Source: Eledone cirrhosa (lineage: Eukaryota). Taken from it: a stretch of DNA of 64,000 bases. The notes below the pieces were generated by a model. The model had not been told where the DNA came from. It saw only the letters and a list, made by a program, of their open reading frames with translations, and ran no database searches. Position numbers and translations under genes: made by a program. The stretch is from positions 36,146,001-36,210,000 of the forward strand of contig OZ024742.1 in the NCBI GenBank assembly GCA_964016885.1, written 5' to 3'. Below are positions 1 to 64,000 of the stretch, piece by piece. The first letter of the stretch is position 1; each line of letters begins with the position of its first letter.

Positions 1-87
1 GCCGTCTGGCCGTTTGCCGCCCCCTCCGTCCAGTCGCACTGGCACGAGCTCAGGCTATGAGTTTAGTGCAAACATATATATATATGT

Positions 88-270
88 CGAGTCACTCTTG
101 AGTGCTACTGGTAACATGTACAACCTGTCGAATGATCGGGTCGTCGGAGACTAAATCGGCAACACCATCAAGTTTACTTGGTGAGGAGGATAATTTTGGA
201 CACCCTGCAGGACAAAAAACAAAACCTGACAAAGGGCGGAAGAACAAATAGAAGTCAACGGCCATCCAAA
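88..270 (+). mobile_element. Diverged 5' fragment of RTE-derived non-autonomous element (family A)
   Basis: Similar to the reverse complement of 15060-15257 (shared gtgctactggtaacatgta ... aaaacctg ... ggccatccaaaa). Confidence 0.7.
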
Positions 271-344
271 AATGTGTAAATATGTATATACACATATACA
301 TATGTATATATGTGTATGCATATGTGCATGTGTATGTATATACG

Positions 345-1195
<851 letters not shown>

Positions 1196-1220
1196 GTGTG
1201 TATGTATGTATCTATCTATC

Positions 1221-1297
<77 letters not shown>

Positions 1298-1965
1298 GTA
1301 TATATAAACGTACATATAAACGCACACACAGACAATGTGAGAGAATGAGGGAGAAAAATATATCAGCGAGAGGGGGTGGAGGGTGGAGCTAAAAAAACTG
1401 TTGGAAAATAGATATAAATGAAATTAAAAGAAGACAAAAAGAAAGAAAATATAGAGTGAAAGAATGAAGGAAACGAAGGAAGGATCGATCTAACGAACAA
1501 AGGAGAGGACATAGTAAGGAATATGTGGGGGCAAAAAAGGAAAAAACAAACAGATATAAGATGGAAGACGCTGAAAGCCGTCTGAAGGCGTTATAGACAG
1601 AAGACACGTAATATTGGTGGGAACAACCAATGAAAATGTAAAGAGAAATACGCCATCAAAGACAGTGAATGAAAGAAAGGAAGAAAACGAATGAAGGCAA
1701 ATAAGTAGAGGATTTCAATGAGATTAATGTAAATACATGAGGATTGTATGTAAATAGAATATCTAATAAACATCTATATAGACACAAAGAATGTATGTAT
1801 ATATATATATATATATATATGCGCACGCACAGCCACATATGTACACACACTCATATATATATATGCGTGTGTGTGCGTGTACATATATATATACATATAT
1901 GTATGTATGCATATATATATATGAAGGTATTATGTTTGTATATATATATATATATATATATATAC

Positions 1966-2041
1966 AGGGTGTCCCAGAAATGTATACACACTTCAACAGC
2001 ACAATACACAAATACACAAATGTGCATTCATTTTTGGGACA

Positions 2042-2043
<2 letters not shown>
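1966..2043. mobile_element. Small Tc1/mariner-type MITE
   Basis: TIRs cagggtgtcccagaaatg / catttttgggacacc in TA context; related copy at ~27698-27798. Confidence 0.6.
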
Positions 2044-2117
<74 letters not shown>

Positions 2118-2602
2118 TATATATATATATAGTGAGCGAGAAAGAATAAAAAATGAAAGCGTTACTGTTGACATTTGCAGCGAAGCAGACGGCACATTAC
2201 AAGATGGCGCTCACGTAATTGTTGAATAAACGAATTACTTCGAATACCTAAGAAACGGCCATTATATTTCCTCCGAGAAATTACTGACAATGGAGATTTT
2301 TCATGTTGTACACTTTTCTACAAACAACTGACTGTCTAGGATTATTATGTACACAAAGAACACATACACACGCATATATATAAGACTTCTTGTACCTCTG
2401 TTTGTTGGTTCCTAGAACTATATATATATATATGGATAGAAACGAAAAATAGCAATCATCACACAATATTAAGGTTGAAGCTATTTATATTAACAGTTTG
2501 ACTCATATATTACCAGTGGTCTCATAAACGTAAACAGACCTCGCTCTTTCCGAGCTCGCTGTTTTCGAGTTCTATAAACAAACGTAAAACAAGATGGAGA
2601 AT

Positions 2603-2682
<80 letters not shown>

Positions 2683-2751
2683 GAAACGAAGCGGGCTGTG
2701 TGTTTACTGTAAACAATGTTTAAGATGGCAATATGGACGAAGCAAGAGAAG

Positions 2752-2828
2752 AACCCCTTCATCAGCTGTTAGCTGCAGATCACGGATGTTTCGGCGCTTA
2801 AAACAGGACATCGGAAGCGATCAGCAGC
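2752..2828 (-). ncRNA. Candidate non-circularly permuted hammerhead ribozyme (family P)
   Basis: Minus strand: gcugc-u-gauc gcuucc gaugU-C cuguu uuaagcgcc GAA-Acauc cgu gauc-u-gcagc u aacag CUGAUGA agggguu. Stem III gaugu/acauc, stem I cuguu/aacag. Confidence 0.6.
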
Positions 2829-3257
2829 GCGCCCAAGGCTTTTAATCGATCAAAAGGCCATGAGGGAAAGAAAAGAAAAAAATAGTGAGGAGAGAGGAAG
2901 AAGGAGGAAAAAACGAAGTAAACAAACCGAATGGAGGGGGGACACAGGACAATGGAATATGCAAGGGAGTAACTGAGGAAAAAATAGAATAAGTTACAAC
3001 GAACTGATTTGACATAAGTCTTGTGGTGCAATAACTAGGAGCGGTGTAGTTCCCTGCGATCTCAGCAGAGTGAGGGTAGAGAGAGAGAGAGAGAGAGAGA
3101 CGGAGCAACAGGAAGTGAGAGGGAGAAGGGAAAGGGAGATAATCCGAATTATATATATATATATATATGTATATAAGTTTATCCGGGTTCAATGGGGGGT
3201 AACCACAGTAAGTAAGGTACTCAATACAAAGCAGAGTATAAATGCTTAATATAGAAA

Positions 3258-3308
3258 AGCTTCTACAGGACTAGAACTATTTCATTCGTGAGAAATCATC
3301 AAGAAGCT
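3258..3308 (-). ncRNA. Type I hammerhead ribozyme (family H1, C3U)
   Basis: agcuuc UUGAUGA u[uuc-ucac-gaa]u GAA-Auag uucuaguc cugU-A gaagcu; sister copies at 39456-39500 and 45562-45612. Confidence 0.65.
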
Positions 3309-3360
3309 CTGAGATTCTCACGAATGAAACAGTTCTAGAAGCTATTCTCTCTCTCTCTCA

Positions 3361-3458
<98 letters not shown>

Positions 3459-3597
3459 ATATATACACAGAAATATACACGGTTAGTTGTGGGTCTAGTC
3501 AGCATGAAGAACTCAATGTAATCCATATGTTGAAAATGTTGTAGGTTAAAATAAATACCGGAAAACAATAAAACATCAAAAGGAAAACAGAGTCATG

Positions 3598-4011
3598 ATA
3601 TAAGTTAAAACAATGGAATAAAAATTCAAGTCATTAGAAATATACTTCAATGCTTTACGATCGTTTATATGTGATAATAATACATTGTACTCATATTTCG
3701 TTATCGATCTATGTAGGGTTAGTTACAAAATATCAAATAAGGAATATATTTACCTACATGTATATCATCAGCTGTTGTCAAAAGCAATGAAAATTTTATT
3801 TCATTCAATAATAAAATTTTCATTGCTTTTGACACGGCTGATGATATACATGTAGGTAAATATATTCTTTATTTGATATTTTGTAACTAACCCTACATAA
3901 ATCGATAACGAAATATGTGTACGATGTATTAATATCACCTAGAAACGATCGTAAAGCTGTGAAGTATATTTCTAATGACTTCAATTTTTATTTCATTGTT
4001 TTAACTTATAT
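3598..4011. repeat. Long inverted repeat (~200 bp arms) with a decayed hammerhead-like motif in each arm
   Basis: 3598-3800 is the reverse complement of 3810-4011; CTGATGA at 3838 and GAAA at 3910 with atgtagg/cctacat pairing between; stem I is poor. Confidence 0.75.
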
Positions 4012-4097
4012 TATATATATATATATATAAATCGCTCTACATGGCTGAATACAATAAATATAATCTGAGTTTTCACGAATGAAACAGTTCTAGAAGC

Positions 4098-5628
<1,531 letters not shown>

Positions 5629-5629
5629 T

Positions 5630-7018
5630 ATAATATATATTTGTGAAATGGGTGGTGGTTGAAATTCAGTTGTGCACGGTTAAATGGTAGTAGACGTGGT
5701 CGGACGGACATGAAAATTTACACACGTAAAAAGTGCCAAGGAAGCAAATAGACGAGGTTTCAAATCTCTAACTGGAAAAATGTGGTCCCCGGGCCCCAAA
5801 ACGGTCTATTTACTATCGCTTTCGGTGAGTTATTTCCCCCTGTTCTAATACTTGGATGAGTTATTTTCCGTAGTCGCTTTCAATATTCATTGTCTTATTT
5901 ACAATTTCATACACATTTTTAAACTCATCAATTTTTTCATAACATATCAAACACAACGTTCGTTCGCTGTTAACACACAGTACCGTTTTATGAAATCGAT
6001 TCTGCAGTACCATTTTACGAAATGCCAAACCGAAAACGGTCACTGTTTTCCATAAAAAAAATAAAACCCTTAAACTGCGAAGAAGGGACGCGTGTTCTCA
6101 GGTACGTTTTTTCCGATATCATTTTTATTTTAATTCTAATACATGTTAACCACCACTAACAGTAAGTAGTATTTTTCAAAGTCAAATGAAAAGTTTAAAG
6201 AATACATGCATGTAAACTTAATGAATGGGATCTATAAGCCTTTGGGTTGCCGAGTTAATTCATTCAGTTTTTTTTAAATATTCATTGTAAACTTAATGAA
6301 TGGGATCTATAAGCCGTTTGGTTGCCGAGTTAATTAATTCAGTTTTTTTTTTAATATTCATTGTAAACTTAAGGAATGGGATCTATAAGGCCTTTGGTTG
6401 CCGAGTTAATTAATTCAGTTTTTTCTAAATATTCATTGTCTTATTTAAAATAAAATATCGAAGACAACGTTATTTCGCTGTTAATAAACTGTTGCCTTCT
6501 ACAGTACGTTTCATTTTCATTTTTCAATTACAGTTGCTCTATATTAAATTTAAATACTTCTATAACGTTCATACAGTACCGTTTTATGAAATCGATTCTG
6601 CAGTAGAATTTTACGAAATGCCAAACCGAAAAAGGTCAGTTTTCTAACAAAAGAAATAAAACCCTTACATTGCGAACCCCCTGTTCTAATACTGGGGTTA
6701 GTTATTTCCCCCTCTTCTAATAAACGTCTAATATATAGAGGCCCCTCTTGCTGACCAGGGCAATAAAAGTGTAAACTATCATACAAACCTTCATAATCTG
6801 CATTTTCAAGCTTGCATATTATCGACATTGCTATTTCGCTGCTAATAAACAACGCCTTTCACGTCGCTCCACTTCTCATTGTACGCCGTCCAGCCCCAAG
6901 TGCATATTTCTATTTTTTTCTCCTGAAACTGCTTCTTTATAATAAACTTTCAATAATATTTTTCAAATTATTAACTTAATGAAAAGTGGCCCCGGGTGCA
7001 ACCGGGCTCAGCTGCTAG
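5630..7018 (+). mobile_element. Non-autonomous Helitron, copy 2 (head-to-tail with copy 1)
   Basis: Same 5' sequence and hairpin+CTAG 3' end; internal three-copy ~75 bp tandem at 6211-6440. Confidence 0.8.
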
Positions 7019-7414
7019 TATATATATATAAATCGCTCTACATGGCTGAATACAATAAATATAATCTGAATTTTTCGAATATTAATAATAATATTAAATT
7101 CGTTTGCAATTATGCAAACAGCGTCTTTAAACCATGTCACTAGAATGACTCAGTCATTCTTGTTCTTGTGTTGGCATAGAAACAGAACGGCAGACACTAA
7201 CGTGTCAAAGCTAGTGAAAATATATGATATATTCTGAAATATACAGTGACTTATGGGCTAGGTTTGCATATTAGCAGTCCCACTGATTTGCATATCAACA
7301 GATGGGCCAGTCAGTTTCATGTATATGAGCGATTAATGGCCGGCTTTGCCATGTTCAAATAACTAACAAATAGTTATATATATATAGCTCTTTCCGAGGT
7401 CTGTAAAGAAGCGA

Positions 7415-7490
<76 letters not shown>

Positions 7491-7590
7491 GTTTAGATGA
7501 CTTGATAATACAAACATATAAAGCAAGAAATAATTCAAAGCTCAAATTTGATGTTGTAGTCCAGAGTAATATAGGTAAAAGACAGTTTCG

Positions 7591-7666
<76 letters not shown>

Positions 7667-7800
7667 TAGAAGGGATATTTAATTTGTAGGAAGTCCGATA
7701 AATATAAATGTTTATAACTGATTTAGAGCACTCAACAGATAAGTGGAGTACATATTCAATGATATTAAATAAATAGAAACTATATTTATAAAACCATATT

Positions 7801-7863
7801 TATTTTATTATATATATTTCAAGGGTACCAAGACACATTGGTTCGCTTTCCTCAGATAAAATA
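7801..7863 (-). ncRNA. Type I hammerhead ribozyme (H2)
   Basis: Mirror copy of 7991-8053 in the left arm. Confidence 0.75.
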
Positions 7864-7990
7864 CAAAGTTTGTTTTATAAATAGAGACATACCCATGAAA
7901 ATCATACCTTATCGTTTGGATATTCTCTGGATATCCATACGATAAGGTATGTTTTTCATGGGTATGTCTCTATTTATAAAACAAACTTTG

Positions 7991-8053
7991 TATTTTATCT
8001 GAGGAAAGCGAACCAATATATCTTGGTACCCTTGAAATATATATAATAAAATA
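7991..8053 (+). ncRNA. Type I hammerhead ribozyme (H2), palindromic short stem III
   Basis: uauuuuau CUGAGGA aag-cg-aaccaa..uuggua-c-ccuu GAA-AuauauaU-A auaaaaua; 8-bp stem I. Confidence 0.8.
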
Positions 8054-8093
8054 AATATGGTTTTATAAATATAGTTTCTATTTATTTAATATC

Positions 8094-8131
<38 letters not shown>

Positions 8132-8456
8132 TGTATGTATGTATGTATGTATGTATGTATGTATGTATGTATGTATGTATGTATGTACACCGAAACCGTA
8201 GGATTTTCCAGAGGTAGGCAAAGGAGATGGTACTGTCCGTCTTATATATATATACACACCACACACACAATATTACAAAACATAACAACTTAGATTTATT
8301 CCTTTTTTTTCTACGCCCGTTTCAATACGGTTATAATGGTACACCATTTGAAGAAGATTAATTAACTACACCATACATAATATCTATAACATGCATATCC
8401 TCACGAAATGAGAATAAAGTTTAACAATTTTAAATGGTTTCAAGTAGAAATACGAT

Positions 8457-8593
8457 ATTATGTTTCCTCCTGTTGTATTGTATGTCTACTCCATTTTTAT
8501 AAAATGGCGTAGACATACAATACAACAGGAGGAAACATAATAGTACCACTGATGATGTTGCAGATGTGCAACGAAAGAACTTAATTAGACTAT
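8457..8593 (+). ncRNA. Short palindrome followed by a decayed type I hammerhead
   Basis: 8457-8542 is a hairpin; CUGAUGA-u-guugca-gaug-ugcaac-GAAA at 8549-8576; stems I and III imperfect. Confidence 0.5.
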
Positions 8594-8784
8594 ATATATG
8601 TGTTTATATCTATATTATATCTGTATTTTTTACCGTTGGTCAGTCAATGATAAACATTGAGGACCAAATGAATTAATTGTGGAGATATAACAGATTCAGA
8701 ACCGAAAACCAACCAAACAGTGAGTGTGTTCTATTTTTATTTCTGGCAATATTATTACAACAATATGACCCTCCCCAAGTATAA

Positions 8785-8841
<57 letters not shown>

Positions 8842-9161
8842 TGACAGATTAAAGTTTAAGCAAAGAATCACTGCTTTCATCCTTAACGGGATCTTCTAAA
8901 CCTAAAAAAATCAATCTGTGAATGCAGAAGTAGATATTTCGAAAAACGTTGCAACCGAAGGAAAACAGGAAGACGATACTTTGGTTCGTGAAGACGTTCC
9001 CTGGCAATGAACGGAAAAAAGCGAAGATAATACGTCATTATGTGGAGCGTGGAGAACAATTACACACAAAGACAAAACCACGTTTATGGTATAAATGAAG
9101 TCGTAGACTAATATTCTATTTAGGAAACCGAATGATTCTCGGCTTCAGAGTTAAGAATAAT

Positions 9162-9342
9162 TGTCTCTACTTTAGGCACAAGGCCAGCAATTACCCAGTG
9201 TATTACTGGTACTTTATTTTATTGACCCCGTAAGGATGAAAGGCAAAGTCAACCTCGGCGGGATTTGAACTCAGATCGTAAAGGGACGTAACTATGCTGG
9301 AAAGCATGGCGTCCGACCCTCTACTGATACTGCCAATCCACC
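9162..9342 (-). mobile_element. tRNA-derived SINE (Meta-domain-like core)
   Basis: A box tggcagtatcagtag and B box gagttcaaatccc on the minus strand; core gcctttcatccttacggggtc; 14-bp TSD gagttaagaataat. Confidence 0.85.
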
Positions 9343-9425
9343 GAGTTAAGAATAATATAATAATATAAATAAATTAGTAGAACGATGACAAAGGTTATTT
9401 TATATATATATATATAATTTTTTGT

Positions 9426-9539
<114 letters not shown>

Positions 9540-9772
9540 TTAGAAACACACAGATACATGCGGACACACACATATATACATGAATGCATCCGCACCCAAC
9601 TGTGAGTTAAGGGTGCCAACTTCACCGATGTTGCTCAATGAATGACTGGGACAGACCAATTCAGTTGAACTAGACTGAACCAGTATCAGAGTTAAAAATA
9701 CATTATGAAGAGAGAAGAAACATTTAGATATAATTAGTAATAAAATGTATCATACCTAAACTGCTCCTAAAT

Positions 9773-9862
9773 TCCTCGACTACGTAGTTTCGTGGCATAA
9801 ACAAAAACAATATATCATAAAGATATAGAGTCCTTGCGAGGTCTGCCGACTTATCAAGAGGA
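9773..9862 (-). ncRNA. Type I hammerhead, U3-A8 core variant
   Basis: Mirror of 10472-10561. Confidence 0.75.
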
Positions 9863-10471
9863 TACCTCATTTTACTAGTCTCAAGAACGCGTCTACACGA
9901 CGTGAGAAAGAATCCCAAAAGGCGGAGGGGGAGATAGTCACGCGATATAACGGTCGAGAAACAGAGCTAAGCCTCTTATAACCCTGAAGAAAATACCACG
10001 GAGGCGTTTTTCTAAATGTTTCTTCTCTCTTCATAATGTATTTTTAACTCTGATACTGGTTCAGTCTAGTTCAACTGAATTGGTCTGTCCCAGTCATTCA
10101 TTGAGCAACATCGGTGAAGTTGGCACCCTTAACTCACAGTTGGGTGCGGATGCATTCATGTATATATGTGTGTCCCCGCGTGTATCTGTGTGTTTCTAAA
10201 TATATTGTTAATAACTCCCTCTGGTCGAGCAATCTTTGAAGTGTGGGGACAGCCGGAAAGCTTCCATTACTCATACTTCTCGCCTTCTTCACCACCTCTT
10301 CTACGGCCTCGATATAAATACCCCCTCCGCCTCCGTGGTATTTTCTTCAGGGTTATAAGAGGCTTAGCTCTGTTTCTCGACCGTTATATCGCGTGACTAT
10401 CTCCCCCTCCGCCTTTTGGGATTCTTTCTCACGTCGTGTAGACGCGTTCTTGAGACTAGTAAAATGAGGTA

Positions 10472-10561
10472 TCCTCTTGATAAGTCGGCAGACCTCGCAA
10501 GGACTCTATATCTTTATGATATATTGTTTTTGTTTATGCCACGAAACTACGTAGTCGAGGA
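10472..10561 (+). ncRNA. Type I hammerhead, U3-A8 core variant, extended stem II
   Basis: uccuc UUGAUAA gu-c-ggca...ugcc-ac GAA-AcuacguagU-C gagga; palindromic stem III, GUC site. Confidence 0.75.
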
Positions 10562-10630
10562 ATTTAGGAGCAGTTTAGGTATGATACATTTTATTACTAA
10601 TTATATCTAAATGTTTCTTCTCTCTTCATA

Positions 10631-10687
<57 letters not shown>

Positions 10688-10762
10688 AAAAATATTGCAA
10701 AAAAAAACAAGATCTGAATATAATTTATGTGAGATATATATATGTGTATATGTATATATGTA

Positions 10763-10886
<124 letters not shown>

Positions 10887-11031
10887 CGTGTGTGTATGTA
10901 TATGTGTGTGTATGAGTCAATGAGTCAGTGTAATGTGTGTGTGTATGTACGTGTGTTTGTATTTATGTGTATGTATGTATGCGTGTGCACGTGTACGTGT
11001 GTGTATGTCGATGAACAACACTCACAATAAC

Positions 11032-11152
11032 TGTTTCTAACTTTTTGGCACAAGGCCAGCAATTACGCAGTGTATTACTGGTACTTTATTTTATCGACCC
11101 CGTAAGGATGAAAGGCAAAGTTAACCTCGGTGGGATTTGAACTCAGATCATA
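11032..11152 (-). mobile_element. 5'-truncated tRNA-SINE
   Basis: Same family as 9162-9342; TSD aacactcacaataac. Confidence 0.8.
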
Positions 11153-12367
11153 AACACTCACAATAACAATACGAGATTATACCCTTTGTCTTTTAAAAAC
11201 AACCCTAATATTTTGGCCTCGTTTTATAAATTCTGCGGTTGGATAAATGTATAATGAGCATGAGGTAAGTATGGCGGAATAAGTTCTTTAGAAGGGGTGG
11301 ATTTCGGTTACAGTGACGAAATACACCCACGCATGCGCAACCACACACTCACACACCCCACACACCCACACTCCCCCACACATAAACACACACAAAAGAC
11401 AGAAACACACATATATATATACACTTAGAAGGAGATGATTGCATTAATCGAAAGGTCAATGTCCTATCGATTCCTCTAATAGATGGCGCTTTTTTCGATG
11501 AAATAAATACAACATATAATTATCCGTTTCAGTTTTGTCAATCCCGATTAGTTAAATTTAGAACAGCGAGTTATTAAAAGTTTTTTTTTTCGTGCTTTAA
11601 GCATAGAGATTACGTAGTTAAGGGAAACTCTAATCTTAAGACTGAAATATTTATAGACGTACTAATACGGTTGTAAATTTAAATATAAAAATATTGTCTT
11701 CTAGATTATTATGTATGATAAATAGACATACAGAGAGAATGGGAAGGCGAGAGAGATGGCGGCGATGACAGTGGGAGTTCGGCTCTTCCACGTTCGGACC
11801 ATATCCTTGTGGTTATGTTTAATGTAGTTGTGTATTACTTGCCTATATACAAAGCCTTTGTCTCACAAGCTGTATTCATTTAAATTGCTTCAGTGATAAT
11901 GTTGTTTTAAATATTAGTTCTAGTTCTGTATATGTGGAGATATACGCATTATGAGTAGAAATAAACAGATGGCAGCGATAAAATATCTAACATTGATTTC
12001 ATATATGAAATCAAAAGACGTGTAACTGACCCCAAAGTGGATGTATCGTAGGCGTCAATGAATCTAGTGTGTTACACAAACAAATCTATAAACAACAACA
12101 GGCACAGACAGGATCCTCTGGCTCAATACACTTGTTATAGAGCTCCAAATATTTCGTGAAGACTTCATATTGTAGAAATAAGTTGAAGATGTCCAGCGTT
12201 AGCTAAGCAAATAAATATAATTTAAAATCTGAGCACATGCAATATGGACAGCGAACTACTCGAGATTTTGATATGCTTCATCTTTCATAATTCTTTGATG
12301 TGATAGGGGGGGAATCTTTACAGTAACAATACAAAATCCTTGTAGATGTAGCAGAATGACAGGGAAG

Positions 12368-12745
12368 TGACGACGATGATGATGATCATGATATTGTTTA
12401 TGATGATGATGATGGTGATGATGATAATGACGATGATGATGATCATGATGGTGGTGGTGTTGATGGTGATGATGATGGTGATGATGATGATGTTTATGAT
12501 GATCATGATGGTGATGATGATAATGACGATGATGATCATCATCATCATGGTGGTGGTGGTGATGGTGATGGTGATGATGATGGTGATGATGATGATGGTG
12601 ATGATGATGATGATGATGACGATGATGATGATGTTTATGATAATAATGATGATGATGATGATGATGATGATGTTAATGATGATGGTGGTGGTGTGGTGGT
12701 TATGATGACGACAGCTGCCATGACGGTGATAGTTAATGACGACTG

Positions 12746-12808
<63 letters not shown>

Positions 12809-12965
12809 CGATGATGATGATGACGATGATGATGATGTTAACGATGATGATGAAGATGAATATGATGATGTTAATGATAATGACGACGATGATGATGATA
12901 ATGTTTATGATGATGATGATGAGGGGGAGGAGGAGGATGAGGAGGAGGAGGGGGAGGAGGAGGGT
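12368..12965. repeat. Degenerate (GAT)n microsatellite followed by a (GAG)n tract
   Basis: Direct reading; gives the poly-M/D/I pseudo-ORFs. Confidence 0.9.
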
Positions 12966-13117
12966 GAAAGAGATAGAAGAAAGGTCCAAGGAAGAGAGAG
13001 AATAGGACAATGAAAGGATATTAAAAAGCTGAAACTGTACGAATGTTCTCACGTATATACATGGACACATGCGTTCTATACATACTCATCCCACATAAAT
13101 ACGTAAATAGACCAATA

Positions 13118-13178
<61 letters not shown>

Positions 13179-13257
13179 CTGCATATATGACAGGTGCAAT
13201 ACATCAATATTTCCCAGCTTTTTTTAATGAAACACACTCTTGTTTCTATATATATAC

Positions 13258-13300
<43 letters not shown>

Positions 13301-13332
13301 CGTGTGTGTATGTATGTATGTATGTATGTATG

Positions 13333-13412
<80 letters not shown>

Positions 13413-13432
13413 TATATATATGTGTGTGTGTG

Positions 13433-13504
<72 letters not shown>

Positions 13505-14645
13505 CATACACGTGGAAGAAACATATACACTAACATACATTTAAATAGTTAGTCACAAATATAAATAGATAGTTACGTATACATATGTACATAATAAATA
13601 TATACGTGTGTTTGTGTGTATATATGTGTGTATATATGTCAGTCCGTATGTACACATGCATGTTTGCATGCACATACGTATATATAAAGAAAGAAATTGG
13701 ATGAAGTTGATGGCTTGCTTAATGGACAGATTGCAAACAATATATTTATTATGGAGTGGTAAGACTTTCTGAGGTTCTTGTGATAATGTAGCGTTGTATA
13801 GAAGCAATAAACGTATGACATACGTCATCCTTTTTATGCGTTTATTAATACGTCCCAATATTGGTTACTTTCTGTTACGTCCTACTATTGGATCTATGAC
13901 GTCACATTATGCTGTCCTTGATAGATGCACACACGCATTTGCAAATATATACCTTATGTATATGTATGTGTATACACATCATCTATTTATAACTTTCTTC
14001 AGTAGCAATCTGGTGAATTTAACATCAGACTGGAGATTTCAAATTGTCAAATTACCGAGCGTTTTTCGAAAAGTTTACCTTTGAACCTGTAGCGGAAATA
14101 TCCTATAGGAAAAACAGAGAGCAAAAACCAAACAAACAAATCTACGTATAAATAAAAAATATATCCTTATATTAGCATTACAGAAGATTTATTTGTAATA
14201 TCCTTACATTTGCAATTATAAAGATATTACAAATAAATAAATATATCCTTACATTTGTAAATATAAAGATATTACAAATAAATAAATATATCCTTATAGA
14301 AGATTAACATTACAATACTATATAGAAAATATGACATACACTAATAATACAACGTTAATTACAATAACTGGTGTGTGCATTTTTTTCTTTGTTGGTGTAA
14401 AAATTAATGAACGCTCCACACAAAAACATACATACATATGATGGCTGCCCCCTCGTTATCGAGTATGGCCATTGCACGATATACCATTATTAATAATTAT
14501 TAATTAATTCTATCGTGCAATGCCTGTGCAGAAAAGTGAGGAAAGACTGTGCACATACATACATACATACATACATACATACATACATACATACATACAT
14601 ACATACATACATACATACATACATACATACATACATACATACATA

Positions 14646-16390
14646 CATGGTGGCTGCCAACTCGTTTTCGAGTACGGCCACTACTTTATATCCATGTAGG
14701 AGAACCCCTACCGATGCGCTGAACGAATGTGACTTTTTAGTCCAGCCAGCGACTTGAAAACTCTGGCACAAAGACTACACTTGTGACCATTATTGACACA
14801 TAGTGCAGGGCCCATGGTACCATGTGATGACAAGTGCAGAGAGATCTCCAGATATAAAGCAATGCCTGTGCTGTGAAGCTTTTATAGTGAGCAAAGGCAC
14901 TGCACAAAGCCAGTCCCACTCTCTTAACTAAGATGATATTTACCAAAAAGAAGAACAAGTCAACATCATTGGATACCATCAGGGTTGCAGGTGTTATATC
15001 AGAGTTTTCCTTCTCCTAGAATTCTGCCTTGACAAAGGCTAAGGGGTCATCTCTCCCGGTGATTTTGGATGGCCATTGAGTCTTAAGAGCTCCTTTGCCC
15101 TTTGACAGGTTTTGTTTTTAGTCCTGCAGGATATCCAAAGTCACCCTCCTCACTAAGAAACCTTGGTGGGGTTGCCAGTTTAGTCGCCAACGACCCGACC
15201 ATGAGTCAGGTTGTACTGGGATACATGTTACCAGTAGCACGAACTGGTGACCTGACAAAAAGAAGAACAAGTCAACATCATTGGATACCATCAGAGTTGC
15301 AGGTGTTATATCAGAGTTTTCCTTCTCCTAGAATTCTGCCTTGACAAAGGCTAAGGGGTCATCTCTCCCGGTGATTTTGGATGGCCATTGACGCTAAAGA
15401 GCTCCCCTGCCCCTTGACAGGTACATATATACACACACATATATACATACATACATACATACATACATATCTATACATGGTGGCTGCCAACTCGTTTTCA
15501 AGTACGGCCACTACTTTATATCCATGTAGGAGAAGTCCTACCGATGCGCTGACGAGTGTGACTTTTTAGTCCAGCCAGCGACTTGAAAACTCTGGTACAA
15601 ACACTACACTTGTGACAAATATTGACACATAGTGCTGGGCCCATGATACCATGTGATGACAAGTGCCGAGAGATCTCCAGATATAAAAAAATGCCTGTGC
15701 TGTGAAGCTTTTATAGTGAGCAAAGGCACCGCACAAAGCCAGTCCCACTCTCTTAACCAAGATGATATTTACCAAAAAGAAGAACATGTCAACATCATTG
15801 GATACTATCAGAGTTGCAGGTGTTATATCAGAGTTTTCCTTCTCCTAGAATTCTGCCTTGACAAAGGCTAAGGGGTCATCTCTCCCGGTGATTTTGGATG
15901 GCCATTGACTCTTAAGAGCTCCTTTGCCCTTTGACAGGTTTTGTTTTTAGTCCTGCAGGATGTCCAAAGTCACCCTCCTCACCAAGAAACCTTGGTGGGG
16001 TTGCCAGTTTAGTCGCCAACGACCCGACCATGAGACAGGTTGTACTGGAATACATGTTACCAGTAGCACCAACTGGTGACCTGACATACATATATATATA
16101 CATACATACATACATATACACACATACATACATATATATATACATACACATATATATACATACATATATATATACATACATATATATACACACATACATA
16201 CATATATACATACATACATATATATATAGATACATATATATATACATACATATACACATACATACATACATATATATACATATATATATATATATACATA
16301 CATACATACACATACATATACATACATACACATATACATACATATATATATACATACATACATACATACATACATACATACATACATACA

Positions 16391-16424
<34 letters not shown>

Positions 16425-17438
16425 CATACATACACATATATATACATATATACATATACATACATACATACATACATACACATATATACATACACATACA
16501 TACACATATATATATATACATACATATATATACACACACATACATATATATATATACATACATACATACATATACATACATACACACATATACATACATA
16601 TACACATATATATATAGATATATACATATATACATATACATACATACACATATATATAGATATATATATACACACATATACATACATACACACATATATA
16701 TATACATACATACATACATATATATACATACATACATACACACATATACATACATACATACATACATATACATACACACATATATACATACATATACATA
16801 CATATATATACACACATATATATATATACATGGTGGCTGCCAACTCGTTTTCGAGTACGGCCACTACTTTATATCCATGTAGGAGAACCCTTACCGATGC
16901 GCTGAACGTGTGTGACTTTTTAGTCCAGCCAGCGACTTGAAAACTCTGGTACAAACACTACACCTGTGACAATTATTGACACATAGTGCTGGGCCCATGG
17001 TACCATGTGAGGACAAGTGCAGAGAGATCTCCAGATACAAAGCAATGCCTGTGCCGTGAAGCTTTTATAGTGAGCAAAGGCACTGCACAAAGCCAGTCCC
17101 ACTCTCTTAACCAAGATGATATTTACCAAAAAGAAGAACAAGTCAACATCATTGGATACCATCAGGGTTGCAGGTGTTATATCAGAGTTTTCCTTCTCCT
17201 AGAATTCTGCCTTGACAAAGGCTAAAGGGTCATCTCTCCCGGTGATTTTGGATGGCCATTGACTTTTAAGAGCTCCTTTGCCCTTTGACAGGTTTTGTTT
17301 TTAGTCCTGCAGGATGTCCAAAGTCACCCTCCTCACCAAGAAACCTTAGTGGGGTTGCCAGTTTAGTCGCCAACGACCCGACCATGAGACAGGTTGTACT
17401 GGGATACATGTTACCAGTAGCACCAACTGGTGACCTGA
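14646..17438 (-). mobile_element. Cluster of three ~610 bp RTE-derived non-autonomous elements (family A): 14646-15257, 15476-16086, 16829-17438, plus partial 15258-15422
   Basis: Highly similar copies, same orientation, separated by (CATA)n-like tails; 3' part encodes a relic of the RTE zinc finger. Confidence 0.85.
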
Positions 17439-17828
17439 TATATACATACATATATATATACATACATATATATATACATACATACATATATACATATACA
17501 TACATATACATATACATATATATATACATACATACACACACACACATACATATATACATACATACACACATATATATACATATATACATACATACATATA
17601 TACATATACACATATATACACATCCATACACATACATACATACATATACACATACACATACATACATACATACATACATACATACACATACATATACATA
17701 CATCATCACCATCATCATCATCGCTCAACGCCCGTGTTCCACGCCTGCATGGGTCCGGACATACATACATACATACATACATACATACATACATACATAC
17801 ATACATACATACATACATACATACATAC

Positions 17829-19633
17829 GTGATGGCTGCCCCCTCGTTATCGAGTATGGCCATTGCACGAGGAGAAAGAAAAAAAAAAAAAAATAAAAAT
17901 AAATAAATTAATTAATTAATTAATTAATTAATTAAAAAAAAAATAATAATAATAAATAAATAAAAATTAAAAAAAAAGGAAATTATATATATATATATAC
18001 ATATACATACATATATACACACACACACACACATACTCACACACACATATACACACACATACATTAATAACAATAATAATAATAATAATAATAATAACAA
18101 CAATAATAATAACGACAACCACAATAATAATATACATATACATATATATACACACACACGCACACACATAAGCATATCTACACACACACACACACACGAT
18201 AGCAACTAACAGCGCTGCGATCGAATGTGGCTTTTTAGCCCAGCCAATGATCTAAAATGTCTTGCACAGAGTCGGCAACCAAAACATTCACTGGGAATAG
18301 TCGGCTGTGGTTGGAGTTCGTGTACTTTTGCATGTCGCTTGAGCCCTCCTGCTGATTTACATTCTCTACCACATGTTTGGCAAGCATGATCAATAGCATC
18401 TCCAACAGCAGCCTGGTAGTCAACCACTGGTCTTACTTTATGACTGCGAAGATGACTTTCGAGTCCAGCTTTGCTTAGGCAGAGTCTCGCACATACGCTG
18501 CATGTCAGCACCATAGGAGGACCCTCGCCGTCTGGAAGTGCAACAGCAATGCCCTTCCTCACATCCCGCTTTACTTTCTCATATGCGATTCGAGATGCCT
18601 CAAAGGCAACTTTTCCCTCATATACAGTCTTTCTCCATTTATTACGATCAGCAGCAATATTCTCCCATGTATCAGCAGAGATGTTAGCGTCTTTCAGAGA
18701 GGCTTTCAAGGAATCCTTATACCTCTTCTTTGGTTTATGTGGCGGTCGTTTTCCTTTAACCAACTCTCCATAAAAGAGTTGTTTTGGTATTCTAGAATCC
18801 TTCATCCTGGCAAGGTGAGCACTCCAACGGAGTCGTTGCTTAAGCACAAGAGCTTCTATACTGTCACACATAGAGCTTTCCAAAATCTCGACATCACTGA
18901 TGTGGTCCCTCCAGTGAACGCCATGGATCCGTCTGAGACACATCTGATGGAAACGCTCCAATTGCTTAAGGTGGTGTCGATATGTGACCCAGGTCTCGCA
19001 GGCATAAAGAAGACAAGATAGCACATATGCCCTGTACACCTTTACCTTTGTCCTCCTGCATATGTCTCGCCGACCCCAGAGTCGCCTTTCTAGCTTTCCG
19101 AAAGCATCACTTGCTTTCCTAATCCTAAGTGAGATTTCACCGTCAAGGTTGCTGTATCGATTGACAGTGCTTCCCAGGTAGACAAACTGATCAACCACTC
19201 CAAGTCGTTTGCCAAACACATAGATGTTTGGTTCAGTGTACTGCTTACCAGGGGCAGGTTGGTACATGACGACGGTTTTCTTGAGACTGACAGTCAGACC
19301 TAGGGCAGTGCAAGCGTCACAAAATGCATTCAAAATGTGCTGCATATCACTCTCTGTGTGCGCTACAAGATCGCAATCATCTGCATACAAGAGATCTCTT
19401 ATGGTTGATGTAAATACCTTTGTCTTCGCAGCAAAGTGCCTGATGTTAAATATGCTGCCTGAGGTTCGATATCGGATGTAAACACCATGCTCGCAATTCC
19501 TGAATGCAATACAGAAAACCATTGCAAAGTATATGGCAAACAGGGTCGGTGCTGGAATATCCCCCTGTTTCACTCCATTTTTTACTGAGATAGGCTCCGA
19601 CATGTTACCCCCGACAACAACAACAGCGGCATC
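17829..19633 (-). mobile_element. 5'-truncated RTE-clade LINE with microsatellite-rich 3' UTR
   Basis: ORF 18206-19603; 3' terminal motif tcgtgcaatggccatactcgataacgagggggcagccatc then (tatg)n; linking that motif to this ORF is an inference. Confidence 0.8.
18206..19603 (-). CDS. RTE-clade reverse transcriptase C-terminal half plus three C2H2-type zinc fingers
   Basis: GVKQGD, LLYADD, FVYLGS, LLYACETW, LRWSAHLARM motifs; CxxC..SxxGLxxH x3; open frame but truncated. Confidence 0.9.
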   Translation of the reverse strand: MSEPISVKNGVKQGDIPAPTLFAIYFAMVFCIAFRNCEHGVYIRYRTSGSIFNIRHFAAKTKVFTSTIRDLLYADDCDLVAHTESDMQHILNAFCDACTALGLTVSLKKTVVMYQPAPGKQYTEPNIYVFGKRLGVVDQFVYLGSTVNRYSNLDGEISLRIRKASDAFGKLERRLWGRRDICRRTKVKVYRAYVLSCLLYACETWVTYRHHLKQLERFHQMCLRRIHGVHWRDHISDVEILESSMCDSIEALVLKQRLRWSAHLARMKDSRIPKQLFYGELVKGKRPPHKPKKRYKDSLKASLKDANISADTWENIAADRNKWRKTVYEGKVAFEASRIAYEKVKRDVRKGIAVALPDGEGPPMVLTCSVCARLCLSKAGLESHLRSHKVRPVVDYQAAVGDAIDHACQTCGRECKSAGGLKRHAKVHELQPQPTIPSECFGCRLCARHFRSLAGLKSHIRSQRC

Positions 19634-19991
19634 AAAAGATTAAAAAAAAAAAAAAAAAACTCAAAATAACAAAACACACACACACACACACACGCACACA
19701 ACACAACAACAACATCAACTGCCACCACCACCACTACCGCCGCCGCCATCACCATCACCAGTGACCGGGCCTTAAGAAAACAATTTTAATAATAATTTTT
19801 CTGATTTTGGCACGGATCCAGCGACTAGTCCAGCGCATCACTGGTACTCTCTTTTGTTGACTCCGTGGGGATGAAAGGCAAGGTTGACCTCGGCGGGATT
19901 TAAGCTCAGAGCGTGGAGAGCCATAACTCTATGCTGTAAAGCAATTATAATAATACTGGACTGTACATACATACATACATATATACATACA

Positions 19992-22900
19992 TTCCATCAG
20001 TCAACGCGATCAGTCGCATATTTTGGCGTGGGAGACTATTTATTAAATTTAAGATGAATACTATCTCTGACAGTAATGCCACAACTACAGCCAGGTTGAA
20101 TAACTGGTTATTCTTCTAACTATCCCTTCTGAAGACACCTTTTATTCGAATTCGTAGAGATATCCGACTAAATACATAATTCATTTTACAAGGATTTGCT
20201 ACAAACAGTATGGCTGAACACAACATCAACAAGAAAATTAAGGAAGTATCGAAGACAAATAACAAAGAAGGTAATCAAACTTTATTCAGTTGTAGCTACA
20301 GAAGAAACCGAAATTATAAATCGCATTTCTCTTGGAGTTGCGAACTTAATAATTGTTTCTACTTTAGGCACAAGGCCAGCAATTATCCAGTGCATTACTG
20401 GTACTTTATTTTATCGACCCCGTAAGGATGAAAGGCAAAGTCAACCTCGGCGGGATTTGAACTCAGATCGTAAAGGGACGTAACTATGCTGGAAAGCATG
20501 GCGTCCGACCCTCTACCGATACTGCCAATGATTTATTTAATTGTTATAAAATGGCAAAAAACAATCCCTCCATTGGCTATATGAATAGAATGAAGCTACA
20601 CTGGGACGAAATGCACCCAGAGCTAAATTATTTCACAGCGAAACAATTACGCCAACAAGCGACGTTTGTTGAACGTAAAAATAAGATAAATATTATTAAT
20701 TGTAAGTCCCCCACAACAAACATGGAATCAACAACACGTGCTACAGATCGCCATGCTACTAGACTTCCTAGCAGCCAGGTCGAACAGCGTCTTGAAACAA
20801 CTATGCCTGTAAGAAACTTGACACCACCTGTACCATCTAAGTCTACCTCGAATGCTGGGGAAAACACTATCGATAATAATAATAATCGAATAAATGTAAC
20901 ACCACGTATACCATCCGAGTCTACCTCGACTGTTGTGGAAAATATTATCGATAATGATAATCAAAAGTATAAACAATTGAAAATTTCCCTCAACGAAATC
21001 TTCCAGAGAGAAATTAACTCATGTATAAATATCTCTCTGGCTGAACGTGTTAAAATGACAATGGTGAATAAAAAACCAAATAATGAAATACTACGTGTTA
21101 ATGACGAAATAGGGGATGAATATTTACAACGGATAAAAACCCCAACATTTTGGCAAATCAACGCCTGTTTATATGCCTTACCTGGTGATAGCAGAGATAT
21201 TAACAAGAACAAAACACCACCAAAAATACCATCATATATAACTAAAATAGAGTGCTGACCTACGAAAAAAAATAGGACATGTGACAATGCTCTTTACATG
21301 CAAACAAACACAAAAAAACTCACTCCTCACCAACAAAGAGTGAAAAATGAAATAGAGACGATGTTTGGTAACAGTAGAACCAGAACTCTCCAATATAAGC
21401 TGATCACCCTCAAACAAGAATTGAGAGCTGTTAGCGAAAAACGCCGCTACCTGAAGAAGGTAGATGAGAGAAAAATGCTTAATAAAAGATTCAGACGAAA
21501 CCAAACATCAGTATATAGAGATATGAAGGGCAAAATAATAAGTGTCACTGAGGCCCCATCCCAGAAAGACATAGATTCCTTTTGTAGGAAAATATTGGGT
21601 GAAAAGAAGAATTTCAACCAAGATGCATTGTGGCTAAGAGAAATCCGAAAGAACTATTGCTCCTACACTACAACAAAAACATACGAAATAAGTGAGGGTA
21701 CTCTTGAGACTGTGATAGGAAAACTCCAAGATAAGAAAACACCAGGAAGAGACATGATAGTCGGCTAATGGTACAAAAAACTAATATTCTATCGGAGGTA
21801 TCTTACTGACCTCTACCAACAAGTTCTTAAGGGAGATACACTTATACCAGAATGGTTGACATTAGCACAAACGTTACTGGTCCCCAAGAACAAAGACACC
21901 CACTTGGCAAAAAACTACCGACCCATTGCATGCCAGAACCTGATGTATAAGATGTATACAGCCTGTCTGAACCTATTCCTCCAAGATCACTGTGAAAATA
22001 ATAACATCATCACAGATGAACAAGCAGCTGGAAAGAAAAGGGTTTGGGGATGTGCTGAACAACTCCTAATCAACAAAACTGCGATGTCGGAGGTGCGACA
22101 ACTTAGGAGGAATATGACTACAGTCTGGCTGGACTACAAGAAAGCTTTCGATTCTGTTCCCCACTCTTAGATGATAGAGGCCCTCCAACTTGCTAAAGTC
22201 CCAGACATTGTCAGAGCCATAGAGAGGCTGTCTTCTTCTTGGGCTACTATCCTAAAGACAGAGAGGGACGACTCTATTTTCACTGATAAAATAAAATATT
22301 GCAGGGGTATATTTCAGGGGACAGTCTCTCTGTGATATTGTTCATCTTGTCATTAAACCCCTTGTCCTTTCTGCTCAAGAAATGTGAGGGATACATCATT
22401 GGCTCACAGGAGGACAGAAATACGAACCTAACCCATAACTTCTTTGTGGACGATCTGAAACTCTATGCCAAGAACATGGATGGGATGAAGAAAAATCTTG
22501 ACTTGGTTACAACGTTCTCAAAGGATATAGGAATGGAGTTTGGACAAGATAAATGCTAATACAGGACTGTAAAGCGGGGAAAAACAACAACCCAATCTAG
22601 CAACATTGTCATCAATGGTCTAAATGTTTCACCGATATCTGATGAGGACTGCTACAGATACCTGGGGATAGATGAGAACATATCCTATAATGGTATCTGT
22701 AATAAAGAACGCGTAAACAGGGAATACTACACCCGATTAAGAAAGATCTGATCATCGGAACTCTCTGCGCAAAACAAAACAGTGGCTCACAATGTGTTTG
22801 CTGTGCCTGTCCTAACACCAACGTTTGGAATACTTAATTGGACGATAGACGAAATCCGAGCAGTTGATGTTGGAACTCGAAAAATACTGAACAACACCGG

Positions 22901-24235
22901 AAACTTCCACATCAACAGTAACATAGACCGCCTTTACTTGAAACGTAAGCAGGGAGGCAGAGGCCTAACATCAGTCCAGACAACATTTGAATGTCGCATC
23001 ATATCTCTCCGACAACATCTACGAACCTCGAAGCGTAGGAGCCCGCTTCTCGAGCAAGTCTATCTGGATGAAACAGATAAGATCATGAGAGTTGGGAAGG
23101 AACTCCTTGAGAGATATTCCCTGTGTGATAATCAAAACTCACACCCAGGGATGTCGCTCAGAATTATCGCAGTGAATCCATGGATGAAAAACTGCATGCC
23201 TATCAGCAAAAAATCATGCATGGATATGTTGCCAGGAAGCTCCAGAGTGAGAGTAATATAGATAAGGAAAGTAGTCTATCTTGGACCAACAACCGCTATA
23301 TTGTCACCCACTTTGAAGGATACGCTTTTGCAATCCAAGAACAGGAGATTAGCACGAAATACCTGATTCACAAAAGAGATAGGCATGCAGGCAAAACACC
23401 TAGATGTGATAACAAGTGCAGACTCTGCAGAACTAATATCGAGGATATCACCCATGTCATCAGCAGCTGCCCAAAGATGTCATCGCGGTACTATCTACCT
23501 ATGAGGCATGATGTAGTGGCCAAAACACTGTACAATGCAATTCGTAAAAAAGATAGCCCCGATAATAAACACATTAAAAGCTACAACAATGTGGAAGACA
23601 TCATGTACATAATATAAAAGAGTACTGGTGGAATGTTCCAGTAAAAACCCCAATAAAATGCAGGCATAACAGACCAGATATTATGATATGGGACAGGGAG
23701 AAGAAAACATGCACAGTAGTGGAAATTAGCTGCCCAGCAGATGCCAATATAATATCAAAGATTAGTGAAAAGGAGAATATTTATGCAGAACTGATGAGAA
23801 ATCTGCAGATACTCCACCCTGATTACACCTTCAGATTTATGCCTGTGATTATTGGGGCACTGGGATATGTTAGTAACTGCCTCAATACAAATCTTGAGAA
23901 GCTAGGCTTCACAGGAACAGAAAGAACACAACTAGTTAGGAAATTACAAGTACAATCCATTAATGGAACAGTAAAAATATGTAAAACATTCCAAAAATGT
24001 TGCATCTAATAACTGCATATACACATGTACAGATACAAAGCATATACATCCACACATACAACTCAAAACATACACATCCACACATACAATAACATCCATA
24101 TCTACACATGCATGCATACATACATATATCCCTAGTTGATGTTGTGTAAATTCCAATGAGAGAGTCTTGTGTCTATGTTAGAAACCGACTCTCTCTCTAT
24201 TGGTAAAACTTTGTGAAATTATAAAACCAGAAGAA
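19992..24235 (+). mobile_element. Near full-length R4/Dong-clade (RLE) non-LTR retrotransposon, inactivated
   Basis: KNYRPIAC, WLDYKKAFDSVPH, GDSLS, FFVDDLKLY, CRLC..H....C knuckle, RHD, RPDIMIWD..VVEISCP nuclease; stops and frameshifts; (CATA)n on both sides. Confidence 0.9.
20351..20528 (-). mobile_element. tRNA-SINE inserted in the Dong-like element
   Basis: Same SINE consensus as 9162-9342. Confidence 0.85.
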
Positions 24236-24267
24236 CATACATACACACATACATACATACATACATT

Positions 24268-24863
24268 GTACAAGTACACTCCATTAATGGAACAGTAAAA
24301 ATATGTAAAACATTCCAAAGATTTAGCATCTAATAACTGCATATACACATGTACAAATACAAAGCAAATGCACATGCATACATACAACTCAAAACATCCA
24401 CATCCACACATACAATAACATCCATACCTTTACACATATGTCTGCGTGCAGACATACATACATATCTGCCTACTTGATGTGTAAATTCCAATGAGACAGT
24501 CTTGTGTCTATGTTAGAAACCGACTCTCTCTCTATTGGGAAAAATTTGTGAAATTATAAAATCAGAAGAACATACATAAATACAAGTACAATCCATTAAT
24601 GGAACAGTAAAAATATGTAAAACATTCCACAAATTTTGCATCTAATGACTGCATATACACATGTACAGATACTAAGCATATACACATGCACACATACAAC
24701 TCAAAACATACAATAACATCCATATCTACACATGCATGGATGCAGACATGCATACATATCTACCTAGTTGATGTTGTGTAAATTCCAATGAGAGAGTCTT
24801 GTGTCTATGCTAGAAACCGACTCTCTATTGGGAAAAATTTGTGAAATTATAAAACCAGAAGAA
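24268..24863 (+). mobile_element. Two extra 3'-end copies (~290 bp) of the Dong-like element
   Basis: 24268-24570 and 24581-24863 repeat 23945-24235, each ending cagaagaa(cata)n. Confidence 0.85.
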
Positions 24864-24985
24864 CATACATACATACATGCATCATTGGATACCATCAGGG
24901 TTGCAGGTGTTATATCATACATACATACATACATACATACATACATACATACATACATACATACATACATACATACATACATACA

Positions 24986-25016
<31 letters not shown>

Positions 25017-25400
25017 GACACGTATGTCTAAAGAGTCTAAGAAGTACATGTGCGTGAATTCGATTATAGTGGACGTGGTTTGCACAAACCATCCACACTT
25101 CCCAGAAAAAAAAAAAACCAACAGGAAAAGCCGATGGCCCGACTTAGGTTGGGACGACCAGCAACTGATCCATTTTCAGATTTTCCACCAGAGTTGCCCT
25201 CTTCTAATAAACATTTGGATGACCGTGACCGTTGACTCATGAATTCTTCCGTCAGTTCGACGGATTATGTTTTTCCTCCCACAGAATATCCTAAAAATCA
25301 CCATCCTCACTAAGCTAGCTTGATGGAGCTGCCGAGTTTAGTCACCGACGACCTGACCATATGACAGGTTGTATTGCGTTACATACATACATACATACAT

Positions 25401-25752
25401 GATGGCTGCCCCCCTCGTTATCGAGTATGGCCATTGCACGAAATACCATCATTAATAATTATTAATTAATTCTATCGTGCAATTCCTGTGCGTGAAGATA
25501 TTTTTTAAAGTGAGGAAAGACTGTGCACCGAGCCAATCCCACTCTCTGAGCGACAGTAGCTATAACCCGAAAAGAAGAAAAGATCAAGATCATGGGTAAC
25601 TTCTGAGCCGCAGGTTTTATATCGGAGTTATCCCAGTTTCTTGAGTGACCTTCTCCTAGTTGAATGCCCTGACAAAGGCTAGGGGTCCTTCACTCCCAGT
25701 TGTTTAACCACGCGATCGGGTGTCCAGCCCGACTATTTCTATGTTCCCGCGC
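25401..25752 (-). mobile_element. RTE-derived non-autonomous element, family B
   Basis: Matches 345-697; 3'-end fragments also at ~14440-14552 and ~34600-34655. Confidence 0.75.
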
Positions 25753-25799
25753 ATATACATATACATGCACCCATGTATATGTACATATATACATACATA

Positions 25800-26665
25800 C
25801 ATGGTGGCTGCCAACTCGTTATCGAGTACGGCCACTACTTTATATCCATGTAGGAGAACGCCTACCGATGCGCTGACGAGTGTGACTTTTTAGTCCAGCC
25901 AGCGACTTGAAAACTCTGGTACAAACACTACACTTGTGATAATTATTGACACATAGTGCTGGGCCCATGGTACCATGTGACGACAAGTGCAGAGAGATCT
26001 CCAGATATAAAGCAATGCCTGTGCCGTGAAGCTTTTATAGTGAGCAAAGGCACTGCACAAAGCCAGTCCCACTCTCTTAACCAAGATGATATTTACCAAA
26101 AAGAAGAACAAGTCAACATCATTGGATACCATCAGGGTTGCAGGTGTTATATCAGAGTTTTCCTTCGCCTAGAATTCTGCCTTGACAAAGGCTAAGGGGT
26201 CATCTCTCCCGGTGATTTTGGATGGCCATTGATTCTTAAGAGCTCCTTTGCCCTTTGACAGGTTTTGTTTTTAATCCTGCAGGATGTCCAAAATCACCCT
26301 CCTCACCAAGAAACCTTGGTGGGGTTGCCAGTTTAGTCGCCAACGACCCGACCATGGGACAGGTTGTACTGAAATACATGTTACCAGTAGCACCAAGTGG
26401 TGACCTGACATAGTTTTCCTTCTCCTAGAATTCTGCCTTGACAAAGGCTAAGGGGTCATCTCTCCCGGTGATTTTGGATGGCCATTGACTCTTAAGAGCT
26501 CCTTTGCCCCTTGACAGGTTTTGTTTTTAGTCCTGCAGGATATCCAAAGTCACCTTCTCACCAAGAAACCTTGGTGGGGTTGCCAGCTTAGTCGCCAACA
26601 ACCCGACCACAGGACAGGTTGTACTGGAATACATGTTACCAGTAGCACCAAGTGGTGACCTGACA
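25800..26665 (-). mobile_element. RTE-derived family A element (25800-26410) plus duplicated 5' part (26412-26665)
   Basis: Same sequence as the 14.6-17.4 kb copies. Confidence 0.85.
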
Positions 26666-26902
26666 TACATACATACATACATACATACATACATACATAC
26701 ATACATACATACATACATACATACATACATACATACATACATACACAGTAATCCTACTTTTATAAATGGAAGTCTTACGATTAAGATATTAAATAGCCTT
26801 CTCAATCTTTAGAATTTTTGCCATTTCATATACACAGAATCGTTAAGCCCGAAGTAACAATTGAGCCTCTACATGATGAATTCACAAACCTTTTAGACCA
26901 TT

Positions 26903-27150
26903 GTGAAGGCGCATGGTTTAGTGGTAAGAGCATTGGGCTTGCAATCGAAAGGTAGTGAGTTCAATTCTCGGACCAGGTGATATGTTGTTTCCTTGAGCAA
27001 GACACTTTATTTCACGTTGTTCCAGTTTACTCAGCTGTAAAAATGAGATGATAGGACTGGGGTCCTTATCATTAAATCACCCAAGACAACTTCAACGAGA
27101 TATACCTTGGAGGAAGCCAGCTAAACCTGCATAGGTGTGAGTTGTAACAA
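26903..27150 (+). mobile_element. Second tRNA-derived SINE family
   Basis: tggtttagtggtaagagc A box, gagttcaattc B box, ccttgagcaagacact core; reverse copy at ~36215-36463. Confidence 0.7.
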
Positions 27151-27799
27151 CAGCAACATTGATCCCTTCATGGAATCTTTGGATGTTCATAGACCCCAGC
27201 TATGTACACCCGTAAATAGGTAAATAGATAAATATACCAGTAAACACAAAATAACATAAATAGACAATAAAGACTAATTATATAATAATCAGAAACCTGT
27301 ATAAGCAAGTTGTACTTCATTGTATTACTTTTAAATGTAGAAATGAGCCAAATGCCTGGAAAGTACTATTTTTGGAGCAAATGGTGATTAAAATAGCACC
27401 ACGGCTACAGCAGTTATATATTACAATCACACGAACACATACCGTAACCTGGCATTCAATATATAAAATGTAACATTCTGTTTAGCCAGGAATATTTATA
27501 CCGTTGTTTATGGTGTATGTACCAAGGAAAAAAGACTTTCAGAACTCGAAGTATTACTACTGAAACAAAAATACACACCACCTCTTATACAAAATGGTAC
27601 AAAACGTGTGAAACTAATAGCTATAGAGCCATGTCGGGCAGCCCAAGACCGAGATATTCTACTCTTTGAAGCAACACATAATAAATATAATTAAAATACA
27701 GGGTGTCCCAAAAAATGTATACACACTTTGATTACCTGTACAGGAAATATTTATTAGAATGCTGTTGAAATGTGTATACATTTTGGGGGGATTCCCTGT

Positions 27800-27988
27800 C
27801 GTGAATTGGCAGTATCGGTAGAGGGTCGGACGCCATGCTTTGACGCATAGAGTTACGGCCCTTGCCATTCTGAGTTCACATCCCGCCAAGGTTAACTTTG
27901 CCTTTCATCCTTACGGGGTCGATAAAATAAAGTACCAGTAATGCACTGGGTAATTGCTGGCCTTGTGCTAAAAGTAGAAACAATTATT
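27800..27988 (+). mobile_element. tRNA-SINE
   Basis: Same consensus as 9162-9342, plus strand. Confidence 0.85.
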
Positions 27989-28034
27989 AAAGACGGTAAT
28001 CAGACATACCGAATATCAAACAAAGTAATAAACT

Positions 28035-29050
28035 AAAGAAACGAATTACTGATAGCAGGTTTAGTCAAAGCAAACGACAACCAAAGTACATGAAACAATT
28101 GCTACAAAGTTTGATCTAAGAACAAAGTTTGATCTAAACAACAACAATAATAACTTCCTACGTGTAATGAGAATCGTTGTGGTACAAGTCAATTTATACA
28201 TGCTGGTCATTATATCAACACAAAGCCCAGAAGATAAATATTTGCAAATTTAAAAATGAACAGTAAAAGCAGAAATCTGATTTACAATATCAAATGCCCG
28301 AATTGCAAAGAAATATACATTGAATAGATGTGAAATTCATTAGCAGAACGTATGCCAATACACTGTCAATGGATTAGTGACCCTTATGTGAGGCAGATCC
28401 CACTAAGTCGTCATTTGAAAACACACTGCAAAAAACATTTTAATATTCCCATTTTATAAACTTCATGACTCAAGTGAAGTTACAGAACGGTAAAAGAAAA
28501 TAATTTTCTTGAAACTTTCAAGTCAATGAATGTACACTGATGTTAATGCGATTTGATTTAGTTTGATTTAGTATAATTTATTTCAATTTAGTTTGAATTG
28601 ATGTAATCTGGTATTCTTACTATATATGGTTTCTCCCTTCGAGCTATCCGAAATTTTAAAGTATTAAAATACTCAATAGATTATCTCCCTTAACTACACT
28701 AACACTGCCAGGTTATCGTCGCCATATTAATATTCACCAAGATAACGTGGTGGAGTTAACATTCGCATGAAGACAAGAAAATAAGAAAAAAAGAATGTGA
28801 ACATCCAGCTGTATCCAAATTTGATTGACTACTGTATATTTGTCAACACTTTTCCGATTTCTGTTTTACCTTCGTCTGTCTTTCTTTTGCTTTTCTCTCA
28901 AACACCCACTTTTCTGACCCTTTCTCTAACTTCCGATAAAGGAGGACTAGCGTCCGAACATTTAAAACTCATTCTCATCTACATCAATCGTTAAACTGAT
29001 ACACCATTATTTGATTGCGTTGTTATTTGTTGATTTAGTTTGTTGAAGAT
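28035..29050 (+). pseudogene. Decayed Penelope-like 3' fragment (GIY-YIG region and 3' UTR)
   Basis: aaaagcagaaatctgatttac...aaatgcccgaattgcaaagaa matches the reverse complement of 46630-46680; remnant ggac-tagc-gtcc hairpin near 28944. Confidence 0.7.
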
Positions 29051-29112
29051 TATACTCACACACACGCACACACACTCACACATACTCACACACACGCACA
29101 TGTATATATATA

Positions 29113-29997
29113 TCTAATATATATTTGTGAAATGGGTGGTGGTTGAAATTCAGATGTGCACGGTTAAATGGTAGTAGACGTAGTCGGACGGACATGAAAA
29201 TTTACACACCTATGTAAAAAGTGCCAATGAAGCAAATAGATGAGGTTTCAAATCTCTAACTTGAAAAATGTGGCCCCTAGGGTCCCCAAACGGTCTATTT
29301 ACTATCGCGTTCGGTGAGTTATTTCCCCCTATTCTAATACTTGGATGAGTTATTTACAATTTCATACAAATTGTTAAACTCATCAATTTTTAAACTCGTT
29401 CTTTCGCTGTTAACATACAGTACCAATAATTTGAAAAATATTGTTGAAAGTTTATTATAAAGAAGCAGTTTCAGGAGAAAAAAAATAGAAATATGTACTT
29501 GGGGCTGGACGGCGTTCAATGAGAAGTGGGGTGACGTGAAAAGCGTTGTTTATTAACAGCGAAATAGCAATGTCGATGATATGCAAGTTTGAAAATGCAG
29601 ATTAATAAACTGTTGCCTTCTACAGTACGTTTCATTTTCACAGTACCGTTTTATGAAATCGATTCTGCAGTACGGTCACTGTTTTCCATCAAAAGAAATA
29701 AAACCCTTAAATTGCGAAGAAGGAGCGCGTGTTTTTATTTTAATCCTAATACATGTTAACCACCACTAACAGTAAGTAGTTTTTTTCAAATTGCATATCA
29801 TCGACATTGCTATTTCGCTGCTAATAAACAACGCTTTTCACGTCGCTCCACTTCTCATTATACGCCGCCCAGCCCCAAGTGCATATTTCTATTGTTTTTC
29901 CCTGAAACTGCTTCTTTATAATAAACTTTCAATAATATTTTTCAAATTATTAACTTAATAAAAAGTGGCCCCGGGTGCAACCGGGCTCAGCTGTTAG
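29113..29997 (+). mobile_element. Non-autonomous Helitron, copy 3
   Basis: A|TC 5' start, 3' hairpin cccgggtgcaaccggg + TTAG|T; internal inversion relative to copies 1 and 2. Confidence 0.8.
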
Positions 29998-30067
29998 TAT
30001 ATATATATATATAATAGAAAAAACGAGGAAGTTTCGTTTACATATGAAAACTCTTTACTATCTACAC

Positions 30068-30123
<56 letters not shown>

Positions 30124-31206
30124 GAGAGTGAGTGAGAGAGAGCGAAGAGGAGAGAGAGAAAAAGCAAAATAAATAAATGATAACAGAAATATAAATAAAA
30201 ACATTTAAATTCATATATATTGCCAAATAGATATACACAAAGATAATGAACACATGATTATATATGTATGTATATAAATAAACAAAACAAACATGTCTGG
30301 GTGGTTAAGAAGTTAGTTTCACAGCCAGAGACTTTCGAGTTCGATCGTGTTGGTTTGGGGTGTGAAGTAAGCGCCTTGTTAGTCAAAAATGTCTTAAGTT
30401 AACCAATGTCTTGTGTGTAATGTGCTTCAGAAGCCATAGTGAGAGAGGGGAGACAGGGAAAGTAGAGATAGATAGACAGATAGCTAGATAGACAGACAGA
30501 CAGATAGACAGACAGACAGATATATATATAGAAAGAGATAGATAAATAGACAGAGAGCTAGATAGATAGACAGACAGACAGAAAGATAGACAGACAGATA
30601 GACAGATGGACGGACGGATGGGCGGGTGGATGGATGACTCCACCGGCCATATTTTCCATCTCCAGCTTTACGAGACTTTAGCAAATACTGAAGTCAATAC
30701 GATCAACTGAACCCTTGAATACGGTGCCCAGGCATGGCCCCAGTCTAATAAATAAAAACGGTAAAAAAGATAAAAGGATTTGAGCTAAATAAATTATTAG
30801 ATATATAAATTTATAGCTAAACAAATAAATATTTTCATACATTCATACATACATACATACATACATACATACATACATACATACATACATACATAACTAA
30901 ATAAATACTAAATAATAGATGAATATATTAAATAGATAGGACCTTATGACATTTGAAGTGCTGTATGAGATGAGAAGCATCGCATTTTCGTTCGATGTAA
31001 TGATTATATGAATATACGTTCAGCAGATGTCTTTGATCACGAGATGAGATTAAAACCACGTGATGCTACAATGTTTCGTTCAATTCCTTTTTTTTTTTTT
31101 TTTTGGCGGCCATTTTAGGTCTTTTTTTTTCTATGTTTTGCAACGTATGGAAAATCTTTTGATCAAGAAAGAATTTATATATAGTGTGTGTGTGTATGTG
31201 TATGGG

Positions 31207-31255
<49 letters not shown>

Positions 31256-31377
31256 GTGTGTGTGTGTGTGTGATTTCTAATGTTATTTCTGTATTTATTA
31301 TTTTCTTCAATTTCATCACCTATTTTGTCACCAGAGGTCATGTAATCGCTTTGTTTGAACCTATAGCAGTAACTTTA

Positions 31378-31416
<39 letters not shown>

Positions 31417-31501
31417 GTTCACAATTACTCACTCGATATATATATATATTTATGAATGTGTGAGTGTGCGTGCGTGTTTATATATATATATATGTGTGTG
31501 C

Positions 31502-31533
<32 letters not shown>

Positions 31534-32091
31534 TTGTGTGTGTGTGTGTATGTGTGTATGTGTGTGTGTATGTGTTTATGTGTGTGTGTGCGTATGTATG
31601 TTTGTGTGAATATATGAAAAAAAATATATATGCATGTATGTATGCATATTTGAATTTATGTATGTATGCATTCATGCATGTATGTATGCATGTATGTATG
31701 CATGTTTGAATGAATGAAGACATGTATGAATGTATATATGTATGCATTATATATTTATGCATATATGTATGAATGGATGTATGTATGTATATATGTATGT
31801 ATTATGTACTTATACATGTATATATGTATGCATGTATGTATGTATGTTTGTATTTATGTATGTATTTATGTATGCATGTATGTATTTATGTATGTATGCA
31901 TTATGTATTTATGTATGTATGCATGTATCTATGTATGTATGCATGTATGTATGCATGTATGTATGTTTATATTTATGCATGTATGTATGCATTATTATAT
32001 ATGTATCTATGTATGTATGTATGTATGTTTAATTGTATGTATGTATTATGTATTTATGTATGTATGCATTATGTATGTATGTATGTATGTT

Positions 32092-32140
<49 letters not shown>

Positions 32141-32459
32141 TTTCTTTCGCACTCTTGGTCAGGCTGGTTCGCTTTTTTCTCTCTCTCGTCTACGATTTCA
32201 CAGAACTTATGTTCACCGAATTCACAGACTAGATTCCTCCCGTTAGACCTGTACGGAATTCCTTCCTTGCTCACATTCCAACCAGGTTTGATGGTCTTTA
32301 TTCTCTCTCGTTCACGATTTCACCGAACTTATATTCATGGAAATTTGGGACTTGACTCGTTCTTCCTCACTTTTCGTTGCTTCACCATCTTTGTTTGTTT
32401 ACACTCTCGTGTCCCCTTTATTTACGTGTCCCAACGACTTTTTTTAACCGTTGCTCGCA

Positions 32460-32530
32460 CCAACCGGAGGTATATGATCTTTAAAGCGATGAAATACCAA
32501 TGATGGTTGGAAGATCACTGATGAAGGACT
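32460..32530 (+). ncRNA. Candidate non-circularly permuted hammerhead (family Q)
   Basis: ccaacc gga gguaU-A ugaucuu uaaagcgau GAA-Auacc aaugau gguugg aagauca CUGAUGA aggacu. Confidence 0.6.
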
Positions 32531-33098
32531 AACTTTATTCATATGTAACCCATTAGTAACCACGCAGCACGTTTATTCTCATATTTACACATATATTTTT
32601 CCCCGCTGTGACCCGTCTATCTCGTTCTTACTGCTCCTTCTTTCTCTGTATCTTCACCCTCTCTAACAGTCACACTCTCTCTCTGTTAGCCTCTTCCTCA
32701 TCCTTCACTCACTCACTCTCTGTTACTACCTCTCCTCCTTCTCCTTCTTCCCGTTTGACCTGTGCGTAATTCTTTTCTTTCGCACTCTTGGTCAGGCTGG
32801 TTCACTTTTTTTCTCTCTCGTCTACGATTTCACAGAACTTATGTTCACCGAATTCACAGACTAGATTCCTTCTTCCTCCCGTTAGACCTGTACGGAATTC
32901 CTTCCTTGCTCACATTCCAACCAGGTTTGATGGTCTTTATTCTCTCTCGTTCACGATTTCACCGAACTTATATTCATGGAAATTTGGGACTTGACTCGTT
33001 CTTCCTCACTTTTCGTTGATTCACCATTTTTGTTTGTTTACACTCTCGTGTCCCCTTTATTTACGTGTCCCAACGACTTTTTTTAGCCGTTGCTCGCA

Positions 33099-33169
33099 CC
33101 AACCGGAGGTATATGGTCTTTAAAGCGATGAAATACCAATGATGGTTGGAAGATCACTGATGAAGGACT
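33099..33169 (+). ncRNA. Candidate permuted hammerhead (family Q), second tandem copy
   Basis: As 32460-32530; stem I strand uggucuu keeps pairing through G-U. Confidence 0.6.
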
Positions 33170-33287
33170 AACTTTATTCATATGTAACCCATTAGCAACC
33201 ACGCACCACGTTTATTCTCATATTTACATATATTTTTTTCCCCGCTGTGACCCACCTATTTCGTTCTTACTGCTTCCTCTTTCTCTG

Positions 33288-33380
<93 letters not shown>

Positions 33381-33600
33381 AAATATATATATATATATAT
33401 ATGTATTATGTGTGTATTAGGTATTTATGTATGTATGTATATATGTATGTATGTATGTAGGTAGGTATGTATATATGTATGTCTTTCTTCACTTTAAAAA
33501 ATATCTTCATGCACAGGCATTGCACGAAACGTATCTATCTATCTATGTATGCATGTATGTTTAATTGTATATATGTATTATGTATTTATGTATGTATGTT

Positions 33601-33728
<128 letters not shown>

Positions 33729-33744
33729 TATATGTATTATCTGT

Positions 33745-34594
33745 GTATTGGGTTGCTCGGGATTCTAAACATAGACTGGCAAATGTATCCCTCCTTTCTG
33801 AAATAGTACAGAGAAGTACGGAATACCTCGGCTGGGGATGGTGTCTACATTTTGTGCTTATAAAAAAAATTCGTCATAGATTACCAGGGGTTTAACTTAA
33901 TTGGGTGCCTGAGAGTAAAATGTTCAACCCACGAAATCCAAGACGATAGGGTTAAGTAAAAAGGCATTCGACAAACCGAACATGTATTTGTTGTGCTATT
34001 GTACAATGAAAGCAATAGTTCCAGAGCAGTAAGCATGTTGGACTGCAGTGGTGGAGAGCATGAATTAATTTAGCTGGATACTTTTAAGGTTACATGCCCT
34101 AACGCAAACAAAATGCTAAACAATGTGGTCCCCGGGAAAAAATTTGAAATCTTTTTCAGTCAAGAAAAATTTGTGAAACATAAGTAATGCATATGCAAAG
34201 TTTAAAACAAAATTGGTTGGGTACTTCTCGAGTTAGAGGCCCTAAAGCAACCAAAATGCTTTTAAAAATCGGTTTTTCGCCTAATGCAGTCCCTGGGGAA
34301 AAAAAATGAGAAAATCCTTTTCGCTCAAAACACTTTAAACAACATAAGTAATGCAAATTATGAAGAAATCGCCTGGATTATTGTTCAGTTATGCCTGAAA
34401 ACCGCCTTTAAAGCCTAAAATATGCGGTTTTTCGCCTAATGCAGTCTCTAGGGCATTGAAAATTTGAAATATTCTTTGCTCCAACCACTCACACGACCAT
34501 AAGTATTACATGTGTAAAGTTTGAAAAAAGTTGGTTGGGTGGTTCTTGAGTTTTAGGGGGACAGACAGACATTATCTGTTTTAGATATATAGAT
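33745..34594 (-). mobile_element. Second non-autonomous Helitron-like family
   Basis: Minus 5' end tctatatatctaaaacagataatgtctgtctgtc; relatives at 56120-56248 (hairpin cccgagcaacggcggg + CTAG) and 56510-56695. Confidence 0.65.
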
Positions 34595-34929
34595 TATTAA
34601 TAATGGCATATCGTGCAATGGCCATACTCTATAACGAGGAGGCAGCTATCATCATCATGTATGTATGTATATATGTATGTATATATGTATGTATGTATGT
34701 ATGTATATATGTATATATGTATGTATGCATGTATGTATGTATGCATTATGCATTTATGTATGTATCTATCTATGTATGTATGTTTAATTGTATGCATTAT
34801 GTATGTATGTATGTTTATATATCTATACATATGTATCATGTGTGTATTATGTATGTATGTATATATGTATATATGTATGTATATGGCCCTCCACGCTCCA
34901 CGATGTATGTATATATGTACGTATATATG

Positions 34930-34961
<32 letters not shown>

Positions 34962-35379
34962 TGTATGTATGTATGTATGTATGTATGTATGTATCTATGT
35001 TTGTTTGTATGTATGTATGTATGTATGTATGTATGTTTGTATGTCTATATGTATGTATTATGTATGAATTATTTACTAATGTATTGAATTAGAGGAAAAT
35101 TATTTGTCAGACTGATAATGTCATGCAAATATCACACTTTGTTCTCACATTGAATTAATTAACCTACCACTCCCACAACCACCAAAGACAGACTCGTGTA
35201 CCCCCCCCCCTTTTTTCTCCTCTCTCTCACTCTGCATCTCTCCCCCTCTCTCTCTATGTATAATATTTTACAGTTCTGTCTTCCAGATAAGAAAACATCT
35301 GTCCGTGTATCTGTTTGTATTGTTATTTTCTTTGGTCTTGTTTTTAAACAACCTTTTATATCAACATTATTATATATAT

Positions 35380-35478
<99 letters not shown>

Positions 35479-35485
35479 TGTGTGT

Positions 35486-35536
<51 letters not shown>

Positions 35537-35550
35537 AATATGTGTATATA

Positions 35551-35606
<56 letters not shown>

Positions 35607-35610
35607 ATAT

Positions 35611-35663
<53 letters not shown>

Positions 35664-35718
35664 AATATATATAGTATATATAGTATATACATACATATAT
35701 ATATAGTATATATATATA

Positions 35719-35762
<44 letters not shown>

Positions 35763-35822
35763 TACAGTATATATATATATATTTATACATGTATGCGTGC
35801 GTATGTGTGCCTGTGCGCGTGT

Positions 35823-35889
<67 letters not shown>

Positions 35890-36809
35890 CAAAACAGAGC
35901 AGACATATTTGTTTTGTTGTTTGGTTGGCTGTTCACATATATATCCTGTATACATACATGAAATATCGAATATCTTATCTGTGAAATTACAATTAAACTC
36001 TAAGACTAGTCTTAGTACAATGGAAGACCAGCGCTTTCATTCTGTCTTCTTCCTGTATTGTTAATATTCGCTGTACAATCCCTCATTAACTATAGCATCG
36101 AATTCTGTCGCTACACGCAATATCAAGGGATATTGATGATAATTGTCCCTCCGTCGGTTTCGACGATGAGTGTTCCCGTTGTTCGATCGAAACAACCTGC
36201 CTGTATGTGTGTGTGTGTGACAGCTCACACCTATGCAGGTTTAGCTGACCTCCTCCAAGGTATATCTCGTTTGAGGTGTCTTGGGTAATTTTAATGATAG
36301 GGATCCCAGTCCTATCATCTCATTTCTACAGCCGAGTAAACTGGAGCAACGTGAAATAAAGTATCTTGCTCAAGGAAACAACACATCACCCGGTCCGAGA
36401 ATTGTACTCACAACCTTTCGATTGCAAGCCCAATGCTCTAACCACTAAGACATGCGCCTACACTGCTTGTATGTGATTGAGCATTTCAAAAACACGTGTA
36501 GCATTTACATAATCATCTGAAGAAGATTCGGCCGGATAAGACTGGTTCTATAATGTATACCTAGATTCCATCCTGTATTATAATGTACAATGAGGTACAA
36601 TCCATGCGACGGACTTCTACACAGTTTCCGTCTACCACATTTCATTCACAATGCTTAGTTTGACCCGAGACTATGGTAAATAATGCCCAAGTTACTACGC
36701 AGTAGCACTGACCGAGACCTCATGATTGGTAAACAAACTTCTTAACTACAATGCCATCCTTTGTTTAGTACAATACAACACCACTGTATTTTTATTATTT
36801 ACAGAACAA

Positions 36810-36978
36810 GGGTCGCACGCCATGCTTTGCAGCATAGAGTTATGTCCCTTTGCGGTCTGAGTTCAAATTCTGCCGAGGTTAACTTTGCCTTTCATCCTTA
36901 CGGGGTCGATAAAATAAAGTATAATACCAGTAATGCACTGAGATAATTTCTGGCCTTGTGCCCAAAAGTAGAAACAAT
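36810..36978 (+). mobile_element. 5'-truncated tRNA-SINE
   Basis: SINE consensus; flanking direct repeat ttatttacagaacaa. Confidence 0.8.
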
Positions 36979-37510
36979 TATTTACAGAACAATCCATTAT
37001 TAACCTATCGGATTCTGTTGTAACGTACAATATCTAAAGAGAGACCCATTCAAATCACAAACAATTTTTATAACTGACAAAAATAAAACAAAACGAAGTC
37101 TTTCTTATAATAAACTCCATGAGCAAAAACAAACTTTAGAAAGACAAATTTTCTATCTTAAAACATTAAAAAAATCATCAGTAACAAATTAAATTATACA
37201 TAATAAAATATACAAATAATATACTTGTTTCTTATCTTCCAATTATAGCTTGCAGTGCATCTTTTAACCTGCAGGAAATATAACCTCAGTCTCTACGAAG
37301 GCTAAATCGGAAGTCAATAAGTTTTATCAAGAAATATACGACAGAAAAGACGCTAACGTCGACACAAAAATTGTAACGGGCCATTGAAGAAGTCTCTACG
37401 TCGTTGCTACTTGACTTGCAAACGAAAGAGCAGCCAATTATCACTCAAATCACATACTTCTATCTTTAGAAAATAGAATAATAACCATGAGAGATAATGT
37501 TGTAGTTGTT

Positions 37511-37553
<43 letters not shown>

Positions 37554-38513
37554 TTCCTGTAACTTTCTTATACTTTAGTAGTAATGAATAGATAACAATA
37601 TAATGAGACCTTTAATGTATTATAGGAAAATAGATTCTATTCAAAATTAAATATAAACAAATAGTATTATATAAAAGGGATTCACTTATAATATAATGTA
37701 TATCAACACAAAGATGTTAACAGATTGGAGCTGTAAACAACTTTACATTTTTCTAATTTTTCTTTTCTATCATATTCAATGTAATCACTAGTTACCTCCT
37801 CTTACTTATTAGCTCCCCTTAATATAGATCAAACTCACTTCCGGAAATTAAACCGTTAGTAAAATCACTCCACAGCAACTTGAAACCCTGATAGCAATAT
37901 AATAGGACCGGTGTACAATCCATGGCTGTGACTGATTAAAAACATTCACTAAAATAAAACATAACCAATGTAATGGAAAATATAGCAATAAGATTGATAC
38001 TCTCAGCACATATACATTTGAACATTACAGAAACAACAGTCACACTATATCCACCATCAACACATAGTTTTAATACAAAAACAGCTTTGCCTGATATGCT
38101 TACTTCATGTGATACCTTTGCCTTGCAAAAAATTATATATGCCTAATACCATTGCTTGTTTCCTTCCTGTATATGACTAATGCATTTGCACTCTCTTTAC
38201 GCTTGCATATGTACTGCTAATATCCTCGTTTTACGAGTATCTTTCTACCTTAATGCCTCTTTAATTGTTATACTATTTCCTTATAATCTCTGTCGCTTGC
38301 ATTCCACTCTGTACCTTTTTAATTTTTAATTTTTAATTTTTAATTTTTAATTTTTAATTTTTAATTTTAAATTTTAATTATTGTACAATTCTCTTGTAAT
38401 CTATGTCGCATCCATTCCACCGTGTAAATGCGAAACTGTTGTTGACATTAATATCCATGTATCTATATGATTGTTCAGTTGAATAGGAAGTTAATTATAT
38501 GTACAAACATTGC

Positions 38514-38566
38514 TACTGCTCCGATGAATCCAAACGATAGTTTGGAAGAAACGATTGTCAGCAATA
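38514..38566 (+). ncRNA. Type I hammerhead (U4C, probably decayed)
   Basis: ugcu CCGAUGA a[uccaaac-gaua-guuugga]a GAA-AcgauugU-C agca. Confidence 0.6.
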
Positions 38567-38625
38567 AAATGATTTGAACATAGCTTTGATTATTGTGTAA
38601 TTTATATATATATATATATATATAT

Positions 38626-39085
38626 ATTGTTACACTTTGGGAGGGTCATGTTGCCAATAAGAAACACACGCACCAGTTGCTTTCACTTCAATTTATTATA
38701 TATTTATAAATTTATAAATTTACAAATCTACAAATTTATAAATTTCTGGTTGGTTGGTTGGTTCCACAACCAGATAGTTGTTTATATATAGTCATAGCCC
38801 TTTCGTCACACACTCTGTGACCTCTTCAGTGACTGGGGATTCCTTTCTTTGTTTCTGTGCCTTTCCTTTCTTCTGTCCTACGCCATTTTGTTTCTGTGTG
38901 TGTGTTGTGTGCTCAGTTTGCACATGCGCCACATCCGGGTGTCTGTGTGTGTTTGTGCAATAAATTGAAGTGAAAGCAACTGGTGCGTGTGTTTCTTATT
39001 GGCAACATGACCCTCCCAAAGTGTAACAATATCGGTTTCAACACACGATTTCAGATAAAGAATCTTGCTAAACAAATTCAGAAAC
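38626..39085. mobile_element. Element with ~72 bp inverted repeats enclosing a hammerhead, in (TA)n
   Basis: 38626-38698 is the reverse complement of 38959-39030; related ends at ~8720-8790 and ~43735-43835. Confidence 0.75.
38790..38834 (-). ncRNA. Minimal type I hammerhead
   Basis: aguca CUGAAGA g[gucac-agagugu-gugac] GAA-AgggcU-A ugacu. Confidence 0.75.
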
Positions 39086-39086
39086 G

Positions 39087-39155
<69 letters not shown>

Positions 39156-39455
39156 AAAGTGTATATCCATAGAATCATTTGATGGGATATATACACCATC
39201 TCCTCTCTCAATCAGCATAATCCACCACACACAAAAACAATTAAACCAGGCTATAAGATTAAAAGCATCTATGAAGAAATAATAGATAAATAAACGACAG
39301 CCATCTATTCGCGATCAACAGCTAAAGAATATTTACCCAGCATTTCAATAGCACGTGGAAATCGATTAAATATATCGTCAACCATACACAATTAGGTATA
39401 AAATTAAAGTTAGAAGAAAAAATATATATACAACAACATTTAATATAGAAATGGC

Positions 39456-39500
39456 TTCTACGGGACTAGAACTGTTTCATTCGAAGAAAATCATCAGGAA
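39456..39500 (-). ncRNA. Type I hammerhead (H1)
   Basis: uuc CUGAUGA uuuucuucgaau GAA-Acag uucuaguc ccgU-A gaa; followed by a short inverted copy. Confidence 0.6.
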
Positions 39501-39879
39501 AGAATGAAACAGTTCTAGTCCTATAAATTTTGTTGTATACACTCTACTAATGTATTGAGTACCTTACTTACTGTGGTTTCCCCCGATTAAACCCGGGACT
39601 CACACATACATATATATATATACGATATTAACAAATGGAAACTATATTTATAAAACCATATTTATTTTATTATACATATTACAAGGACACCACGTTAAGT
39701 TATGGTGTGCTTTCATCAGACAAACTACAATATAAATCAGTTTTATAAATAAATATTGACATACCCTTAAAAAATGCAACCATTAGTGTTGGAAGCTCCC
39801 GGATAGTGGAGCTCCCAACAGTAATGGTTGCATTTTTTAAGGGTATGTCAATATTTATTTATAAAACTGATCTATATTG

Positions 39880-39944
39880 TATGTTGTCTGATGAAAGCAC
39901 ACCATAACTTCACGTGGTGTCCTTGAAATATGTATAATAAAATA
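39880..39944 (+). ncRNA. Type I hammerhead (H2) in the right arm of palindrome 39625-39985
   Basis: uauguugu CUGAUGA aag-c-acaccau..guggugu-c-cuu GAA-AuauguaU-A auaaaaua; left-arm copy 39663-39724 has GAAA mutated. Confidence 0.75.
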
Positions 39945-40071
39945 AATATGGTTTTATAAATATAGTTTCCATTTGTTAATAGCGTATGTTTACTCCAAAT
40001 ACTTATTGAGTGCTTTATATCAGTTATAAAAATATTTGCTTGTTGTATCCCAATAATTTAAATAGAACTTT

Positions 40072-40120
<49 letters not shown>

Positions 40121-40629
40121 GCCCAACAACGTCCTTGCTATGTCAATAGAGTACACATTCAGTCATTCACTAAGCTACTCCTACTTGTTTGTTTTGCCTC
40201 TGTTATAGTGCAAAACCTTCACTGATAAACTTATCTTATCTTACCTAAGTTACGTATGATAAAAACAACCAGTTTATTTTATCGAATAATCTCTCTCTTC
40301 CACGTGGTTTAGTGTTTGTTTGGTAAATGTCACACATTCTACCGTATTTTTCCGTGTATTGCGCGCATTCGTATATAAAGCGCACTCCTTTTTAACCAGA
40401 AAAATGTTCGGAGAAGTCTAGTTTTGTTGTATAACATTTAATTGGGGTATATTCTTCGTACCCTCAAAACAGACAAGAAAAAAAGGGAAAGAAATTCCGC
40501 GGTATACACGGAAGATAGCTCTAGTTCTTGATGTTGTTTTTGTTGTTGTTCTAGATGATAATGATGATAATAACGATGACGACGACAACGGTGAAGATGG
40601 TGATGACAGCGACAACGATATATATATGT

Positions 40630-41230
40630 AGAATAGAATGAAACGAAATTTCATTTCTCACTCTTAGTACGGCACTTACTCGGTAAACTGATACGTGCAT
40701 ATATATATGTGTGCCTGTATGTATATATATACATGCTACTGTACGTCTGTATACATATATGTATGTACGTATACATACATACCTACATTTAAGTAAGTGC
40801 CGTACTAAGAGTGAGAAATGAAATTTCGTTTCATTCTATTCCATTTATCGTTTTCGGTGCGCCTGGCCGACTGAACTCACTCGATATGCAAATTAGGCTG
40901 CTCAGCGGTTAATTTTCATATGGAAAGTATATACTTTCGGACGTTCAACCATCTGGCAGAAAGGTATAAGGTGCTGACGATAGCTAATAAGCTTGAAACT
41001 AGTACATCGTTCCTGTGTCAGTGTTGAACAAAAAGGTGACGTGGTTGCCTAAACACTGTACGGCGTAATTCAGGCTGTTTGTTTGTTTACAAACGAACAA
41101 ACCGAGCATTATAATAAATGTTCGGTAAACTGATACGTGCATATATATATATGTGTGCCTGTATGTATATATATACATGCTACTGTACGTCTGTATACAT
41201 ATATGTATGTACGTATACATACATACCTAC

Positions 41231-41235
<5 letters not shown>
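40630..41235 (+). mobile_element. ~442-nt hammerhead unit with terminal redundancy and 5' inversion
   Basis: 40680-40790 repeats at 41122-41235; 40630-40679 is the inverse of 40793-40842. Confidence 0.75.
40970..41008 (+). ncRNA. Minimal type I hammerhead
   Basis: ggug CUGACGA u[agcu-aaua-agcu]u GAA-AcuagU-A cauc; palindromic stem III. Confidence 0.8.
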
Positions 41236-41312
<77 letters not shown>

Positions 41313-41461
41313 GTAAGAAACACAGTAAACCGTGTGTCTAAAATTACAAGGGTTGAAAAACCATATATGCTTGAAATATTTAACCACGAAACAGACAGAA
41401 TGACAGAATGAAAATAAAAATATATTATCAAAATAGTACAAACCGCCTCAATAACCATTAT

Positions 41462-41543
41462 ATCTCTCGGACAGATTATCCCTAATCTGTTTCGCCCTGA
41501 GTGTGTTTGTAACAGATAATCCTGGGCTTCATCAGCGAGAGAT
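41462..41543 (-). ncRNA. Full type I hammerhead in a 472-nt unit (41311-41800) with terminal direct repeat
   Basis: aucucucg CUGAUGA a[gccc...gggc] GAA-Acagauua-ggga-uaaucugU-C cgagagau; repeat tagtaagaaacacagta at 41311 and 41783. Confidence 0.85.
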
Positions 41544-42154
41544 TGCGGTTAAATGCCACAAACACTATTTGCCAACGTTTACACAGAAAGATGAATTCAT
41601 CACCTCGTGCTTCGCCAGTCAAACGTGGTAAGCGCGTATTGAACAGAAATAACAGTCCAACACGCACAACTTAATAGCTCAACTTGTAAGGGAGCAGAAA
41701 TATATATATGAGAATTAGAACCCTGTAACCATTAAGCTCTAAGTATAAAGTACAAATAAATACTGAGCCGATTAACAATATATAGTAAGAAACACAGTAT
41801 ATATATATATACTGTATATCTCTCTATGCATTGAGTACTCCTATGATCAGTGGTCTCCTCGGTCGCAGCACTGCAGTCTCTCTCTCTCTCTCACTCTCTC
41901 TCTCTCTCTCTCTCCCTCTCTCCCTCTCTCCCTCTCTCTTTATATACATATATATATTTATTTTGTTTGACCTGTTTAGCTTGATTTGTTTTTTGGCTTA
42001 TGTGGTTAATGACTTCTTAACCACTTTTTCAGTTTGTATGGCGTTTTGGCATATTGTTTAGCTCTAGTTTTTTAACTATTGAGCGCTTGCCAGCATTTCT
42101 ACGATTTTGCGTTTCGTTTCGCTTTTTCTTCTAGCCGAAATACGATTCTCGCTG

Positions 42155-42282
<128 letters not shown>

Positions 42283-42311
42283 AGAATTGCAGCTTTTTGT
42301 GAAACTTTATT

Positions 42312-42399
42312 TCATATTACAATTGTTTCTATATCGATCTGCTCGGGTTTGATCAGGGGATCAAATCCCGACTCTTAATCGACACTTCTTCAGATATGA
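42312..42399 (-). ncRNA. Type I hammerhead with long stem II
   Basis: ucauau CUGAAGA a[gugucgau..ucggg.uuugauc-cccu-gaucaaa-cccga..aucgauau]a GAA-AcaauugU-A auauga. Confidence 0.85.
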
Positions 42400-42870
42400 G
42401 AGTTTACGTGAGTGATTCCTCCAGGGAAGGGATTTGGAAATATTCGGTTTGGTGTCCCAGGGCACGGTTAGCTCACGGGGTGTGAGTGATTCTAGTCCAT
42501 GTCAGGACATCATTCTATAAGAAATAAAACTGATGTAAAACCTGTGATTTGATAATAGCCAATAGTGTTGACTTGTTCTTCATTTTTGAATACCTCCCAC
42601 CATCCTCCAGAGAGCGCAATTAGTCCAGTACAAGGCTTTTTTTTCTTTTTACTTAAAAGGGCTACAAGGATAGGCATCGCTTTCGCATGTGTTGCATGAG
42701 CATGGCTGACCGTAACCGAAAAAATCTACATCTTTTTCTCTGTAGCATATGCAGAAAGGAATGTAAGTCCTTAGTGGGGCTAAAAAGTTATGTTTGTGTC
42801 ACCTAAGTATGAGAAAGGGATCAAGTGATGGCAATTATCGACATCAAAGTAAAAACTCAAGTTAAATAAT

Positions 42871-43121
42871 TGTTTCTACTTTTGGTACAAGACCAGCAAT
42901 TACCCAGTGCATTACTGGTACTTTATTTTATCGACCCTGTAAGGATGAAAGGCAAAGTTAACCTCGGCGGGATTTGAATTCAGAAGGGAAAGGGCCGTAA
43001 CTCTATGCATCAAAGCATGGCGTCCGACCCTCTACCAATACTGCCAATCCACCTAGATATAATGATAATCAAAAACGACAGCACCATTACCACGGATATA
43101 TATTATAAACACACAGACACC
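42871..43121 (-). mobile_element. tRNA-SINE plus ~68 bp of Penelope-derived 5' flank inside one TSD
   Basis: 15-bp TSD ctcaagttaaataat at 42856-42870 and 43122-43136; 43053-43120 matches the reverse complement of ~47265-47332. Confidence 0.8.
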
Positions 43122-43239
43122 CTCAAGTTAAATAATGATATATGCCGCTAATAATTCGAACTCAATGTCCTCAATCAAGAAATGATGATATATTTTGCTT
43201 TATTTGTGTATATATATGTATGTGTGTGTGTGAGAGAGG

Positions 43240-43416
<177 letters not shown>

Positions 43417-43529
43417 TCTGTGTGTCGGACATTTAATTATATATGTATTTTGTTGTCATGCGCTTTCTCGAATTTTGTTTTCATCTTGAAAAAAATTAAC
43501 CCCAGTACACCGTTTGAAACTGTGACTCC

Positions 43530-43599
43530 GAATGGATCAGCAGTACCGTCGGTAGTGGTCGAAACTGTGTACATCCATTTCGACGGCTGAAGACAGCAG
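43530..43599 (+). ncRNA. Candidate non-circularly permuted hammerhead (family R)
   Basis: gaauggau ca gcagU-A ccgucg guagugguc GAA-Acugu guac auccauuu cgacgg CUGAAGA cagcag. Confidence 0.6.
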
Positions 43600-44525
43600 A
43601 TATTTTGAACCTGTTGCCAATTGTACAATATTATCTGTGATGCACACAGCTCTATTCATATATCAAGGCGACAATTCTCCCTTCTTATCACGTGACACTA
43701 TTGTCTTGTTTTTTCGTCTCTGTGTTTTTTTTTCGTGAGTGTATTTTTATTGGCAATTATGAGCCTCCCAAAATATGAGAAAATTTGTTTCAATACACGA
43801 TTTTACATTAAGTATCTTGCAAAGCAAATACAAAAACAATATGTCTTAGAGAACCAGTCCTTTAAGTGTCATTATTTCATTAGATAAATGAATAAATGAA
43901 AAAAGAAATAAATTAAATAAATGAATAAATAAATAAATATCAATAAATTTCATGTCTTCTTGACTGGTGGAATTTAAAGTGCATTTTAAATAACTTTATT
44001 TTTAAATTTTCGTTTACTCATAAAAAAAAAATTCAAAATATCAAAAATGTTCAGTGTCTTCTATATTTTTTTTATGAGTTGTTTAGATTTAGTTACTGTT
44101 ATTTGTACCTATTCATCTTCTTTTTTTTGTTGGAAGAGGGGGGGAGTAAAATAAAGAGTGTTTTATGTAAGGTCAGGTTTAATACGATGTTGATTCATGG
44201 AATATATTTGATGAATGGAGAATAAGGTTGTTTATTAAAGCTAAAGTTTCACAAATGTTTGGGGGCTTGTAAGATTGCGATGGAGAAGAAATTGAGGGCT
44301 TTATATTTATATTTTTATTTTCACCTTATTTGATTATTTACTTTTTTCTGTTTGTTTGTCGTTGTTGCTATTATTATTTTGTTTTTGTTGTGTTTTTGTT
44401 TTTTTGGTGTTTTTTTTTTGTTTTTTGGGGGGAGGGGTGAATTTATTAATACTGTTAGTGTAGAATATTTGTTCTGTGATGTGACACTCGTGTCAAGTGG
44501 TGCTACTGACAGATGTGTATATATG

Positions 44526-44556
<31 letters not shown>

Positions 44557-44735
44557 GTGTGTGTGTATGTGTGTGTGGGGGTGCGCGCGAGCGCGAATAT
44601 ATACATATATATATATATATACATATATATATGAATGTATGTGTTTGTGCGTGTGTATATATGTATATATATATATATATAGATATATATATGCATATAT
44701 AAGTGTGTGTCTGTGTGTGTGTGCGTGTGAGTGTA

Positions 44736-44789
<54 letters not shown>

Positions 44790-45114
44790 TTTGCATGTGT
44801 AAGGTACACACGTTTGTTACATTGAAATATTCCATCAAACAGCACTGAATTCATCCACAAAAAACAGTTGAAACACGTTGGTCACTACCTACACACCCCA
44901 CTAGCCTCACTACCATCTCCACCATCCTTGACACAGCATCAATGGTATTAAGACTAAGACCAACCACACACCGTCAACCCAACTCCTCCCTCTTACGCTA
45001 ACTCACCACCACCATCATCACCAACAGCACCGCCACCCCAACACACCAGTCTCGTGACTTTTGCATCAAATTTCAATGTTTAACATTTTAAGAAAATATT
45101 TAATTTATTCTGTT

Positions 45115-45174
<60 letters not shown>

Positions 45175-45189
45175 TCTCTCTCTCCCTCG

Positions 45190-45242
<53 letters not shown>

Positions 45243-45397
45243 CCTTACTCTCTCTCTCCCACTCTTACTCCCTCTCTCTGAGGCACTCTTTCTCTTACAC
45301 TCTCTCTCTCTTTCTCTGTCTGTCTCTCTCTCTCCTGGTCTCTATCTATTAATTGAACAAAACACACACTTACACACACACACATTCATACACACAA

Positions 45398-45483
<86 letters not shown>

Positions 45484-45514
45484 GCCAAAACAGACAAACG
45501 TACATACACACACA

Positions 45515-45546
<32 letters not shown>

Positions 45547-45561
45547 ATTTTAATATAGATG

Positions 45562-45612
45562 AGATTCTACAGGACTAGAACTGTTTCATTCTTTAGAAAT
45601 CATCAGGAATCT
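45562..45612 (-). ncRNA. Type I hammerhead (H1)
   Basis: agauuc CUGAUGA u[uuc-uaaa-gaa]u GAA-Acag uucuaguc cugU-A gaaucu; stem I shows a compensatory change versus 3258-3308. Confidence 0.8.
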
Positions 45613-45723
45613 GGCTGTCCAAATATATATATATATATAGTTTAATAAATAAACAGAGAACAAAAAACAGAAAAACGAAGAGGCAGTACATATGATATTA
45701 GTATTAGTTTCACGCTTGAGGGT

Positions 45724-45832
<109 letters not shown>

Positions 45833-45999
45833 ATATATAGATAAATATACACGGGTGTGTATGATTGTGTATAGAAGATTGTATTAATAAAAGGAATTCC
45901 AACTTTGTCTGATTTACTCGTTTTATTTACAATCCTTTAAAATTTATAATGGTATTAGAATGAAATAGTATGGTAGAATATTAAATGTTAAGTTTTAAT

Positions 46000-46038
46000 T
46001 GAACAAGTACTTTCATGCTTTCGCAATCTTCAGGTTCA
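46000..46038 (-). ncRNA. Minimal type I hammerhead in the Penelope 3' region
   Basis: ugaac CUGAAGA u[ugc-gaaa-gca]u GAA-AguacU-U guuca, sense to the PLE ORF. Confidence 0.85.
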
Positions 46039-47333
46039 CATTCTGTGGTGACAGTCAAGTTTGCAATTTTCAACTGTAATGAGATGGGTAAATTTTGTGC
46101 CTTATATACATTGAAAAGTGGCTACAGAATGCTAAATCTTGCAAACTGTATTTCGACCAATCGGTGTGTAGTTTCACTGGATTACTAAAGCTGATTGGTT
46201 TAGGCGTCACGGTTGGTTGAGCATGTCTAACGACTACTAATTGATCCTATCCAAAACATCAATTGTTTTGCTATTTTTAGAAATGATGAAAATAGCCTTT
46301 TCTAGTAATCATCACCATCAACATCACTTTTATTAATATTATTGTTGTTGTTGTTAGTGGTCGTAGTCATAGTCATAGTAGGATTAATAACCCATTATTA
46401 TTGTTCATTTAGCTTGGGTTGGAATTTATCAATAACATTTTTTTCTTTGATTTTTCTCTTGATTTCACTTGGGCTGTGTAATTGTAGAATGAAAATATTA
46501 TAAATATTATCTGACCACTTGTTGCTAGATGGATACTCAGGGGTATCTGACGGACATTTGGGTCTCTGATTTGCTGTCGGTGTACCCGTGCACGTTCCGA
46601 TAGTGCATTTCCAGTTTGACCGACATATAGTTCTTCACAATTCGGGCATTTAATGCAGTAAATTAGATTTCTGCTTTTGCAGTTCATATTTGCATTTGGG
46701 AATATTTTTCCAGTTTTTGTTTTCATATATTGACCGGCGTGTATGGATTGACATGTGCCACAGCGACTATCATTGCATTTAGATACAGTGAATGATTGGT
46801 CTTTGTTGTTAAGGTCTTTGCTTTTGTTAGTAATTGCTTCAAATATTTCGACTGTCTTTTACTAAGAGTCAAAGATCGATCTGTGATTAAGCCTTTTAAT
46901 TCATTACTTTGAGCAATGATCGGTAGGTTTGCTTTGGCAGTGTTGAAGATATTCTGGTGACATGGGTTGTGTGTCATTATAAATGGTATGACCAGTTCTT
47001 GGTTTCTTCTTGCTTGGGTTGTCCTTCCTTGGTTTCTTCTTCCTTGGGGTGTCCTTGGGTTGTATTTTTATAGCTCGCTGTATGCCATTTTCTATAAGTA
47101 GAGATGGGTATTTTTGTTTGAGCAAAAATTCTCTTAGTTCTGTTAGGCGTTTGTTCCTGGTATTTTTATCTTCTACAATGGTACAAATTCTTCTGACTAG
47201 GCAGTATGGGATGTTGTGATTTGTATGAGGTGGATGGCACGACTTAAAATTCAGATATTGATGGGTGCCTGTGTGTTTATAATATATATCCGTGGTAATG
47301 GTGCTGTCGTTTTTTATTATCATTATATCTAGG

Positions 47334-47513
47334 TGGATTGGCAGTATTGGTAGAGGGTCGGGCGCCATGCTTTCCAGCATAGTTACGTCCCTTTACGATC
47401 TGAGTTCAAATCCCGCCGAGGTTGACTTTGCCTTTCATCCTTACGGGGTCGATAAAATAAAGTACCAGTAATGCACTGGGATAATTGATGGCCTTGTGCC
47501 AAAAGTAGAAACA
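47334..47513 (+). mobile_element. tRNA-SINE inserted in the Penelope RT
   Basis: 12-bp TSD attatatctagg. Confidence 0.9.
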
Positions 47514-49011
47514 ATTATATCTAGGAATGGTAATTTGGTCCTACTCATCTCTTTTGTGAATTGGAGAGATGGGTGTAGGTTATTCAGGAGGATATTGAAC
47601 TCATCCAGAGTATCTAGAGATTCTGTCCAGATGATGAAACAGTCGTCAAGGTATCTCTTCCAAGATTTTTCAATGTACTTTCTAAAGTCAATACTATATT
47701 TTTCCTCTATTTCTTGGTAGAGTTGTTGTTCTAAGTATCCCATTACAGAGTTCGCGTAAACGGGAGCAAACTTCGTTCCCATCGCTGTGCCTCTAATTTG
47801 GATGTAATTCTTTCCATTGAAGAAGAAAGTGTTGTTTTCCAGAATAAATTTGACTGCGTGTAATATAAATGGCGCTGTGAATCTGATGGGAATCACTTCT
47901 CTATGTTTTTCCACCCAGTATTTAACCGCCTTTATTCCTAAATCATGTGTAATATTGGTGTAAAGGCTTACCACATCAAAACTACGTAGAAGTGAATTCG
48001 TTTCCGTGGTTTTGTGAAGATGGGACAAGAAGTCGATATCATCCCGGATGAAACTTCTATGAAACATAGTGGTTTCAAAATAATGTCAACAAAATTGCTT
48101 AGACGGTGGGTAGGGCATGTTGGACCAGCTATAATAGGTCTAAGTTTTAAGTTTTTTGGGTGTAGTAATTTAATGTACTCACAGTTTTGTTCTTTTACTG
48201 TCAGTTGTATTTCTTTTGACTTATGAACTTTCGGTAGGCCATACAGGTTGCTGGGTTTTGGCTCAAAATTGGTGATGTAGTCTCTTTCCTTATCAGTGAG
48301 TTGTGGTATTTTGAAGCCAGGTTGTTGATCTTCTTCATGATGTTGTGGTCTATATTTGACGGTATTTCATGATAGAATGTTGTGTCTTTCAGTTGTTCCT
48401 CAACCAAATCGTTGTAGTATTCAGCATCTATTATAACAACTGCACCCCCTTTATCTGCTTGTTTAATTATTATTGTTTTATCATTTTTTGTTTTCTTTTT
48501 AATATGATTGAAGCCGATGTTTATATTTGCTACGCAGATGCAATACATCTGGAACTCGTTTGTGCATAGTCGAGTCATCATGCTGGTTTATTAAAAAAAA
48601 AGTTGCTGGTTTATTAAAAAAAAAAAAAAAAAAAAAAAAGGACGCTGTCCATTCAATTTTCAAACATCAGATGACTGACGATTTAAAAAAGGTGCAATTC
48701 AAATGCGTAGGACTGATGGATGAGAAATGATCTAAATATGGCGCATACAGGTGGTTGAAGGGTAGATTTGTAAAGAAACTCCTCGTTGTGGACACCTGAG
48801 CTAAGAGAATTGGTAAATTAAATTACTGATAATAGTATCAAATTTAGATTTAATATTACAGCTTATAACACGTGATGGAGACGTAGGGACACCGTCACTA
48901 CATAAGGCCTGTCCCTTATTTACATATGTATTATATAATAGAATGACATCAATGCAAAACACTTTATCTTCAAGAAAATGTGTGTTCGCACTAGTGTATA
49001 TATATCGGGCA

Positions 49012-49137
49012 TCCACTGATGATTTATAAGTGCCCACCTACATAAATTCCTATAGACTATGTGTAGGCTTCTACATAACCTGGACATTATTTTCCCAATT
49101 TGTAGAAAACTTATAATGAAACGAACGATCGTTTGGA
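49012..49137 (+). ncRNA. Type I hammerhead with branched stem II
   Basis: ucca CUGAUGA u[uuauaagu...acuuauaa]u GAA-Acga-acga-ucgU-U ugga; two internal hairpins (ccuac/guagg, uucuaca/uguagaa). Confidence 0.75.
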
Positions 49138-49287
49138 AATATAAAATAATACACCTGGCAATCCGCAAAATACGTACAGTTAGCACCCCAAACGTATAAT
49201 TGGGATTATACTAAGGTATATCCTAATGTTTGTTGAGTGAGACAGAGGTCGGTCGGAGTATTGCTTAAAGCTTTCTCTGTTAATGTA

Positions 49288-49423
<136 letters not shown>

Positions 49424-49485
49424 TAGATAGATAGATAGATAGATAGATATACACGGGTGTGTATGATTGTGTATAGAAGATTATA

Positions 49486-49548
<63 letters not shown>

Positions 49549-49676
49549 AGAGGGAAGGGAGTATATGTATGTATGTATTCATATAAAGCTCTCTCATTCA
49601 TCAATGATCAAATAAAGGAGGTCGACTAAGGAAAGTGAAGCAACACGTTGGTTGAAGGAAGTTAAAGAGCAAAAGA

Positions 49677-49725
<49 letters not shown>

Positions 49726-50149
49726 AAATATTTATACATATTTGTATAAAGCAATGCTTGAAGCGAAATCTTATTTCTATTCTATCATAAGTTGAGCCAA
49801 CTTATGCAGCTTCATATGTAAATGAGATTAATCACCTCATTTACACAGACGAGAAAACTATATATTCTCGACTCTTTTCAGCAGTCGCAAGCGGTGGGAG
49901 GGACCGTCCTGAGGAAGGCCAGCCAAGCCTGAAATGCATAGACTGTTGTCCCCCTTGTTTCTGCTGGACACCCCGTGGAATGAAAAAGAAAACCCCAGAA
50001 AGGGCGGAGGAACCCAGGAGTGTCAACGACCTACACGAGCATGAAAGTAACCAAGCAAAATGATCTTTTCTTTCCTGGTTATAGAGGAAATTATTACTCT
50101 AAGATCCTGGTAGGAACCTTAAATCAATTCTTAACTATTGGTTATAGTT

Positions 50150-50790
50150 TGATCATATACAGAAATGATTGTCATAACACGATTACCAGTCAGTGGAACG
50201 TGTAGACGCATTATTTTTTGTTGATGCTCTTAAGCTGCTCAGTTGTCAGAACGAATTGCCTCTACGGCAAATTCATCGCCATTTTCCCTCTTTGCTCCCT
50301 TCGGTCTCCCCATTGCACCTTTCTGTCAAATAATCTTCACCACTCAGTCTATTTTCTGGAAGCGCAACCATATCTAACTTATAACATACAAGCTCTCTTG
50401 CAGCCATGGCAGTCCCACGCTCTGAGTTCGCAGAACCTTCACGGTCCAGAAGTGTCCGTATAATCCAAGTAGCCACCTTCATTCTCACTCCTCAAATACC
50501 TTAATTTTTTATTATTTCTCCTGCTTAAACGTACAGCCCTCAACCGCATGATGCTGGCCAGTCCCCAACATGAGCAAGTCATGTTTAGGTCACCTTTTCT
50601 AGACCCTTATAACAATCTGTTTAAACAGAATGTTCCTGAATGGGACTGACCTGACAGATTATTTCTGCTCCAATACAATACAACCATGTTAAGATAAGCA
50701 AATACCACCTAAGTGCTTCCAGCCTGGTAAATCTGCTCACGACTCCAATCTTCCATCGCCGCTGGACTGTTGAATAGAATGTGCTACACA
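50150..50790 (-). pseudogene. Decayed RTE-clade 5' fragment (5' UTR and APE endonuclease N-terminus)
   Basis: MKVATWIIRTLLD...ERGTAMAARELVCYKLDMVALPENRLSGE resembles RTE APE motif I. Confidence 0.75.
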
Positions 50791-51179
50791 TATGACATCC
50801 TCCGAATCAATACAACCGTATACTTCTGACAAGTTTAAACAAGACGACTGAAAATGGTATGGACCACAGATGACTTGCCTTGTGTTAGACACTAAGCTAA
50901 AATGTCAAGATTCCACGGCAAGTAACTTCCTTAAACAGTACACACAATTGGACCACATTAAAAAAAAATAAGGTTTTGATGACTTTCCATCTAATTAATA
51001 AGGACTGGTGGATTGGGAGCCCCTGTGATGGTCTTTGCTCATACAAGCTTCAGAAGAGCAAGATATCCCCACACCACATATATTATATATAAGCAGACGT
51101 ACAAATACACATAACATGAAAAGGTTTAGATGTTTATAAAAAAGTATATGCATATATATATGTGTATGTGTGTGTGTGT

Positions 51180-51250
<71 letters not shown>

Positions 51251-51264
51251 TGTGTGTGTGCGTG

Positions 51265-51329
<65 letters not shown>

Positions 51330-51750
51330 GTAATTCAAAATTCAGTAAGACCAAGGAGTAAAATTATTGTTTATTTACACATCTACAAACGTTTTAATAC
51401 ACCTGGACATTATACATCAATAGTCGAGAAAACCGAAAACTTTCCACTTATTTAACCCCACATAGTCGCTTTACCTTAGGCCGTATCTCTAATTATGTTC
51501 ATAAGTGCATGCTCTTGCTTTTCTGCTTTTGTATGATGAATCCTATGTAATTCTTGCTTTCCTTTTTGATGTTAAACAAATTATTGCTTTTTCTACTTCC
51601 CGAAGCGACTATCTGGAGTTAATTAACTGAAAATAGTTCAGTTTTCTCCTCCACTATTGATGTATAATTTCCGGCTGTATTGAAACGTTTGTAGGTGTGT
51701 AAATAAACAATAATTCTAATCCTTGGTCTTACTGAATATTGAATTATAAA
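51330..51750. repeat. Imperfect inverted repeat, ~140 bp arms
   Basis: 51330-51468 versus 51603-51750. Confidence 0.7.
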
Positions 51751-51849
51751 TGCACTGCTACTACAACTGTTCGTTCCTGAACAACGAAGGGTAAAAGAGG
51801 CATTGAGGTTAAGTTATCTTACTAATGAATTGAACTAACACACTATGAC

Positions 51850-51929
<80 letters not shown>

Positions 51930-51932
<3 letters not shown>

Positions 51933-52854
51933 TAAATTTCTTTAAGTCGTTTGGATGCCTCGACAATGCAGATGGGTAAATCTCCGGGTAACAAGATCCG
52001 GTGGTGGAGAGAGAGATGTAAGTGGGTGTACGTTGAGATGCGTGGCGTAAAGAAGACTGTAGCGTGTAGAAGAATGTAGGAAAGAGCGTAATGGATAAAA
52101 ATAAAAATAATAACACGAGATAGAGTTACCTTGGGAGAGATTTAATTGTCCCTATATATTTCGGATTCACATCCATCAACTGGAGTTTTTTTCCGGGAGG
52201 AGGGGGGGGGGGAGGTTGTCTGTCGGAAAGGTGCGAAACGTGTCCTCCGCTGTTCGTTGTTTTGAATATCTGACGTATTCAGCAGAGCGCGCGTGCGCGT
52301 GAAATGGGGTCGGTCAAGCAGAGGTCGGCGGCCGAAATAGTTCTTTCAATTGTGGGAGTGGGGTGGCTCTAGCTGTCATCCATAGTATTCTCTGCCTGTT
52401 TGGTGAATGTTACTGTGTGTGTGTGTGCGTGTGTTGTTGTCTCGCTTGAGTGTGTGTGTGCGTGTGTTGCTGCATCGTTTTCTTACTTAAACCAACCACC
52501 TCATTTCGCTTCTCTCGGATCGGCTGTTTAATTGTGGCCCTAGGCGTTTGATCCAAAGTGCTTCCTTGATAGGTAATGTGCCGACGTTTCTTTCTGTCGC
52601 TAGAATTGTGACAATGGCCCTTCCGTCTTTGTTTCCGCATTTGGCTATGTGTTTCCGGAAAGACGAGGCCCTGGTGTTAGTGTGCTGCTTGATCCGGATG
52701 TGCAGCGGCCGGATTGTGCTACCTATATAGTATTGGTTGCACTTGTTACATTCTATCTTATACACGACGTATGTGCGTAGGCAACAGTTCGCATGGCGTA
52801 TCGGGAAGTCTCTGAGGGAGCACGCGTCAGTTGATTTCCCGGGTTTCCTGGAGA

Positions 52855-52858
<4 letters not shown>
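51930..52858 (-). mobile_element. Penelope-like 3' fragment (GIY-YIG endonuclease and 3' UTR), second family
   Basis: VVYKIECNKCNQYYIGST..RIKQH..KEALWIK..PQLN (52487-52765); decayed hammerhead ggau-guga-aucc-GAAA-uaua-ua near 52148-52186. Confidence 0.85.
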
Positions 52859-52929
<71 letters not shown>

Positions 52930-52932
<3 letters not shown>

Positions 52933-53870
52933 AAAAATGGAGTGCTGCGTGGTTTCACATGGGTTACATATGAATAAAATTAGTCCTTCATCAGTGATCT
53001 TACAACCGTCATTGGTATTTCATCGCTTTAAAAATCATATACCTCTGGTTGGTGCGAGCAATAACTAAATAAAGTTATTAGAACAAGTAAAATAGGGTGA
53101 AGCGAGCGAGACATGTAAACAAACAAAGATGGTATTGCAACGGAACGATAGGAAGAGACAAGTACATGATATCTTTAAGCTTAAGCTTGGTGAAATCATG
53201 GACGAGAGATACAGACTATCCGACCTGGGTGAGATGTGAGCGAGAAAAGGATTTCATACAGGTCAAACGGGAGGAAGTGAGAGAGGGGGAGAAGCAGAGA
53301 GTGAGTGAGTGGAAGTGTGAGGACGAGGCCAGCTGAGAGAGACTGTGACTGGCAGAGGGGGTAAAAAGAAGGTGAGAGATACAGAGAGAGTGGAAGCAGT
53401 AAGAAAGAAACAGACAATCGCAACTGAGGAAAAAATATAAATATAAGAAAAATGGAGTGCTGCGTGGTTGCACATGGGTTACATATGAATAAAATTAGTC
53501 CTTCATCAGTGATCTTCCAACCTTCACTTGGTATTTCATCGCTTTAAAAATCATATACCTCTGGTTGGTGCGAGCAATAAATAAATAAAGTTATTGGGTC
53601 AAGTAAAATAGGGTGAAGCGAGCGAGACATGTAAACAAACAAAGATGGTATTGCAACCGAAAGATAGGAAGAGACAAGTACATGATATCTATAAGCTTAA
53701 GGTTGGTGAAATCATGGACGAGAGATACAGACTATCCGACCTGAGTGAGATGTGAGCGAGAAAAGGATCTCACACAGGTCAAACGGGAGGAAGTGAGAAA
53801 GGGGGAGAAGCAGAGAGTGAGTGAGTGGAAGTGTGAGGAAGAGGCCAGCTGAGAGAGAGTGTGACTGTCA
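52930..53870 (-). mobile_element. Partial tandem (~515 bp period) of a family Q subfamily
   Basis: Reverse-complement similarity to 32.4-32.8 kb; permuted motifs at 52982-53052 and 53497-53568. Confidence 0.85.
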
Positions 53871-53911
53871 GTTTCGATTTCATCTATTTTCCTTATATAT
53901 ATATATATATA

Positions 53912-54620
53912 ATATAGTAGAATAATCGAGTATCGAAAAATCGGCGCACGAGTTCACGATAAACAAAATTCGACATGAGTGGCAGAGGGCTCAATAATTC
54001 AGGGAATCAGAGCTATAACTATCGTTAAAATACCAACACACATAGATTATGTCTAAAATCAACCATACGACCGAAAAATTACGATCAGGAAGATTCGGGT
54101 CACTCAGATAAAATATCAATAAATCAATAAATCATGTGAATGTAAAAAGCTTACCCGGACCCACTAGAAAGATGGTAAATCTAGCTTCTTGGGTTTCTGT
54201 AAATCCTTAAACCGCCCACTATCAGCCCACATAAAAATATATAAGACTTCTAGAGAGCGGCGGACAGGAAATACTTTATCAACGAGCATTGTCCAGACGA
54301 ATAAAAAAGCCAACCCTAGCTGAAAACGCACATGGAATCCAGCAAGGGAGATAACCTCTATATCCGCGAAAAATATTCGGGAATGTGGAAAATCACATAT
54401 CGAATAAGAGTGCTCAATAGACATGTTAAAATAAACAGGAGCTATTCATCATTTAATAGAATCGACAAAAAATGAACAATAAAATTAACTGGTCAATAGC
54501 TAAGTCTAGAGCTAAATATAGTAGAATAATCGAGTATCGAAAAATCGGCGCACGAGTTCACGATAAACAAAATTCGACATGAGTGGCAGATGGCTCAATA
54601 ATTCAGGGAATCAGAGCTAT
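53912..54620 (-). mobile_element. ~605-nt hammerhead unit with ~105 bp terminal redundancy
   Basis: 53912-54017 is repeated at 54516-54620; flanked by (TA)n. Confidence 0.8.
54152..54288 (-). ncRNA. Large type I hammerhead, U3-A8 core variant
   Basis: ugcucg UUGAUAA a[gua..uccu..ccgcc...ggcgg..agga..uac]a GAA-Accca...cuaga/ucuag-ugggU-C cgggua. Confidence 0.7.
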
Positions 54621-54624
54621 ATAT

Positions 54625-54959
54625 ATATAAGGAAATTAGATCAAATCGAAAATGCAACTGTAGTCTTTTTTTTTTAATATAAATTTATTTGGTTCCTTTA
54701 CCGGTTTCACAGTTTTTCTGCTTTTCAAAAGTAGAATTGAGATGGAGGGTTTGTGGTTGAGAAAAACCACAAACCCTCCATCTCAATTCTATTAAATATT
54801 TTTGAAAAGCAGAAGAACTGCGACACCGATAAAGGTATATATATTTTATATTTAAGACTCCAGTTGCATTTTCGAATTCATCTTTTTTCCTTATACTTTC
54901 ACTCGTGTAGGACACCTCGGTTTTTTTCATTTTGTATTAAAATTCCTCACTTTCTGATA

Positions 54960-55037
<78 letters not shown>

Positions 55038-55325
55038 GTGAGGTTTTTTTACAAAATAAAAAATAAACCGAGGTGTCCTACACGAGTGAAAGTATAAAAA
55101 AAAAAGATGAAATCGAAAATGTAACTGGAGTCTTATTTTTCCCATATAAAACAAGTAACATTCAAAGACCAACCAGATGAGAGAAAAACCACAGACCCTC
55201 CATCTCAACTCTACTTTTGAAAAGCAGAAGAACTGCGAAACCGGTAAAGGAGCCAAATAAATATATATATCTTTTAAAAATAAGACTGCAGTTGCATTTT
55301 CGATTTCATCTTTTTTTCTTTATAT
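54625..55325. mobile_element. Nested inverted-repeat element with three copies of a minimal U3-A8 hammerhead
   Basis: Copies at 54693-54734 (-), ~54795-54838 (+, mutated) and 55211-55252 (+). Confidence 0.75.
55211..55252 (+). ncRNA. Minimal type I hammerhead, U3-A8 core variant
   Basis: cuacuu UUGAAAA [gcag-aagaa-cugc] GAA-AccggU-A aaggag. Confidence 0.75.
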
Positions 55326-55326
55326 T

Positions 55327-55370
<44 letters not shown>

Positions 55371-55505
55371 CAAAAGGGATATTCAATTTGTTGGTAATTC
55401 AACAAATATAAATGTTTATAACTGATTCAGAGCACTCGACAAGTTTTCTGAGTATAATATTCAATGATAATAAATAAATGGAAACTATATTTATAAAACC
55501 ATATT

Positions 55506-55566
55506 TATTCTATTATATATATTTCAAGGGTACCAAAACTTTGGTACGCTTCCATCAGATAAAATA
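55506..55566 (-). ncRNA. Type I hammerhead (H2, A9G, probably inactive)
   Basis: uauuuuau CUGAUGG aagcguaccaaa..uugguacccuu GAA-AuauauaU-A auagaaua. Confidence 0.6.
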
Positions 55567-55675
55567 CAAAGTTTGTTTTATAAATATTGACATAACCAAG
55601 AAAAGATACCTTAACGGTTCAAGTTTTTCTTGATATCCATGTTACTTACTTCTTTTCGTCGAAAGAAGGGAGAGA

Positions 55676-55717
55676 AACTGACGGTCTGTTTCACGCTGGT
55701 TGGCGTTCATCAGAGCC
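55676..55717 (-). ncRNA. Minimal type I hammerhead
   Basis: ggcu CUGAUGA [acgc-caacca-gcgu] GAA-AcagaccgU-C aguu. Confidence 0.65.
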
Positions 55718-55911
55718 ACGCACAGCCTGCTTTCGCCGAAAATTATAGAAGCTGGATGCTTATAGAATTCCAGTAATAATCAGGAGGTGATTATACAGAG
55801 CCATTGCCGGTCCAGCAAAATTAGGTATTAGGATTGGTGCTCTGAAATAGCGATGTATACATGAATGTATGTATAGCATATTTGGCAATAATGTTTAATT
55901 AAAAACATTTA

Positions 55912-56018
<107 letters not shown>

Positions 56019-56700
56019 AATATTGGATAGCAGTTAACAGCCCTGAGTTCGTCAACGATTTGACGGTTTTATTTTTCCTCCTGCAAACTTTAATCTGTTA
56101 TTTTAATATATATATATATATAAGCACAAAATGTAGACACCATCCCCAGGCCGAGGTATTCCGTACTTCTCTGTACTGTTTCAGAAAGGAGGGATAAACA
56201 TGCCATTCTATGTTTAGAATCCCGAGCAACGGCGGGCCATTCTGCTAGTATTTATTAAAATAACAGATTAAAGTTTAAGCAAAGAATCGCTGCTTTCACC
56301 CTTAACGGGACCTTCTGAAACTAAAAAAATCAATCTGTGAACGCAGAAGTAAATATTTCGAAAGAAAAAAAGGAAGACGATACTTTGGTTCATGAAGACG
56401 TTCCCTGGCAATGAACGGAAAATAGCGAAGATAATACGTCATCAATGAGATCAATGTTTGTCATAATGTCGTAATGCAGACAGCCAGACATACAGGCAGA
56501 TATTATAAGGGAGAGATGTTAAAGCTGCCTAATGCGGTCCCTAGCGCATTGAAAATTCGAAATATTTTTTGCTCAAAACACTCACACGACCATAAGTATT
56601 ACATGTGTAAAGTTCGAAAAAAATCGGTTGGGTGGTTCTCCAGTTTTAGGGAGTCAGACAGCCAGACAGACAGACATTCTCTGTTTTAGATATATATATA

Positions 56701-56776
<76 letters not shown>

Positions 56777-57273
56777 ATGTGTGTGTGCATATAAATGCTA
56801 ATGCATCCCTCTAGATCAGCATTGAAGAATGTTAAAATACTATGTTAAAATAATTATCAATTATTTTTTTAACTCTAGGGAAATATGTTACGTTTTAGTA
56901 AGAACAAGGGAAACACAAACATAATTAGATGTCTGGTGCTCTAGAGTTTTTGGTAAATCCTGACCCAAGGGGGACATCAAATGTGAGGTTTTTGTATGAC
57001 GAGGGCATTGTCACATGACATGAAATGAAGGAATTCCTTATGTACCTGTGTGTGATTTGAGTGAAGTGTATGTGTAAGTCATCATATGTTACTGTGTTGA
57101 CACGTGTTGGCACGTTGTGGCACGTGTTTGCAAGTGTTCGCATGTGTTGCTCACCACACATATATATATATATATATATGATCTCTCTATTTCCCTCTCT
57201 GGTGTTTGTCTGCCTTTCTGTCGTTCCATTCCCCCTCTTGTCTCTGCCTCTCTCTTTCTCTCTCTCTATATAA

Positions 57274-57448
<175 letters not shown>

Positions 57449-57589
57449 TGTGTGTGTGTATGTGTGTGTGTGTGTGTGTGCGTTTATGTGTGTCTGTGCG
57501 TACATATTAATACACATGTACACACACATATATATACACACAAATACATACATATATATATAGAGATACATTGGGGTGAGTCATATTTG

Positions 57590-58390
57590 TAGGGAAATTA
57601 TTACGCATATATTTAGAGATTACAGTTTGGTGCTCTGACTGCTATACCAAAAAGAAAATCGAAAGAAAATGTACTCCAATACTTGTTGATACTAACCAGA
57701 TTCCTCTACACCGCCAACACCGACTATACCTATCCTTCTCCGTCCCAGAAGCTTACTACTAGGCTCGTTGGATGGCTAAGGTTATATATGTAATCAAGAT
57801 AATCCTGTTCAAAGAACAACTTTAGCTTACACCACATGAGTCGAGAGGTCTATAAAAAGTCGCTTACACTTTGGTGCATGCAAAATTTTGGAATGAAGCA
57901 ATGGTTCCCAGATTGACTCCAAAGAATGATCTCCGTTTTATGAAGCTGCTATGAATATATCCTGACCACTAGATCGTAACTGTAGTAGACACGGTCCTTC
58001 GACGTTACCTGTGATACTTCGGAAGAGTTAGTAGACCTTTAGTGGACGAGAAGAAAACAATGTTCCAAAATGAAACAAAAGAAGAAAAAATGAAGGAGAT
58101 AAAGAAGGCCGGAGGAAAAGGAATGACTTTCGGCAACAAAGAACTGAGTGACTTCGTTACGAAGAATACAAACAACTTTTTCAATCCACCCTAGATTGAT
58201 CTAAACAATTTGGATCTTTGCAGTGACGGCGATATAAAAGCATCTGTTGATGCCCTGAAAGTTGTGAATGACACTGCTGTGGGATATTTCTCTCATAAAG
58301 AAGTTTAATAATTCTACGGAGGATGAAAATCAGAAACAGTTCTTTCCAAAAATTGTTGTGGAGCAAAGGAAATAAGTGCCCCAGAGGGCA
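57590..58390 (+). pseudogene. Decayed DNA transposase fragment, hAT-like
   Basis: Manual translation gives ARWMAKVIYVIKIILFKEQL (~57763) and ALKVVNDTA (~58252); many stops. Confidence 0.55.
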
Positions 58391-59134
58391 AAGGGGCCAT
58401 GTCCGGTTATACATTTCATTCATAAAATGTGTTTCTTAACCCAAATATTATTGTGTAGAACGTACTCCTTCTTATTTTCATTTCATTTTCTTCTGCCGTG
58501 TAGTTTCCTCATTGAAACAAGTGAACAGAGGGGGACAATAGACGACAGGCCAGATTAAAACAAACCGTCATAAAAGATTTGAAAGTGTGTAACCTCTAAA
58601 TATCATTCGATTGAGCTGTAATTTGGCACGTTTCTTTGTTTTATCAACTCAAACACGCGCGTAATCAACAGAAACTCTTTGGTACTATTTGTTCTGCATA
58701 GACACTATCAATCTAAGAGAGAGGAGGCTTTGAAGCTGATCATCAAAAAAACTTCCAAGATTAATGATGCAATATAAATGTCAAAGATCTATCAACTATA
58801 AAGATCTTTGAGTACAGGGAGGCTACGAAAAGTTTCAACAACAGAAACTTTTAACGGCTTTATAGCTGCCCTTGTTTACCATTTTTTATTTGTCTTCCTT
58901 TCTTCGCTTCTTCTACTTCCCACACACACATATATTTGGAAGATCACTGATGAAGGACCACTTTATTCATATGTAACCCATTTGCAACTCCGCAGCACGT
59001 TTATTCTCATATTTACACATATTTTTCCTCCCGCGGTGACCCGTCTATTTCTCTCTTACTGCTTCCTCTTTCTCTGTATCTTGTGTTGTTCAATTTCTAA
59101 CTAACTAAATAATATATATATATATATATATAAG

Positions 59135-59746
59135 AATTGTTTCTACATTTGGCACAAGGCCAGCAATTATCCCAGTTTATTACTGGCGCTTTATTTATCG
59201 ACCCCGTAAGGATGAAAGGCAAAACTAACCTCGGCGGGATTTGAACTCAGACCATAAAGGGACGTAACTCTTTGCTGCAAAGCATGGCGTCCGACCCTCT
59301 ACCAATACTGCCAATCCACCGCCCTTATATGTATATATACAATAATAATAATTGTTTCTACTTTTGGCACAAGGCCAGCAATTATCCCAGAACATTACTG
59401 GTACTTTATTTTATCGACCCCGTAAGGATGAAAGGCAAAGTTAACCTCGGCGGGATTTGAACTCAGAATGGCAGGGGCCGTAACTCTATGCGTCAAAGCA
59501 TGGCGTCCGACCCTCTACCGACACTGCCAATCCACGGCCCTTTAAATATAATAATAATAATTGTTTCTACTTTTGGCACAAGGCCAGCAATTATCTCAGT
59601 GCATTACTGGTACTTTATTTTATCGACCCCGTAAGGATGAAAGGCAAAGTTAACATCGGCGGGATTTGAACTCAGTCTGTAAATGGACGTAACTGTGCTG
59701 CAAAGCATGGCGTCCGACTCTCTACTGATACTGCCAATCCACCGCC
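59135..59746 (-). mobile_element. Three head-to-tail tRNA-SINE copies
   Basis: 59135-59323, 59350-59540, 59560-59746, separated by (taa)n-like tails; internal diagnostic bases differ between copies. Confidence 0.9.
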
Positions 59747-59806
<60 letters not shown>

Positions 59807-59808
<2 letters not shown>

Positions 59809-62800
59809 TTTCTTTATTAACCACAAGGGTTTACATAAAGTAGACATTAAGGACAGTGCAGGACAATGCAGGACGGTACAAATGGGCATTTCTGCGTGTA
59901 AAAAACAAAAACAGAGGATGTAACAAAAAATAACAATGAAAAATTCCCCAATAGGGGGGAGACTTCGGAGGGACATTTGTGGAGAAAGCCCAGTAAAAGA
60001 CCACAGTGGCCCTGACCACCAGGGCAAGTGCCCTCTCCCAGTTTTCCACCTTTAATTTACAGACACATACTCAGAGAAGGCCCATTTATTCGGGCCATAC
60101 TTGTTTCTCTCACCAATCTTTCAACAAAATGCTGGGAAGAGAGCACTTCCCTCTCTACCCTGATTTTCCTTTTCAAATGAAATTTGAAAAAGTTAATCAG
60201 GGCATCACCGAAGAGGTAAGTGCTCGTCTTCAGCCCTTTCAAACGTGTCCACCATACTATCTCTTTCGCCATGGCCACCAGACAGATAAAAACTGCCTGC
60301 CCTTCCAGGCTAAAGGAAGGGGGCGGGGCAATCCTCACGATGGACTCAGCTGATAGCTGGATCCGTCCTACACGTGACAGCAGGTGTTCGACATAAACCC
60401 ACAAGTCACTGGACGAGTGCGTGCAGGACGGTTTCGTCGCCCTGTGCGCATCTCGGACATGCCCGGCTGACGGCACCTCCATGCCTGTAGAGTTTATCCC
60501 GAACTGGCAAAGCTCCTCGGTAGCACTGCCAGGCCAGGGATTTCTGGAAGTTGTCCATAGGCCCCGGCCCGAAAGTCCTTCCGAAGAGATTGGCTAGTTG
60601 ATTTTCGTCGACGCCTAGAGTTTCTCCAAGTACGTCGTCGCTCTTCCCCTCCACTAATCCCCTATAGAACGCCAAGGTGGAGTTTCCACCGATCACATTG
60701 CCCGATTGGTCGAGGGCTGTGAGCGCCTGAAGACATTCCAGTCTTCAAGCGCTCCCTCTCGGTCTTCGCTTGACCCAGGACTGCAGCTCCGTCAAGGAGA
60801 CGAGCTGGGGAAAAACGTGTCTAGCAAACGGCGACCACACCTGATCACCGTCGAGGAAGAGGTGGAGATGTCGTAGCCTGAGCGCGTGTCTGCGCATCAT
60901 CAGCCACGGCATGCCCAGCCCTCCACGTAGCGGGTGTTGACAGCAGATGAACCGCCTGACCATCGGAGCGCGTCCCTTCCACAAGAAGCGAAAGAGCAAA
61001 CGCTCCAGCGCAGCCAGGCGGGGCTTAGGACAAGGTACGACGGTCAGGCGGTAGTAGATGACGGATGCGATGTACGCATTCGCCACCTCCGCTCGACCTT
61101 TCAGGGATAGCTTCCTCTCGGCCCATTTCTGGGTGAGAGAAGCCACCCTGCTCGTCACCTCGTCCCAGTTTTTGTCCGTCTGGAGGTCTGGACCGAACCA
61201 GACCCCTAGCAATTTAACCGGTCCGTCCGTCCAGCGCCCGACGACGCTGTTGGACGGCATGGACCTGCCTCTCCAGGTGCCGAGCTGCAGGCCCACTGAC
61301 TTTTCCTGGTTGATCATTGCTCCTGTCACCGCTTCGTATTCTCTTAGTGTAGTGCCGATCGCCTCGATGTGTTTGGCGTTCGACACCACTACGGTGACAT
61401 CGTCGGCATATGCTGACACGGATCTTCCGCATCCTAGTTCGTTCGGGACCCCCCTCAACGTCTCCAGTTTGTGCAGTAATGGCTCGAGAGTCAATACGTA
61501 CAATAGGGACGAGAGGGGACATCCTTGGCGGACCGAGCGCATGATGTTGAACGGTTCCGAAAGGTGACCGTTCACTCTCACTACAGAGCAGATGTCGCTG
61601 TGCATGGCAGCGATCCAGCCTCTGAAGACGGGCCCAAAGCCAGCCGCCCTCAGGACTGCCGCTAGGTAACGATGGTCGACCCTATCGAAGGCTTTCGACT
61701 GATCTAAATTGATCAAAGACCCACCCGTGCCAGGTTCCCTAGCTACCCTCTCTACGATGTATCGCATGAGGTGGAGGTTGTCGTGGATGGATCTGTCGGG
61801 AATGGCGCATGTCTGTGCCTCTCCCACCAGACCACCAACGACAAGCGCCAACCTCTTTGCTAGCACCTTGGCCAAAATCTTGAACTCTGTGTTTAGCAGA
61901 ATGATGGGCCTAAAATTATCTATGTTATCCCCCTTGTTCGGATCCTTTCTCAGCAGTGTCACTGCTCCTCGGCTCACAGAGCTGGGAATTCTCCCGTTCT
62001 GTTGCCAGTTGCAGTAGACGTCCGCCAAGAGGCCTCCGAACAAGTTTGGCATTTGTACGTAAAGTTCATAGGGCAGACCATCCAAACCAGGCGATTTACC
62101 CCTTGTGCAACTAGTCATTGCATCCCGTACTTCAGCGGTTGTTATCGGCTTTTCGCAACACTCCGCCTCAGTGGCCGAAAGCCGCGGCAGTCCGTCGAGG
62201 TAGACACTAAAGTCCATCCCTCGATCCGGCCCGCCACTGCCCCCGAACAGTTGAGCGAAGTGTCGCTGAAAAGCTTCACACATTTGCCCGGGATCGAGTA
62301 GCATGCGCCCGTCGTGGTCCACCAAAGACCGGATCGTGGCTTTGTTGCCACGACGCGCCTCCGCCACTCGGGCCCATTGAACGGCTTTCGTCCCCTCGTG
62401 TCTGAGAGCACGCACCCTAGCTCTGACAACGCAGCCTTCGTGCTTTGCATTGAAGAATTGGTCAAGGGCCAATTTCGCCGCAAGTACGTCGGTCGCGATG
62501 CCTTAGCTAAGCGCCTCATCTAATTTTCTAACTAATTCTCCCTCTGCTCTATTTTTCTCTATTGCTAAAGTCTTAATAAACCTAATGGACTCTATTCTAA
62601 TTGCTCTTTTCAGAGCAAACCACCACTTGTTGTTGACGATGGCCCCCGTCAACGCCCGCTTAACTAGTTCGCTAATCCGGTCTCTGTAGGCCTTGCGCGC
62701 TGGTAAGGACGCGTTTAGCTTCCAGTAGCCGGGTCCTCGTCTATGAAGCCTATCTAAGTCAAGCACACAGATCACGAATTTGTGGTCCGTGTAGCTGACT

Positions 62801-64000
62801 ATCTTGAATTGTGGACAGCCTATGCTAGACCTATCTATTTCCCTACAAAATACTCTATCTAGATATGATCTGGATGACCCTATGCGATTTGTCCAAGTCC
62901 ACATTGGTACATTCGGGAAATCCATTCGGTACCTGTCAGACAGTTCAAAACGTCTGAGCAGGTTGGTGAGACTCTTTGACCCTCATTCCCTATCCACTAA
63001 TCCCACACAATCCCAGCGTGCATCTAAGATCCCGTTCCAGTCGCCCACTAACACTAAAGAGCGGGACGTTCCAAGAAAGGTCTCCAGACGCCGGAAGAAA
63101 TCAGGCCGCCCTGCTCCTGTCGGGGCATAGACGGCCACTAACCTGAAATCTTGCCCGTCTCCGCTGATCACGTCCAGCACCACCAACTTACCTTCTGGGT
63201 CCAGGAAGATGGCCCGTATGGCAAGATCCAAACCTCTCCGAAAAAGCACAGCAATTCCTCCCTCCGATCGCGGACGGCTGGGAGATGCGTACACATCGTA
63301 GCCGCCGAAGATCGGTGCGAAAGCCTGTGCTTCGGAGATTATGGTCTCGCTGATAGCCACTACATTTATGTTTAGTGACCTGAGATCGTTGAGCAGGTGG
63401 CCCTGCTTCCATGACGACCCCAAGCCACGCGCATTTATGCTGCCTATTCTGAGTGAGGTCATGTTGAAAAGGAGTGGAAAAGATGGGAAAGACCACTTAC
63501 ATTACTTCTCGTAGGGGAAGGACGGTTTTTCCATCCTTTTCACTGCTTGTGGCCTCCTCAGGAAGGATGTCCTTATAAATCCTCCTGGAGAGTGCTTGTT
63601 GGAAGTCTCCGATGTCTTTGGGGAATTTTTGTTTTAGTGTCATGTACGTTTTCTGTGTGATGCGAGTGATTTGTATGTGTGGAGGTGGTGTGAATTTTTG
63701 GGTTGTTGTGTAGTCTTTTTCTGTGATGCTGGTGTTGTGTTGGATGTAGTGTAATAATTGCTTGTTGTTCAAATTTAATGCTGTGTAGTGTGTATCGTTT
63801 TGGTTGTTTTGTTTTGTTTGCGTTTGTTGTGGGTTTGTTTCTGTTTCGCATTTTGGTGACTTTTGTGGTGTGGTGGTGGTGGTGTTGGGGTTAATGATGG
63901 TGATGGTGTTGGTGTTTGGGTTGATGGGGTTGGTGATGCTGGTGTGGATGGTGGCATATCTGTCCTAACTTTTTTGTTTGTTAATTTATTTGTTTCCCTC
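59807..64000 (-). mobile_element. Tx1/L1-clade non-LTR retrotransposon, frameshifted
   Basis: APE (SINARGL, VYAP, LVGDWN, YLDRV, TDH), RT (KSPGLDG, LDQSKAFDRV, VRQGCPLS, AYADD), C-terminal CPRC..ETVLH; AATAAA + (tta)n tail; runs off the window. Confidence 0.92.
60745..62472 (-). CDS. Tx1-like ORF2 reverse transcriptase segment
   Basis: 575-aa open frame with complete RT motifs; adjacent domains lie in other frames. Confidence 0.85.
   Translation of the reverse strand: MALDQFFNAKHEGCVVRARVRALRHEGTKAVQWARVAEARRGNKATIRSLVDHDGRMLLDPGQMCEAFQRHFAQLFGGSGGPDRGMDFSVYLDGLPRLSATEAECCEKPITTAEVRDAMTSCTRGKSPGLDGLPYELYVQMPNLFGGLLADVYCNWQQNGRIPSSVSRGAVTLLRKDPNKGDNIDNFRPIILLNTEFKILAKVLAKRLALVVGGLVGEAQTCAIPDRSIHDNLHLMRYIVERVAREPGTGGSLINLDQSKAFDRVDHRYLAAVLRAAGFGPVFRGWIAAMHSDICSVVRVNGHLSEPFNIMRSVRQGCPLSSLLYVLTLEPLLHKLETLRGVPNELGCGRSVSAYADDVTVVVSNAKHIEAIGTTLREYEAVTGAMINQEKSVGLQLGTWRGRSMPSNSVVGRWTDGPVKLLGVWFGPDLQTDKNWDEVTSRVASLTQKWAERKLSLKGRAEVANAYIASVIYYRLTVVPCPKPRLAALERLLFRFLWKGRAPMVRRFICCQHPLRGGLGMPWLMMRRHALRLRHLHLFLDGDQVWSPFARHVFPQLVSLTELQSWVKRRPRGSA

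Follow-up and report, generated by a model that had tools for sequence, protein, structure and literature searches.

The window analyzed here is a 64,000-nucleotide stretch of Eledone cirrhosa contig OZ024742.1 (positions 36,146,001 to 36,210,000, assembly GCA_964016885.1), and it consists of AT-rich animal DNA with many microsatellites and retroelement fragments and with a repeat content suggestive of octopus DNA. It holds four loci of a non-coding repeat, family Q, which were recovered by BLASTN of 32138-33290 against the window:

32138..33290, plus strand: family Q insertion of 1.8 units (639 + 514 bp) arranged head to tail, non-coding, with (TA)n tracts on both sides
826..1131, plus strand: single truncated copy in which the core GAAA has become GUAA, likely inactive
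52931..53871, minus strand: second subfamily, a partial tandem of period 516 with two intact motifs and predicted cuts after 53554 and 53038
58936..59082, plus strand: half copy, with block C and downstream sequence only

These loci carry the five near-complete copies of a hammerhead-like motif (at 1004, 32460, 33099, 52982, and 53497) and the half copy at about 58936 that a previous sequence-only reading of this DNA had listed, all of which the BLASTN search confirmed. Of the two tandem periods given in that reading, 639 bp stood, and 515 bp had to be revised, as the predicted cleavage sites of the minus-strand pair are 516 nt apart and the shorter figure came from a 1-nt insertion in one of its motifs. 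Similarly, the description of the copies as embedded in (TA)n is exact for 32138-33290 but not for the others: the 1004 copy is flanked by (CA)n and (TA)n, a 25-bp spacer precedes a short (TA)n on one side of the 53 kb pair, and the 3' end of the half copy is without (TA)n. The two units at 32138-33290 are 95.8% identical to each other, and identity to this insertion is 88-89% for 826-1131 and 74-78% for 52931-53871.

By locus, (TA)n lies at the 3' side in three of four cases, partial tandems occur in two of four, and the three loci concerned reach (TA)n where the unit is AT-rich, 107-177 nt past the cut site. The 5' ends are variable, no insertion ends at the AUA site, and the predicted cut site is spanned by all four complete copies. 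The unit is pyrimidine-rich on the motif strand and contains two short internal duplications; the longest ATG-started frame in the insertion has 70 codons, and a tRNA scan found none.

Four of the 14 sequencing runs listed (X1, X4, X7, and X9) gave a view of the family beyond the window. In run X1, 4673 contigs align to one family Q unit, with a summed contig depth of up to 929,000 over the motif (single contigs listed have depths of 8-33), which suggests very many copies, the summed depth itself being no copy number. This depth peaks over the motif, at 661k-929k in bins 32424-32533 compared with 36k-133k past 32556. Head-to-tail joints from 32770 to 32138 are present in four contigs of X1 and one of X4, loose ends running into (AT)n occur at 32544 in X4 and X9, and 941 of the 4673 X1 contigs are at least 99% identical to the 32138-33290 copy. 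Runs X7 and X9 yielded only 30 and 10 contigs, and small shares there were not counted as evidence. Among the 40 variant places listed (of 92), none is at a core base. The G32477 allele is common (81% of depth in X1), and 32466 G>T with 32504 T>A forms a possible compensatory pair, unphased, at 13% and 30% in X1 and at 42% and 54% in X4.

A permuted hammerhead motif in family Q

The two motif copies at 32138-33290 comprise the following parts, all on the plus strand:

32460..32466: 5' strand of an enclosing helix, P0, with its partner at 32504-32510 (-9.7 kcal/mol, empirical p 0.024)
32469..32481: block S, with one strand of stem III, the AUA triplet (cut predicted after A32474, by analogy with PMC10085705), and a stem I strand
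32482..32498: 9-nt linker or stem II strand, followed by block G (GAAA at 32491-32494, stem III strand at 32494-32498)
32504..32534: P0 3' strand, followed by block C, with a stem I strand at 32511-32517, CUGAUGA at 32518-32524, and the irregular side of stem II at 32525-32534
33099..33173: the other copy of the motif, at a distance of 639 nt, with its cut predicted after A33113

The hammerhead blocks are thus ordered cleavage site, GAAA, CUGAUGA, which is type SGC, one of three non-circular permutations of the hammerhead (Eckert 2023, PMC10085705). Stem I has 7 bp and stem III 5 bp, and blocks S and G lie inside P0, which abuts stem I. Across the five copies, stem I is paired in 35 of 35 cells and stem III in 25 of 25; GAAA and CUGAUGA are intact in four, as the earlier reading had it, the exception being the 1004 copy with GUAA, and all 13 core bases are intact in four of five copies and in both subfamilies. 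The empirical p for P0 across copies is 0.02, 0.02, 0.02, and 0.09. AUA is a natural hammerhead triplet, used by a viroid hammerhead (PMC1636495).

The main weakness of the motif, which the sequence-only reading did not mention, is stem II. It has one pair at the core (A-U, or G-U with an extra A), three mismatches, and then two pairs, with a maximum of 3/8 pairs in any register. With G32477, the stem I strand can pair alternatively with the bases after CUGAUGA (-6.2 vs -5.3 kcal/mol), and a HRIMA-like helix from the stem I side to the stem II side reaches -4.7 kcal/mol, compared with -9.7 kcal/mol for the same strand in P0. Predicted folds, from a program unable to form pseudoknots, contain P0 and most of stem III and lack stem I, with z from -1.6 to +0.4 (not significant). 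The claim that the unit has no canonical-order hammerhead holds, because the sole CUGAnGA on either strand is the motif's own and there is no Rfam match at gathering level; Rfam at this level gave no match in the whole window, and at E up to 5 over 32100-33320 it gave nine weak matches, with no ribozyme among them.

That stem I changes keep pairing, another point of the earlier reading, is true, but it is weak evidence since no two-sided change is present and column shuffles were not beaten. Paired cells make up 96.4% among the five copies, three pairs vary on one side only, two-sided covariation is absent from these five copies, and the structure scores no better than column shuffles (500/500). 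Between the subfamilies, the 64-nt motif is 62/64 and 61/64 identical (95-97%) and the remainder 276/360 and 218/288 (76-77%; Fisher p 4e-5 and 1.5e-4), and the best non-motif 64-nt windows have 54 and 53 identical positions. Conservation as high as that of the core extends to the unpaired linker bases and to 20 nt downstream, so this comparison shows function of the RNA region, not catalysis. In the 1004 copy, which belongs to the same subfamily as the reference, the motif (59/64) and its surroundings (218/247) have diverged alike (p 0.5), and this decay, together with the loss of GAAA, fits what is expected after insertion.

The window contains six SGC arrangements from three unrelated families, compared with none in 200 whole-window shuffles and a single match in 200 microsatellite-stripped shuffles, at thresholds fixed post hoc, once the matches were known; the chance expectation is below 0.005 per window. 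A word pattern shared by family Q and one of the other two families (the 2807 element described below) occurred at 51 viral and 70 metagenome loci, none of which has stems I and III, and those pattern matches are therefore attributed to chance. The family Q motif is real, well beyond chance, and its descent from an SGC hammerhead is in our view very likely.

Other ribozyme-like and Penelope-like elements in the window

The two further SGC families are each represented by one element:

2750..2828, minus strand: motif of an unrelated SGC element, in a unit at 2680-3160 between (TA)n tracts, with a GUC site at 2807, stem I of 5 bp, and stem III of 5 bp
43530..43600, plus strand: third unrelated SGC element, with a GUA site at 43545, stem I of 7 bp, and stem III of 5 bp

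In the 2807 element, P0 has 11 bp (-19.1 kcal/mol, a stability reached by 0 of 2000 random partners) and stem II forms 5/6 pairs after one extra A. Its unit (2680-3160, minus strand) is pyrimidine-rich and single-copy in the window, and carries what is predicted to be the best-formed SGC hammerhead of the window. P0 of the 43545 element has 7-8 bp (p 0.055). Pairing in its stem II requires a shift of two bases in register, an offset that matches several of the Naiad consensus motifs considered below. Stems I and III and P0 are kept in all three families with different letters, and there is no significant similarity at the motif.

Neighboring units with canonical type I hammerheads, which the sequence-only reading had noted, were seen in a descriptor scan at, e.g., 7999, 7855, 39888, 41535, and 45606. 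In the canonical-order hammerhead-like motifs at 45606 and 39497 (both minus strand) the first stem II position is a U-U mismatch, and irregular stem II openings are therefore common in this genome. Inverted-repeat structures at 7820-8034, 39719-39925, 3595-4014, and 9581-10636, two of them with a minimal type I hammerhead per arm, are typical of Penelope-like insertions. A separate 607-bp repeat family (14649-17437 and 25803-26665) consists of several 96%-identical copies between (ACAT)n-like tracts; some copies have CUGACGA, and the descriptor found no hammerhead in any block order among them.

Among the 21 window ORFs scanned, no Naiad coding sequence was recognised. Two GIY-YIG domains were found, both at the ends of reading frames, as in other Penelope-like clades; in a Naiad protein the GIY-YIG is N-terminal and the reverse transcriptase C-terminal. 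One is a fragment at 52487-52858 (minus strand, Pfam E 2e-6) that terminates at a stop codon and faces the 3' end of the second family Q subfamily tandem across a (TA)n tract, on the same strand; it is probably a separate truncated Penelope-like copy. The other closes a broken Penelope-like element at 46000-48587 (minus strand), with a reverse transcriptase and a terminal GIY-YIG after a CxxxxCxxC motif, which we take to be Neptune-like. This element is followed by a canonical-order hammerhead-like motif at 46033.

Probable permuted hammerheads in Naiad elements

Naiads are Penelope-like elements that show partial tandems and, often, a preference for (TA)n, and that have no canonical hammerheads (Craig 2021, PMC8557442). 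The same source describes eight Naiad families with a "half core," the other half of which lies 35-50 nt away on either side, and refers to cephalopod Naiads as long inactive. We searched the Naiad part of its consensus file (File S5) for the four CUGAnGA words and read the matches by eye. At least 60 places were seen (19 CTGATGA, 9 CTGAGGA, 16 CTGACGA, and 16 CTGAAGA), a count that omits the first six CTGAAGA places and words split by line ends. By eye, 10 of the 60 are SGC with stems I and III, one is a partial SGC, and six are fully paired in the order CSG; the remaining 43 are mostly coding or irresolvable.

The 10 SGC motifs, as read by eye, have a stem I of 4-6 bp and a stem III of 5-13 bp, and P0 (5-8 bp) is formed in seven of them, the Acropora ones having a 13-bp stem III instead. 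Three of the records stand ahead of the headers Naiad_Aacu, Naiad_Anas, and Naiad-1_Movir and are from Acropora by the order of File S1, one of them with a stem I mismatch; two stand ahead of Naiad_Ovul and Naiad_Omin and are from Octopus; the other five are in parts 9, 12, 12, 19, and 25 of the consensus file. The three Acropora motifs are nearly duplicates of one another, as are the two from Octopus, so the independent Naiad SGC cases number about seven. The partial SGC (part 8) has a P0 of 15 bp and a stem III of 7 bp, with a stem I of only 2 bp. At least three of the six CSG consensus sequences are from nematodes by the same visual reading; the paper defining CSG gives only two natural examples.

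In the Naiad SGC motifs, as read by eye, stem II is missing, irregular, or displaced by two bases, comparable to the irregular one of family Q, and in the two Octopus Naiads with the motif, SGC and P0 lie about 85 nt from the 3' end. Short blocks upstream of P0 and a 6-nt linker after stem III also look alike in family Q and the Octopus records, which is a by-eye impression only. The same SGC layout at Naiad 3' ends is likely to represent their missing ribozyme, judging from these consensus sequences. This Naiad connection is the most valuable and the most easily tested result of our analysis.

Set against known systems, family Q shares with type-SGC hammerheads (HRIMA-1 and variants, PMC10085705) the S-G-C order, an intact core, crossing helices formed by stems I and III, a short connection between stem I and the stem II strand, and a helix abutting the block C stem I strand. 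It differs in that the published SGC examples come from metatranscriptomes rather than an animal genome, have a regular stem II opened by G-C rather than one of 1 bp, and have an extra helix that connects stem I with stem II at their sides, whereas the stronger extra helix of family Q, P0, extends stem III. Family Q falls outside those authors' descriptor, which asks for a stem II that opens with G-C and has 3 bp or more, and their search patterns, which require CUGAUGAG or CUGAUGAUG with CGAAA, are matched by no family Q copy and by neither of the other two window elements. Naiads share with family Q partial tandems, 5' truncation, a (TA)n preference in many families, and the lack of a canonical hammerhead (PMC8557442), and SGC with P0 near the 3' end occurs, by eye, in cnidarian, arthropod-region, and cephalopod Naiad records; on the other hand, family Q is non-coding with a unit of 639 bp, and Naiads are 3.4-4.4 kb with coding sequence, and the accessible text of PMC8557442 does not report a permuted ribozyme. 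Non-LTR retrozymes (PMC7229834; Li et al. 2026, 10.64898/2026.07.22.740005) are, like family Q, non-coding tandem units with one hammerhead each that are viewed as non-autonomous derivatives of Penelope-like elements, but their hammerhead is type I, their units are mostly 150-450 bp, and their circles have been shown, whereas family Q has an SGC motif, units of 516-639 bp, and is known from DNA. Family Q is, on its sequence, an SGC-like motif in a retrozyme-like unit that departs from the SGC rule for stem II and from the type I rule for retrozymes, and thus a variant of both. Within the literature covered, which excluded subscription papers and bioRxiv supplements, we found no report of a non-circularly permuted hammerhead in an animal retroelement and no data on a stem II opened by A-U.

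Proposed propagation of family Q and its possible wider meaning

The sequence-only reading had interpreted family Q as a retrozyme-like or non-autonomous Penelope-type element processed by a permuted hammerhead, and the part of this that stands is that it is a non-coding Penelope-type unit whose only ribozyme-like motif is permuted; its placement is now closer, as SGC and most like Naiad. The proposal that tandem transcription could supply a partner strand was not borne out: some 60 nt in cis hold every block as well as stems I and III, and the stem II available from a neighboring copy is just as poor. As a whole, we are evenly divided over the reading that family Q is a non-coding, likely non-autonomous Naiad-type derivative of Penelope-like elements with a 60-70 nt SGC motif predicted to cut in cis after AUA. 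Its parts differ in strength: that it is a non-autonomous Penelope-like element is highly probable, that it belongs with the Naiad clade in particular is fairly probable, and the prediction that its motif still cleaves at AUA could equally well prove right or wrong.

Mechanistically, read-through transcripts of tandem copies would carry two motifs, each of which may fold in cis into a double-pseudoknot hammerhead and be cut after AUA; as stem II is poor, this cutting would probably be slow or protein-assisted. A Naiad reverse transcriptase/endonuclease would then open a nick in (TA)n and begin to copy the RNA immediately 3' of the motif. Its template would be either an uncut multimer or cut monomers joined into a circle, and the result would be partial tandems with ends away from the cut site. 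Four copies run across the cut site, so the template is taken to have been either uncut or circular, and the (TA)n 3' ends at three of four loci, the variable 5' ends, and the loose ends at 32544 are in line with copying from 3' of the motif. In the Poseidon element PAc, the hammerhead was cleaved only with the element's protein added, and uncleaved RNA was the main template in vitro (PMC11167929); as the family Q ends are not at AUA and uncut RNA could template PAc, neither the unit-length RNAs of the earlier reading nor circles are needed to explain the tandems. Several points count against parts of this scheme. The tested SGC-3 ribozyme required all four helices, stem II included (PMC10085705), so a stem II of 1 bp speaks against cleavage in family Q. 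With regard to a Naiad partner, cephalopod Naiads are described as long inactive (PMC8557442), yet about a fifth of the X1 contigs (941/4673) are nearly identical to the window copy; moreover, no Naiad ORF was recognised and the GIY-YIG domains are at frame ends. Family Q could be driven at present by another Penelope-like enzyme.

The strongest alternative, which we regard as possible and hold tentatively, is that the motif, although derived from an SGC hammerhead, has lost its cutting activity in family Q and is kept as a folded signal for binding by a partner reverse transcriptase or for the start of copying. Such a role would agree with the single pair of stem II, with linkers and downstream bases conserved like the core, with the fall in depth right after the motif and the loose (AT)n ends in X4 and X9, with the passage of all four complete copies across the predicted cut site, and with the insertion of a Poseidon element in vitro without cleavage (PMC11167929). 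It sits less well with 13 core bases that are intact in four of five copies and both subfamilies, and with the Naiad SGC motifs, most of which, by eye, have an irregular or off-register stem II yet retain a complete core in different phyla, pointing to a stem II that is different but functional.

A strict retrozyme cycle, in which monomers of 639 or 516 nt are ligated to circles or tandem motifs fold as a dimer, appears unlikely. One motif per tandem unit at spacings of 639 and 516 nt, insertions longer than a unit with ends away from the cut site, and the circles made by animal type I retrozymes, some of which need dimers (PMC7229834), are compatible with it; however, known dimeric hammerheads compensate for a short stem III (PMC4209133), and that of family Q has 5 bp, its weak helix being stem II, which a second copy does not improve, and Penelope-like elements normally show partial tandems without circles (PMC8557442, PMC11167929). 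It is very improbable that the motif is a box C/D kink-turn or snoRNA fragment that the repeat picked up, with GCGAUGA serving as box C and CUGA as box D: a weak Rfam snosnR66 match (25.1 bits vs a gathering threshold of 65, E 0.28) and a terminal helix possible with the G32477 allele point that way, but the match lacks 69 model positions, only 25 nt separate the boxes, there is no D' box, and the box C word is missing in the 2807 and 43545 elements, which retain stems I and III and P0. Finally, a chance arrangement of hammerhead words and stems spread by ordinary repeat copying is barely credible: it would accommodate the lack of covariation and the even decay of the 1004 copy, but a single copy would be expected to decay in this way once inserted, the presence of three unrelated families in one window is far above the chance expectation, and stems I and III accompanied none of the viral and metagenome word matches.

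Returning to the Naiad-type reading, its broader form is that permuted hammerheads, instead of being rare and confined to environmental RNAs, are the usual ribozyme of much of the Naiad clade, of type SGC in cnidarians, arthropods, and cephalopods and of type CSG in nematodes, and seeded high-copy non-autonomous families such as family Q, the animal SGC form having a remodeled, largely non-Watson-Crick stem II braced by an extra helix; we lean neither for nor against this proposal. The view of Naiads as a hammerhead-free Penelope-like clade had backed the argument that the ribozyme may be dispensable or parasitic. That argument would change, and current counts of animal ribozymes would be too low, if permuted hammerheads overlooked by standard descriptors are carried by many Naiads and by the non-coding elements that travel with them. 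Non-circular permutations would also move from a few hundred metatranscriptome sequences, plus two of type CSG, to abundant animal repeats. SGC and CSG are mutual circular permutations, which tandem repeats can interconvert, and these elements would then offer a natural series for studying the origin of hammerhead permutations.

Follow-up and report, generated by a model that had tools for sequence, protein, structure and literature searches.

The window considered here, a 64,000-nucleotide stretch of the Eledone cirrhosa genome (assembly GCA_964016885.1, contig OZ024742.1, positions 36,146,001 to 36,210,000 of the forward strand), carries at 43472..43722 (+) a decayed copy of a repeat that we refer to as family R; a profile built without this copy recovers it with an E value of 3.6e-48. 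The damaged remnant of a hairpin, V (43503..43523, where the 5' strand of a further helix, IV, has been lost), is followed on the same strand by a 5' strand for stem II that lies upstream of the cleavage-site block (43524..43529; five of six pairs kept, one G-U) and by the 5' strand of an outer helix that extends stem III (43530..43537). Block S, a stem III strand plus GUA (43540..43545), comes next, with cleavage predicted 3' of A43545 by analogy with known hammerheads, and then the stem I strand 3' of the predicted cut (43546..43552). Block G (43555..43568) contains the 3' strand of stem II (43555-60), GAAA (43561-64) and the other stem III strand; the 3' strand of the outer helix (43573..43580), the stem I partner strand with the CUGAAGA core (43580..43593, CUGAAGA itself at 43587-93) and the 3' strand of helix IV (43594..43602) complete the layout. 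In intact copies the 5' flank is the partner of this last strand, which here is mutated and unpaired. The outer helix has 8 bp (43530-37/43573-80), stem III pairs 43540-44 with 43564-68, stem I pairs 43546-52 with 43580-86 (six Watson-Crick pairs and a G-U pair), the bridge is 9 nt long, and all of the hammerhead core bases (CUGANGA, GAAA, NUH) are intact. A first-pass annotation of this DNA had listed an outer helix, stem III, a GUA site, stem I, a bridge, GAAA, CUGAAGA and a "mini substrate hairpin" just upstream, and every one of these parts lies where it had been placed. Positions 43425-43725 are matched without differences by one contig in three of four sequencing runs, which derive from one sample that is possibly the source of the assembly. 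One strand of helix IV and part of hairpin V are missing, stem I faces competition from a 7-bp hairpin, and unconstrained folding yields a z score of only -0.5 to -0.8. The window copy is old, worn and damaged and is probably inactive or slow; that it is catalytically active we regard as doubtful.

Over 43501..43599 the conserved blocks run site, GAAA, CUGANGA, i.e. S-G-C, which is the order of the non-circular hammerhead type SGC; the earlier reading of a permuted hammerhead whose stems are specific to its family is thus borne out, and the permutation can be named. Type SGC was named by Eckert et al. 2023 (PMC10085705), with cleavage rates of 0.007-0.19 per minute, and a premise of that paper is that CUGANGA is inseparable from the paired bases that adjoin it. 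A descriptor for the S-G-C order that requires stems I and III alone was run over 664 kb (the window, 200 kb of neighbouring sequence and 400 kb in scattered stretches) and found 14 matches, six of them in the window, which represent a few families and not 14 independent cases; there were none in reversed sequence, with five decoy cores or in three shuffles. An Rfam scan of the whole window found no family at threshold, hammerhead models included; nested models are unable to hold the S-G-C order. Stems I and III flank the site both in family R and in a second family, P, and stem II stands next to G12 only when the upstream strand completes it. An uninterrupted block C, in which a stem II strand directly follows CUGANGA, is found neither in family R nor in the 14 descriptor matches, and a helix that would join stems I and II at their far ends is absent from the top helices of our blind scans; the flanks pair as the outer helix and helix IV, in place of the stem I-II helix of type SGC.

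Family R is a dispersed, old, non-coding repeat. The window copy has 39 other scored matches at 76-87% identity, among 146 candidates, and a second subfamily has 668 candidates in the 3.0-Gb assembly; we call the two subfamilies R1 and R2. Tandem monomers spaced 402-498 nt apart occur at six of 61 loci; like non-LTR retrozymes, the family has a hammerhead core within non-coding units repeated in tandem. Some copies are flanked by microsatellite. Of 68 copies, 21 retain every core base, and 19 of 67 have C in place of U4 (12 of 32 in R1, 7 of 35 in R2). Apart from the window copy, a covariance model of the family recovered one sequence only, a second copy of a family S (see below; E 0.27).

What, then, completes stem II? 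In the canonical register, with bases downstream of CUGANGA, the first pair forms in one of 32 copies and 29.6% of pairs form overall; with the register shifted by two bases the value is 60.1%, and neither register exceeds shuffles. A reading in which stem II is simply missing was dropped once an upstream partner strand emerged. The linker and the five-base strand before GAAA in family R match the SGC alignment of Eckert et al. 2023 (PMC10085705), and the partner of that strand lies 5' of the outer helix, at 43524-43529 in the window copy. Pairing was counted in 59 of the 68 copies, nine partial or chimeric ones having been removed by eye: 83.6% of cells are paired in the upstream stem II, 73.0% in hairpin V and 64.2% in the inner seven pairs of helix IV, and the whole structure reaches 79.2%, compared with 30-44% when the strands are slid. 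The first-pass annotation had left stem II open, with its conservation in genomic copies as a check; its predicted partner is the upstream strand rather than the sequence that follows CUGANGA. Within family R, pairing in these 59 copies is not above shuffles, whether judged by percent paired (325 of 500) or by covariation (38 of 500); the copies decay neutrally. Hairpin V has a compensation between subfamilies, U-A in 11 of 17 R1 copies and C-G in 22 of 34 R2 copies, and a blind scan of the columns places the outer helix, III, V, IV and II all among its top seven helices, along with two GU-rich alternatives.

In intact copies, hairpin V and its closing helix IV are inserted between A9 and stem II, and the core is therefore split. 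Helix IV begins directly after A9, and no unpaired base separates IV, V and II from one another, an arrangement that suggests a four-way junction. In family R, stem I has a rival in a 7-bp hairpin, and G8-A9 could also pair with bases before GAAA. The descriptor did not include an upstream stem II, and its zone was picked after the pairing had first been seen; at least four Watson-Crick pairs form there in 12 of the 14 descriptor matches, while at least three form downstream in none of them. These counts bear on a more conservative account, in which the RNAs are ordinary type SGC ribozymes whose stem II uses the bases after CUGANGA imperfectly or in a shifted register, the upstream complement being an off-switch or incidental. 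In family P the first base after A9 does covary with the base before GAAA (12 of 12 paired, with four pair types), the shifted register in family R is about 60% paired, and one published consensus, Naiad_Plae, has by eye a 7-bp shifted helix. Set against the near absence of the canonical first pair in family R, the lack of three downstream pairs in any match and the observation that the downstream bases pair instead with the 5' flank as helix IV, we consider this account improbable.

Of the hairpin just upstream (43503-43522), the first-pass annotation had supposed that it might be a second substrate module or a duplication remnant that reveals how the permutation arose. It does repeat the four base pairs of stem III, along with GUA and GAAA, and the combination is unique within the window. 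However, the hairpin has a 4-bp stem with a folding energy of -0.2 kcal/mol and lacks any stem I partner, 32 similar hairpins occur in the window, and the pattern is matched in nine of 100 shuffles. Its GUA and GAAA are seen in one of 37 family R copies, i.e. in none of the 36 besides the window copy, so the conservation that had been proposed as a check is not found. Its columns align to the conserved hairpin V, which in other copies is without these motifs and whose base happens to have the same 4-bp sequence. The mini hairpin is debris of hairpin V in a copy that has lost the interior of V and the 5' strand of IV, and a role as substrate or intermediate is highly improbable.

The same layout recurs in three other families. 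Family P has a young copy at 33050..33180 (+), with more copies near 32474 (+), 53554 (-), 53038 (-) and 1062 (+), and occupies the regions 32140-33290 (+), 52940-53900 (-), 820-1137 (+) and 58936-59080 (+) of the window; family Q lies at 2745..2850 (-); and family S, with a 7-bp upstream stem II, was found in two of the other stretches (L100:7420-7600, minus strand, and L147:2668-2823, plus strand). Family P is a tandem repeat with a unit of about 515-640 nt, its monomers lying about 630-640 nt apart, and has diverged into at least six lineages; its youth is evident from 40 of 40 scored matches, among 819 candidates, that are identical over 121 nt. Across 12 lineages or variants, 94.7% of positions in stem I, stem III, the outer helix and the 10.1-11.1 pair are paired, and in this set of 12 related sequences 10 pairs have changes on both sides, which none of 500 shuffles reaches; the upstream stem II contributes one compensation (35 of 500 shuffles). 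The base after A9 in family P still supplies the first stem II pair, so that the break in the core falls one step further on. The upstream stem II forms runs of 4-6 pairs in lineages P1-P4 and P6 but of only 2 in P5; the run has 5 pairs in family Q and 7 in family S, and in family R it has 4 in an R2 copy and 3 in the window copy. Compared with random zones, the chance of such pairing ranges from 0.0006 to 0.69 over these cases; the zone fails in P5 (P 0.69), and its pairing in the window copy is weak (P 0.19). Cognate strands give the best stem II pairing in one of 24 permutations of four families and one of 120 of five families, the latter by a margin of one pair, and helix IV ranks six of 120, which is marginal. 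Complementary strands for stem I, stem III, the outer helix and the upstream stem II thus recur in unrelated families, and the covariation argument of the first-pass annotation survives between families (P and Q versus R) while failing within R.

Could all of this be chance complementarity in an old repeat? The shuffle results within family R, the unremarkable folding score of the window copy and the lack of an Rfam match would fit. Against it stand the 14 descriptor matches with none in the controls, the covariation in family P and the recurrence of the layout in unrelated families and genomes; the controls, this covariation and the upstream stem II counts already largely refute the idea, and we give it almost no weight.

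A fold that is real need not be catalytic, and the insertion pattern of family P is informative in this respect. The insertions are of Penelope type: monomers stand in tandem, 5' pieces are inverted, and the 3' ends are fixed, lie in (TA)n and fall 70-120 nt downstream of the predicted cleavage site. The predicted cut has the most 5' junctions, 55, compared with 17 at -15, 24 at +22, 42 at +42 and 10 at -141 as control sites, a count that is confounded by a 3'-ward gradient and by TATA microhomology at the cut, which leaves the peak suggestive only. It is conceivable that catalysis has been lost and that the hammerhead-derived fold persists as a binding or priming signal for reverse transcriptase. 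The fixed 3' ends and the amplification of U4C lineages in family R are consistent with such a signal, as are the break in the A9-10.1 link, which falls outside known cores, and a canonical Penelope element for which cleavage is reported to be dispensable for insertion in vitro (PMC11167929). On the other hand, CUGANGA, GAAA and UH are unchanged while all of the stems vary across families and phyla, U4C is reported to be functional in a viroid (PMC3088659), and the confounded junctions do peak at the predicted cut; we judge the loss of catalysis unlikely.

We think it likely instead that intact members carry an active split-core hammerhead. The folded RNA of the dispersed non-coding repeat would have a hammerhead core whose parts are connected in a new order, with helices IV and V stacked so that a four-way junction could substitute for the direct A9-10.1 link, and intact members would likely self-cleave at the site that corresponds to A43545. 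Self-cutting would trim the RNA and possibly circularize it, and the trimmed product would be the template for a reverse transcriptase of Penelope type, likely that of a Naiad; the catalytic core, the RNA-processing function and Naiad as the mobilizing element are all what we infer from these patterns. Canonical Penelope hammerheads are described as slow or protein-assisted (PMC4209133; PMC11167929).

A search for the coding partner covered both the neighbourhood of the repeats and the assembly. An open reading frame with an N-terminal GIY-YIG and a C-terminal reverse transcriptase is found neither in nor beside the R, P and Q loci, and in the assembly the Octopus Naiad motif from the literature has zero matches, as has each of two motifs from Naiad proteins, compared with 530 for a control pattern. 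The endonuclease loci examined, 46 in number, belong to C-terminal-endonuclease elements alone, none of them continuous with P, Q or R; nearby endonuclease reading frames were rejected as partners, as they belong to other elements with canonical hammerheads of their own. With no Naiad reading frame found in the assembly, family R is linked to Naiads by architecture only. The window also contains a broken Penelope-like element at 46409-48587 (-). Its GIY-YIG is C-terminal, its hammerhead is a canonical type I motif (near 46033, minus strand), and its reverse transcriptase motif pattern has 530 matches in the assembly. Several C-terminal-endonuclease Penelope families (L334, L335, L336 and L340) have no CUGANGA within 1.3 kb past the stop codon. 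Other hammerhead-like motifs in canonical order lie at 49909 (+) and at 7855/7999, 39497, 39719/39888 and 45606, several of them in inverted pairs. A repeat family of about 830 nt (14723-17205 and 25876-26519), 95-99% identical, has CUGACGA with a distant GAAA, and remnants of LINE-type reverse transcriptases occur at 18206-19639 (-), 20461-24009 (+) and 60057-63501 (-).

By eye, the layout is also seen in published Naiad consensi. Craig et al. 2021 (PMC8557442) describe the canonical hammerhead as absent from Naiads and flag eight "half cores". By eye, at least 10 of the 54 records have, near the 3' end, the S-G-C order with an upstream stem II, and these ten come from five phyla: three Acropora, two Octopus, Naiad_Plae and Naiad-2_Movir are identified by header, and the remaining three, from a ctenophore, Clytia and a crustacean, are placed by file order alone. 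Most of these, again by eye, also have helix IV and several have hairpin V, and at least two more records have the S-G-C order with a stem II that is not clear. The screen used exact 7-mers within lines and covered 60 of 62, 30 of 43, 15 of 23 and 15 of 25 places. Nematode Naiad consensi and one from an arachnid, a spider, have the order C-S-G with complete stems, i.e. type CSG (PMC8557442 File S5), of which Eckert et al. 2023 (PMC10085705) had two sequences. In a metagenome collection, 12 of 64 parts gave 116 pattern matches, at least 112 of which are chance; one unrelated repeat, at three loci (L247:826-955, L218:1100-1225 and L276:240-350), has helix IV, hairpin V, the upstream stem II, the outer helix, stem III and stem I all present.

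Taken across animal phyla, we lean toward the proposal, with slightly more reserve than for the activity of intact members, that Naiads and their non-coding passengers use active non-circular hammerheads. Nematodes and a spider would have type CSG, and other animals a seventh permutation with a split core, in which a four-way junction in place of the backbone links A9 to stem II. If so, the hammerhead has four movable blocks and not three, which would overturn the stated rule of three uninterruptible blocks, and it is abundant in animal genomes in split-core form. Non-circular permutations would move from rare environmental RNAs to high-copy animal retroelements, and there would be an answer to why Naiads had seemed to be without the ribozyme of other Penelope-like elements. 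The opening between A9 and 10.1 would also be a new insertion point for engineered ribozymes. Young identical copies of family P and the published consensi are ready constructs, making the question directly testable.

Within the open full text searched, type SGC appears only in Eckert et al. 2023 (PMC10085705), and neither SGC nor a split core is tied to Naiads or to animals. HRIMA-1 and its variant, described there, share with family R the S-G-C order, an intact core, stems I-III and a short stem I linker into the strand before GAAA (a 4-nt linker and a 5-nt strand). In the HRIMA-1 type, however, a 5-bp stem II is made with bases after CUGANGA and a helix joins stems I and II, whereas in family R stem II is completed from upstream and helix IV, hairpin V and the outer helix are added; HRIMA-1 type RNAs come from metatranscriptome contigs and have been shown to cleave, whereas the motifs of R, P and Q lie in animal retroelements and are predicted to cleave. 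With Naiads (PMC8557442), the likeness lies in the layout near the 3' end of the ten consensi, as judged by eye, and, for family P, in (TA)n targets and tandem and inverted insertions; unlike Naiads, family R has no open reading frame, and its assembly yielded no coding partner. The minimal hammerheads of type I that occur in Penelope pseudo-LTRs and in non-LTR retrozymes (Cervera and de la Pena 2014, PMC4209133; Li et al. 2026 preprint), for which a role in trimming and circularizing RNA has been proposed, likewise place a core in tandem repeats that are short, non-coding and derived from Penelope. Their motifs are of the circular type I, work as dimers with a weak stem III and have at most one extra base after A9, whereas family R has a long stem III and an insertion of two helices after A9.
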